Of a stretch of 64,000 nt of DNA, positions 1 to 64,000 are shown in pieces. A program made the translations under genes and the position numbers. The notes under the pieces are model-generated. The model was not told the origin of the DNA and made no database searches. It saw only the letters and a program-made list of their open reading frames with translations. How positions within the stretch are numbered: position 1 is the first letter of the stretch; each line of letters begins with the position of its first letter. This stretch comes from Mytilus edulis (taxonomy: Eukaryota): NCBI RefSeq assembly GCF_963676685.1, contig NC_092345.1:61380001-61444000 (forward strand). The letters are read 5' to 3'.

Positions 1-2429
1 ATGATACGAGAAATTTCTATTCATGCAAGAAATAGATAACAAGACACAACCATGCATAAGAGAAATGAACTTTGAAAACGTGACAGGTGTATCATGCGAC
101 CATGGCGCTGCTGTCTATCAATAAACGGAGTAAGCAACCTCAGTACTGGACAGCAAAGAAGAATCAGAAAATTGCTATGTATTAAAACACATTCTACTAA
201 TGGAGGCCTGACCCACGCCCCGACACAAAAAAAAAAAAAAATGAAAAATATAAATAAAAACCATAGACACAATTAGTCCGCTCGATTTTTTTTCCCATTT
301 GACAAAAAATCATTTGAATTAGATTTTATACACAATAAACAATGAATTGAATAGCTCATCAGGAATACAAATATATGTATGTACGTCTTAATCCAAATTA
401 TTTATGCGTACAATATATTGTTGACATCACGAATATGTACTGTACACGAAAGTTATCAAATATGACAAACAGCAAAATATATACAAATGAACGAATGTTA
501 TAACATATAAGTGTTAGAACACCATTATCAAACTGACGAATGCATTGGTTCATGTCTGGAAAAGTGCTTAATTTGAAACTTGGTTTATTATTTTTAATCG
601 TAAATACACTGACAAATAGAATTTTAAACTAAAAACAATTTGTATAATCACTCGAAAAATAATTGACACACTCGAAAAAGCCCAGACTGCTCTCGAAAAA
701 ACCCGAACATAAATAAATGAATTTAGTCTAAAAATGTCGTTTTCAATGCAAAAGAAGAATTTTTGTAAAGTGTCTGTATTTCTAAGGATATATAGATTCC
801 ATGTATGCATTTCCTTCAACATTATCAGTGTTATATGTATAAAAATGGCTTTATACTGTATTTTGGAATTAAAGCATTTTAAGGCTTATTTTAACTTTTT
901 TTAACGGAAAATAATGTCGGGTTAGTAATATCTTTCTATATCAAATACTATCATACATAATATAACTTTGTATATTAAACACAAGCGTCTATAGCACGTC
1001 TGGTTAGAGATGAAGTCTGTTTGTTTACATTTTTGTTCATATTCACTCGAAAAAAAGTGGTCACACTCGAAAAAGCCCGATCAATTCACTCGAAAAACCA
1101 CGATCCTAGCCGGACACTATACCTACCGTGATTTTGTAATTTGTTGCTCGGGCAGTCTTCCCCTAGCTTTCAAGCTGTAAACTTGGGTTACTAAAATTGT
1201 ATATATTCTATACGGTCTTGCGTTTCAAGCAGCCATAGTGTCAATTGTAGACCTGATGACTTAATGTAACTCGTGCCGAAGTTCACGGAGTAAGACCGGA
1301 AATTCACGGGGTTATATTTACCATGCTGTCAATTTTGTATATTTGTAATTTTTATCTGTTTTAAGAACAAAATGCATATTTTTAAAACTTTTTTGTTATA
1401 AATGATTGAAAAATACATATCTAAGAAATTTGAAAAGTGATATGGGATGTACATGTTCCCGGTAAAATCATTTCTGGTACCTCTCATCCATTTTCACAAA
1501 ATTTTGGCAAAAAAGACTGACTTGATTTGTAAAAAAATTTGAAAATTTAATTACTCAAAAACTGTTTATTGTAAATACACAATTTTTTTCACAGATTAGA
1601 TTTTAGTTTGATTACAATATTTTTAAAATTCATTGATATTTTCCACTTGTATCACATGTTTTGGAAATAATTCTAGAATGAGATTTCAACGAGACTGAAA
1701 CGTCAGAAGAAAACATCCTTATAGAACGAATTTGTAATAAATTGACCAATGCCTACTATATTTACTCTTATCAGATCTTATATGAAATAAAAGTAGCCAG
1801 TTAATGGGCATTGATTTTCTTTGGCATATTTTGTAGTTAAGTTGATTTTGTACTCCTGATATTTATTCTATACACCCATGAACAGTATAGACTTCTATTT
1901 GGCACATCATACAAATCAAAAAGTCTTTATTTACTGTGAAATGGTATAAATGTAAAGAAACTAGATTTATAGGCAAATAAGGAATTTATTGTTTGTCAAT
2001 ATTGATTGTGTATAATAATAATATACTTCATTCACTGGTGTTAAATGTAAAAAAAAAAAAAAAAATCAGATTAAAAATAATAATAGGTTCGTACAATTCT
2101 TTACATCCATTTTATTACATTTATGTCAAATAATCAAGACTTTAGAAGTACCTATTAACGATATGTAGTCTTTTAACTTATGTTAATTTGAAGTGCATAT
2201 TCAACGTTTTCATTTGTTTTGTCCTGGGAAGGAATAAGAGTTCATTTACCAGACCATAGTATACATGTTAAACCAGTGCATACATACATTGTATATATGT
2301 CAAAAGGGGACCCGATTATTTGAGCAAACTATCAGAGCAAAACAATTGAAATATAATGTATATGTTGTAATCGCTAAAATAATTAAGCAACTAGAACCTG
2401 ATTTTTTAGCAACGAAAATATGATATAAT

Positions 2430-2650
2430 ATAAAAAAGAAATTCTGGTATGATTGCCAATGAGACAACTCTCCACAAGAAACCAAATGACACAGAAATTA
2501 ACAACTATAGGTCACCGTGCGGCCTTCAACAATGAACAAAACCCATACCGGATAGTCAGCAATAAAAGGCCACAAAATGACAATTTAAAACAATTCAAAC
2601 GAGAAAACTAACGGCCTAATTTATATACCAAAAGTGAACGAAAAACAAAT
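2430..2650 (-). repeat. Abundant SINE-like interspersed repeat (family A)
   Basis: Core ...GATTGCCAATGAGACAAC...GGTCACCGTACGGCCTTCAACAATG... recurs at about 4955-5180, 5905-6360, 7060-7330(rc), 26715-26900(rc), 36105-36215, 37765-38030(rc), 41320-41590(rc), 50015-50075(rc), 55270-55360; family not assigned. Confidence 0.75.
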
Positions 2651-3648
2651 ATGTTTACTACAGTTTGTACACAAATCCTTGATAGAACCACAGAACATGA
2701 TTTTGAAATTTCTATAATTACATCAAAGTTCAGTTTAGCATTTTGTGTAAAAATTTATTTGTCTAATACTTTTAGGAAATTAATAATCGTACAATTGTTT
2801 TTTTTTTTTTACATTACTTCACTTATTTATTTCTGATTAAATTTAAAGAGACAAGTCCTAGTATTTTACTCCCATGATCGAAATTATAATGGTTTTTTTT
2901 TAATCTTTTTAAAAGTCTAAAAATATTAAAGAGTGTATACAATATAAAATGTTATTAGGTGCTTCAAAATTGGTTTAAAGACAGTATAACATATATTTTA
3001 ATTTAATTTTTTTTATTGAATTATTGGATACTTTTGAATAAAACAAACTTAATATATTTATATCGAAAAGAAATTGTAAAATTATTTCAAATAGAATTTG
3101 ATTTTGATTATAAGATTGCCTTTCTGATACATCTTTGGAGTACTCAAATTCCTACTCTATCAAAATAGATTTTTTTGACGGTTATCTTTCTATAAGTAAA
3201 TTTTGGATGTAACGCGTCTTCTGATTGGCTGACGTTATTTTGTTTGTCAGCTCATATTAGGTTGGTCCCCTCCGTGAAATACCCAGTATGCCTTCGGAAT
3301 ATACAAATATTAACAAAAATTTCAATAAGTTAACGGGCGGGGAACAGACTAGCTCTTTCCTGTCTATTCGAAATAACACACTTTAAAATAATTTAATTTT
3401 GGATGCTACGCGGGTTATTCAGTTTGTACCACATTGTTTATGTTATTTCTTCATAGACAGAAGAAATATTACAGTCATTCCTTAAGTAGTTATAATTTGG
3501 GATAACGTTTGAAAATACGTCAAAATGTAGGTAAAACCATAACGCAAATGAAGATTAGAGGACTTGAAATAATCTCGAGAGTAACTAGCTCTATAATATT
3601 ATGTATCTCTTTGGAAAAAAAAAAAGCTTCGTTATAAATATGTACCAG

Positions 3649-4681
3649 TTTTTATACGCCCGTCAAAATTTTGACGGGACGTATTATGGTATACAAATGT
3701 CCGGTGTCCGTCCGTCTGTCTGTCTGTCTGTCTGTCTGTTCGTCTGTCTGTCCGGCGTAAACATGTTGCACCGTAATTTGAGAACGACTTATCTAAATTT
3801 CATGAAACTTAATATAGTTGTTTTTTATGATGATCAAATGATCTGTATACTTTTTGGTGAAAATAAGATTAAAACTTTTTGAGTTACGGCGCTTTGTAAC
3901 TAAAACAGGGGTGTGTTTTTTTTCACATGTCGCACCGTATCTCAAAAACGATTCTTGATTATTGCTTAAAACTTTACACACTTCTTAGTTATATTAATCT
4001 TAATATCTGTATACTTTTTGGTGATGATTCAAAATTTCATTTTTGAGTTATTGAGTATTTTGTAAAAAAGGGGGAGGGTTTTTTACATGTCGCGCCGTAT
4101 CTCAAAAACGATTTATGATTATTGCTTAAAACTTTACACACTTCTTTGTTATATTAATCTAAAGATCTGTATACTTTTTGGTGATGATTCAAAATTTTAT
4201 TTTTGAGTTATTGAGTATTTTGTAAAAAAGGGGGAGGGGTTTTTACATGTCGTGCCGTATCTCAAAAACGATTTATAATTATTGCTTAAAACTTTACACA
4301 CTTCTTTGTTATATTAATCTAAAGATCTGTATACTTTTTGGTGATGACTCAAAATTTTATTTTTGAGTTAGTTGTAAAAAAGGGGAGGGTTTTTTTACAT
4401 GTCGCGCCGTATCTCAAAAACAATTTATGATTATTGGTTGAAACTGTACACACTTCTTTGTTATATTAATCTAAAGATCTGTATACTTTTTGGTTTGATT
4501 CAAAATTTATTTTAGTGATATTTGTAAAAAAAAAAACAGGGGGGGGGGTCACATGTCCCGCCGTGTCTCAAAAGCAATAAATGGTAATTGCTTAAAACTT
4601 TCTCAGGCACTATTTATGATTATTGCATAAAACTTCCACACAAGACGTCGGGCGTATCATGCGCTCATGGCGCAGCTGTTT
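3649..4681 (+). mobile_element. Non-autonomous Helentron/DINE-1-like element with internal ~160-bp tandem array
   Basis: 5' TTTTTATACGCCCGTC with palindrome CCCGTCAAAATTTTGACGGG; (GTCT/GTCC)n microsatellite; repeat unit ACATGTCGC.CCGTATCTC at 3925, 4085, 4245, 4397, 4551; 3' GGGCGTAT inverted copy plus hairpin TGCGC-TCATG-GCGCA; T-rich flanks. Confidence 0.8.
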
Positions 4682-5195
4682 ATTTTCTTTAATATCGTTC
4701 GATTATACAGTCAGTATTATATATATATTTCTTTAAATAAACGCAGATGTAGGTTATATCTCAATGAGACAGCAACCTATCAACATAGTTTTAAAAAATC
4801 GAAAAGACGTCTACATCTTCCAACCAATAGACAAATGTCTTTCCTGGATGACTGTAAGACGAGACTTTTGGTGATAGGTTAACGCCGACTATCAAAAGAC
4901 AGAAAAAATTCGAAATTCTCCATGTACTAAAACATTAAGATGTGTTAAATAAAATGTTGAGATGTTATATGGTTGCCAATGAGACAACTATCCACCAGAG
5001 TTCAAATGAGGTGGATGTAAGCAATATTATACTAGGCAACTGTACGGCCTTCAACAATGATGACTACCTACACCGCATAGTCGGCTTTAAAACCACCAAA
5101 TATGAAACATATAAAACTATTTAATTGAAAAAGTTAACTGCCCAATATTTAACAAAACAATTTACAAAAAACAAATATATATGTATTTATTTTAG

Positions 5196-5649
5196 ATTAA
5201 TCCAAACCAATTTTGTTGTAGGGATACTTATACCAGTTACTCTTGGTTTATACGTCGTGTACATGGAAGATAGAGGGTTTTCTTTAGAAGTGGTATATTT
5301 CTTGATGATCGTTAGTAATGTATTGGTGGTAATAACTGTGGTCCTGCGAATTTTCGACTTCAAGCTTCCGGAACCAAAGAAGCGAGGGATACCTTTCATT
5401 ATGCCACCACTAACTACAATTAACCGACAGGTTAAAACACCGATGTCAAAGATTCAAAGGAAAACTGAAAAGAAGCTTAAGCCTGCAATTACACAACAAC
5501 GATATTTCCCTAAACCTTCGGAAAAAAGACACACTCATCCTTTCTACAAAAAAGATGTGGATCCATTGTTTGTTAAAGTGTTATATGCAAAAGACAAAGA
5601 TTCTGATACATTGACAGCAGTCAGGCCTTTCAATGTAAACGTCAAATGA
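5196..5649 (+). CDS. Probable terminal coding exon of a multi-pass membrane protein
   Basis: Acceptor TTTATTTTAG ending at 5195; open frame to TGA 5647-5649 with two hydrophobic helices (FVVGILIPVTLGLYVVYM; VVYFLMIVSNVLVVITVVL) and a basic Pro/Lys-rich tail; upstream exons not identified. Confidence 0.5.
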
Positions 5650-7719
5650 AAATGTAGGACATCAATGGAGAATCGACAAAGGTTTTCTTATTTTAATAGA
5701 TTGTTCAATGATCGATGGAGAATATTTTAGCTGAGATATTTTTTCGGTAAACGGGAGATAATCATATTTTAAATGTTGTTACTGTAATTTTACAATGTAG
5801 GTTATGCACTGTGAGGTTATGCCGCTTCTCTGAAGACCACAGGCACTTGTCTCAACAACAAAAAATCGTCTATACCTTAATATAACGAAGACATGCAATA
5901 TTTTTTTGGTCACCGTACGGCCTTCAACAATGATAAAGCCCATATTACATAATCAGTTATAAAAGGTCCCGAAATCACAAGTGTAAAACAAACTAACGGC
6001 CTAATTAATGCACAACAAATAAACTAATAACAAATATGTAACACAGCAACAAATGACAACCACTGAATTACAGGCTCCTGACTTGGGACAGGCACATGGA
6101 TCTAGAATTGGGCGGGGTTAAACATGTAAGCGGGATTCCAACCCTCCCCCTTATCTGGGACAGTGGTGTAACATTACAACGTAAGAACGAACTATAGAAA
6201 TCATTTGAAAAAAAAGCTGAACTCATCAGATGGATACAAATAGAAATACATATACATGTTGCAAATAAAATGTGGACGTGACAGGGTATTTGTACATCAC
6301 AAATACAAAAAGCCACTAAGTACGTAACAGTCAGAAAAACATGACCTTGTGCAATGCCAAGATATTATGTTGAAATAATACAAGTATTATTCAAACAAAA
6401 CAGGCGTAAAATGCATTGTTTAGTGAGATATCTACCGTATCTACGATAGGAAAGAAAGGGGTATCCATCAATTACACATAATCAGTATGAACATTTCAAA
6501 AACTGAAAAATAAAAGGAACAACGCTTATATAACTGTTTTTTTTTACCTCAAAGTCACAGTGAGGCCTCCAACACGGAGCAAAACAAACCTCTTAACTAA
6601 AATTGTCCGTTTTTAAATTTTGAAATAATTAAGAAACTAAGGTTTCAACTCCCTCAGGCAAAGTTGGTTTCAGATGGATTTAGCTATTTATTTTAGGTAT
6701 TTTTGACATATAGATTTTCAACGGTTTCGGTACTTGTACATCTTCGGATTTCAAATGTTTGGCTTTGAGCGTTCCTGATGAAGGTAAATCCAGAAAAGCG
6801 CTTCGGACGCAGAAATTTTTAAACGTGCTGTTTTCAATTTTTCACACATTGCAAGTTTGAAGTGACCTTATACTAGTATGTACATTCACGGCGCTTCAAT
6901 TTGTCGATACTTATGTTTTGGCATTGTACAAGTTCGAGTATTTCTCTGATTGTTAATGATTATTGGGTGTGTACTCTCAGAACTGTACTTTGTGTATTTT
7001 ATGTTTTTGTTACTTTTTGGTTGCCATGTATCGGACCTTTTCAACATTTCAATAATTTGTTCTTATGTAGTATTGTTACACCACTGTCGAAGATAGGTAG
7101 ATATTTGGCGCCATCAAACATGTTAAACCCCGCAAAATTCTGTATGTGCCTGTCCCAAGTCAGAAGGCTGTATTTCAGTGGTTGTCGTTTGTTGCTGTAT
7201 GTAATATTTATGTTTAAGTCTTTTGTACATAATTCTGAATTTTAGTTATCTCGTTTGCATTGTTTAACATCATTCTGTCCATTGGGTGCATTATGTAGCT
7301 TACTGTGCAGTATAGGTTTGCTCATTGTTGAATGTCTTACGATGACAAATAGTTGTTTTAAAGTGTCAGTCACTGTAAAAATCAGGACATTTAGAAGAAT
7401 TCCAAAACATTGCCGAAAAAAACCCGCCAACCCAATCATCCTATTTGGATATTACCTTCATCCTGAGTTGGAAAAGGAAGGTCTTTCGTTTCTGCGTCTG
7501 GTAATTCGAGACATCTCTAGATAACGTTTGGCTAGAATAATATCATACTAGTTTTACTCTGTTATCTCCCCTTAATTGTTAATTTCTAGTGTATTTCAGC
7601 CAAAATATATCTCGTAATACCAAACCAGGAAAAGGAAACGAATATTATGTTCGTGCATGATCATACATTTGAACTTTAATTATTAATGTCAAATATAGCG
7701 ACTTTTGTTTGTCATGTTT

Positions 7720-8070
7720 ACTGAACTCCGAGGAAAATTCAAAATGGAAAGTCCCTTATCAAATGGCAAACACATCAAACGAATAGATAACAACTGTCAT
7801 ATTCCTGACTTGGTACAGGCATTTTCTAATGTTGAATGGTGAATTGGACCTAATTTTATAGCTAGCTAAACCTCTCACTAGTATGACAGTCGCATCTTAT
7901 ACCATTATATTGACAACGATGCTTGAACAAAACAAACAGACACAATAGGTACAAATGTCAGAAATAAGGGTCCAGAAGTCAACATTGTGTTATAATCTCA
8001 ATCACTATAAAAAAAAACATATTTAACAAAGAAGTACAAAAAAGCATTTACCAAAATTAACAACCTCATT
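7720..8070 (+). repeat. Abundant interspersed repeat (family B)
   Basis: ACTGAACTCCGAGGAAAATTC...CAACTGTCATATTCCTGACTTGGTACAGGCATTTTC also at about 23810-24420, 34955-35360, 38790-38955(rc), 39835-39960, 46385-47040. Confidence 0.75.
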
Positions 8071-10309
8071 CTTTTTTTTATTTTCGATTTTATTTATCTG
8101 TGTTAAATCCATTCATAAAGGATTGAAAACATTTAAATACTGGGACCGAAAACTATCCTTAACCTGACAGGGACATGGTTAACTCTGACGTAGAATCGCC
8201 CGTTCGACGAACATCAGCTGATCATAATGTAAACGTTACACAGGCAGAGATATACAGTAATTTTATAAAAGACTTTTTCTATGAGTGGAAGCAAACAAAT
8301 TTGAAACCATTGTAGATTTGATACATATCTGCTTATGTTAGCCTTCTAGAGCACACGAGAGACTACACCAGTTACAATGAATGTGACGTCATTAGTTTAT
8401 TCAGCTTTATTGTAGTCTTCTGTAGACTGTAACTGTTACAGTTGGGTTTTATTTTATTTATTTATTTGTCAAATAAAATTGAGAATGGAAATGGGGAATG
8501 TGCCAAAGAGACAGCAACCCGACCATAGAAAAAAAAACAACAGCAGAAGGTCACCAACAGGTCTTCAATGTAGTGAGAAATTCCCGCACCCGGAGGCGTC
8601 CTTCAGCTGGCCCCTAAACAAATATATACTAGTTCAGTGATAATGAACGCCATACTAATTTCCAAATTGTACACAAGAAACTAAAATTAAAATAATACAA
8701 GACTAACAAAGGCCATTAAAATTCAGTTCAAGAGAAGTCTCAGTCTGATGTCAGAAGATGTAACCAAAGAAAATAAACAAAATGACAATAATACATACGT
8801 AACAATAGACTACTAGCAGTTAACTGACATACCAGCTCCAGACTTCAATTAAACTGACTGAAAGATTATGATTTCATCATATGAACATCAGGCACAATCC
8901 TTCCCGTTAGGGGTTTAGTATCATACCATCATAACATATATGAGAAGAACATAACCCGTGTCATGCCAACAACTGGTTTTTGAATAAATGTGTTTAGTTC
9001 CGATGCAAAGACCCTATAAGTGAATCAATATTAACGCCAAAATATGCAATCTTTAATGACCTGACAACAGTATCGTAACTACAACTGTTTTTTTAGGAAC
9101 TAGTTGAAAGCACTGAAAGATTAGTCGAAGAACGCTTACTGCTGCACAATATAACAAGATATTGTATATACTACAGCTTGATATAACACACTATTGTACG
9201 TTCTGTGTGTGAAGTGTTGGTAACCAATACCAGAAACATAAAACAACATTGTATTAATTAAAGCGGGAGGTTTGGCATGCCATTAAATCAGGTTCAACCC
9301 ACCATTTTCTTAAAATGTCCTGTACAAAGTCTGGAATATTGCATTTGTAATCAAACAGTTCGTTTTATGTGTGTTCGCGTTTGTTTTTGTTGGACTTCGG
9401 TATTCCTGTTATTCCCTTTTCCCTTCTTTTAGTTGATATGTTTCCCTCTGTTTTGATTTGTAACCCGGATTAGTTTTTTTCTCAATCGATTAAGAACTTT
9501 TGAACACCGGATTACTACTGTTGCGTTTATTTACAACCATTTACAAAACTTTAAAGACAAAATTTTGAATCGTTTGAATAGTCTCATGTTATCACAGCAG
9601 TTAGTACGGCGGCTTTGTGAAAAATTGTGCACATCCTGCTACAAGCATGAAATTTGGCATAGACCATCCTCAACTATTTCTGCTTTATTTCAGATAGGGA
9701 GGCATAAGTTAGTCCAGTTAATAAGAGTTAATTCCTGATTTAACCTACTCGTCCGTTTGGACTCTCGTACTAGAAAAAAATGGAACTTCAAGGTAGATTA
9801 TGCAATAAATGTTGCTATGACAAAATATGATTTATGATCAATACAGACATTAAAAAAACATCCAGATTAACATAGACTTATAGTTTCTGGTACATATCAT
9901 TAGGAATGTAATTTTTTCAAAGGTGAAATAGAGATTGAAAATATATATGCGATATAAAGTAATACGTTCCAACAAATTAAGATACATTAAATCAACCAAG
10001 CTCCAGATTCTTAATATCGTTTTTGTTATACTGTAACGCAAATACACAGTACAGGAATTAAAAGAAATATTTAGTGATTGGTCCATGTACACACCAATAA
10101 AATGGAAAGTTTACTATTGATCAAAAACAATAAACAAACGCGCATTAATCATTTGTCAATAAAATAAACATTAGTAAAGTTTAACTTTTTAAAAAGATAA
10201 GCTTGTTTACTGAAAAAGTCGCGACGTCATGTTACACTTGTATACATGTAGGAACATCGCGCGTAACGTCTATGTCATTTCAAAATTTCCAACAATTATA
10301 TTAATTTAT

Positions 10310-11270
10310 GCCAAATATTTTACATTATTATGGAATAGCGCACTCGCTTAATGAGTGGTTAAACACGATCAATATTGAAGTAAATGAGAACAAAATTCAT
10401 GCAATACTACCTTTTAACATAAGTATCTTTTTTGAATCAAAAAAAAATTAAAGGAAATGTACAAAGTGTTGAATGAAAAATGTGTTACATTTGCTGCAAA
10501 GGAAAAATTGGAGAACCATCTTAATATGACTGGTATTAACTGGAAAAAAAATATACACTTCGTGTACAAAATATAGTAAAAGCACTAAGCTTTGATGGTT
10601 CCAATATAGAATTATCCATAGAATTTTGGGAACTAATTCACTACTTTACAAGATGAAAAGAAATAGTAACAACATATGTACATTTTCTAAACAAGGACCA
10701 GAGACCATAGAACATTTATTTTGTAGCTGTCCGATGGTTGCCAGTCTCTGGCATGCACTAAACATTTGGATTTTTGAAATCACAAATATTGAACTGCTTT
10801 TGAATATTATGATTATTTTATTTGGTATCTACGAAAATGTTAAATTGAATTTTGTTGAAAATAAGATTATTCTACTACAAAATATTATATTTACCGAACA
10901 AAACTACAAGAAGTTTTGCCAAATTTAAATGCTTTAAAAAAAACTATTTAAACGAACACTTGAACTTAGAAAAATATATTTCATTTAAAAATCTCTACGT
11001 AGAGGAATATAACAAATACTGGAGTCCCTGGGCCCCTATCATAGAATAAATAATAAATGTTAAAATGTGATTGAAACACCACTTATGTATATTGCAAGAA
11101 CACATACGATTTCAATGTTATAAGATATTTATTTATTTTCAACCTATTATTGCACCATCATATATATTCAATTGTTATTTTATTATTTAATACTTCCTTT
11201 GTGTGAAAATGCCGTTCTGTACACCTTTGTTCATACATGTTGAGCTAGTCTATTTGTTACAATAACGAAA
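10310..11270 (+). mobile_element. Decayed 3' end of an L1/Tx1-clade non-LTR retrotransposon (zf-RVT region)
   Basis: Interrupted frames read KL*WFQYRIIHRILGTNSLL...CTFSKQGPETIEHLFCSCPMVASLW, the C-terminal zinc-knuckle region of L1/Tx1 ORF2; stops and frameshifts; A-rich tail near 11260. Confidence 0.75.
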
Positions 11271-11623
11271 ATTCATTATATAAAAAAACTATTTCAAATG
11301 TGATTATAAAATCACATATCCTTCCCTTACTACCTGTTATTTTTATTAAACAAAAATGTCTTTGATATCTATATAACCATGAAGTGTAAGACGTACAATT
11401 ACTTTATAAGACCTACAATAATGTAAAATCCAGATTACAAAAACACTCAGGTAAAAACAATTCTTTAGATATGTCAAAAGTTTGTCAGTTATAGGAAGAA
11501 TTAAATGAAGGTCTTTTACAGTTACTACTCAAGGAATGAATATATAATTGATGTGAGTAAAACAACGTGGAAATTAAAATTATTTCGTATATCATTAGAT
11601 TTTATGAAAATCTTAAGTCCAAA

Positions 11624-12189
11624 TATTCTGGATCACATACGCAACTGTATTTACTATAAAGTCTATTGGATTGAATTTTCAGACATTCATATTTTCCGGA
11701 AATAATCTGGACTTATCCGTATTTTCACTACCGTTTACTTTCTCTTCCTCACCTGTCTATTGCAAATGGATGCCACGACAAATCTGCTCCTGTGGATATT
11801 GTGACAAATCACCGTCAAGTACGTTTCAAATCGATTATAAACTGTTAAATATATATACCGTTAATTCCGTTAACTTGAATTCCACGTTTATTCAACAAAT
11901 ACGAACTGTAATTGTTTATTTCTATGAATTGACCTGAGAATTCTACTTTCGTTTTTGACTTGATATTATTATTGCATTGAACATTCATATATTTCTTTCG
12001 TACATATTGTAAAGTATTGTATTTTTATTTCTTTCAGTTTACCAAACAATACACACTCTGTAAAAACTCCTGTACCAATTCTGGTGGAATTATAATCTAC
12101 AATCTTCACACACAAGTTGTTATTCTTTATAATTTGCCGAGATTGCGATACAGTCCCATGGTTATACTAGCTGAGTCAGGCTCAGCATA
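11624..12189 (+). repeat. 5' LTR (566 bp, TATTCTG...CAGCATA)
   Basis: Direct repeat of 18996-19561 with no differences seen by eye; boundaries fixed by the TSD and PPT. Confidence 0.95.
11819..12037 (+). other. Predicted 219-nt GT-AG intron inside the LTR (copy at 19191-19409)
   Basis: Donor AA|GTACGT at 11818/11819; strong acceptor TTTTTATTTCTTTCAG| ending at 12037; removal creates an 11-nt complement of the PBS. Confidence 0.7.
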
Positions 12190-12200
12190 GTAAATTGACG
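12190..12200 (+). promoter_or_regulatory. Non-tRNA primer-binding site GTAAATTGACG
   Basis: Abuts the 5' LTR; lacks the TGG that pairs with tRNA CCA; reverse complement CGTCAATTTAC equals 11813-11818 joined to 12038-12042. Confidence 0.75.
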
Positions 12201-12329
12201 ACAACCTGTCTTTACATATCCAGACAAGGAACGACAACGTAGCAACGTACATACGTACATACCTTTACACTGACAGTGGACTACATATCTTGTGTGAACT
12301 CGACAGCAACCCAACAACGTTGAGTCAAC

Positions 12330-15300
12330 ATGGATCCCAGTCATGTAGAACAACAAGAAGAGATTCAGCCCCAAGAAGGAGATGTCCCTGAACTATTAGA
12401 AAATCCGTCTAATACATCACAGTCAGATGAAACTCCCGAGGCTAGGCGAGTACGTGACCTCACGGAAAAAGGACAAGGGGCTTTCACTGAAAAACGTGAC
12501 AAGTTCTGTCAGGAACTAGAGGCTCTCTGGGCAGACATTGAATCCCAGTTATTGGAAGTAATAACGCCTCCTAACGATCTCCAGCAACTCCTAACAGTCC
12601 AGGACAAACTTGTTAAAGCCTGTAATAATTATCGTAGGCTCACAGATGAATACCTAGACTTTCTGAAAAGGACCCGAACATTGGAGAGTCAAAAAGAAAT
12701 TGATGCATGTAAACTCTCTTTGGATTTACGTCTGTCCAAAGTGGAGCTAGTTATGGAAAAACTACACGAGCATCGCCTCGCTCTAACAAAGGCCAAATCC
12801 ACTAAAACAAAGACCTCAAGGGGTAAGAAAACCTCTCACAGCGGTAGCTCTAACGTGTCAGACATGTCAAGCCTGGCACGGAGAAAGCGAGCCAAGGCAG
12901 AGGCTGCAAAGTCTAAGATAGCATTTGTCGAAAAACATGCCCTTATCCTACAACAGGAAGCAATGTTAGAAGAACAAGCCCTGTTCAGACAAAATGAAAT
13001 GGAACAGGAAGCAGCACGCAAAAAAGCTGAAATGGAACAGGAAGCAGCACACAAAAAGGCTGAAATGGAACAGGAAGCCAGTCGTAAACAGGCAGAAATG
13101 GAACAAGAAGTCGCTCAACGTAAACATGAGGCCGCACAGAGAACAGTTCAGCTAGAACAGGAGGCTGCTCACAGAAAAGTGCAATTAGAACAAGAGGCCG
13201 CTCACAGAAAAACGCAATTAGAACAAGAAGCTATGCGCAGGAAGGCTCAAATGCAACAAGAAGCCGCACGAGTAAGCCGGGAAAAGGCCGAGCTTAAAGC
13301 CAAATTTAACCTTATTGAAGCACAAAGAGAAGCTGCAGCCGCAGAAGCCGAGGCTCGTATCCTGGAATACGATGATAGCCAAGCGTATAGCGATCTCCCT
13401 GACGAAAAGGAAGACCCGCTCCAGCGTGTGCAAGATTTCGTCAATAAACTTCCTGTATCAACTGTTGTTAAGGAAGTAACAGGACCTCAAAAGAAAAAAC
13501 AAATTCCTGTTAAGATCGAGCTGAGTCACGAAGCACCAGCGTTCGTGCCATCCGTGGCATCGAACTTGCTGTCACAGACATCTGCCGTCTTGCCTTCCGA
13601 TAAGTCACCGGAAGTTACCTTTATCCCAGATCTGGGATTAGTAACCGGCATACAAAAACTAGGTCTTTCAGATGAGAGCCCTACTGAACACCAAAAACAG
13701 GGTGTTAAAGAAGCGATCCCTGTCTTACGCACAAAACAAGACGTTATAGAAGAGATCCCTGTTTCGCACAAAAAACAAGACGTAATAGAAGAGATCCCTG
13801 TTGCACACCAGCAACAAATCAACCTTACATCAGAGATAACTAGATTCCTCTTACGCAAGGACCTGCTTTTCTCCCGATTAACAAGCTTTAACGATCGGGC
13901 AGAATCCTTTCATACTTGGAAAGCAAGCTTCAAGAACGTGACTGATGAGTTACAAGTCTCTGACTCAGAACAGATCGATTTACTGATCAAGTGGCTCGGT
14001 CCAGAGTCTGCTAAACACGCCATTAGCATAAGAGCGTCGAACGCCAATAATCCTTCAATAGGTATACAGAGACTATGGAAGAGGCTTGACGAGCGGTATG
14101 GTGCTCCAGAAATGTTGGAAGCCTCTCTCATGAGTAAACTTGCCAAATTCCCTACATTGACGAATAAGGACAACGCACGTCTCTACGAACTATCAGAAAT
14201 AGAATATCACAAGGAAAATCCCAAGCTGGGATGTTTGCTAGCATACTTTGACTCTTCGTCCGGGATAAATCCAATTGTTGAAAAATTACCGTACGGACTC
14301 CAAGAAAAGTGGACAACGAGGGCTACAAGATACAAGTCTAAATATGAAGTTGCCTTTCCACCTTTCACAGAATTCTCTGCCTTCATCAGGGAAATAAGCA
14401 AAACAAAGAACGATCCTGGGTTCATCTTTGGGTCAAAAGTCACACCAAATACAAAAGGTGCTGCGCCAAGGTCTACGTCTTACCCTAAGACTAAAGTTGG
14501 TGCTCATAAAACAGCAGTTGAGCAGCAATCTGGTGAAGCCAGCAAACAAGGTCTTTGTATTCTGCACAATACAAAGCATTCCTTAAATGAATGTCGAGCG
14601 TTCCGAGCCAAGTCAATAGAGGAGCGCAAAGGTCTTTTGAAAGAAAACAATGTATGTTACAAGTGTTGTGATTCTACCACACACAGGAGCCGGGAATGCA
14701 ATGCACGCATAAGTTGTAAAGAATGTGGAAGTAAACAACACACTACCGCACTTCACATCACTAGACCACAGCAACCTGCAAGTTCTCAATCTAGCCCGCT
14801 TAAGCAAGCCTACGGCGGGGAGCCTATAGAATCGGCTGAAACTAAGGCAACCTCAGTTAACTCTACCTGTACTGAGATCTGCAAAGATACATATAGCGGG
14901 AAATCTTGTGCTAAAATACTGCCTGTGAATGTTTATCACAAAGATAACCAGGACAAAGTTATTCGCATGTACGCCATCATTGATGACCAAAGCAACCGGT
15001 CACTAGCATCGCCCGAATTCTTTAATCTTTTCGACGTCAAAAATAAACCGGAGAACTATACTTTATCAACATGCTCCGGCAAAGTAGTCACCTCCGGGAA
15101 AAGAGGAAGAGGTTTCATCATGGAATCAATCAACTGTAATGACAAGTTTGACCTTCCTGTACTGATTGAATGTGATCATATTCCAAATAATAGGGAAGAA
15201 ATACCTACTCCTGAAGTAACAATGCATCACCCTCATTTAAAAGAACTTAGGGGTAGCATTCCACCTATAGAGAAAAATTGGCAAATTCTTCTCTTAATTG

Positions 15301-18300
15301 GCAGAGACCTTATAGAGGCACACCATGTCCTCGACCAGCGCATAGGACCATCCAGAACTCCATATGCACAACAATTGAAACTTGGTTGGGTAGTGATAGG
15401 AGAAACCTGCATTAACAAGCAGCATGTTCCTCTTGAGTTAAATGTTAAAATAACCAACATTTTACCTACAGGACAACCTTCAACCTTTCAACCATGCACA
15501 AGCCAGTTTGACATCCGGGAAAACTACACAGACCCTGTAACGAAAGATTTACAATCGCCACTCTTTGAAAAAACAAGGGACGATGATAAGCCTGGACAGT
15601 CATATGAGGACAAAATGTTCATGAAACAGATGGACAACGAATTTGTCAGAGACTCGAAAGGAAGTTGGGTAGCACCGTTACCGTTCCGAGTGCCAAGACA
15701 GCCATTGCCAAGCAACAGACCCCAGGCTCTTCACCGTGCTAACATGTTAGACGCCAGTCTGAATAGAAACCCAGTGAAGCGGGAACATTTTCTTACTTTT
15801 ATGAGTAAAATCTTAGATAATAATCATGCAGAGCTCGCTCCACCATTGCACGAACATGAGGAGTGCTGGTATTTGCCATTGTTTGGTGTTTACCATCCGA
15901 AGAAACCCGATCAGATAAGAGGTGTGTTTGATTCTTCCGCCAAATGTAACGGAGTTTCACTTAACAGCGTCCTGCTTACAGGTCCAGACTTGACCAATGA
16001 TCTCTTGGGAGTATTGCTGCGTTTCAGGAAAGAAATGGTCGCAGTTACTGCAGACGTTCAACATATGTTTCACTGCTTTGTTGTCAGAAAAGACCACCGT
16101 AATTATCTGAGATTTTTATGGCATAAAGACAATGACCTACAGAAGAACCTTGTCGAATACCGCATGAGAGTTCATGTTTTCGGAAATAGTCCGTCACCTG
16201 CCGTTGCTACGCTTGGACTCAGAAAAGCAGCTCAAGCATCAGAACAAGAGTTTGGCAGTCACGTGACTAGCTTTGTTACAAGAGACTTCTATGTCGACGA
16301 CGGTCTAACGTCATGTCCTACTAAAGAGGAAGCTGTTAAGCTCATGAAGGATACACAGCAAGCATTAGCAAAATATGGAAACTTACGCCTTCACAAGTTT
16401 GCCTCTAATTGTGCGGAAGTTATGTCTGCATTTCATGCCAGTGATTTGGCTTCAAATCTTAAAGATCTAGACTTAGAATGCGACAGCAAACCCCTACAAC
16501 GTAGTCTTGGTCTCAGCTGGGACGTAAACACTGATAACGTCTTATTTCAATTATCATCAGAAAACAAACCGATCACTCGGAGAGGAATTTTATCAACGAT
16601 AAACAGTCTCTACGATCCTCTGGGATTTTTGGCTCCGGTGATTATACAAGGGAAACTCCTATTAAGGAAAATAGTATCAGAAACCGTCGATTGGGACCAA
16701 CCTCTCACTGATGAGACAGCAGATGAGTGGAAATCTTGGAGAGATACTCTTATTGCTATCGAAACATTGCGCATTCCACGTACCTACGTGCCGTATCTTA
16801 GCAAAACCACCACAAAAGAGTTACATGTCTTCTCTGATGCATCAGAAAAAGCCATAGCAGCTGTTGCATATCTACGCACGACCGATAGTAGTGGTGAACC
16901 AAACATAGGTTTCATTCTTGGGAAAGCTAAAGTTGCACCAACAAGTGGTCATACTATTCCACGCCTTGAACTATCTGCTGCAGTATTAGCAGTCGAGATA
17001 ACACAGACCATCATGGATAATTTAGATTTACATATAGACACCGTAAAATTCTACACAGACAGTAAAGTAGTCCTAGGCTACATCAGTAACGAGACAAGAA
17101 GGTTCTTTATCTATGTCGCCAATAGAGTAGAGAAAATAAGAAAATTTAGCTCTCCAAGTCAATGGAATTATGTACCAACTAACCGTAATCCCGCAGACTT
17201 GGGAACAAGGTCCGTACCTGCTCACGAAATTCATAGCAGCGAATGGTTATTAGGACCAAGACAACTTCTTTTCTCAGAACAAAAGAATTCTGAGGACATA
17301 TATCAGCTAATAGACCCAGAGGAAGATGGAGAAATACGTGCAACTGTTAATGTTGCAAAAACATTTGCCACACTTGAGCATAAAGGTATCGGAACTGATA
17401 GATTCAACAGATTCTCCAACTGGACATCACTTGTGCGAGCGATAGCCTTTTTGGAACGTTTCTCCCGTTTACACGGGTCTAAACAGACAGCACCAGTGAC
17501 TTCTCTGGAAGGCTTTTCGAATGCCGAAAATTTCATCTTAATATCTGCTCAATATGAAGTTTATGGAGATGAAATAGATTGCATTAAACGTCAGGAACAA
17601 ATTCATAAGCGGAGTCCGATAGCTAACCTTAATCCGTTTTTGGACAAACAAGGACTATTACGAGTAGGAGGCCGTATCGCCAAATCTGACTTAAACCTCC
17701 GTGAAAAGAAACCATTGATCGTCCCTGGACGCCATCATATAGCGACATTATTAGTTCGACACTACCACAACAAGATAAAACATCAAGGTCGCCATTTCAC
17801 AGATGGAGCGATTCGATCCGCAGGATTTTGGATCGTAGGAGCAAAACGCTTGATCTCATCTATTATTCACAAATGTGTGACATGCCGCAAACTCAGAGGA
17901 AAAACCGAGTATCAAATCATGTCTGATTTGCCAGAGGACCGTCTTGAACCTTCACCTCCGTTTACTAACGTTGGAATAGACACCTTTGGACCCTGGACAA
18001 TTGTTTCACGTAAAACACGTGGTGGATACGCTAACTCAAAGCGTTGGGCAATTTTATTCACATGCTTAGTGACAAGAGCTATTCACATCGAATTAATCGA
18101 GGAAATGAGTTCTTCAGCCTTCATAAACGCTGTCAGGAGATTCACCGCTATAAGAGGCCAAGTTAAGATTTTCCGATCTGACCGTGGAACGAACTTTATC
18201 GGCGCAATCGACGATTTAAAGATTGACTCAATCAACGTTGAAGATGGACCCTTCAATAACTTTCTGTATAATTCTGGTACAACTTGGATCTTCAATCCGC

Positions 18301-18902
18301 CGCATTCGTCCCACATGGGTGGAGCCTGGGAAAGAATGATTGGTATCACTAGGAGAATTCTTGATTCTATGCTTCTTAACGCAGCCGGAAGAAGCCTAAC
18401 ACATGACGTGCTCAACACACTAATGGCAGAAGTTTCAGCAATAGTGAACTCTAGACCTCTGGTACCGGTATCAACAGATCCAGAGAATCCGTTAATATTA
18501 ACTCCGGCTATGTTATTGGCGCAGAAAACCGACTACATTTTCACTTCAGACCATCTTGGGGAATTCGACAAACGAGATCTCTGTCTTGCCGAATGGAGAC
18601 GAGTACAGGCTCTAGCCAGTGTTTTCTGGTCCCGTTGGAGGAAGGAGTACCTGCCGTTACTACAACAACGACGAAAATGGACCGAAGATCGCCGTGATCT
18701 CATCGAAGGAGACGTCATTCTTCTAAAGGACAAAAACATTTGCCGTACGCAATGGCCCGTTGGAATTATAGTGAACTCTTTTAAAAGTTCAGACGAACAT
18801 GTCCGAAAAGCAGAAGTGCGAGTAATCGTTAATGGAAAAGCCACAACCTACACACGCCCTATCGTGGACATGATTCTTCTCATAGAGAACAAACCTGTGT
18901 AA
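12330..18902 (+). CDS. BEL/Pao Gag-Pol polyprotein, 2190 aa
   Basis: Uninterrupted ORF. Three Cys/His knuckles (CILHNTKHSLNEC, CYKCCDSTTHRSREC, CKECGSKQHTTALH; ~14557-14756); aspartic protease IIDDQS (~14980); RT FYVDD (~16290); RNase H VFSDAS...TIPRLEL; integrase H..H/CVTC with GIDTFGP, SDRGTNF, WERMI; PR-RT-RH-IN order typical of BEL/Pao; no env. Confidence 0.97.
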   Translation: MDPSHVEQQEEIQPQEGDVPELLENPSNTSQSDETPEARRVRDLTEKGQGAFTEKRDKFCQELEALWADIESQLLEVITPPNDLQQLLTVQDKLVKACNNYRRLTDEYLDFLKRTRTLESQKEIDACKLSLDLRLSKVELVMEKLHEHRLALTKAKSTKTKTSRGKKTSHSGSSNVSDMSSLARRKRAKAEAAKSKIAFVEKHALILQQEAMLEEQALFRQNEMEQEAARKKAEMEQEAAHKKAEMEQEASRKQAEMEQEVAQRKHEAAQRTVQLEQEAAHRKVQLEQEAAHRKTQLEQEAMRRKAQMQQEAARVSREKAELKAKFNLIEAQREAAAAEAEARILEYDDSQAYSDLPDEKEDPLQRVQDFVNKLPVSTVVKEVTGPQKKKQIPVKIELSHEAPAFVPSVASNLLSQTSAVLPSDKSPEVTFIPDLGLVTGIQKLGLSDESPTEHQKQGVKEAIPVLRTKQDVIEEIPVSHKKQDVIEEIPVAHQQQINLTSEITRFLLRKDLLFSRLTSFNDRAESFHTWKASFKNVTDELQVSDSEQIDLLIKWLGPESAKHAISIRASNANNPSIGIQRLWKRLDERYGAPEMLEASLMSKLAKFPTLTNKDNARLYELSEIEYHKENPKLGCLLAYFDSSSGINPIVEKLPYGLQEKWTTRATRYKSKYEVAFPPFTEFSAFIREISKTKNDPGFIFGSKVTPNTKGAAPRSTSYPKTKVGAHKTAVEQQSGEASKQGLCILHNTKHSLNECRAFRAKSIEERKGLLKENNVCYKCCDSTTHRSRECNARISCKECGSKQHTTALHITRPQQPASSQSSPLKQAYGGEPIESAETKATSVNSTCTEICKDTYSGKSCAKILPVNVYHKDNQDKVIRMYAIIDDQSNRSLASPEFFNLFDVKNKPENYTLSTCSGKVVTSGKRGRGFIMESINCNDKFDLPVLIECDHIPNNREEIPTPEVTMHHPHLKELRGSIPPIEKNWQILLLIGRDLIEAHHVLDQRIGPSRTPYAQQLKLGWVVIGETCINKQHVPLELNVKITNILPTGQPSTFQPCTSQFDIRENYTDPVTKDLQSPLFEKTRDDDKPGQSYEDKMFMKQMDNEFVRDSKGSWVAPLPFRVPRQPLPSNRPQALHRANMLDASLNRNPVKREHFLTFMSKILDNNHAELAPPLHEHEECWYLPLFGVYHPKKPDQIRGVFDSSAKCNGVSLNSVLLTGPDLTNDLLGVLLRFRKEMVAVTADVQHMFHCFVVRKDHRNYLRFLWHKDNDLQKNLVEYRMRVHVFGNSPSPAVATLGLRKAAQASEQEFGSHVTSFVTRDFYVDDGLTSCPTKEEAVKLMKDTQQALAKYGNLRLHKFASNCAEVMSAFHASDLASNLKDLDLECDSKPLQRSLGLSWDVNTDNVLFQLSSENKPITRRGILSTINSLYDPLGFLAPVIIQGKLLLRKIVSETVDWDQPLTDETADEWKSWRDTLIAIETLRIPRTYVPYLSKTTTKELHVFSDASEKAIAAVAYLRTTDSSGEPNIGFILGKAKVAPTSGHTIPRLELSAAVLAVEITQTIMDNLDLHIDTVKFYTDSKVVLGYISNETRRFFIYVANRVEKIRKFSSPSQWNYVPTNRNPADLGTRSVPAHEIHSSEWLLGPRQLLFSEQKNSEDIYQLIDPEEDGEIRATVNVAKTFATLEHKGIGTDRFNRFSNWTSLVRAIAFLERFSRLHGSKQTAPVTSLEGFSNAENFILISAQYEVYGDEIDCIKRQEQIHKRSPIANLNPFLDKQGLLRVGGRIAKSDLNLREKKPLIVPGRHHIATLLVRHYHNKIKHQGRHFTDGAIRSAGFWIVGAKRLISSIIHKCVTCRKLRGKTEYQIMSDLPEDRLEPSPPFTNVGIDTFGPWTIVSRKTRGGYANSKRWAILFTCLVTRAIHIELIEEMSSSAFINAVRRFTAIRGQVKIFRSDRGTNFIGAIDDLKIDSINVEDGPFNNFLYNSGTTWIFNPPHSSHMGGAWERMIGITRRILDSMLLNAAGRSLTHDVLNTLMAEVSAIVNSRPLVPVSTDPENPLILTPAMLLAQKTDYIFTSDHLGEFDKRDLCLAEWRRVQALASVFWSRWRKEYLPLLQQRRKWTEDRRDLIEGDVILLKDKNICRTQWPVGIIVNSFKSSDEHVRKAEVRVIVNGKATTYTRPIVDMILLIENKPV
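12996..13270 (+). repeat. Coding 33-nt (11-aa) tandem repeat in Gag
   Basis: EMEQEAARKKA / EMEQEAAHKKA / QLEQEAAHRKV-type units, about 8 copies. Confidence 0.9.
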
Positions 18903-18985
18903 TTATATGTATATATTTTGGATTAATATAGTGACATTCACATTTGGAATTATACTTTCTGGAATAGTGATATCAGGTAGATTTC

Positions 18986-18995
18986 AGACGGGGAG
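18986..18995 (+). promoter_or_regulatory. Polypurine tract
   Basis: AGACGGGGAG immediately before the 3' LTR start. Confidence 0.85.
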
Positions 18996-19561
18996 TATTC
19001 TGGATCACATACGCAACTGTATTTACTATAAAGTCTATTGGATTGAATTTTCAGACATTCATATTTTCCGGAAATAATCTGGACTTATCCGTATTTTCAC
19101 TACCGTTTACTTTCTCTTCCTCACCTGTCTATTGCAAATGGATGCCACGACAAATCTGCTCCTGTGGATATTGTGACAAATCACCGTCAAGTACGTTTCA
19201 AATCGATTATAAACTGTTAAATATATATACCGTTAATTCCGTTAACTTGAATTCCACGTTTATTCAACAAATACGAACTGTAATTGTTTATTTCTATGAA
19301 TTGACCTGAGAATTCTACTTTCGTTTTTGACTTGATATTATTATTGCATTGAACATTCATATATTTCTTTCGTACATATTGTAAAGTATTGTATTTTTAT
19401 TTCTTTCAGTTTACCAAACAATACACACTCTGTAAAAACTCCTGTACCAATTCTGGTGGAATTATAATCTACAATCTTCACACACAAGTTGTTATTCTTT
19501 ATAATTTGCCGAGATTGCGATACAGTCCCATGGTTATACTAGCTGAGTCAGGCTCAGCATA
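18996..19561 (+). repeat. 3' LTR (566 bp)
   Basis: Copy of 11624-12189, followed by TSD CCAAA. Confidence 0.95.
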
Positions 19562-20473
19562 CCAAATGATTTTTTTGTGCGAATTTTGTCACTTCGTCTG
19601 GCAAACCTTTTCAAAAGAAGATATCTGCATTATAACGTTCAGACGATATTCTCTATAAACCCATCCATAATTCTATTTTTTCAAATTATCAAAGATCTTG
19701 TTAAATATTTTTTAATGTGTCAAAAGAGAGATTTTTTTTTTAAATAATCCTGAAATTATTATTCTCTTTTTATTAGCTCCAATGATAATCCTTTGTGACT
19801 TTTTATATAATTTTGATTTTTATTTTGCTCATTATATTTATACAATCACAAAATGTCTTGTTGCACTTTATTTCTGCTAGTACAGTGTACACTTAAATGA
19901 ATAATTTTTTGGTGTAATATTTTATAATTCAGAACATTCCATGGAATTGGTTGGCTTTTAAATTCACCATTGTCTCTAAAAATATTTTTCGTGGCCGTGC
20001 TGTCTTAAAAAGTAAATACCGTTTAATTGGAGTTGTTCTGTTTGTATAAACAAATGTCGTTTAAGCATAGTTCGTTTCTTTCAATGGTATTTTTTTTAAT
20101 TGATAAAAAAGATAATTGTTCATTGATCCGTTTGATTGCAGTTTACACACGGTCAATTTGTTCAGTAGTAAAGATTTCATTATTTTTTTTTTCAATATAT
20201 TTTTTAGCAAAGCTTTCGTACGTTGCAGTTCTGTGTTACAAAAAAAGAAAAGATGTTTTGTAATAATTTTTAGACACATCTTGTTTCATGAATTCTTCAG
20301 AATTGAAGTGCGATTGAAGGTTTTTTACAGTATTTTTTGTTAACCCTTGTTTATATATTGACTGAATTTTTACCTCATCGAGGAAATATTTCACTTTATA
20401 CGGTCTGTACTATCTACGACAAAAACTTTTTTCTTGACGTCTTTTTTTTTTTGCATCAATTTTAATGCTTGCT

Positions 20474-20685
20474 TGATTTTTTTGTCCGTTGTGTTGTTTG
20501 TCACTGGTTGTATTGATTTTTTTGTCCGTTGTGTTGTTTGTAACTAGTTGTTTTGATTTTTTTGTCCGTTGTGTTATTTTTCACTGGTTGTATTGATTTT
20601 TTTGTCCGTTGTGTTGTTTGTCACTGGTTGTATTGATTTTTTTGTCCGTTGTGTTGTTTGTCACTGGTTGTATTGATTTTTTTGT
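20474..20685. repeat. 40-bp minisatellite, about 5 copies
   Basis: TGATTTTTTTGTCCGTTGTGTTGTTTGTCACTGGTTGTAT repeated in tandem. Confidence 0.92.
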
Positions 20686-23600
20686 TCTATTGACTGAGAG
20701 CGTTTGATTTTTTCAATTTCATTGACCATTTTTTTAAAATTTTCCTTGGAGTTCGAGTTTTGGTCATACTTTTTTCTTGACCTTTACTTAGATTAAAACT
20801 TCAAGTGACTTATAGGCCAATATTTCCATGCTTGAACTATATCGTTTTAAATTACACACTCAACTAATAAATCGCATGTTCTGCTCTAAACTTTTGTAAT
20901 TTTTGTGTGTCAGCTGAAGGAAATGTACTATAAAGAAAAAACAACACTTAAACGTAATATTTTGCACGAAGAAAACTTTGATGACGTCAATTGTTCCTCG
21001 ACTTTTCAAGGACATCACTGTGAAATCTATTCTGGCGCTTCGCTTGCATCTTGAGTCTCATTTAGATTGCAATTCACAAGTAATTGCTTTTGTTTTTAAA
21101 GGGGGAAACTCCCAATTATAATTCATCAGGTAAGAATTCTTTTTTTTATTGATTGAATTCATGTAAGATTTAAAAGATATTAAGAAATCATAAAAAAGGT
21201 ATTCTTCTGGTCTTTACATTTTGCAACTGTGTCAAAGAGGACGAAACACACTTACATGAATGAATAGTAAAAAAAATATTATTGAGGTTAATGAAATGTG
21301 CTTTATTAATTAAAAAAAACCACATATTTGAATTTTCAAATTTTGTACAGGTGTAAACGATTTACATGCAATATTGTGTACATGATATCAAATGTACGAG
21401 GTATTTTTTTAACATGTTAAAACTTGTTTATTTTTGTCATTGTACAAGACATAAAAGAGGGACGAAAGATACCAGAGGGACAGTAAAAACATAACATGTA
21501 CACTAGTTTTGTAATAGATTAAATAAATTGCAACGTGTACACGACATATACATTAGTATGTTCATGATATCTAATGTCTGAAATACATTGTATATCGAAA
21601 AATTATGAAGTATGTCAAAATTTGATAATAAGGCTAAGTTTACTCATAAATAAACTGATTATCGATGTCAGAATCCTAATTTTGAAGACGCGCGTTTATG
21701 CTTAAAAAAACTTCGTTAAGTAAGCATCATTACTAGAAATTAGACTTGCGGAAGTCTTTCTTGTGATTTTAAGATAAAGAACAGTAATATTAGCACTTTA
21801 ACTTTGGATTTTGTTTGGGTATTGTTGTTGTGTATGACTGAATTGGTGTTTTGGATAGATACCTAAAATCCTTTCTTTTTCTATTACATTTACGGAGGAG
21901 TATGTCTCTCGTGCTGTGCTAAAGTCATACAACGTTTCCTAGTGGTTGAGGTGTCCGTTTCTTTTGTTGAAGTTGCACAATGATCACCAGGCCTTTACCT
22001 TTCATTTTATAACCTAACTACCAAAATATATTCTATATAGAAATAAGAAGATGTGAGAATTATTAGGAAATGTTACAACCTTCAATAATGAGAAAACCAC
22101 ATACCGTGTGATCGGCTGTAGTAGTTTACATAATTTGATATTTGCAACTATGTGTGGGAACAATTTTGTTTTAAATTTGAACTACAATACAACGTTCTTT
22201 TTGACCGCGCCCGATTTTATTGTAATTCAAAGTCTATTCGAGTTATGTTGCAAAGAATTCAGTTCAAACTGGTGATAAGAGCCGTCATAACTTGCAGGTG
22301 GGTGAAGTTGGTAGTTTATTTTTGTCTGTGTTGAAGGCCTCACTGAGATCTTAAGTTGAAGACCAACAATTCAAGCGTTGTTCCGTTGCTTTTGTGTTTT
22401 TATGATTACAGTTATTGATTTTGTGTCATTAACGGATACCCAATTTCCTTTTGTGTTTTTTTTGGAAATCCTGTCATCATTGTCTTTCATTAAATGTATG
22501 CAATATTTTAATAAAGATATCATGTTTTCATCAGATTTGGTAAGAGTAACATTATTTCTTCTTTTAATTGAAAATCATGTAAAACTGTTTCATATCAGTA
22601 GACTTGCAAAATAAACACGAACAAATTTTTATAAAGTAACGACTATATATTAATGAATAAACATTGTAACCCGAAATTATTTTTTTTTTTTTATATAAAG
22701 ATGTCAATATTTCTTTTTTATTGGAACAATGAGGTTCAATTTGAAATCACTAATCTTTTTAACTTGTTGCATTATTGGCTACTTTTTTGAAAGGTCATTC
22801 GAACTGAGAGCATGGTATCATTGTAACATGGCTATTGAATATTGTAAAGATGTATACTGATCACTTACGACTTTATGGCTGTTGTTTTGTTTTTATATAC
22901 TGTCTCGTTTTACTTTGTTTTACTTGGTTGTTTATTGTTTGTTTAAACTTCCATTGCCACACACATTGTATATGTTTTATGACAATACAATTTAATTTGA
23001 ATATGACTGTATAACTTGTACAACAAACAGTTTCAATGTCATAAATAAAAGATGCAAAATGCGTTTGGTTCTTTTAATCAAAAATAATTTAATGGTATTA
23101 TAAATGCGAATATGCATGAAATATTCAACACTGATCGAAACCAAAACCATCCATCACCAATCTGATTATAGATCTGGGAAAATTAAATTGTGGTGCTTTC
23201 TGTTGAAGTCGGATAAAACAATGCAATTTATTCTCTGACAAAATATGTAGTAGAGGCTTTAGTGGCATAAAATGGCCCCAGATGTACAAAATAATAACAA
23301 ATTTAAACTGTGAAGATTTTTCTCCATGAATTGTTAGAATATGAGTCAATGATTATTTTTTATTGCACAAACATTGTTTAATGAAGTCATAATGAAAAGT
23401 GTACATGATGTAATGATTGGCGAACCCCCCCCCCCCAAAAAAAACCAACAAAAAATAAAAAAAAAAAACCAACAAAAAACCCAAAGGAAATAAATTGGGA
23501 TGGTTTTCTGCAATTTTATTCTTCTAACAAATTTATATAATACATTATTATGCCAAGACGGATATTACTTTTTTCAAAGTTTTTTTGTTGAAAATATGAA

Positions 23601-26600
23601 AATTTAGCTAGATATATAATTTTAAAAAAAACTGGGATCCTTTCGTTCGTTTCTGCTAATCTTAATTCAAAATGTGGTGTTCTTCGTAATTGGATAAACT
23701 TCTCTAAGTAGTAAGGTCGGATTCAATATTTATGAAAGGAGGGAGAATACCATTCTATAAATGATAAATAACTAAAAAAGATTTTTATGTTTAAAAGTAA
23801 CATAACAAAAATACCGAACTCCGAAGAAAATTCAAAATCAAGAGCTGTAACACATCAAACAAATGGATAACAACTGTCATATTCCTGACTTAGTACAGGG
23901 ATAATCTGGTGTAGAAAATGCTGGATTAAACCTGGTTCTATAGCGTTCTAAACCTCTAATTTGTTTGACAGTCGCATAAAATATTATTATATTGACAACA
24001 ATTCGTGAACAAAACAAACAGACTTATTAAGTAAAAATATGAAAATAGGGATACAACAGTAAACATAGTGTTATAACCTTAATCAATATAAAAACATACA
24101 AATATGTAACAAAGAAACACAGAAGGGCATATAGACAAAGCACATAAGCAAACAAGAAAGGCAAAAATAAAAAATATAATACCAGAGCAGAATAACACAA
24201 TGAAGGGTTGTACAAGTACCGAGTCACGTCAAATGGATATCACAAATAATACACTAAACAGAAAAGGTAATCTTCAAAAAGACAAAAAAATAAATAAAAT
24301 AGAACACGTTATTAAGATGATAAACAACGTCAGTACCCATTATCTACACTTCAAGCCTATTGTGTATTATTTATTAAGTTAAAAAAGGAACATTTATCAA
24401 CAAGGTTTAGGTATCTTCCGATGAACTTTGTTAAAAAAGGACGAGACGTATTCTGCTTCTGCTCAGACACTGTTAACGTTTTACAAAATCTGAGTAGCAA
24501 CTACAAGCTCTTGAATACCGAATAAGTTGGGAAATATTAATTTACATAGTTGGTGTGAAACATGAAATTGATTTTGTTAGCCATTGGTTGTTGATTGTGA
24601 CAAAGTTAAGTTAGAGAACGGAAACCAAATTAGGACGTACGGATGGACAATGGTAAAACGTCATACCCCTTTCGCCATGGCAAAAGTATTGCAAACTTAA
24701 AAAGACTTCATCTGGCACTAGAGACAAAATACGTTAACCTCGTGAAGCCAGATATAAAGGAAAAGAGAACAACGTATTGACCCTGTTAAAAGATGATACT
24801 ATTTGGACGTCGCCAGTGCCAAACTCTTAAGAATTCGACTTTCAACAAATGTTATATACTTAACCAGTTGTTTTTACATATGTTAACTGCATATATTTAT
24901 ACAAGATGTGACCAAAAGAAAATTTTGATAGTGATAAATTGACTGATTAAATTGTTTCTATACAATTCTCCGAAACGAGGAATGTGACTTGAACTGCTTC
25001 AAATAATGTTGCATTTGGGGATTTAACGTTTTTCTAGCTGTTTATTTCACATGTTTATTCTTTCACGTGGTAAGTCTTACCGAATTCATCATGTGAAAGT
25101 CAAATGCCAAGCCAAAATACAAAAAAGTTCTTTTTTTAATTGCAAGATAATATTGTAAAAGATGGTCGAAAGATACCAGAGGGACAGTCAAAGCTAAGTG
25201 ATATGCAATACGTATTTGCCACCTACAATTGAATATTTCAAGTAATAATAGTTTTAAAAAAAATATTACGAGGTCGCGGATCATAACAAACCATGTGTTT
25301 AAGGACAAAGAAATGTCAGAATTATATGTTTTTTTAGGTTATTATCGTGTCTTTCACTGTTCCCTGATGTAAACTTATATAAACGTATAATAATATTTTG
25401 CGAACTTATTTGGTTTTAAAAAATATGAAATATATAGCAAATTTCAGGATAAATTTAAGTAATTGTGTTTATATCATTAGTAAAAGAAAATTCTTCACAG
25501 ATATTTACATTTAAGTACGTCTAAACAAATGACAACTCTACGCCAATATATCCATTGGATCACTTGTGAAGGTGATACACTGCTGAAAACACATATTATA
25601 TTCATTATTACAAACACATTAATGTGATAATTTTGCTGCTATTAGTACCAAACTGATTGACATCCAACTATATATAATAAATGTCTTCATCAGATTGAAT
25701 TAAAAACGTAGTTTTGTATGTAATACCTAGCAAAAAATTGTGCAGAACGAATACTTTTTCGCCACGGGTTGTTTTTTCTAATGGTAAATATTGATTAGGT
25801 ATAACTTCAATACACTGGCTAAAACTTATTTTGAATCTTTTTTACCCAAATCTCTTACTAAATGAAGTTTTATAAAGAAGCTTGCCTATTGTTTGTCGAC
25901 TTCTACAAGTATAATTTTATTTATTTATTGTCTCTTTTGATAATTGATGTCTCGTTGTTGTAGGCCTATACTTGGCACTTTATTTTACCTCAACTGGGGT
26001 CTTGAAAATAACTAGTTTCCTTACGTGTATGCATCTGAAGAAAAACTAATAAGAAAAGCAGACCAAAATTTAAGCCAGTAAAACAAAAGGTATTCTCCGT
26101 ATTTATATTATGATCGGGAACTATTTTAATGTCAATGCCTCCCCTTGTATCATCTGAAACACCCCGTATATTATTTTAAAATGTTTTCAAATACATTTGT
26201 TCCACTAGAGTGTGACTCCTTTAATCTTTTAGTGAATTCTTCTAAAGAACGAAAAAATGGAGGTTCATTTTTCAATGTTTTCAATGTGAATCATGGCACA
26301 GAGAAATACACAATACAAATCATTTTAAATAAACGAAAAGAATTTCTAACATGTAGAAAACATTATTTGATCATTTCATTCTCTATAACTTAATTATAGA
26401 TTCTGTGGTATACGTTTCGGAAATTCAGATCATCAGAATGACTTCTGTTTACCCCGAAAAAGGCAGACTCAAAGTATAAAGCACTGTTTCAAGTTAAAAA
26501 AATATCTGCAAAGGGTCTATTAGAAATAATCTGATTCCTAAATGCTTAAAAATATCACAATTCAAGCAATCATATTGAAAACAGTCGTAGAGAACCGAGA

Positions 26601-29600
26601 ACATCTAAAAACATACAAAATAAATCTCCCATTCTTATTATATTCGATAATTAAACAGTTTAGTGCAATTCTTGTACACATGTATGAATCTACTATATAT
26701 ATAGATGTCATAAATTAGGCCGTTACTTTGCTCAAATGAATTATTTCACATTTTTCCTGCCGCGGCCTTGTACAGCCGATTTCACTATACGATGTGAGGT
26801 TTTCTAATTGTTGCAAGTCGTACGTTTGCTTATAGTTGCTTACATCCACTTCATTTTAAGTTTAGTGGATGTTTGTTCTAGCGCCTATCATATTATATTT
26901 GATACTGTATGCATAAAATATGTGTCGCTGAACTAACTGACATTCAATTAATTACACGTAAATTCATTTAAACTTAGGAGGTAAAATCATCAACAGACTT
27001 AGGTTAATATTTATTAGTTATTTCGTCCTTCAACTATACGAAGACGACGTGAACTGCTTGCCAATAAGGCAATATACCTTTGAATATGATTTTTATTGCC
27101 TAAATAATGATTTTATTATCACTAGATTCAAACCATACTAAATAATAATGTAATACACATATACAAAATTTAGTCCTGGTATTTATGATGAGTTTATTTA
27201 CACATATGCATTTTCATAGAACTCTATTTTGTGGATACAACTGTATGATGACAATGCATAAAATGAGTTTTTTTCTGACTGTTAATGATGTTTTCACACT
27301 TAATCCGTTAGATGTTGGAATGTACTTTTACTCTTAGATACATGTTTTTGTATTACTTTTTGTTGGTTTTAACAACTTGTCAGTTACTGAGACTTTCTGA
27401 TGTGTTTTTTTGTGTTTTTGTTGTTTTTTTTTATGTATAAATTCCCTGTTCTGTGTTTTTTCAGCTTTTTGTAGATCTGACTTAATTGTTTTCACTTGAT
27501 TTTTATAGTTTGTTCTTATGTTATACTGCAACACCACTGTCCAAGGTCACGGTTGTTTTGAGCGCTTACAAATATGTTTAACCCCGCGACATTCTTTGTG
27601 TTCTGTTTAGTCAGGACCCTGTAGTTCAGTGCATGGTTGTTGTTGTTTCATGTGTGTTGTATTTGTTTTTTATAAATCGTATTGTTCATAACACAACATA
27701 AGAAAAAACTATAAAAATTAGAAATACATGACTTGAATCAGTGTATCGGCACGAAGCATAAATAAACCAATTTCCATAAAAACAATAGATACTAAGCACA
27801 AATACAAGAGTACTAAAAGCTAGTTCAAAGCCAATTACAACTTGAAACAAATCATATTTTCAAGAACACAAGTATCAATCAATACAACTACAACAGATTT
27901 AGTGTACGAATGTCATAATCAGTCTGAGAAACGCATGGCCTTGTGAAATGCAAATGTTTAATTGATAACCTTTAAGAATGGGTGTATTCAAAAGATTTCT
28001 GAGATTACACGGATCGAAATATCGTAATATGGGATTCATTAACAATATAAAAGTAATATCCCGTTTTGAAAAAGAATCCTGCAGATACAGTCAAACTTCA
28101 GAACCACATCTTTGCATCGGCGGAAAAATTAAGTAACAGTGTACATTTGTGTTTTTGTGTTTTTGTATGGTTGATTGTTATTTTTTCTCCAGATGACACT
28201 GTCGGTTTCGGTTCGAATGTTTCTTTTTCATTTTTCTCTTTCTATGATACCATAACAGGGAAACTTTAAAATTTATTCAAAAGGGCTTTACTCGTAAAAA
28301 TTAAAATTTAATCCAACTTATCAGTTTAGAGATCACACAAATCTATTCCATTTCAATCACTCAAAAAAGTCTGTCTTTTTATACTCTGTTTGGTACTTGT
28401 TTTTATCAAATATCCTGTTATGCTATAACAGGCAACTTATTATCGATTACTCTTCACCAGTAACTCTAACACTCAAACATATACCGAAGACATTAACATT
28501 TTCTGAATATAAAGCATATATGTGCTGAAGGTATTGGTATAATATTTCATATTTTAACCATCACATTCTGTTATAAGTTCATTTAAAAAAAAGTCGACTG
28601 ATTGTACAATAATTTTATTCCAAATTCTATTGTATTTCATACACTCTTGATGGCATTTGTCCTAACTACTACATGTTTTAATCATGTTTGGTTTGGCCTA
28701 AAAAGAAAAGAAAAACAAATGACATATATTAGAAGTATTCTTCATGTATGGTTTTCAATATATATCATAATAAAAGGTAAGCTTTTATTAATGTATTTTC
28801 TTATCTTAATCTTTCTATTTTGTAGATGTGATAACCACTCTATCAGTTCCAATATTTGTCCATGTAACATTTTCTATTTAGTATAAAAAACACACAATTA
28901 GAAAAAAAAACTAAATTCAAATATCATGTGTCGTAGATGACGGTGATCTACAGTTGTTAATATTTGTTGTATATGATCTCTTCTTTCAAGTTGTCTCATT
29001 GGTAATCCTATCACATCTTATTATTTTCAGTAGATCAATAAAATATCAATTATTGGATAAAATAGTTTGCAATATGAAAGAGTTCGAATAAATTTATTGT
29101 TAGGACTTAAGAGACCATGCGTAAAACTTTCCCTTTGAATGTAACTTACCACAATTCCTGAAACGAACGTGTTTAATGGTACACTATAAGTGTATATAGA
29201 AATGTATTTTCTGTGGAAAATCCTAGACTTTTTATTTAACACTGAGACGTGTCATGTGCATATCGATTTTCTTTGCTCAATGACATATACATAGTTTTTT
29301 TTTATACAATTTAGATGCCGTTAATTTGACCAATCAATGCATTTAACATTCAATTCAAATTTCTTTATTATCTTACCTAATTTATGGAACAGGATCTTTG
29401 GTGATGGTATAGCTTGCCATGGCACCTTTAAACATATTTTCACCTACATGGTTACTAAAAAGCCATGTACTGGCATGGTCAGCCAACATTTCCGCTGTAT
29501 AATAAGTGCCTGCCTCAACACTTATCACACTTGTCTGTTTAGTGCTACCAAACACATTCATGGTTAGTGCTTGTCCGTTGAATTTAACGGAATGTTGAGA

Positions 29601-30329
29601 TGCTTTGTCGCCAGTTGACATTATGTACCAAGAAACCTGTTCTCCGACAGAAATATTCATGGCGGGTGTATTGAAAAACATGAAACCATTAATTGCGCGT
29701 TTTTGGTTTGCTTCAACAAAATCAGGATCATTACAATCTTTTCAACCAGGTGCATATGAATGAGTATTTAACTTGAAAAAGTGACTTTTTGTTTCATCGT
29801 AGGTCTCAAAGTTTAGAGCAAATTCACGATCAACATTATCATTCCTGTAACCATCCTTATCAAGTGCGCCCTTTCTACAAACTACCAAAGGTCCGAAAAG
29901 GCCAGTATTCGAGTCTTTCAGAGGATTAGTTGTAGAATCATAGGATCTTCCAACGCAATTCGGGTCACACGGACCCGATCTTTCTGGAACATACCATCTC
30001 AAAGTTGTAGTTTTACCAGGTGGTACTCCATTTTTCTGCTTGTCCGCGCACCATGTGGTTATCGCCTTTAAGATTTCTCATATTGATTGTATTCGGAAAA
30101 TTGACCATATTTTTATATACTATTTCAAGGGTATCACCAACTTGAACTCGGACAAATGAGCCTAATATTCCTAAATGGTAATCTCTGAAACCTCGTTTTA
30201 CTAAATGCTTAAATGATCCGTCTGTAAATTCTCTGTACACCGCTTTGATATATTTTGTTCAAATGAATTGCCTGTTGTCTCTTATATAAATATTACCATC
30301 TCTGAAATATGAAATAACTAAAGATTGCA

Positions 30330-30885
30330 TGAACGTAAGAAAGGTTAAAACAAACGATAGCGTAAACAGTTAGAAAGGTTAAAAGACACATGAGGGTTCA
30401 AACAGTTTGAAAACGAGGTAAAAAATACATAAACTGCGAGAAAAGTTAAAAACGACAATATGTGAATAAAACAGTTGGAAAAAGTGAATCAAACTTATGA
30501 GTGAAAACAGTACAAAACTAAAATGAGTGAAAACAGCACAAAACTAAAATGAGTGAAATCAGCTGGATAATTTCAAGAAAAGATACGAAACAGGTAAAGT
30601 CATTGAAACAAACACGAGGGTGAAAATGGTTGAAAGTCAAGGTATAAAAACAAGATAAAACATGAGTGTGAAAACAAGATAAAAACAAAACGACTCATCA
30701 GAGAAAATAATTTGGAAAAGGTGAAACAAACATGAGAGTGAAAACTATTAGAAAGGATAAAACAACAAAAATATTGTAAGGAAATATGAATCAAACGTAC
30801 TGATGAAAAAAGTAAAGAAAGGTAAAAAACATGATTGTGAAAATGGTAAGGAAAGAAGAAAAAACAAGAGTATGACAACAGTTGG
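30330..30885. repeat. Degenerate A-rich tandem repeat in an intron
   Basis: Recurring AAAAGGT.AAAACAAACATGAGTGTGAAAACAGTTGG-like units of about 35 bp. Confidence 0.6.
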
Positions 30886-31979
30886 AATCCCACCAACTAT
30901 GATTTTTGCAGCGAATTGCTGATAGATATTTGAAAACATAACGATTAAATTCAAAATAAAAATAATGCTACAAGTCTCACTGCGCCAGATGCGCATTAGG
31001 ACAACCAAATTCAGGTAAGTGATCCTCGAAACCATAATATTTGAACATTTTAATTTTACTTCCTACGTTGAATAGCTGGCAAAACCAATAAAACAATATC
31101 CGTATAAATATATGCAATCTGCCAAAATTGAGCTTATGGGCCTAACTGTTAAATGATAACCTTAGAAATCAAAGATATAATAACTACTTACAAATATAAG
31201 AGGAAGGCACAACAAAGAATAATTTAAACATTTTGATACTTATATAAGAATTACACATAACGCAACGCAATTTTCCTCAGTAGTACAATAATTATGCCTT
31301 CCAGTATGTCTTTAGCGAAGCATTATTTAGCTTCCCTAAATTTTCAAATTTAAATTTCTATCTCTGTATAGTTAAAGTACGTTAGTAATTTTATTAACAT
31401 CCTTGAAATATTTATTAATAGACTATATTTGAACCAACGTTGATTTAAATTTGGACATTCATATGTAGTTTAATATTAATATTACGTAAAATAACTAATG
31501 ACGAGAAGCATGAAATATGTTGTTTCGTATTGAATATATCTTTTTATAGTACAAGTAGTATCAATTAATGATTTAAAAGTTCCATAATAATAGACATCCC
31601 AACAATTGAATCACAATTTTTTGGTATTATAGGCGTAAAACATATCTCACGTGGTTGGATCTCGCATATCTCCAAGTGTGACAGCATGAATTTTTCTTTC
31701 AGAGAAATCCCATTCAACGTCTACGGCAGCTATGTAGTATCTCCATAGTTTACCACCTGACTGTATTGACTTTGGTACATATGATTTGATTCCACAGTCT
31801 TTAACAGTGTATGTAGCGATCATTCCATCTTCTTGTAAATTGGTCTGACCACTCTTTATCAGCCAAACCCCTAATTATTGATACATGCAATTGATAAGTA
31901 AACGGTTGTAATATTGTACTGACATTTTAAGGCAGACTGCATCTTTGAACGGCAATATTCTGGAAATTAATCCCGATTA

Positions 31980-32100
31980 GTTATCAAAGGTACCAGGCTT
32001 ATAATTTCAGACGCCAGACGCACGTTTTGTCTACATAAAAGTCATCAGTGACGCTCAAAAATAGTTATAAAGCCAACCAGTATAAAGTTGAAGAACATTA
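31980..32100 (+). repeat. Interspersed repeat (family C)
   Basis: GTTATCAAAGGTACCAGG...ACGCCAGACG..CGTTT.GTCTACATAA; inverted longer copy at about 53935-54210; short start at about 45325. Confidence 0.65.
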
Positions 32101-33367
32101 AGACGTCAATTGTTTAGATTTCTTTCAATAAACCTATTAATTAATATTTAAGCAATAAGCAAATGAATTCTTAAGATGTACGAAAAGTAACATTCTTTTA
32201 TTAGCAATTAATCATATACTCTGTTTTGTCTCGAATACATGTTTTTTCAAAGATTAAGATCCAGGATAAACATAACTTAGACCCCTTTTAAAAAACGTGG
32301 CTGTTCCCCCAATTGTATCTTCAAAAAATGCCTGAAAGAAATAAATCCTTATAAGCATATAAATACTGATGACCAACCGTTACAGTTCGTTCGATGGTTC
32401 TCGTTTTGTTTTGTTTTTATTTCAATCTCTACTTGTTTCATAACCAATACAAGATAGGGGAAAATAACAAAAAAAAAAGCTTTGTTCAAGTTAAAGTAGT
32501 ATATTTTATAGCAAATCGAGAGCGATAGAAATTTTCATGGTGCGTATTACATAAGTATGATGAGTTCGTATCTGTTTACGCAGGTCAAAGATACTATACG
32601 TATAAGATTAATTTGTGTTAGAATACGAGTTACTGTAAGTGAGCATGATGAACCAGTTTACAAGAAGGGACCTGCAATTTTTGGAAAACCTTTTTTTTTT
32701 TTCAATACCTCAAAATGCTTAACTTTTTTTATTTTCATATCACAATAAGATAATAGAGACATTTACAAGAACTTCCCATAGAAATTAAACAGATATAAGG
32801 CTGACTACTTTGTGTTGCAGTGCATTTGTTATTCCTCTTTCTTACCAATATTGTCCGGTGTCATGGTAACTGTGACTGCCTCTCCATTCCCAACAATTAG
32901 TTTTAAAAGAAAAATATATTTATGTTACTTGGCGAAAAAAATAATAAAGTGGCGAAAAATATATTGTTTTGGCGAAAGAGGTGGCGAATAAAATAATTGA
33001 CCCAGGGGAAACCCTGATTATACGGAATGAAATCTCTATTTACGTGAGTATTTGTTAAAGTTGGAAAAACGGCAAGAGTTATTCACATAACATAAGTAAA
33101 AGTTGGTGATACTGCCATCAACTAAAAAATATTTTCGAATTGATTAAAATAACATACAGCAGCTGGTCAGATATAACAATGATTTTGGCTATTAAAAAAA
33201 TGAAATTCCGGAAAAGCTTCCTTATGGTAGTATTTATCGTGTGACTGATCATTTATATATGACATATATATTCACTGCGTAGACCCTTCACTTTTGATGC
33301 ATTGGATGGATGTTTGGTTGAGTTTTTACTTGTTTAGACGTACTTATCAAAATAATTATTTGTACAA

Positions 33368-33535
33368 ATTATTAGTTCAGTCTAGGTGGCAGATTAGTTT
33401 ATCTAGCAATAGACACAGTGCAGGTGGTGGTGTCTCGATATCCCAATAGCATCAGTACGGATCCCGACGAGGGAAGTAAAAACATTTGCTTCCTCAAATT
33501 TGCAAATGTAACATTGTTGTGCTGATATTTAGAGT
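33368..33535 (+). repeat. SINE-like repeat with a second copy at about 34155-34275
   Basis: ATTATTAGTTCAGTCTAGGTG...CAGGTGGTG...GATAT.CCAATA...TAACATT shared by both copies. Confidence 0.5.
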
Positions 33536-33766
33536 AATAATTAATTTTATCGTCCTTCCCTCCGCCTATATCACCCTGCTCTGTTGCTCCGTAATTTTCG
33601 TATCAAGACTTCAAAACGAGACCAGGCATTATCAGCGACGTCACAATGTGAGAAGAGAAGTTATTAGTGACGTCACAATGCGAGAGGAGACGTTATCAAG
33701 CTTGCTTTTGTCAAGCGTAAAACTGTCTTAAGGAGAAAGAAACGACCAGTTATAGAACGATAAAAA

Positions 33767-33927
33767 GATAATCGGGTTTTCTTCGTATAGATATCGTAAA
33801 ATATCAGCCGCTCGACACAATGTGAAACTTTTTAGCTCGTTCGCTACGCTCACTCGCCAAAAAGGTTCACATTGTGGCTCGCGGCTGATATTTTACGATA
33901 TCAATGTATAGAAAACCCGATAATCTA
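33767..33927. repeat. Long palindrome (~70-bp arms), end of a non-autonomous DNA element
   Basis: GATAATCGGGTTTTCT...GATATCGTAAAATATCAGCCGC...CACAATGTGAA is mirrored by TTCACATTGTG...GCGGCTGATATTTTACGATATC...AGAAAACCCGATAATC around a GTTCGCTACGCTCAC core. Confidence 0.85.
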
Positions 33928-35510
33928 TACATAAATATAAAATGTATTTTTAGCCGTGTATCACCTTCTCTTGAGAGCCGTTGGGTGCATCTTTCGAAGA
34001 AACAAACTTATCAAAATAAAATAATTTGGATCCTTTACGATAGATATTTAGCATACCTGCACTCAACTCGATCTTCATGGCTTATATATCATGTACTGTG
34101 TAACAACTTTACATTCTACTGACAAGGTAAGGTAACACTATGCCACCTGCACTGATTATTAGTTCAGTCTAGGTGAACGAATGGTCTAGAGCGATGGACA
34201 AAGAGCAGGTGGTGTTGTAATGATATTCCAATATGTAGTAAATGTCTAACATATTATTTCCTCAGTGTAGATTGTTTGAGTTTCAAAATCATCGAAAGCA
34301 TCCACAGATGGAATTACATGAACTCAAAATGGAGCACTTCTGGTGGATTTTACAGGGTAAAAAAGGAAAACATTACTATAACAATACTATGATTTTTGTG
34401 CTTCCAAATCTCTTTTCTGGATTTACCTTCACCACGAACTTTCAAAGCCGAAAAAATTGAAAGTCATATATTTATATGAAGCTATATAATATAAAAAGAC
34501 CATAAAAATAATAGCCCAATTCATTTAAGGTTACCTTTGCCTGAAGGAGTTAAAAATTAGAAATGGACAATTTAAGAAAGATTTGTTGTAAATCATGTCC
34601 GTACCGAATTTATGACTTTTAAGCTGACGATACCCTCGGAACTGGTAGTCCACCAAGCGTTGCCTGATATTCACAAATCACCCATCATTCGAATCGAGAC
34701 TCCAATTTTCAATAGAGGGAATATAACATATTAAGTTTATTTACAGATCATCTGAATATACTGCCGTCAGATTATCTTAAAATTCAAGGCTACGAGAACA
34801 TGCCTCTTAGCCGATAATATATGTTAATTGTAACATGAATTTGCTCTTCCTTTTTACAGTTAAAAGCAAAAGTTTTACAATGCATGCAACGAATCTAATA
34901 CTGTAAGGTGTGGTAGTCTTTAAAACACCCCAGTATGTTAAAAGTTAAATCTCAAAAATACTGAATTCCAAGGAAAATTCAAACCGAAAGTCCCTAATCA
35001 AATGGTAAAATTAAAAGCTCAAACACATCAAACGAATGAACAAGAACTGTCATATTCCTGACTTAGTAAATGCATTTTCCTAAGTAGAAAATGGTGGATT
35101 AAACCTGCTTTTATAGCTAGCGAAACTTCAAACTTGTATGACAGTCGCATTAAATTTCTTTATATTGACAACGATGTGTGAATAAAACAGACATAATAGG
35201 TAAAAATGTCAAAAATATGGATACAGAAGTCAACATTGTGTTATTCTCTTAATCACTATAAAAACAAACAAATATGTAAACTAACTTTGACACAAAAACA
35301 CAATGACAGGATGTATACGTACATATGTATCAAAGAAACACAAAAAGGCATACAGATTTTACTTGAATTAAGATATGATTTACAACAAAACCGTGATGAT
35401 GAAAAACACACTTTGTTATGAAAAGAACACATCATAATATGATATAAGGAGACAATTTCAAAAATGTTTCCTGTCCGCAAAAGAACAGTTCTGGTCTTAT
35501 ATTTTCTATA

Positions 35511-35842
35511 CTATGTATTTTTATTAATTCTTCTACATGTATTGATATGCCTTTTGATAGAGGTTAGATCCAACATTACGAAACAGCACAGGAATAACAC
35601 TAAAATCAAAAGCATACCAGCTCCTATTGATTGCGAGGATATCCTGTCATCGGGGGCACTTAAAAATTTGTTGAGATAAGACGAAATATTTTGTTTATCC
35701 ACCTTAAGCAAATCTTCAATTTCCTTTAGTTTAGGTGATAGAATAAGGCGAAGTTCATCCATTGTATAGTTGGTAACAGTTTGATTACTCCAATAGTCTA
35801 GTCGTGCCTTATATTCACAACTGCATGCACATTGTGGCACCC
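35511..35842 (-). CDS. Ig/mucin membrane-protein gene, last exon (juxtamembrane region, TM helix, short tail)
   Basis: Acceptor TTTTGTAG, phase 1; CACSC...LKVDKQNISSYLNKFLSAPDDRISSQSIGAGMLLILVLFLCCFVMLD; stop ends at 35511. Confidence 0.8.
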
Positions 35843-36654
35843 CTACAAAATATACGAATATAGTACATAAGAAATATATGTCACAGTTTACATATGCATC
35901 AGAATAAACTTAAACTTGATTTTTGAAATCACGAATAAACGGTAAGTTCAACTGTACACACATTACTTGTTTCGATTACACATAGTATATATTATTTTTA
36001 TAGTTACAAGAAAGAATATATGAGAATTCCTGTACTTCAAATTTTTAAAATAAGAGTTAAAGAATGGATCCTTGCGATTTCGAAACATAACCTTGAGGCC
36101 AAATACAAAAAAAGAAGATATGGTATAATTGCCTAAAAGACCAAAATTTCATTATCAACTATATGTCACCGTACGGCCTTCAACAATAAGCAAAGCCTTT
36201 GCCACTTAGTCAGCAAAGGTCTATGTCATCAATTTCCATATTTACTTTATAGACAGCGCTCTTATGTCAATCGACCTCAGCAAGTACTACCTGTCAAATA
36301 TTGGTAGGATATAACTCAAATCAATGCTACGAATATCGGAAACACTTGAGTAATGTGCTTCATGCAGTAAAGTAAATCTGAACCTACTTAAAGGAAGTAA
36401 AACTGTTCCATTTATATTTTAGTTAATCAGATATACAAATTCTATCCAAAATCAAATGCATGCTTTTCACAGATGTTTTATACAAACGGACGGGTAAATT
36501 TAGCTCAAAATTACACTGAACCTTGCTTTTTACACAATAAAAATTAAAAGCCAGATTTACAATTGCTTTCTTAACTTTCCTGTGGGTGCTCCTGATGGTA
36601 ACATTGAAGAGGCATGATTGTCAGATAATAGGGATTGAGTTATGCCTTACTTAC

Positions 36655-37014
36655 TTGTGTTGTCTCCTTCGGTCATTCCCATGGTAGTACTAGGAGATAT
36701 AACATTAGCTGTGATGTCTTTATCGGTCGTTTCCGTGGTAATAGATAAAACATTAGTCGTGATGTTTCCATTGGTCGTTTCCATAGTTAATGGTAACACA
36801 TAAGTCATTATGTCACTATTTATCGTTTCCGTGGTAGTAGATAAACCATCAGTCGTGATTTTTCCGCTTGTTGACATAATATCGGTTGTTCTTTTCGACG
36901 TTGTTTTATCATTCGAAGAAATTATCTCCACTGAAGTTCTATCGACTGTTGTTGATGGTACAGTTGTGAATACCAGGTCTTCACTCGTCGTGTCTGTTAG
37001 AATAACTGTTGAGG
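36655..37014 (-). CDS. Ig/mucin membrane-protein gene, Thr/Ser-rich stalk exon
   Basis: 360 nt, AG/GTAAGT boundaries, phase 1-1, open frame rich in T/S. Confidence 0.8.
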
Positions 37015-37488
37015 CTTTAAAAGAAAGGAGAGAGAGATTTTACGTTACGACGGGATTTCGTAGATTATGTATGTTATGTTCATATATTTGAAAAAATACA
37101 ATTAAAAAAAAATTACATGATAAGAATAAAATAATGGTATCGACCAAACGCATAAAACTTATTAACTTGCGCGTCCGATGCGCTTTTCTTGATTTAAGTT
37201 AATCAGGTACGCTCAAATTCAAAAATTTGAAAGTCATGAATGTCATTCCTTATATGGTTGCAAGAATTCAATTAAATGCAATGATATCTTTTAAAAAAAA
37301 AAATATCATGCGGCAAAGGCTGACCAGAATGCAGTTGATAATAACGTTTAATTCTAGTACTAAATACACATTATTAATGTTTGTTTCGTAAATGCATGGT
37401 ATATATGTTTTACACGGTATTAGATATGTATTTAAGTTTCTGGATATTAAAACCTAATGGATGAGTTTTCAATTTTAAATAAACACAA

Positions 37489-38647
37489 CTAGAACACACC
37501 CGCGAAATCGCGGGCATTGAGAGCGTGGTTGGAAGTGTGTAAAGTGTTGTAGGAAAAATTTTGTAAAAATTTAATGACTGGAGAATTTCAGGAATAGTAT
37601 CAAAAGTTAAAGGTACTTGGGGACAGGACAAAGTTTTTTTTATCCTTCCTCCTTTATTTCCGTTTTTTTCTGTTAATTTCAATATGAACATTCAATTAGT
37701 ATATTATGAACATTCAATTAGTATATTATGAACATTCAATTAGTATATTATGAACATTCAAGTCAAGAGCCTGTAATTCAGTTGTAGTCGTTTGTTTATG
37801 TGTTACATATTTGTTTTTCGATCATTTTTTGTACATAGATAAGGCCGTTAGTTTTCTCCTTTAAATTGTTCTACATTGTCATTTCGGGGCCGTTTATATC
37901 TGACTATGTGGTATGGGGTTTGCTCATTGTTGAAGGCCGTACGGTGACTTATAGTTGTTAATTTCTGTGTCATTTTGGTCTCTTGTGAACAGTGTTGTAT
38001 CATTGGCAATCATATCACATCTTTTTTTTATAATCAATGTTTTTTTGTAATTAAGATTTAATGACTCGAGAATTTCAGTAAAGGTATCAAATGTCTTAGG
38101 TACTTTAGGACAGGGCGATTGTTTTTCTAGCTACTCCTTGTTTTACCTCCAGAATTCCCATTGTTTCCTTTTAATTGTATTAAGAATAAGAATTATGCAA
38201 GCGCTTATCTGTATATTATGAACATTCATTACTATAAATAAAGTGTATTTGCTTCAGTTTTACTTTCAATTCTCAGTTTACGTTGGTCATTGATAAAATA
38301 TACAGACCGTATAATTTAATAAACTCTGTGACCGCGGTGGATAGTAAACTTAAAAATGATACCAGATAGAAAATAATCTGTATTCGTATTATATTTATGT
38401 TTAGTATCCAGAAAAACGCAAACCGGAAGTATAATCCGACTTAAAATTTCGTGCAATGACGGAAATATATCCGGACGCCTTTTTTCTTGTTTTTCTCCCC
38501 AAATAAATTAATCTGAATAATCATATGAATGGATGACAAATGCGAATATGCACTGTACCTATAGGACACAGAGGCATGATGATTAATTTATTGTGGAAAG
38601 AAGAGAAGCGACACACACAATGAGGTCTTCTCGTTTAATAGTATAGA
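37489..38647 (-). mobile_element. Non-autonomous Helitron with a nested SINE-like insert
   Basis: Minus strand starts A|TCTATACTATTAA and ends with hairpin CCCGCGATTTCGCGGG then TTCTAG|T; nested family-A repeat at 37765-38030; 22-bp tandem repeat at 37684-37760. Confidence 0.85.
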
Positions 38648-39464
38648 TATTGTATTCTGAGTACCAACTTATGGTCAGAATGTTACCAGTAAATTGTGAA
38701 CAAATGTTTACGTTCTTGTAACTACCAGTATGTATTGCATTCCACATAAATTCTTTAAATGGGCATAAGCTGACAATTAGACTTTCATACAAGTGAGAGG
38801 TTTAGCGCTATAAAACCAGGTTCAATCCACCATTTTCTACATTTGAAAATGCCTGTACCAAGTTAAGAATATGACAGTTGTTGTCTATTTGTTTGTTGTG
38901 TTTTGTCCTTTGATTAGGGACTTTCCTATTGAATTTTCCTCGGAGTTTAGTATTGGTTCAATGTGGTCAAATAACGGTCGATAACAATGCAAATGCATTA
39001 ATGATTTGCAAGTCAATAATAAATTTCAATTTTGTATTTATGAACCATAATTTGACATTAAGCTTAAAATGAATAATGCATGCCTAAGCGTGTGCAGTTA
39101 TTATAAAGAAAATAAACGTAATATTGAAAACTGAAACATAGGATTCACCATTAAAAAAGACATATCGTTGACTGATTAGGCCCACAAACAATCATTCATA
39201 TTCTATATGTATACCGGGCAATAGAAATTGCTAATTACGATACCCGATATCAAGACTCTGAAATGCTAGATGTTTACTGGATAAATTCTCATTTATCGCT
39301 ACTTTAATTCTATATCGTCAACAAACTTCTTATAATTTAGTAACATATTTGAAAGGGTTAGTTAGCATCCGTTTCTTTTCATATCTTCCAAGACAATAAC
39401 ACGATATAGAAAATTAACAATTTTAAATAAAGAATTATTTTTCTAGGACTTGATTGTATCTTAC

Positions 39465-39779
39465 CTTGAATCATCACAAGTTGAATGTCTACTCCGGTAT
39501 CTGTACCAAAGCTATTAATTGCTGAACATGTGTATATACCCTCGTCATAGAAACCAAAATTATTGACTATCAATGAAGGAATGTGTACAGTAGAGCCACT
39601 GTATTTAGACACGTTTGTGCCATCTGGTATTATATATGAAACATCAGACTTGTCTTTGAATGTCCATTCAACATTCGTTGCCAGACCATACGCGGTGTAT
39701 GAACAGTCAATGGTTACACTTTCACCAGCTGGAACTTCAATATATGTATCTGTATTGTGGACGCTGAGAGTTCCATGGT
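39465..39779 (-). CDS. Ig/mucin membrane-protein gene, immunoglobulin-domain exon
   Basis: 315 nt, phase 1-1, AG/GTAAG; GESVTIDC...VEWTF...SLIV...DEGIYTCSAINSFG Ig motif. Confidence 0.88.
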
Positions 39780-40374
39780 CTATCAAAATTAAAATAAAGA
39801 AGTTTGACAAATATATCCCTAAAAAATAAAATCACAAAAAATACTCAACTCCGATGAAAATTAAATTTGAAAAGTCCCTAATCAAAATTGATAAATTACG
39901 TCAAACGAATGGACAGCAACTGTCATATTCCTGACTTGGTACAGGCACTTTCAAAAATGGAAAATCCGAACAATTACTATAAAATTTTGATTTTAAAGAG
40001 TTTCAAAAACATGTTATATATGCTATAAATAAAAGATTTGATTTAACAATTTCTTAAACATACATTAATTAAAATGTTATTCAGAGAAATACATATTTGT
40101 TGTTGGAGGCAGATACGTATGAAATTCATATATTTAGTTAAGTGATTGAAGTTTTTGCAGCAACGTTCATCAATAATTTATTCAGCTTCGCTTTCGATAA
40201 CGTTTGGTTATGGTTGAGAATATGCTTAATCATTTATGTAAATACTTAAAATTCGTGAAAATTTAGCAAAATCAAGTTTTTATGAGCTTTTAGTATGAAC
40301 AATTTTGTAATATTCTCATAAATTCGATATATACATATATGAAATATTGACATGACGTTAAAGTAACAAATAAA

Positions 40375-40532
40375 GCTATGTTACTGCTATTTAAGTAAAA
40401 ATTGGATGACATTTTTAAAATGAATATTTGGAAATATTGTCCCTCGTAGAACATATATTGCACTCTCCAGCTCGTGTAAAATATAAAATTCTACTTGGGA
40501 CAATATTCCCAAATTCATGCAATAACCCTATA
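40375..40532. repeat. Palindromic non-autonomous element; longer copy at 62450-62740
   Basis: GAAATATTGTCCC...GGGACAATATTCCC arms around a CACTC..AGCTCGTG core. Confidence 0.75.
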
Positions 40533-41712
40533 GTACTGATGTTATTTGATGTTGTCTGCACTCATCCGTTTTATGATATTTAGTAAAAAAGAATTTGTGT
40601 TTAAATCAAGTTGTAATTATAAACATAACTGAGCACCATTTATATATTACATGATTGAATTCGAGGTGTAATTAACCATAAGGAATATTTGAATACATTG
40701 AACTTTAAAAGCATGTATAAAAGGAAAATACCTTCATTATTGAATAAAGTCAGTTTAAACAATAAGACATAAAAAAAATTAACGCAGTTTAGTGTATTGT
40801 GTTAATTAATAAAAGCACACAGCATGAAAGACTTTTTATAACGACGATATTAACGTTTTCCCTATCTAGCTATTCCGTGAAAATGTTCAGTTTACTCTTA
40901 ATCAATCTGTTATTTAATTTCAATATTTTGCGTCATACATGTAATTTATAAAAGCTTGTGAAAGCAAACTGGGCTACCTAACATTTATCAATACATTATA
41001 TCATTAATTGTTGAAATAATCAAAGGATTTCACAACTGAACACAAAATAGCAAATTAAACTAAACCATACAATATATTTACATCTGACTGATATTGATGA
41101 TTGAGCTGTCCTCAATTTATAGCTTTATAGCACAAAAACGACAAGCAGCATCATTTCTTCAATATATCAACCTAAGGACCATGATTTATAAGTTGAACAT
41201 ATTAAAGAAGTTGCAAGCAAACAGATTTGTTCTGCATTTTACCAACTCCTTGTCCGACCATAAGTCAATCCGTTGTATTACACCCGTGCAAACAACCAGA
41301 GTAGAAAGGAAGCAGCAAAAAGGAGCCTGTCGTTCAGTGGTTGTCGTTTTTTTACATGGTTCATAAGTGTTTTTCTTTTTCTTTTTCGTTTTAGTATATA
41401 TTAGACCGTAGGTTTTCCTGTTTGAAATGTTTTACCCTAGCCATATTGGGTACCTTAAGATTTTGTTGTTAGATGTGATCCAATGCTCCATGTTGAATGC
41501 CGTACTTTAACCTATAACTCTATTTATACTTTGTGACTTGGATAGAGAGTTGTCTCATTGGCACTCATTTCACATCTTCTTAGATATACATAATGTAAAT
41601 ACTTCATTCTGCTATCGATCGATTTTGTATTAGACTGAACTATTTCATGACTAATTTAAAAAAAAAAGGAAAAAATCTTGAAGTTATCACTCTATCATAG
41701 TCATAGAATAAC

Positions 41713-42443
41713 GATAAAACGTTGAGTAACAAACAATCTAAACGTCCACAGTATGACATTCTCTATTCATTGCCTGTGTGTAATTACATTGTATTCTGTC
41801 TTTATGCTTTTGTATAGCAGTTAGGATTGTAATCAGACCCCCTTATTAGGCCTAGATCATGATATCAGCCTGGTGGGATGATTTTGACCATGGACTGATA
41901 AGGGGTCTGGTATGAAAAATGACATGTTATGTTCTTTTTATCATAAACTTCAACATAAGACATACAGACAAAAACTATTTTTTTAATCTTTGAAAAAATG
42001 CATTTGTTGTAATATTTGTTTTGCATTTTAAATAATATATTTTCCTGATTTTTAATATTTTTTTTGGATTCAACTTTGTTATGTTTTAAACAAAGAAACG
42101 TAACAGTGAGGTATATTTTCCGAGATTTGCCGAACTACGTCGAAATGTCATCCTATAACGTTACAGCAAAGCATGCGATAATAACCTGAAGCAGTTGATA
42201 TGAAACGGAAACAGTTGATATAAACCCGAAGCAGTTGGTAGCAAAAGTCATATCACACGGCGAAGGCAATTCTTAAAATTTAATGAATAAATATATGTAC
42301 AAAATTATTTTCTTTAAGTTTTTGATAAAACGTTAAGTAACACACAATCAAAACGTCGCAGTATGACATTCTCTATTCATTGCCTATGTGTACCTACATT
42401 GCATGTCTGTCTTTATGCTTTGAAATAGAAGTTAGGATTGTAA
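41713..42443. repeat. ~120-bp direct repeats flanking a 491-bp insert with a palindromic end
   Basis: 41713-41832 resembles 42324-42443; insert begins TCAGACCCCTTAT...ATAAGGGGTCTG. Confidence 0.8.
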
Positions 42444-42534
42444 AATACGATGTTTGCTTTAATATGTTGCTATGACATTTTGAAACATTGACAAATGACC
42501 ATACACATTTTTAACAATATAAATATTTTCTTAC

Positions 42535-42582
42535 CTGGACAGGTGTATTGTCTACTTGTACTTGGTGCAAAGATACAATGGT
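42535..42582 (-). CDS. Ig/mucin membrane-protein gene, 48-nt exon
   Basis: TTCTTTAG|...|GTAAG, phase 1-1, HCIFAPSTSRQYTCP. Confidence 0.65.
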
Positions 42583-42676
42583 CTAAAGAAACAATGCTAG
42601 ATAATTACATTTAGGATTTGAAAAAAACGATACTTTTCAATGCTTATGCAAGATATATAACTATAAACAAATATGA

Positions 42677-43000
42677 TTTTTATGCCCAACCTACGATAGT
42701 AGAGGGGACATTATTTTTTCTGGTCTGTGGGTCCGTTCGTCATTCTGTTCGTTCGTCTGTTCGTTCGTCTGTTCGTCCGTCCGTTCGTTAGGCCCGCTTC
42801 ATGTATAAGTTTTTGGTCAAGGTAGTTTTTGATGAAGTTGAAGTTCAATCAACTTGAAACTTAGTACACATGTTAACTATGATATGATCTTTCTAATTTT
42901 AATGCCAAATTAGAGTTTTTATCCCATTTTCACGGTCCATTGAACAAAGAAAATATTAGTGCGAGTGGGGCATCCGTGTACTTGTGACATATTCTTGTTT
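42677..43000 (+). mobile_element. Short Helentron/DINE-1-like element
   Basis: TTTTTATGCCC start, (GTTC/GTCC)n tract, GGGGCAT inverted copy plus 3' hairpin; related inverted remnant at about 54440-54685. Confidence 0.75.
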
Positions 43001-44244
43001 TCTTTTTTAAAATATTAGACTGTTATTCCATGGTCGTTGTTTGTTGCTGTATACCATATTTGTTTCATCTATTGTTTTGTTTCTAAATCAGGTCGTTAGT
43101 TTTCTGGTTAAATAAAGGCAACAGTAGTATACCGCTGTTAAAAACTAATAAATCTATGGACAAAAAACAAAATCGGGGTAACAAACTAAAACTGAGGTAA
43201 ACGCATTAAATATTAGAGGAGAACAACGACACAACATTAAAACGTAACACACACAGCAACGGACTAAGCATTAGACAACATCCGATGAGAATAACCAATA
43301 TAACATCAAAACCAAATACATGAATTTGGGATAGAAAGTACCGTGACACGTCTTATAGTAATGTGAATTCACACTCAAAAATAGGAGAAAACAAACGACG
43401 CAACGGAAACACAACGTAAAATGTTACACACACAGAAACGAACTAAAATTGTTTAAAATTTGTCATTTCGAGGCCTTTTTTAGATTTGCTATGCGATATG
43501 GAGGCCGTCATTTATCTCTGGTGGAAATTTTTTCCGTCGACAATCATACCATATCTTGTTTTGTTTATGAAGAGTACCAAAAACAAAACTATTTTTTGAC
43601 AAACAAATATCTAAGTTGTATCTTCAAACCAAGTGTGTGTTTGTCTGATGTTTAAATGTATAGAAATATAAATGTCGTAGGATGTTACATGAGATAAATA
43701 ATATATATGTTGTACACATGCTTGCAATTTTCCCTTTTGGTTTATATTAATTAATGAATTGTTCTAGAAGGTAGCAAAGCAATCCTTTACTATACCCATT
43801 TGTGTATCATAAAGTAGACAACTCTTGATGTGACAAATAAAACGTTATGTGTCTGGACTAACATTCAAAGAGAAACCTTGCCACCATTGGGAAGGGAAAA
43901 CATCCATAAATAAATAACTTAAAGCTTCGAATTTGATATTCGAATAGACATAAAACAGCAGCCATCAGATCAACTATGCCAATGCAATAAACCTCAGTTT
44001 TTGTTAATTATTTTATTGTTTTAGAACTGAGATTTGTTTTTAAAATATTCCTCAAATAAATGCAATATAAAGACATCAACTACTGACAGAGTGAATAGCT
44101 TTTGAGGGACAAATCGCCAACACCAGTATAGTGGTAATTATGCATATTAGAAAACTAAGCAATTATTCCGACCATCCATCAAAATTGCGAAATTGCAGAA
44201 TGAAAGAAATTATGTTTGCCATCATCACGACTCTATTGTCATCA

Positions 44245-45925
44245 TGCAGAAGGACAAACAACAGACAGTCTATGTAATATATATCGAAAACTAGCGTTTG
44301 AACAAAACTAACCAAACATCAAACCTGAAGATAAATCTTTCAATGAAATCCTAATATAAAAGACAAGTTCTACAAGATCATTTCTAACATCAAACGAAAG
44401 CAGAAGCATTGACTCAAAATGAAGAAGGTGCTTCTGGAATAAGGTTGAATAAATTTGAAGAGAAAAAACATGAACATCATTGATTTTTATCGCATAATCA
44501 ATGTCGGTCTGTTGTTTTCAGCCGCAGTTTGAAGGACAATATACACGTGATTATTGGAAAATGTGTTTGTTGACTTTTTGATATTTTGTTTTTGAAATTT
44601 TATTGTTAGACTGTTGTATACTTTGTGTTTTTCAATTTCCTTTTATTCATATAGACCTGTAAACTTCCATGTAAAACGTGAGCATGGTGAAAGGGATAAC
44701 AATGAAAAAGTACAGGGATTTCTCGATTGAATTTTAACTGACAATATGGTATTGGCTTTTCTCATTGTTGACGGACGTACGGTAAGCGATTATGGTTAAT
44801 TCTGTGTCTTTTGATCTATTGTTATTATACCATATCTTCTTTTTATATGTTACATTGGGGAATTGTTAGTGTTGTATGGTAAATGGTGTAATTGTTGGTT
44901 GGAATTGGGATTGTTAGTGGTGGAAATGGAAAGAGATATCGTGAAATACAGAACAATTTGTGGCGTTTAAACCAGCTTAATAAACAAAGTTTAAGATATA
45001 TCTACTCTGTTAATCATAATGTGTCTTTGCCATCCAATTTGTATAAACAATGATGGGTTATTTTGAATTTGGCAGCATCATGAATGATTCCGTGGTGTTC
45101 AGAGAAATGGTTTATTTGGGAAGGTTTTAGTCATAGCAGATGATTTCCATTATAAAAACATCTATAATAAAATCACTGAAATAAATCAGAACATATGGTG
45201 CTTAAAGAATACAGTGTTCACCAAGGTACAAAATTAATACCAATATAGAAAGCTATAAAAGACATGGCAAAATTAATATACGAGTGGTTTTCCAAGTCAA
45301 ATGTGTCACTATCTGAATATGATAGTTATCAAAGGTACCTGGCTACCTACGTTATTTATGCATGTATGACAAAGAGGTAGAAAAAAAATGAATTGTTATC
45401 TATGATCAGTGTTAAAGATTAGAATCAAGAAAAAGTAGAAAAATATAGAAGTATTTATATTGTTTCGCTCACCTTTGGTTAACTTTGGTCAAGTAGTTCA
45501 GAGGAGAAAAGAATTTTAAAAATTAACGACTACGACTGACGACGACGGACGACGGACTCCAAGTGATGAGAACAACACATTTTTCTCTTGTAAGTGCTGT
45601 TAGTCTACATATTGCCGAAATTATTATCAACAGGCATTTCATTGAACATAATTTTATATTATCGTGATGTACATACATACGCTATTCCATCTACTTAGAC
45701 ACCAAATAGACGTCATTCTAAAGTACAAACAACAGACAGTCTATATAATATAAATTGAAAACTAGCGTTTGAACACAACTAACCAAACAACAAACCGGAG
45801 GATAACTCCTACAAGGAGATCCTCGTAGAAAAGACAAGTTCTACAATATAATTTCTAACATCAGACAAAGCAGAAGCATTAACGCAGTATGAAGAATGAT
45901 GCTTCTGGAATAAGGTTGAATAAAT
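44245..45925. repeat. Local ~210-bp direct duplication
   Basis: ACAAACAACAGACAGTCTAT...GCTTCTGGAATAAGGTTGAATAAATTT at about 44255-44457 and 45724-45927. Confidence 0.8.
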
Positions 45926-46265
45926 TTAGAGCTATTCTGTCTACTTTCGACACCAAATTTATAAGCGATATGTACGTACGCGTCTTAGTCTCTGTAGGTG
46001 TGTGTTGCATTTTTATTCATAAACATTAAACTTGAATTTGTATCATTACAATCATATTTAATTCGTTCTAAAGGCGCATGGCTTTTATGCTGTCGTATTT
46101 ATTTCAAAGTTATGTGTTATCAACTTTGTAAGAAACCAACAACTTGGTATTGTTCATTCATGCAGACATTTATAAAGAAATCATATAATCATATATTTCA
46201 TTATAGCATAAGATATTTTCTTATTAACAGAATTTTAACTGAAATTGGTAATCGAACGAACTTAC

Positions 46266-46337
46266 CTTTAATTGACAATACTATCTCAACATCGTTTGCT
46301 GCGTTTATATCGTTAAAACCTGTAGGGTCGTCATCAA
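46266..46337 (-). CDS. Ig/mucin membrane-protein gene, 72-nt exon
   Basis: AG/GTAAG, phase 1-1, DDDPTGFNDINAANDVEIVLSIK. Confidence 0.65.
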
Positions 46338-47424
46338 CTTAATAAGAAGGAGAAATGTAAAACAATTTTAAACATTGATATTACAAAAATACTGAACTTC
46401 GCAGAATATTCAAAACGGAAAGTTCCTAATCAAATGGTCAAATCAAAATATTATATTTGATTTGTGGTGAATTAACGTCACTTTTAAGCACCGCATTTAG
46501 GCTATTTCGTGGCGGCCACTTTTTATTTGTGGAGGAAGCCAGAAAGCCCGATGAAAATCACCGACTTTTAATAGGAAATCAAATCAAAAGATAAAACACA
46601 TCAAACGCATGGATAACAACAGTCATATTCCTGACTTGGTAATAGCATTTTCTTCTGTAGAAAATCGTGAATTGAACCTGGTTTTATAGCAAGCTAAACC
46701 TCTCACTTGTGTGACAGTCACATCAAATTCCATTATATTTACAACAATGCGTAAACATGACAAACATACATATTAGGTAAAAAGGTCAAAAATAGGGGAA
46801 CAGCAGTCAACATTGTGTTATAATCGTAATCCTTTTAAAAACAATATGTAACAAAGAAGCAAAAAATGGAATATAGACCAAGCATATTAGCAAAAATTAA
46901 AGACTAGAAAAAAACAAATTTACTATAATACAATAACACAATGTCGGAATTTATCATTACAGAGCCACGTCTTATAAGTATCAAATACACATAGATAGGC
47001 ATATAGACAAAGCATATAGCAAAAATAAACTAAAAGCAAACATATCATCATGACTTCACAATCTAATATTACTGGATTATTGATGTGATAACAATATGCA
47101 ACAAATGTCTACGATATCACAAGAATTTATTTTATTGTACCAAAGTATGGGTGTGGCATGAATAAATTAAGAACATTTCGCATAGTTTAGTTGCAATCTT
47201 CAAATGTTGTCGCGGTGTTAACACTTCAAGACTGAACTGTTTTGCTTCCACCATATGTCTTGGGACGATGAATACACATAAAGTTATTCGGTATGCACGG
47301 AAAAGTTTTGTCCGGTTTTTTTTTCCAAATCTTTTATGTTTTAATGGATCTTTGTCAATTTTAAAATAAGGAAACTTCAATGGGATTGTGGTAACTTGAC
47401 TTGTCACGGTAACGTTTTTTAAAA

Positions 47425-48128
47425 GGTAGCAACATACAAAGATTTTTCATCCCAAATCAGACAATTTTAAACTGATGTTATTCCTTTCATCCTTCTTTAA
47501 ATTTTACAAATGAGGTACCAGAAGAAAGAAGAATGATTAATCTTTCAAATCGAATAATTTCATTATGACATACTTTTTACATAATTTTAAATTGTTATGT
47601 AATTAGTTGTTATATTGTGATGTCCACACTTGAATGAATTAAGCTTCTTTAATATTCATAGCATCCCCAAATATTTTATAGATTCTTGTACAACACAGTT
47701 CGACCTCCTCAGATTTTACTATTGTATTTCATTCTATCATAAACCTTTAATGAGGTTTGCAACATCAGTTCATAAGAGTTCACTCAATTTAAATGGGTAT
47801 AAAATTTGTTCTATTGATGTTTTTGGAAATCTGAGACACGGTTTTGGAGTTCAAGCTGTGTTATGCAAGACTCAATAAAATATTTTGGGATTCTATGAAT
47901 AACAAAGAAGCTTAATTCATTCAAGTGTGGACATCACAATATAGCACATAATTACATAACAATTAATTATGTGATAATTATGTCATAATGAAATTATCAC
48001 AATTTGAAAAATTAATCCTTCTTCTTTCTTTTTGTACCTCATTTATAAAATTTAAAGAAGGATAAAATGAATAACATCAGTTTAAAGTTGTCTGATTGGG
48101 AGTGAACAAATCTTTGTATTGGGCTACC
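47425..48128. mobile_element. Foldback MITE with ~225-bp TIRs (Kolobok-like ends)
   Basis: GGTAGC...AATTAAGCTTCTTT (47425-47650) mirrored at 47904-48128, ending GCTACC|TTAA. Confidence 0.85.
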
Positions 48129-48139
48129 TTAAATAAAGG

Positions 48140-48460
48140 TCGGTCATTTAAAGACGTATCAACTGTATCATATACGTTGACGTATACGCGTCCGCAGATT
48201 TACCAATAAACATTATGTGATACCGAGCTTTAGTTGTATAATACTTTCAATAATGCAGATGGGCAACTGATTAATTTCTAGTGCTAGTATTTAATTGTGC
48301 AGTTGACTTAATTGTTGGAAAAGAGGGACGAAAGATACCTAAGGGACAGAGGGAAAACGTATAATAGTCTTTAGCTCGGTATCACAAAATACTTTTGGTT
48401 TTTCTGCAGTGCGTATACGTCAACGTATATGATACGGTTGATACGTTTTTAAATGACCGA
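48140..48460. mobile_element. MITE with ~100-bp TIRs
   Basis: GTCGGTCATTTAAA.ACGTATCAAC.GTATCATATACGTTGACGTATACGC mirrored at about 48410-48460. Confidence 0.85.
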
Positions 48461-48876
48461 CATCTATTACCATTGAAATTTGGCATACATAGACGACGTT
48501 TTAAAAGTCCAGTGTAAAAATTGCCTTTTATACATCCTTTATGCTGAACAAAGACATATTTTCTTCACAACTTTGACGATTTTTCTTGGTCTCTCTGATT
48601 TTTATAGATAGAAAATATATGTGAATCATGGTTTTACCTGCATAAGAATGAATTTGTTGATCAGAAACACAATTGTTATTCCTTTTGGTTTATTTGTTTT
48701 ACTTTTCAATGTTGATATTCTGTTCTTTTTAATAAGTGAACATTCTATTTGGTGCTTGATAAGTGTTTTATTCATATTGAATATTATCTAAATTAATCTT
48801 GTATGTTAATTGTCCTCTGCATTATTGTGCGAGTGAGTGTATGTGTGTGAGCGTGTGTGGATTCTTACAGACCTAC

Positions 48877-49010
48877 CGGTGTATGGTGAACTTGAAGCCA
48901 CATTGTACACATACTGCGGCGCTTTACCGGCCTCAGTGCTATGGTATATACCAGCATATAGAGTACTATTAGAGCTATCTAACCATAGAAACTCATATCT
49001 GTTATTTGTG
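48877..49010 (-). CDS. Ig/mucin membrane-protein gene, N-domain exon
   Basis: TTGTTTTAG|...|GTAGG, phase 2-1, TNNRYEFLWLDSSNSTLYAGIYHSTEAGKAPQYVYNVASSSPYT. Confidence 0.65.
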
Positions 49011-50308
49011 CTAAAACAAATTTGATGAAAAAAATTAACATATCCAGTTATATTCTTCCATTATCTTTATGGACGATGGGCAATTTGATACATTGTTCTA
49101 CTACATATTTGAATACAAAAACATTTACAACCCTTTATAACATAATGCAGATATTATCAATACGTATACGAACCATACAGAATATATAACATTAAAGATG
49201 TAGTTATTCTGGGAGAACATGATTTATTTATTGGTCAATGTTTGCGGGTACTTTATATCTTAGGTCAGTACTGGTGTATATTGTCTTTACGCTTCTTGCC
49301 TTTCTGATGAGATAAGACATTTCCATCTGATTTTTACTATTTTTCAAATATTGTACTACCACATCATTATCTTATCTTAAGGAAAGATTGAGAGCTGACA
49401 GACATATGAAAAACTGTCACATTCGTTGCATGCCTGTCCCCAGTCAGTAGCCTGTAATTTAGTGGTTGTCGTTTGTTGCTGAATATCATATTTGTTCTTA
49501 GTTTATTGTTTGTTGTTGCTTTTACGTTTTAATTGTTTCCCATTTTGTCATCTCAGGGCATTCTATATCAGAACGTTCCATGTACATGTAGAATGAATTT
49601 CTTGTATAACTCTGTATGAATAGAAAGTTATGTGTATGTATATCATAATTTTTTTTCTGTGCATTATTGTGAATAGACAAAATTCATTGAATTAACAGCT
49701 AGGTATATGACTCAAATTAAATTTATTTCAAAATGTGACAAACTGCAGCAATATAACAGTTAATTTCCAGAAATACACGCTGAATGGAATAGTATTGTTT
49801 AAAAGTTGCATTTCTCAGGAATTCAGGGGGGATTATTTTTTATTCTCCTCTCAGTTAATATATGTATATAGTATATATAATGTATTCAGAGTATAGGATA
49901 CTTATGATGATAGACTATCTCAAATCTGTTAAAATCTAGAGAGGTTTATAGAGGATAGGTACTTCAAACGATATTGAACGTTAAAATGTTGTTATATTGT
50001 GCCAAGTTCCTTCTATGCCAGTTGGTCTCTTGTGGACAGTTGTTTCATTGGCAATCATACCACATTTTTTTATTTTATTATTTATACACACGATCGCGTT
50101 CCAAACACGATCACGGGAACATAACTTAGTTTGGTTTGTGTTTTTTAAAAAGATCAATTCGATTGAAAACATAAATGACATACAATAATAAACTGTATCA
50201 ATTTTCATAAAGTAAAAGTTTTATTTTTAACCAATACTATTTCCTGTTCTTAAAACTTTGCCATTTAAAGTAATAGAACCTTTACATACTAAAAGTTATA
50301 ATTCTTAC

Positions 50309-50451
50309 TTTGTCATAAAATGATCCGTAGGTGATGGAGTCCTGCCAGGAGAACTACTGTCCGGTTTACGGCTTAGAATGCTTTCTATCCTATCAGTGAT
50401 GGGATTGTCATATCTCAGGGTAAGTTTGTCTGTCTCAAATCTCATTTCCAG
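50309..50451 (-). CDS. Ig/mucin membrane-protein gene, N-domain exon
   Basis: TTTCAG|...|GTAAG, phase 0-2, LEMRFETDKLTLRYDNPITDRIESILSRKPDSSSPGRTPSPTDHFMT. Confidence 0.65.
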
Positions 50452-50975
50452 CTGAAATGTTCAATGGGTGATATTACAAATTTGATATAGATTTAATCAA
50501 GTTAAGCTGAAAAATGAAACAGACAAAATAGACTTTACACTTAACTGGTTTAATATGTAATTGGTTCATATAAAAAAAAAAGTTAACACAAAATATTTCG
50601 AATTGTTAAGCATAGGTATACATCAATTAGACAACACCCTTAAGTTGGGGATCTCGATATAACAAATTACTTAACACCTGTACTGAATTCTTGTTTTCCT
50701 GTTCCTGTAGAAAACTTGTTTCAAACGGATTCCGAAAATATCAACCTTAAGTTTAATGGTTATGTTGTTAACTGAGCCCATAAATTTAGATACGATCCAG
50801 TTAAACTAATCAATCCTTGAAAAAAAATATATCCTAAAAGGTATATTTGAACATTACTTTTAATGATATAAATAAATACTGATTTCGTTATCAGTAAATT
50901 ATCCCATTGTCGTCATGAATATCCGAACAGAACAGTTGGCCTACATAGACCCCACAAGTTAAACAAGAGACTCTT

Positions 50976-52430
50976 TTGTTAACGACAACAGATGACAGCG
51001 AAAAGATAAAACCGTGTGTATTAAATAGAATTTCGAAAATAATCGATATATCAAGATTCTCGTCATTGAAGTTACTACGAGATACATGCTACGTGTTTAA
51101 ATTTGTCAATATATGTAAAGATCAAATCGACCGCGCAACTCGTACATGGATTACAGATATTCAAAATGTAAAATTCAGTAGTGAAAAGAGGCAACTCGCA
51201 AACCCGTCACATGACAAGAATCTACCGTTAGTAAGACAATTGCGCTTGTTCATAGATACAGAAGGTGTCATTAGATGCACCGGGCGCATACACAATTCAC
51301 AGTTAGACGACTCCGCGGAGTTTCCAGTGTTACTACCGAAGAAAAATCAATTTACGGACTTAATTATATTGAACGCGCACCTGCAGATGTTGCATTCTGG
51401 TTCTGGACAGACAATTACGCAAATCCGCCAATCATATTGGATACCTTCCATTAGACAATGCGTTAACCACATCGTTCAGAAATGTGTAAAGTGCCGAAAA
51501 GTGACCGGAAAAGCATTTCCACAGCAAATTTCGCCTCCGCTACCAAAGGATAGAGTCACCGATATGATTCCATTTACGACAACTGGTGTTGATTTCGCTG
51601 GACCACTATTCGTTAAAGATAATGGAATTGTTACGAAATCGTATATTTGCCAATTTACATGCGCTTGTATTAGTGCCGTACACCTAGAACTTGTTACAGA
51701 TATGACAATCGAATAATTCAAATTAGCATTGAGACGATTCGTTAGTAGGAGAGTAATTCCCAGTACTGTGTATTCCGACAATGCACCAACTTTTGTTTCC
51801 GCTTCACATGATATTCCAAAGGAAATGAATATTCAGAGTAATTGGAAATTTATTCCGAAAGCAGCAACGTGGTACGGTGGATGGTGGGAGAGACTAGTTG
51901 GAATTACGAAAACGACATTGAAAAAAGTGCTCGGGAAATCTCAAGCAAATTCTGACGTATTACGAACAACTTTGATAGAAATTGAACGTGTAATCAACGA
52001 TCGTCCGATTACATTTGTGTCGTCCGACATCCGAGATCCAGAGCCGCTAACACCGTCACATCTACTGCAGGGAAGAAGATCATCGCAAGGGAATAATTCT
52101 GATTCAGAGATCCATTATTCACATTTTGATTTTACAGAAGCAAACAAACGTTACAACCATAAAGTAACTTTATTGAACACTTTGCAAAACGATGGAGAAT
52201 GGAATACCTCACCGGATTAAGAGAATTTCATCGCGTCGCCGGAGACCAAAGCGCACATGTGAAAATCGGTTCCGTCGTACAAATCATGGACAATTCACCG
52301 AGAATGATGTGAAAACTAGCAGTTATAGAAGATTTGATCACCGGAAATGATGGAGTAGTTAGAGCAGTCAAACTTCGAACATCAAATGGACTGATTACCA
52401 CGAGACCAATTGTGAAACTGGTGCCATTAT
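50976..52430 (+). mobile_element. Decayed BEL/Pao integrase fragment (different lineage), intronic and antisense to the host gene
   Basis: H..LH...CVKC, TGVDFAGP, SDNAPTF, WYGGWWERLVG, PLTPSHLL; TAA at 51714-51716, frameshift near 52180, further stop near 52310; possible 3' LTR start TGTTG at 52519. Confidence 0.9.
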
Positions 52431-54812
52431 AAATATGAACTTTAATTGTTAAAAGTGTTTTCAATACCCTTTTTATGAACAATACATGAACAGTAATTGC
52501 ATTTTGCGTCCCCCAGAATGTTGTGAATTAGTTATAATTTCAGTTTAGTATTGTATACTCTTTTATTTGAATTACGTTTTACCGCCATTTACGTAACAAT
52601 AGGCCCGCAACGTCGTCACTTGCCGACGTCTCTTTGTAAATCTTAGACTCTGGTAAAGCATACGAAACATTGAAGACGCTTTTGTGTTTACTCGCCTTTA
52701 TTATCGATACGTTCAAAACAATTACTGTTATAAACTTATGCACTTTCCTGATTGTGGATGTGTATTGATTTATATTTTAGTCCTAGATACATGTTTTTTT
52801 TAATAAGTTGTTGTTGGCTTTGAAAAAGCTGTAAGTGACATCGAGTTCTCTCAGATCTTAGAGTTAACTATTGTCTTACTAGTGACTTTTTTATGTTAGG
52901 GATGAGGGAGGTATATATACTCTGCAACGCCTGGTATGGGTATTTGTTTGATGTCTTTCTGCTTTATATCCATATAATAAGTTAAGCCTTTTTCAAATGA
53001 TTTTTATAGTTTGTATTTGTTGTTGTGATGTTACACCCTTGTCCCCGGTAGGGGAGGATTGAGCGATAACAAACATATTTAATCCGATGCATTCTTTAGG
53101 AAACAACAATTCAACTTCAAAAGGAGGGGTGTTTATGTTTTTTATGTCTGAGTCGAAGTTTTTATTTCAATCAAAGCGTCACATTTTGCACATATACACA
53201 TATGTTTCTACAATAGGTAATCATGTTCAAATTTTGAATTGAGACTAGACAAGAATTTGAAAATCATCCGTCATCTCGAAAACAATATTAAATAAATTAC
53301 ATCCACATCCTATTCTCTTGATGACAAAACATTAGATGATACAAAAATATTTTCTGTTTGTGTCATTTGTTTCACGTTACATTAATTGGTCAATTTGTCA
53401 AACTTGATAATCGATACTGTAAAACGAACGAATTCGAACTTGCAGGAAAACGCGTCGTACTTTTGAATTTACAGGTTGTTCTCGCAATAGCATACCTAAA
53501 CATTTCTCTTACAGGCAAGAACTTTCTTAAGTCGTGTTTCTTTGAAAATACATTATCATTATGCACTTTAAAAAAAGTAATCTTCCAGCTTTAATGTTTT
53601 CGCATTCGTTGACTAGGCAAATATTTATACTAGGGGTGTTGAGTAAGCTACAAATTTCATCCTGTTAGATCCTTTTGATCTCGTCTTAGCAATTAAAAAA
53701 TCCAATCTTTCCGATACCAATACTTATGTAATTAGAATTGAAATTCTTACAGATTGCTCATTCAAGAGGTAATATAAAACATATCGATTGAATTGTGTGT
53801 CAACAAAATGATATGTTGTTTTTCCTGAGCAACAGAACTGTGGTTTAAGCTAATGTTAATTAACAGATTATGTACATTTCGGTTGCGTTATGCGTCACTT
53901 TTGAATATTTAAATAAAAACTTAATTAGTAATTAAGTTGTCAGTATTTCGGTGTTGACATGAATATCAATAATGTGGTCATTTTAAAAAATTTCCTGTTT
54001 ACAAAACTAAGAATTTTTTGAAAAATTAAGGCTTAAATTACCTTACCCGTATTTGGCACAACTTTTTGGAATTTTGGATCCTCAATGCTCTTCATCTTTG
54101 TATTTGTTTGACTTTATAGATATTTTGATATGAGCGTCACTGAATAGTCTTATGTAGACGAAACGCGCGTCTGGCGTACTAAATTATAATCCTGGTACCT
54201 TTGATAACTATTAATTTAGATATAAACAAATATTTAACATCAACTTAAATTTGAAATATCAGTTTTTTCATTCTTTATGAGAATAGTTATTTGATATCAT
54301 CTCAAACATTGATTGTTTCATTTCGCTACATACATTAATCACCGTGAGGTTGTTGTACTGAGTCTGGTAAATTCACACATATCTACATGTATCTTTAATG
54401 TCTCATGTTTCTTTCTAGTACATTATTTTGTTTAGATAGAGAATGTGTCTATGGGACACAGAGGAAGCACCTGCTTGCATATAACGTTTCAAAGGAATAT
54501 AACTCAAGAACGGTATAACCTTAATTCAAACTTTCATCTGTGTTTTGTGGTTAAAAGCATTCTGTTAAAGTTTCATAACATTTAATTGAGACAATCTAAA
54601 AAGAGTGAAAGAATGGAATCCGATTTCGGGACGTTCACGAACAAAGGTAACAATTACTGCACCTTTTACTGCGACTGGGGCATAATGATAATTAGAAAAA
54701 GAAATAAAAACACTCTATGAATTTGATGTCACAAATTAAAACCTTTTGTCAAAAGAATGCATTACTTTTCACAACAGAACAAGCAAATAAGCAAACATAT
54801 AATTCTACTTAC

Positions 54813-54970
54813 ATAAGAGACACATGTAAGGTCAATATTATCTATATAATCATGACGATATATTTCAGTGTTGCCTGCTGATCCACAGTATACATGCTTT
54901 AGATTCCATACATCAAATACTTCATATCCACATTCTTTAATCATCTTTAAAACTGTGTGTACAGTGTCAC
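54813..54970 (-). CDS. Ig/mucin membrane-protein gene, most 5' exon identified
   Basis: AG|GTGAC...TAT|GTAAGT, phase 1-0, DTVHTVLKMIKECGYEVFDVWNLKHVYCGSAGNTEIYRHDYIDNIDLTCVSY; signal-peptide exon not located. Confidence 0.6.
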
Positions 54971-55743
54971 CTATCGAGAAGAGTATGAAAATATTAACAC
55001 AACTATCTTCAAAAGACCATAGGACGAGGGTATTAACAACTATAGGAACACGTGAGGAACCCATTGGTTAACATGTTGACGTGTTGTTTTTTTTTTTATA
55101 AAAGCAGAAGTATATTTAATAGTATGCTAAAATGAAAAATATTCTGCTACACTTCTATTTTGGCATAGACCACCCTAAACAATAACCGAATCCAACACCA
55201 TATGGTTACTTTATTAGATCCAAACTAGACATAATTTGAAACAATTCAATCGGGAAAAAAAACGACAAATATAAAGAAGATGTGGTATGATTGCCATTAA
55301 AACAACTCTCAACAAAACACCAAATGACACAGAAATTAACAACTATAGGTCACCGTAAGACTGGTTACGTATCGCAGCATCTTCTCATCATTCATATCAT
55401 TAAATAGATAAAACATTGGATATGCACAGGATGACAAGCGTTTCAGAAATAAACGTTTACATCGGTTTATCTTATATTTAGTACTAAATACAGTAATTTT
55501 GTATATCTAATTAATGTTCTTTTTTCAATTCTGTATCACCTTTGGATTTGTATTTGACTAGGGACTCTCCTTTTTAAATTTTCCTTGAAGTTCAGTATTT
55601 TTGGGATTTTAATTTATACTTTTGTTGCCTTTATTTGGCAAATCTGATTCAAGACTTTTTCAACAATCGAAATCTAAGCTTTATGAGATGTCTTAGAAAC
55701 TAGAACTAAGATAAAAGGATAAAATTCCACAACAAGAACATAT

Positions 55744-56536
55744 GAGCCAGTCCATGCGAAAAGGTACAAAAGTCCTTTTGGTAAACTTTACAGGACACGT
55801 TATCAACGTTTGTTATAGTATTTTTGAAAAACGATTTTATCCGGAAAAAAAAATACATTAATGTAAACATTCATAAGATTGTCAATTCTATCCCGAATTT
55901 GTCAACTAAAACAGAAAAAAGACGTAGAAATATCTGACTTTTTGGTATTTGAGCAAGTGAAAAATCATTTGTTCCCCGGACTAATGCTATACCGACCAGA
56001 AACTATAAAAATGTATGACATTTCAGAGACAAAAGTCAAGGATTTCCGTCAGTTCTACAGGTTTAAAGAAAGTAAGACAACATTAAAACATGAGGGAAAT
56101 ACAAAAACTATGACATCTTGTGTTTTAGAAATTGAAATTTAAATTTAAGTTAAGTTATTTAATATTAAATAAATCAACCTTAGTTGCACGGGATTCGAAC
56201 CGTTGCCCGGTTTGATTGCATTGATATTCGCATCGTAAGCGGGCGCCTTATCCCCACTGCTACCGGGGTTAACATTATCAATTGGCATATCAAGCCATTT
56301 AAACTGTACTTTGAAAATGATTGAAATATATGAAATAATTCACTAAAAATCTTGATAAAACTAAATGGGGGGGGGGGGGGGGTATCAACACTCGCAGGTG
56401 CGTGTAGCTCACAGCTTGATGATATGAGGGAAAGTAAATGTGTTTTATAAATCACAAGTCTACTACCAATAATTATGCACACTTTTTAGAATTTTGTAAA
56501 TTTTTCGTTTTTGTACCTTTTCACATGGACTGGCTC
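55744..56536. mobile_element. Non-autonomous DNA transposon, Sola2-like
   Basis: TIR GAGCCAGTCCATG.GAAAAGGTACAAAA / TTTTGTACCTTTTC.CATGGACTGGCTC; 4-bp TSD ATAT on both sides; GRG termini. Confidence 0.8.
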
Positions 56537-57949
56537 ATATGATCTGGATTATTCAAAATAAAATTTAGCATTTTTAAGCAAAGCTAGCCTGTCTTCTTTA
56601 CCAACGGTTCTTCTAATATCAATACAACTGCATATTGAAAATGAGTTCAATTATCTTTATATCTTGTTATCGACCCAAGTTGTTTAAAAGACTATTTATA
56701 CGCAATTTTGGTAGAAATAACGAATTTAAAGATTTTAAATACTTGCATAGTTTTATAATTTAACTTAATTTGAGTTGTTGACGTCAGATTGAACTAAAGA
56801 TTTTGTAAAAAAAATTATCGAATTCCGGCGCTAACCAAAATGAATAAGCTTTACTTTCCGCAGTATTTTGGGTTATGTTAACTATTTTCTTTTATCAATT
56901 TATGGAATCAATACTCAAAATGTGCCATAATCTGTCAAAATTGGTTGTTTTGGTTATTTTGAGGCACTCAATATTTTGTTATTTGTTTATAAATAAGCTA
57001 TTATATTGGTAGAATCTAAAATCACTAGTAAGTAGCCATATTATGCTATGATATATTATATTGAAGAACTTTGAAAATGCCATTGCTGTGAAATATATAT
57101 ATATAGTCTTGTGAAGTTTGCATTACATCTTTTCCCATGTAGAGACGGTAAAAGAACAGAGGTCGTGGTTTTTCTTTTGTCCCGGGTATAAAACCCAGCA
57201 CAAAGATTCTTCAGTTTAAAAATAATGATTTTTGATTTTTTTCTGTTTAATTTCTCTGGAGAATAAGAGCTTTTAACATGTTGTATAGATGATATATGTT
57301 TATTGTTGCGGAATTTTTTATTATCTTCTTAACGTCCTTTTGTTATTTTGTCATAATGTTGCAATGCAGTTAACTTCCTGCAGTAACCAGCACGTCTCCT
57401 TCTGTTTTTATTTATAAAATGTATATCACTAGTCGTTATTCATGATATTGTAATTTTCATGAAGAATTGTAAACTAGTCGTACAATGTATTGTTCTAAAA
57501 CGTTTTATAGCTCTTAATAGATAAAACAAAATGCGTTGATTTTTAACTTTCTAATTTTAAATATTGCGAGTTTGACGTGAATACAATACCTCATACATTG
57601 TTGTATGCTGTATAGCACTAAAACAATCGATTGGGAGAGCAACATAACAAAATCATGACCAACAGGACACAATCACTGTAATACACGCTCCTTGATTTGA
57701 CGAAAGTACTTCCTGATAATGCACGAAAAAAAGTTTATATGAACTGACACTAGTTATATATCTACAAACCAGAGGGGTTCCACATTCATTGTATCGTTGT
57801 GTTTCATCAAAAACAAAATTAGTACATATATAACATGAATATTCGAAAATGTGGATTATACGTCAATGAGACAACAACCAATCGATGCAAACAATAACAA
57901 AAATCATGAATGTTAACAGGGTATAAAGGTTACAATATTCTTATTTATT

Positions 57950-59560
57950 CATTTGTAATGGGACTTCCTGTTTTGAATTTTCCTTGGAGTTCAGTGGTTT
58001 TACTTTTTGACAAATTCGTCGGTAGCGCGCCGATAAATATATTTAACTAATAGGATGTTTCTATAACAATTATAGAACAGTGTCTGGATTTAATTTCGTA
58101 CTGAAAACGATATAATAATAGAAAAGATTGTCAAATGAAGGATACCGCTGTTCGAAAGTAAAAAATCGATTGAGAGGAACAAATTATGGTTACAAACTAA
58201 ATTCGAGGGAAATACATCAACTATAACTATAAAAGAAAAACAACAGAAACAACAGAAACACTGAAGTGCAACAAAAAAAAAGACTTTTGCATGAACCTCG
58301 TCTTGATTTATTACCACCGACATGAGATTGACACGCAGAGGCTGTGTACAATTATGAAATTAGAAATCTCTCTTACTATCATCCTCTGAATTGAAATACA
58401 TTTACAGTCGACATTATTTCAGAAATTTTTCTTCAAGAACTTCGACAATGCTCCGGTGATAAAATGTCATATTCCTTGTTCCCAAGCGCAAACATGAAAT
58501 GAATTTGTCTGATTTTGAAAATAGTCTTAATATAAATTGTCACTAATTCATTGAATTGATGATGTAGCTAGAGTCTGTCTGTATTTCAGTGCATAAACTA
58601 GTTTGATAGTAAATGCTATCTTGAAAAAAATCAAGAAGGAATTTAATATTTTCAATCTATCCAAAATGTATTTAAATTTGCTTTTAAATTTAATAATCTT
58701 TTAGCATCCGAAAATCCTCAACTTTAGGCAACTGCGTTATAATCTCATACTTGTTTTATGTCTGCAGACGAAACATTCTGTGTTTCTAAATTGAGTATAA
58801 AATCAATGCAAAGTACTTGTTGGCAAACTGAAAGAAAATAGATTTCTAAATTAATGCAAATCATCAAGTAAGACAAATATTTTTTTTCAGTTTATCCAAA
58901 TTGCTCAATATTTTCTATTTTATTTATATACGGAAAACCCATGGAGCAATATATAAACTATGATGTTAAGCTTCATATCGGTAACATAATATTAATCACG
59001 ATTTTGAAATCTTTTACCATTTCAGATCATCGTCGGAATTCAGTTTTTTTTTAATGATTTTACTTTTTGACAAATTCATCATCGATAGCGTGCCGAAATA
59101 TATTTAACCAATAGGCAGTTCTATTACAATTGGTCTAGTTTTAACTTTGTACTGAAAACGATGTAATAAGAGAAAATGTTGTTAAAAGTTAGCCCTTCGT
59201 CTTTATTTCTTTCCACCGATAGGAGATTGACAAAAGATAACATGCATTGGTTTTGTACAATTATAATGTTTTAAAATCATTAAATTGGAAATGTTCCTTA
59301 ATATCGTGAATGGAAATACATTTACAGTCTACATTATTTCAGAAAGGGAAATTCTTCGTTAAGGACTTTGACAATGCTCGGATGCTGAAATGTCACAGAG
59401 ATACTCCTTGTTCCCAAGCACAAACATGAAAAGCATTCGTTTGATTCTGAAAATAGTTTAATTATAAATTGTCACTTATCAATTCATTTTATTGATCATA
59501 TACCAAGAGTCTGATTGTATTCTGGTGCACATACTAATTTGATAGTAACTGTTATCATGA
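57950..59560. repeat. Diverged local direct duplication (~550-650 bp)
   Basis: About 57985-58620 versus 59035-59560 share TTTTACTTTTTGACAAATTC, GAAATACATTTACAGTC.ACATTATTTCAGAAA and CCTTGTTCCCAAGC.CAAACATGAAA. Confidence 0.8.
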
Positions 59561-59599
59561 ATCTCTTTTTAACATAAATAGTAGTTTGAGAATCTGTTT

Positions 59600-60520
59600 A
59601 ATAAACATTTGTTTAGAGATTCGTGGTTACATTCACCCGTTTTGAATCATCCATTTTCAGATTCTAGTTTTCATGCATAGTTTTTTTTTACGATTTTGAT
59701 TTTACAATTATGGCTAAAATTCATTCATTTGAAAATTACAGTTGGCATTCATTGGTATTAAGCTTCTAATTTAGTTTTTGAGATTCTGGATTCATGCATC
59801 GGTTTTAAAATTCTGGTTTATATACATCGGCTTTCGATTCATTTTGGTTTGCACACATTAATGTTGAAATATGGAATCAGGATTTAATATTCATGTTAAC
59901 ATTCATCGGTTTAAAGATTTTAGTTTACATTCATTGATTTGATATCCTTGTTAACAATCAACGGTTTGAAGATTCTAGTTTACATTCATTAGTTTTGATT
60001 TGCAGTTTAACAATAATTGTTTTTTTCAGATTCAGTTTTTATATTCTGGTTTTCATGCATCTGATTTAGGATTCTGGATTACATATATCAGTTAAAGATT
60101 CATTCTGGTTTACAAATCATCGGTTCTTCGATTCTGGTTTACATTTATAGATACATTTGTTTTCAGTTTTTTGTTCACATTATCGGTTGTGATTCTGGTT
60201 TGTAGTCATCGGTTTAAATATTCATGTTGTCATAAATCGATCCTGATAATCTGGTTTAAATTCATCGTTTTCACGTTTACATAAAATTGTTCTGAGAATC
60301 GGGTTTCTATACATCGGTTTTTAGAATCTAGTTTACATTGATCGGTTTTGAAATTCAGGTTTGAATTCATCGGTTTTGAAATTCTGGTTTAAATTCATCG
60401 GTTTCAAAACTACTTTATATACAGCGGTTTTGAGAGTCTGGTTTACATTCATCCATTTCAAGATCCTGGTTAACATACATCGGTTTTGTGAGTCTTGTTT
60501 ACATTCACCCATTTCAAGAT
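59600..60520. repeat. Degenerate ~28-bp minisatellite
   Basis: CATCGGTTTTGA.ATTCTGGTTTACATT-like units (28-nt spacing, e.g. 60368 to 60396). Confidence 0.75.
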
Positions 60521-63187
60521 TCTTGTCTTTTCGACTGCCACTTCGCTTTCTATCCATCCTTTTTAAATCATTTCTGTAACTCTTTTGTTCTTTATTCAGA
60601 ACTTTTAAATAGTGGCTTTCTGCCATTTTATAAAATGAAATTCTTTACGAGTAATCTTTTACATTTGTAGGGAGTATAAAGTCTATTCAACTGCTTTAAG
60701 AAAACATTTTCCGTTCTATGTTAGTTCACCATAGCTTGAGACACATAACCTGGAGACGCACCCGTTTGTGCTGATTTTGGACTTCATAACTGTGATGTCT
60801 TCAGTATTTGTTTGTTACATCGATTTGTCTACGTAGTCGATTTACAGATTCGCAATCATCGGCTAACGGTAAACCAGTGTTGACTTAATCAAAACATAAG
60901 AATTAATAATTTTAATAAAGTGGGCCACTGAATGATATTTTAAAAAAAATAACATTCACCACAATTTATGTAAATGCTTATCTCATAATCAACATTAATT
61001 GATAAAAAAGAAACCAAATAATGATGTTTTTCTTGAATTTGTTTTTTACGATGACGTATAAGGAAACCAATTACATCTGACCATCTTAAATGATTTCACA
61101 GATTTACTCAGCACTTACTTGTTCGGTGTGCTAATGAATACAAACAAATATCAAAATAGTGAATAAGCCTGCTAATTTTAATTTATAAAATAACAGATTT
61201 CATACTACTTTGTTGATTGAAATCAATAAAAAATGTATTTCAAAGCCGCCAACAGATATTTAGTAATTATGATATACGTTGTGTAATGCTATAGCTTTAA
61301 ACGAATACAGGAAATCTGCATTTTTGTATTGCTGCAAAGATTAGTCAATTGCGCTGGAAGAATACAACTTCAAAGATGACTTTAATACTATGACTGTCAG
61401 AATTATTCATCGATTTTCTTACAATAAGCCGAGCTATTCTACCTTGGGTATATAATTCCCAACGTTTTATATATTCTGATGTCAGGAAAACGATTTCTTG
61501 AATGTATTGCATCACTTTTGTGATAGGTAATTTGGTGTTCATTAAATTTAAACTGACTAACTACATTAGGAATACGATAAACAAGGGACTGAATTTACCA
61601 GAAGGTATCGCAATGGCAAAAAAACAACGCTAGCCATGTGTTCCGACTAAACCGGACTCATCAGTAGCGCTAGATTCAAAACAGTAAGAAGGCTTAATAA
61701 ATTGAAAATATTGAGAGCATCTTCTTGTATATAGACGAATTTGAAGTCAAATAAGATTCTACCTTTTATTCTTCTTAAGAAACCACTGTATGAAATCTAA
61801 CTCATTTGAATAAAGGATCAAGTCTACAAGAAAAGATTAAAAAGTTTTTATTTGTTGAAAGCACGTCCTTCTAAACTTAAAAAAAATAGTTTGATCTTTT
61901 AAGAAATGAAGCATCAATGTATGTTTCATAAAATTGTTTTGGGGTTCAGGATGTTTTTTTTTTCTTTCAAAAATTGATGAATCTCCTCCAAAACAAATGG
62001 TTGGTATCTATGTTAATCTTTCAATGAAGGGAATTGAATCAATGTTTGTTTTCATTTTTCGTAAAGTTTGGGATGGGAGATAGTTGTGAAAAGGATAAAA
62101 AAGTTGTTAAATATTTTTTGCAAGATACAAGAGACTACGTGTACTTTATTGTATAAAATTTAACAAATATTTAGATATTTGGTGGGATGAACATTGTTTT
62201 ATGGCTAGCCAAACCTTGCGCTTTTAGGGCAATGTTAAATATAAAACTAAAATGACAACATTATATGACAGGACTACAGTACAAATAAATGCAAGAACAT
62301 TCAGGACAGAGAAATATACAAACAAACAATACAAAAGTACATTTCGATATCAACGCGGAATGAGAGTTCATAGTCCTATAAAATTGTCTATTCTTAATTG
62401 AATACTAGTAATCAAAAGAAACTAGTTATGTTTTGTTTTTGATTTCACTGCATAGCAATATAACATTTCCCACAGAAAGTAACCAATAGTAAGCATGCAA
62501 TAAATTCCAATATTGCACTAGTACAATAAATCTTCAAAATTCATGACGTCATCAACGACAAAATCTTAGTTTAAACCAATTTTTACTTTCAAATATTATA
62601 TTGATATACAATAAAAGGGTTATTGCATAAATATTGGGGAATATTGTCCCTCGTAAAACATATATTGCACTCACAAGCTCGTGCAATATAAAATTCTATT
62701 CTGGACAATATTCCCCAATATTCACGCAATAACCCTATATTATTAAACAAACTATTAGAATGATCACATTTACTTGTTCAATTCATTCAACGAAATGATA
62801 AAGAACCGTTTATCTTTATTATCCAGTTTTGATCTGAAAAATAATAGATAAAACAATGTTTATAATTAGCGTGCATAAATGATCTTCTGTTTTTTGTTTA
62901 TCATTTAGGACCGAAATTCTTATATCGATTTTTTTCTTTTATTCTAGGCTCACCAACTAGCCAAACTGAATGTTTTGTTGACATTGATATGCAATACTTC
63001 AACTTCAACACTTGTATTTCAGGAACCAAATAATTTTTTTTTTGGCGTTCAAATACTAGTCTGTTATTTTGTTTGTTTATTTATTTGTGTTGCTATGGTT
63101 CGACTGATAAGACGAAAAATAGACAAAACTTTACATTTTGTTATCATAAAACACGCATTTGATAACGCGTCCTCTATTGCCTCATAA

Positions 63188-63648
63188 GGTGTAACACCAC
63201 TAATTCGGGCCCGGCCAGAAAGCACATACCAGAAAGTAGTACATATTTAACACAAAATAATTCCTACGCATGAGTGTAACTTTCAGAATATGTAAGATAT
63301 TTAGGTATTTTTGGCATCAAATGAAAGCTGAAGGACTGGTGATTACTGTAGAACACTTTTGGACTTTTAATTTCAATTATTAAAAAAAACTGCATCAAAT
63401 TTTAAAAAGAGGGTACATTTTGTCTGTTTGTCAGATCTGAAGTACCTGTTTTGGTACATCCGAAGTTCCGGGAACCAGTTCTTTCTTATATGCCATTAAA
63501 GGTATGTTGATTTTTTCAGTACAAGACACCATAAAGTGTTGCTTTGACATGTAATGATTTGAATTTAAAATAAAAGAGGTGTGCCTACTAGAAAATGGAG
63601 GAATTTAACATAGAAAGCAATGGGACCATGAATTAGTGGTGTAATTCC
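63188..63648. mobile_element. MITE, Kolobok-like
   Basis: GG...ACACCACTAATTC / GAATTAGTGGTGT...CC TIRs; ATAA duplicated at 63184-63187 and 63649-63652. Confidence 0.7.
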
Positions 63649-64000
63649 ATAAGATCCGACGCTATCCTAGTGTATCGGCAGATAAGGCTTTGTCAATTTT
63701 AGATTCATTACGTTTAAGTTATCAAAGTTTAATACTTAAAGAATTCGTATACATAAATAGGTTTGTATCTAAAGGTTGAGCCTGTTTTGTTTTTGGACTG
63801 ATCTACAATCAGCAGGGTCCAACTCACACGGGAATATTTATATTTATTGAAGCATTGCAGTTTTAATTGTTTTTAGTATTTTCTGTCTACTTGTATTAAA
63901 TTATTAATTTGAATCCTATTTGTGAACGTTAGTTTGTATTGTTATTTGTATAATTCATCATAAATTATTGTTTACACAAAATGATTACAGATCTAAATTG

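Follow-up and report, generated by a model that had tools for sequence, protein, structure and literature searches.

The spliced 5' RNA of the retrotransposon described here is likely its own primer for reverse transcription, and pairing between exon 1 and the leader beyond an open loop likely serves as the anchor of this primer, a combined reading to which a probability of roughly 0.7 is assigned. The element is located in the window, i.e., the whole stretch of 64,000 nt under study, and the genome analysed for comparison comprises 1.37 Gb. Its features, numbered from the first letter of the window, are as follows.

11619..11623, + strand: target-site duplication (TSD) of 5 bp, repeated at 19562-19566
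11624..12189, + strand: 5' LTR of 566 bp with ends TA...TA, identical to the 3' LTR
11788..11806, + strand: exon-1 strand of the extension (TCC, TGGATAT, GACA), equal to primer positions 18-36; from sequence and folding
11807..11812, + strand: exon-1 strand of the open loop, ending in CAC (primer positions 12-14); from clade conservation
11813..11818, + strand: the 6 nt closing exon 1, which make up the 5' half of the core helix; from sequence
11819..12037, + strand: predicted GT-AG intron of 219 nt inside the 5' LTR; from sequence, the equivalent intron being precisely lost in loci L088 and L113
12038..12042, + strand: the 5 nt opening exon 2, which make up the 3' half of the core helix, and putative 3' end of the primer, with a presumed cut at 12042/12043
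12170..12186, + strand: hairpin of 7 bp at the LTR end, just 5' of the primer binding site; from sequence and folding
12190..12200, + strand: primer binding site (PBS), exact complement of the splice junction, without a TGG start; from sequence
12201..12206, + strand: leader strand of the open loop, A/C-rich; from sequence
12207..12230, + strand: leader strand of the extension (TGTC, ATATCCA, GGA), invariant in 28 copies
12330..18902, + strand: single gag-pol ORF of 2190 aa (Pao peptidase PF05380, DUF5641 PF18701)
18982..18995, + strand: polypurine tract preceding the 3' LTR; from sequence
18996..19561, + strand: 3' LTR of 566 bp with the intron retained; from LTR comparison

The window locus is a young BEL/Pao retrotransposon. 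Its ORF contains a Pao peptidase A17 domain (E 9e-50) as well as the BEL-type integrase C-terminal domain DUF5641 (E 1e-22), and the two LTRs, TSD, polypurine tract and gag-pol ORF of a BEL/Pao element are all present, while no env ORF was found in the element. The assignment rests on these domains together with the element structure and is made at the level of BEL/Pao, not of a clade within it. With its Pao peptidase and DUF5641, one gag-pol ORF and a 5-bp TSD, the element resembles the mollusc BEL/Pao elements of the Sailor lineage (Sinbad, Sparrow and Surcouf). In the window's subfamilies, the LTR ends are TA...TA (11624-11625, 12188-12189) and not TG...CA; other families end in TG..CA, TG..TA or TA..CA. 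The gag region of the window element includes 33-bp tandem repeats at 12962-13270, encoding a stretch rich in E, Q and A. The hairpin at 12170..12186 is strong in the window and weak or absent in many other families, and a strong LTR-end hairpin was rejected as a clade feature for not being general across families. Elsewhere in the window, two neighbouring frames with a stop between them, one encoding an integrase zinc-binding domain (PF17921), mark a decayed mobile element at 50949-52220, and tandemly arrayed units of close to 28, 160 and 40 bp occur at 59589-60516, 3755-4601 and 20433-20725, respectively.

Central to the proposed priming is the PBS. Positions 12190-12200 are perfectly complementary to 11813-11818 fused with 12038-12042, the two flanks of the 219-nt GT-AG intron, and the longest contiguous match of the PBS in the unspliced LTR of the window amounts to 6 nt. 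A tRNA-type primer site is absent from the window element, the PBS starting with GTA and not with TGG, and an Rfam search at 11600-12400 gave no matches. Among 28 copies of the window's family, the PBS is unchanged. For comparison across families, 60 of 150 listed DUF5641 loci were hand-picked for long frames and differing scores, giving 61 with the window locus; four of them had no LTR pair and 12 were removed by eye as mis-paired or partial repeats, which left 45 LTR pairs. In 37 of these 45, the PBS matches the element's own GT-AG LTR junction over at least 10 nt, compared with 36/454 trials using a foreign PBS and 9/660 using a shuffled one. The eight misses comprise a tRNA-type site (L034), a boundary error (L046) and six further loci. 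Although tied to the junction in this way, the site is not a shared sequence: 22 families carry 19 different PBS 11-mers, the sampled proteins are 28-97% identical to that of the window, and core positions 1-11 are Watson-Crick paired in 15/15 families with up to four pair types. A second sample (60 of 150 listed loci of the window's gag clade), matched under stricter rules, contained 44 loci with an 11-nt match and 16 with none. Self-priming by a core helix at the splice junction is regarded as very likely.

Among the fetched loci, a TGG-type tRNA primer site was present only in L034 and its relative L035, a BEL/Pao family of the same genome that keeps this site and forms a long branch in the tree. 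In L044, L045, L047, L048 and L050, the junction-matched PBS seems to begin 2-4 nt past the LTR end, whereas it abuts the LTR in the GT clade, i.e., the clade around families with a PBS starting with GT. The base directly following the core on the exon-2 side (12043 in the window) is C in 23/24 families and may represent a candidate cut signal.

Further evidence is provided by fossils in the genome. Locus L088 (G000:C13:12829427-12839426) possesses a 5' LTR from which exactly the 431-bp intron is missing and a 3' LTR that keeps it, with both exon parts 100% identical between the LTRs and the TSD intact. A second intron-less 5' LTR, belonging to a different family, was detected in L113/L187 (G000:C1:22940300-22950299), with no 3' LTR within the next 10 kb. 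Both intron-less 5' LTRs show a template whose 5' end had been spliced at the predicted sites. A fossil of another kind is L075 (G000:C8:38521897-38531896), an element with identical LTRs and a TSD, which directly after its 5' LTR harbors a perfect reverse copy, 122 nt long, made up of the beginning of exon 2 and 114 nt of exon 1. Through a short homology rich in purines, this copy is joined to gag at a point lying about 1.1 kb further along, with leader and gag start being replaced. In the simplest reading, plus-strand synthesis would have read through the primer, i.e., spliced RNA on the minus strand, and then jumped at the homology. The length of exon 1 in L075 is a lower bound, mapping loosely, in a weak alignment, to about 11736 in the window. 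Exact searches for read-through or intron-less copies in the window's own subfamilies returned none. A wider read-through pattern yielded six matches (controls three), one of them real (L153, which is L075), and a wider intron-less pattern yielded 173 (controls 72), of which 30 were checked and found to comprise one LTR (L162, which is L113), two sites inside pol and 27 unrelated sequences.

Pairing of exon 1 with the leader beyond the core was assessed in 24 representatives, with L075 left out. All 18 representatives with a PBS starting with GT exceeded the shuffle mean, 12 of them at p<0.05, and none of the other six was significant; the GT families together with L052 constitute one starred clade in the tree (100/99). 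In a permutation set of 15 families, from which three close relatives of the window had been dropped, exon 1 paired with its own leader at -16.0 kcal/mol vs -9.5 kcal/mol for swapped leaders (0/100000 permutations), where the energies are model values and the shared ancestry of the families makes the permutation count overstate independence. The own leader ranked first in 8/15 families. With the core detached, the signal resided in positions 12-46 (0/20000), with none in 47-90 (13225/20000). The pairing profile along the primer is 0.99 at positions 1-11, drops to 0.25 at 12-17, which equals the control, and rises again to 0.79 vs 0.33 at 18-20 and about 0.6 vs 0.25 at 21-35, before fading after 36 and ending near 40. 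Based on this profile and the clade-wide swapped-leader test, the layout of core, open loop and second helix is a feature of the clade. Hence, the fold proposed in the preliminary description, in which exon 1 folds back on PBS and leader past the core of 11 bp and an open loop flanks this core, recurs with different sequence throughout the clade, whereas its exact three-helix register is not general, as the register past position 11 shifts between families and no fixed-register covariation was found.

Between L076-type and L100-type elements, two close subfamilies, matched changes are found on both strands and exon 1 prefers its own leader (-20.8 vs -19.7 and -25.8 vs -16.3), and within the L076 type conservation on the two strands is 0.96/0.99 at positions 18-41 vs 0.85/0.83 further out. 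Within the GT clade, the exon-1 strand of the loop has a conserved CAC (C in 16/18, A in 17/18, C in 15/18), with the leader side being A/C-rich; an unpaired (AC)CAC on the exon-1 side (11810-11812 in the window), occurring in most families of this clade, is a candidate stop signal. In contrast, six junction-matched families outside the GT clade displayed no extension (488/720), whether in the near or the far range, and in four of these the core was not formed in folding. By strength of the extension, L076, L100, L067 and L079 rank as strong and L056 and L065 as weak, and L037 and L044 have none. Since these six are junction-primed without a detectable extension, the latter is not a universal requirement. 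Within the GT clade, the extension is with good probability a selected helix, and, given such a helix, anchoring is the somewhat favored candidate for its main job. As side observations on these relatives, in L076 and 37 similar copies a second PBS and leader, of the window clade, are preceded by a different LTR that has a PBS and leader of its own, and the L076-type gag-pol is about 96% like that of the window, an arrangement that amounts to an LTR swap or capture; moreover, frames of about 1290 aa occur in many copies of the window's gag clade.

For the window copy itself, the pairing segments named in the preliminary description are all complementary and correctly placed (TCC 11788-90 with GGA 12228-30, TGGATAT 11793-99 with ATATCCA 12216-22, and GACA 11803-06 with TGTC 12207-10), as are the strands of the 6x6 loop (11807-12 and 12201-06) and of the core (11813-18 plus 12038-42 against 12190-200). 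The collinear match score of this extension was equalled by 72/5000 shuffles and by 23/1342 interior 35-mers, and the duplex energy gave p 0.048 (500 dinucleotide shuffles); taken by itself, the window extension is modestly above chance (p 0.014-0.05). Its own leader ranks 4th of 15 for exon 1 of the window, which pairs better with sister leaders (-17.9) than with its own (-15.0). The suggested folding of spliced vs unspliced RNA bore out the core, with a probability of 0.9-0.99 in the spliced form, and supported the three additional helices in part, these reaching, among the values listed from single-strand folding, 0.09-0.72 when spliced, depending on temperature and assumed RNA start, and at most 0.17 when unspliced. 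The extension drops at 20 C, and a local hairpin (11782-87:11792-97) competes with it. Among 28 distinct copies (30 fetched from 40 listed, 222 candidates), the leader from 12190 to 12230 shows no change, compared with 7% variation over the remaining leader, and 12/14 extension pairs are intact in all copies, the exceptions being the outer pairs 11793:12222 (broken in 8 copies) and 11788:12230 (broken in 2). Covariation within the window's family, suggested earlier as a check, was not observed, no compensatory change occurring among the 28 copies. What establishes the extension as real is the family-level test.

A transcription start upstream of 11788, as postulated from the pairing, is supported indirectly, since pairing covaries to about primer position 36-40 and the sister-family fossil L075 holds 114 nt of exon 1. 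TATAAA (11655-60) and the pyrimidine tract (11734-50) do lie where they had been reported; TATAAA, however, is present in only 14/28 copies and absent in sister subfamilies, and its reading as a promoter was rejected as unsupported. RNA reads from four runs (28, 48, 24 and 21; 121 in total) contained no exon joint and no pile-up of starts or ends and covered the intron, a number too small to be informative. AATAAA or ATTAAA is located 14-63 nt past the acceptor in 18/24 families, with none in exon 2 of the window. In the window's subfamily, exon 1 also includes a 12-codon upstream frame (11766-11804) that overlaps the extension strand; sister subfamilies preserve its start context, and none of the 28 copies differs at 11764-11773.

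From these observations, the following course of priming can be envisaged. Transcription would initiate within the 5' LTR at a site well upstream of 11788, after which the cap-proximal intron would be removed and the intron of the 3' LTR retained, as the fossils in sister families suggest. The exon joint would then pair with the PBS over 11 bp, leaving the C/A-rich loop open, and exon 1 would pair with the leader over about 20 further positions. A 3'-OH would be freed by a cut just 3' of the fifth base of exon 2, for which the RNase H domain, as in Tf1, is the probable enzyme. Because such a cut would also separate cap-exon 1 from the template, the core, which is AU-rich and contributes -9 to -14 kcal/mol, would be backed up by the extension, which contributes about -6 kcal/mol beyond chance in the model, comparable to the boxes that back up the 10-nt PBS of Ty1. 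During plus-strand synthesis, 11-14 nt of the primer would be copied, so that the PBS is rewritten in every cycle; copying would normally halt at the loop, with L075 as the one read-through product seen. Strand transfer would presumably proceed via the exon-2 overlap.

Parts of this scheme have precedents. In Tf1, Tf2 and Tj1, which belong to the Tf1/sushi group of Ty3/gypsy elements, no tRNA is used; instead, a stretch of 11 nt in the RNA of the element itself pairs with a PBS adjoining the LTR and an RNase H cut frees the primer (PMC7175516; PMC4600332). Likewise, the PBS of the window is complementary, over about 11 nt, to LTR RNA of the element itself, but only after splicing. While Tf1 has a Ty3/gypsy polyprotein and its primer consists of the contiguous first 11 nt of the transcript, the window element has BEL/Pao domains and its predicted primer is internal, exists only after splicing and carries a 5' tail of at least 100 nt (114 nt of exon 1 in the L075 copy) that pairs further with the leader. 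For an RNase H cut at the end of the RNA duplex, as in Tf1, the conserved C after the core (23/24 families) hints at a site here. In Ty1, a 10-nt PBS helix is backed by interrupted pairing of the 5' part of the primer just downstream of the PBS (Boxes 0 and 1), whereas pairing of Box 2.1 was not confirmed in particles (PMC3592414). Interrupted pairing downstream of the PBS is shared with the present element, where it is known from family comparison and folding. In contrast to Ty1, which employs host tRNA-Met of fixed sequence, both strands are here element RNA and change together between families.

Of the other explanations, a real helix whose main job is not anchoring is considered unlikely. 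Such a helix might stop plus-strand copying at the loop, set the cut site or act as a packaging or translation switch marking spliced RNA, and this would be in line with cores ending sharply at 10-14 nt next to the conserved CAC, with an extension that forms only after splicing in folding, and with the upstream frame overlapping the exon-1 strand in the window's subfamily. Sharply ending cores, however, also occur in families without extension, upstream ATGs are missing in 4/22 families, and stop, cut-site and switch functions are all compatible with anchoring. Slightly less probable still is that the extension is a decaying by-product without present role, left behind when an over-copied primer overwrites the leader with the complement of exon 1 and then drifts. 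Over-copying does occur, as evidenced by L075, and would produce family-specific complementarity with a shifting register, just as observed. Yet decay should leave most pairing beside the core; instead, positions 12-17 do not exceed the control and pairing is found at 18-35. In addition, both strands are conserved over exactly the extension stretch (0 changes at 12190-12230 in the window, positions 18-41 in the L076 type), and the sole over-copy found (1 of 6 matches, 0 in exact searches) deleted part of gag. Over-copying may nevertheless have been the first origin of the exon-1/leader pairing.

It is quite improbable that priming is done by a separate LTR transcript, short and spliced, that originates in a solo LTR or a 3' LTR or terminates early at the poly(A) site of the 5' LTR, which binds in trans and gains family specificity through the extension. 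Cis and trans priming look alike in sequence, the extension is indeed family-specific and L075 would appear identical in both cases; against this, spliced exon 1-exon 2 in L088 and L113 is continuous with U5 and PBS in one template, so that the genome RNA itself must have been spliced at its 5' end and been able to fold back. Finally, chance pairing in AT-rich sequence, chosen post hoc, could account for the window-only p values of 0.014-0.05, the rank of 4 of 15 and the six families without extension, but is largely refuted at clade level by permutation and position profile and hardly deserves consideration.

The literature searched does not address how reverse transcription is started by BEL/Pao elements lacking a tRNA site: in term look-ups, a paper on mollusc BEL/Pao elements made no mention of primer, tRNA, intron or splicing (PMC6238403), the Sinbad paper none of primer binding, tRNA or priming (PMC554778), and no description of splice-made primers was found in a search of mostly freely available papers. 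A junction-made primer with a clamp would be a new way for such elements to begin copying themselves. The fossils represent direct genomic traces of splicing and primer copying, the extension offers a defined structure of core, loop and second helix that can be probed, and LTR finders requiring a tRNA PBS will miss or misjudge junction-primed families. A splice-assembled primer would explain the survival of the intron in both LTRs although the element passes through RNA, and would give a natural asymmetry between 5' and 3' LTR. More broadly, and with odds only a little better than even, a large animal BEL/Pao clade may build a tRNA substitute from its own 5' end: the spliceosome would make the 11-nt priming end, the CAC loop would provide the plus-strand stop, exon 1 would clamp the leader like the arms of a tRNA, and the unspliced 3' LTR would transmit the intron while being unable to compete for the PBS. 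A primer assembled by splicing would tie transposition to the host spliceosome and, if this is true, host splicing would act as a switch for retrotransposition.

Follow-up and report, generated by a model that had tools for sequence, protein, structure and literature searches.

A young BEL/Pao retrotransposon of the mussel Mytilus edulis seems to start its own reverse transcription with a piece of its own RNA, which matches the start site only after an intron in the long terminal repeat (LTR) is spliced out. The 11 nt located right after its 5' LTR are the exact reverse complement of the exon-exon junction (6+5 nt) of a 219-nt GT-AG intron inside the LTR. Many related elements are built the same way, although the ICTV profile of this family names host tRNAs as the primers (PMC8742986). 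RNA contigs with the joined form, co-varying junctions and primer sites in other families, and genomic copies that we read as replication fossils support this interpretation well, while the cut that would free the 3'-OH of the primer is inferred by analogy with Tf1. We found no published description of a primer assembled by splicing.

Results

The element and its primer-binding site

The window, i.e., the whole 64,000-nt stretch analysed (NC_092345.1, positions 61,380,001 to 61,444,000, forward strand), contains one complete LTR retrotransposon at 11624-19561, and no other element was found in it. The 5' LTR (11624-12189) and the 3' LTR (18996-19561) are 566 nt long and 100% identical, and they are flanked by the 5-bp target-site duplication CCAAA (11619-11623 and 19562-19566). 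A polypurine tract (18986-18995) abuts the 3' LTR. A single Gag-Pol ORF of 2190 aa on the forward strand (12330-18902) carries the Pao-type domain PF05380 (E 9e-50) and PF18701, and 2027 homologues have the same Pfam pair. The closest proteins come from Mytilus species. Pol proteins 75% identical in a shrimp (Palaemon carinicauda) and 71% identical in a nemertean (Tubulanus) are closer to the mussel element than oyster or scallop relatives are, which may reflect horizontal transfer, and BEL/Pao polyproteins deposited as proteins of a bacterial MAG (Sedimenticola sp.) are most likely host-animal contamination of the bin. More than 40 copies at 94-100% identity are listed in the genome. The window also contains a 160-nt tandem array of five units (3755-4550) and a 188-nt repeat present three times (23835, 35008, 46581) at a spacing of about 11.2-11.6 kb.

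The preliminary description proposed that splicing assembles the primer, and all of its coordinates proved right. CGTCAA (11813-11818) forms the end of exon 1, the intron (11819-12037) begins with GTACGT and ends in a long pyrimidine run plus AG, and TTTAC (12038-12042) forms the start of exon 2. The joined 11-mer is the exact reverse complement of the primer-binding site at 12190-12200, and pairing does not extend on either side. Since the LTR edges are fixed independently by the identical LTRs and the target duplication, 12190 is the first base after the LTR. The 3' LTR carries a second copy of the intron at 19191-19409. No contiguous copy of the 11-mer exists elsewhere in the window. In 40,000 first-order Markov LTRs, a contiguous or any GT..AG-split complement of this 11-mer arose in 0.16%, which is less extreme than the 4^-11 given in the preliminary description for uniform composition, but still unlikely.

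The intron is spliced in RNA

To test whether the intron is removed, four RNA runs were compared with 11540-13339. Contigs of a PacBio transcriptome (run X4) and of a metatranscriptome (run X13), which come from different studies, carry the joined form. One contig ends its match at 11818 and runs on with the first 17 bases of exon 2, and contigs in both runs enter at 12034 preceded by the last bases of exon 1. The joined contigs extend at least 9 nt upstream of the pairing segment. Unspliced contigs are present as well. Two raw-read runs (X22 and X23) gave only 36 and 51 reads, too few to show joints or RNA ends. Because RNA libraries can contain DNA, the two exon halves were searched separately in the genome, and in all 22 LTRs where both halves were listed they lie 217-219 nt apart, and none is adjacent. 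In addition, one X4 contig shares the LTR up to 11820 and then continues for more than 255 nt with unrelated sequence, possibly representing another LTR family sharing U3 and exon 1, or an alternative joint.

Junction and primer site co-vary between families

Within the family of this element (family A), the donor, acceptor, junction halves and the 50 nt after the LTR are practically invariant in 24 copies (the CGTCAA segment in 23 of 24), and covariation inside the family is therefore uninformative. A loose end in X13 led to a second family of the same genome, family B. Its LTR is homologous to that of family A and has an intron at the homologous place, but exon 1 ends differently and exon 2 starts three bases earlier. 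The 11 bases after the B LTR differ from those of A at four positions, and they are the exact complement of B's own 3+8 junction. The edge of the B LTR is confirmed by its own 5-bp duplication, and a motif search found the same LTR end followed by that 11-mer at 11 of 13 distinct B loci. Family B also has a duplicated leader (loci L044:2490-2640 and L045:2404-2530). After its own site come about 100-125 nt that end like an LTR terminus, followed by a relic of the family A site and A-like leader, which suggests a recombinant origin; many copies have the last base of the relic changed.

A profile of 14 polyproteins retrieved 80 BEL/Pao contigs from metagenomes, and the 1.6 kb upstream of each ORF was scanned for introns with a good donor and a pyrimidine-rich acceptor whose junction-spanning sequence has its reverse complement downstream. 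The strict scan gave 24 hits against 6 in a reversed-sequence control. Of 82 loci, 15 have a junction complement of at least 11 nt within their own last 300 nt of leader, whereas permuting the leaders among loci gave a mean of 0.65 and a maximum of 2. A looser scan is too noisy to be used alone, since its control gives many hits, and only hits with good splice sites and an LTR-end context were kept. Read by eye, it brings the total to at least 17 different junction/site pairs, with duplexes 10-16 nt long that take 2-9 nt from exon 1 and 5-9 nt from exon 2. Examples, given as locus, first intron base, first exon-2 base and first site base, are L046 776/950/1044, L056 2522/2612/2728, L057 133/240/354, L059 345/445/553, L066 523/694/855, L069 4183/4281/4420, L093 1900/2086/2184, L116 1201/1277/1394 and L118 2120/2244/2298. 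In L066 the 5' LTR is replaced, upstream of exon 1 (400-530), by unrelated sequence with CCAAT and TATA boxes ending 14 nt before the donor, which may be a promoter swap or an assembly join. Where both LTRs are on the contig, the pairing starts at the independently defined LTR end (L063, L064, L092) or 3 nt after it (L116), and no primer site whose LTR end is independently defined starts with TGG. Positive families lie in every major clade of an RT tree of 73 rows, and many negatives simply lack a complete 5' LTR on the contig. A contiguous complement is rare. It is found in an intron-less derivative (L083) and in two short-LTR families (L101 and L105, about 210 nt) without an intron, in which a contiguous 9-11-nt complement matches the bases 2-4 nt after the LTR; they look like plain Tf1-type self-primers within BEL/Pao.

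Intron-less LTRs and a putative primer fossil

Three families hold LTR copies in DNA that lack exactly the predicted intron, namely L031 in family B, L083 compared with L064/L066, and the 3' LTR of L063 compared with L067. These copies indicate that the sites are used in vivo and that spliced RNA is sometimes copied into new LTRs. However, L063 (1-330 and 6900-7105), with the intron in the 5' LTR and none in a 3' LTR only 88% alike, may be a chimeric assembly or a recombinant, and was not used for the mechanism. Intron-less progeny are rare, amounting to one LTR among more than 200 B LTR candidates.

Using L031 as a natural contiguous reference for the B junction, we found a second kind of fossil, inferred from coordinates only. 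An element lies on the minus strand of contig C8 of this genome, with LTRs near 38529246 and 38523088 and a Pol hit between them. The pattern made of the LTR end plus the site puts the last LTR base at 38528887, and the 118-nt reference (110 nt of exon 1 plus the first 8 nt of exon 2) matches 38528769-38528886 on the opposite strand over its whole length, at 97%. This copy therefore appears to carry, directly after its 5' LTR, at least 118 nt complementary to the spliced leader and ending at the LTR edge. Longer references no longer list it, so the copy ends 110 to about 122 nt upstream of the junction, where an initiator-like TCA sits about 25 nt after a TATA-like motif. In the whole genome the contiguous B junction occurs only at these two places. 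This is what is expected if plus-strand strong-stop synthesis once copied the entire RNA primer, from its 3' end at the LTR edge to its capped 5' end.

Anatomy of the leader

TATA-box positions give no consistent transcription start across families, and the end of the fossil was used instead. By homology to it, transcription of family A is inferred to start at about 11727-11739, where an initiator-like TCA lies. This fits the step in RNA contig depth between the bins 11660-11719 and 11720-11779. Exon 1 (to 11818) would then be about 90 nt long. The stretch 12043-12189, inferred to be the rest of R plus U5, is what minus-strand strong-stop DNA would copy. In 15 of 19 related families a canonical poly(A) signal lies in this stretch between the acceptor and the primer-binding site, 11-41 nt after the acceptor in 12 of them, and it is almost never in the intron; none is canonical in the family A element. 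The order is therefore pairing segment, rest of R with the poly(A) signal, U5 and site, as in Tf1, with an exon 1 and an intron added upstream. The junction-to-site duplex is in the predicted minimum-energy fold of the spliced leader in 10 of 18 families, and in family A all 11 of 11 pairs are present, with a mean pair probability of 0.94.

Discussion

Our data suggest that the element is a young, transcribed BEL/Pao retrotransposon that primes minus-strand DNA synthesis with its own 5' leader, not with a tRNA, and we consider this the likely explanation. Every test suggested in the preliminary description that could be run came out in favour. In the model, transcription starts in the LTR at about 11727 and the intron is spliced out in a fraction of transcripts, creating the 11-nt sequence that pairs with 12190-12200. 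By analogy with Tf1, the RT/RNase H of the element would cut after the last paired base, C12042, and the capped leader fragment of about 97 nt would prime copying of 12189 back to 12043. The strong-stop DNA would then jump to the matching exon-2 stretch at the 3' end of the RNA and run on through the unspliced 3' LTR, restoring the intron in the progeny. The RNase H-type cut, and the claim of the preliminary description that only cap-proximal spliced RNA can prime, remain inference. If the primer site is re-copied from the primer in each cycle, junction and site would stay complementary as families diverge, which would explain the clean covariation. If the 3' copy is spliced as well, intron-less LTRs result, and if plus-strand synthesis reads on through the whole primer, the complement of the leader is left behind the LTR; we take the rare genomic copies of both kinds as such products. 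The model does not explain why the identical intron in the 3' LTR stays unspliced in templates, and its primer would carry a 5' tail of about 90 nt, unlike the 11-nt primer of Tf1, and it is unclear how normal plus-strand transfer copes with that. One speculative idea is that weak splicing partitions transcripts into capped mRNAs and cleaved, self-primed templates.

Alternatively, the same primer might act in trans. A short, spliced, polyadenylated RNA made from the LTR alone may anneal to the primer site of a fully unspliced genomic RNA, so that the template never has to be spliced. This would explain simply why progeny keep the intron. The poly(A) signal in exon 2 of most families fits this possibility, as does the RNA contig depth over exon 1 and exon 2, which is several times that of the internal region. 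However, contig depth is a poor measure, a cut would still be needed to give the 3' end at 12042, nothing shows that such an RNA is packaged, and the predicted cis fold is stable. This alternative is possible but tentative. It is unlikely that the pairing is only a regulatory RNA structure, masking the site in spliced RNA or circularising the leader, with something else as the true primer. Long-range leader pairings exist in retroviruses, and the priming step itself was not observed here, but the pairing begins at the LTR edge, which is set by the 3' end of the primer, no TGG-type site is present, and the inferred copy of the whole spliced leader on C8 is not predicted by a purely structural role. 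Coincidence in this element, with priming by a host tRNA fragment or small RNA ending in the same 11 nt, is very unlikely, although the host tRNA set was not screened and the single element alone gives a P of only about 0.002, because at least 17 families with different sites each match their own splice junction and the window has no tRNA gene.

Self-priming is established for Tf1 and predicted for Tf1/sushi, Tcn1 and TAR lineages (PMC6317226). As in Tf1/Tf2, the primer site of the mussel element is complementary to its own leader, the duplex is about 11 nt and no tRNA is needed in the model. Here, however, the complementary segment does not exist in the DNA or in the primary transcript but is created by splicing, and the primer would not be the extreme 5' end of the mRNA but would end about 97 nt into the spliced RNA. 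In addition, the elements are BEL/Pao, not Ty3/gypsy chromoviruses. The tRNA-primed BEL/Pao elements described by ICTV (PMC8742986), and, for example, Achilles of the olive fly with its tRNA-Tyr site (PMC4580426), share the Gag-Pol with the Pao-type domain, LTRs, a polypurine tract and a 5-bp duplication. The ICTV profile gives an 18-nt site complementary to the 3' end of a host tRNA, whereas the site of the mussel element is 11 nt, does not start with TGG and matches its own spliced RNA, although the host tRNA set itself was not screened. In copia/Ty5-type priming by an internal tRNA fragment (PMC6317226), the primer 3' end is also made by RNA processing and the site does not start with TGG, but that primer is a host tRNA half, while here the site differs between families and tracks the junction of each family. 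The main survey of BEL/Pao does not discuss primer sites or introns (PMC3118150).

More broadly, we consider it somewhat more likely than not that, across much of BEL/Pao diversity in marine invertebrates, the primer of reverse transcription is the element's own capped leader, made competent only when the spliceosome removes an intron from the LTR. Splicing would then be the switch that decides which transcripts stay mRNAs and which become self-primed templates or primers, and the primer site would be rewritten from the spliced RNA in every cycle.

The replication of BEL/Pao elements is described as poorly understood, and they are assumed to use tRNA primers (PMC8742986). A primer that exists only after splicing would be a third way of priming LTR-element reverse transcription, beside host tRNAs and Tf1-type 5'-end self-priming. 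It would explain why tRNA-based primer-site finders fail on many invertebrate LTR elements, and would give annotation tools a new signature. Intron-less LTRs and read-through copies of the primer would offer natural fossils from which primer ends and transcription starts can be read in genomes alone. It would also tie retrotransposition directly to the host spliceosome.
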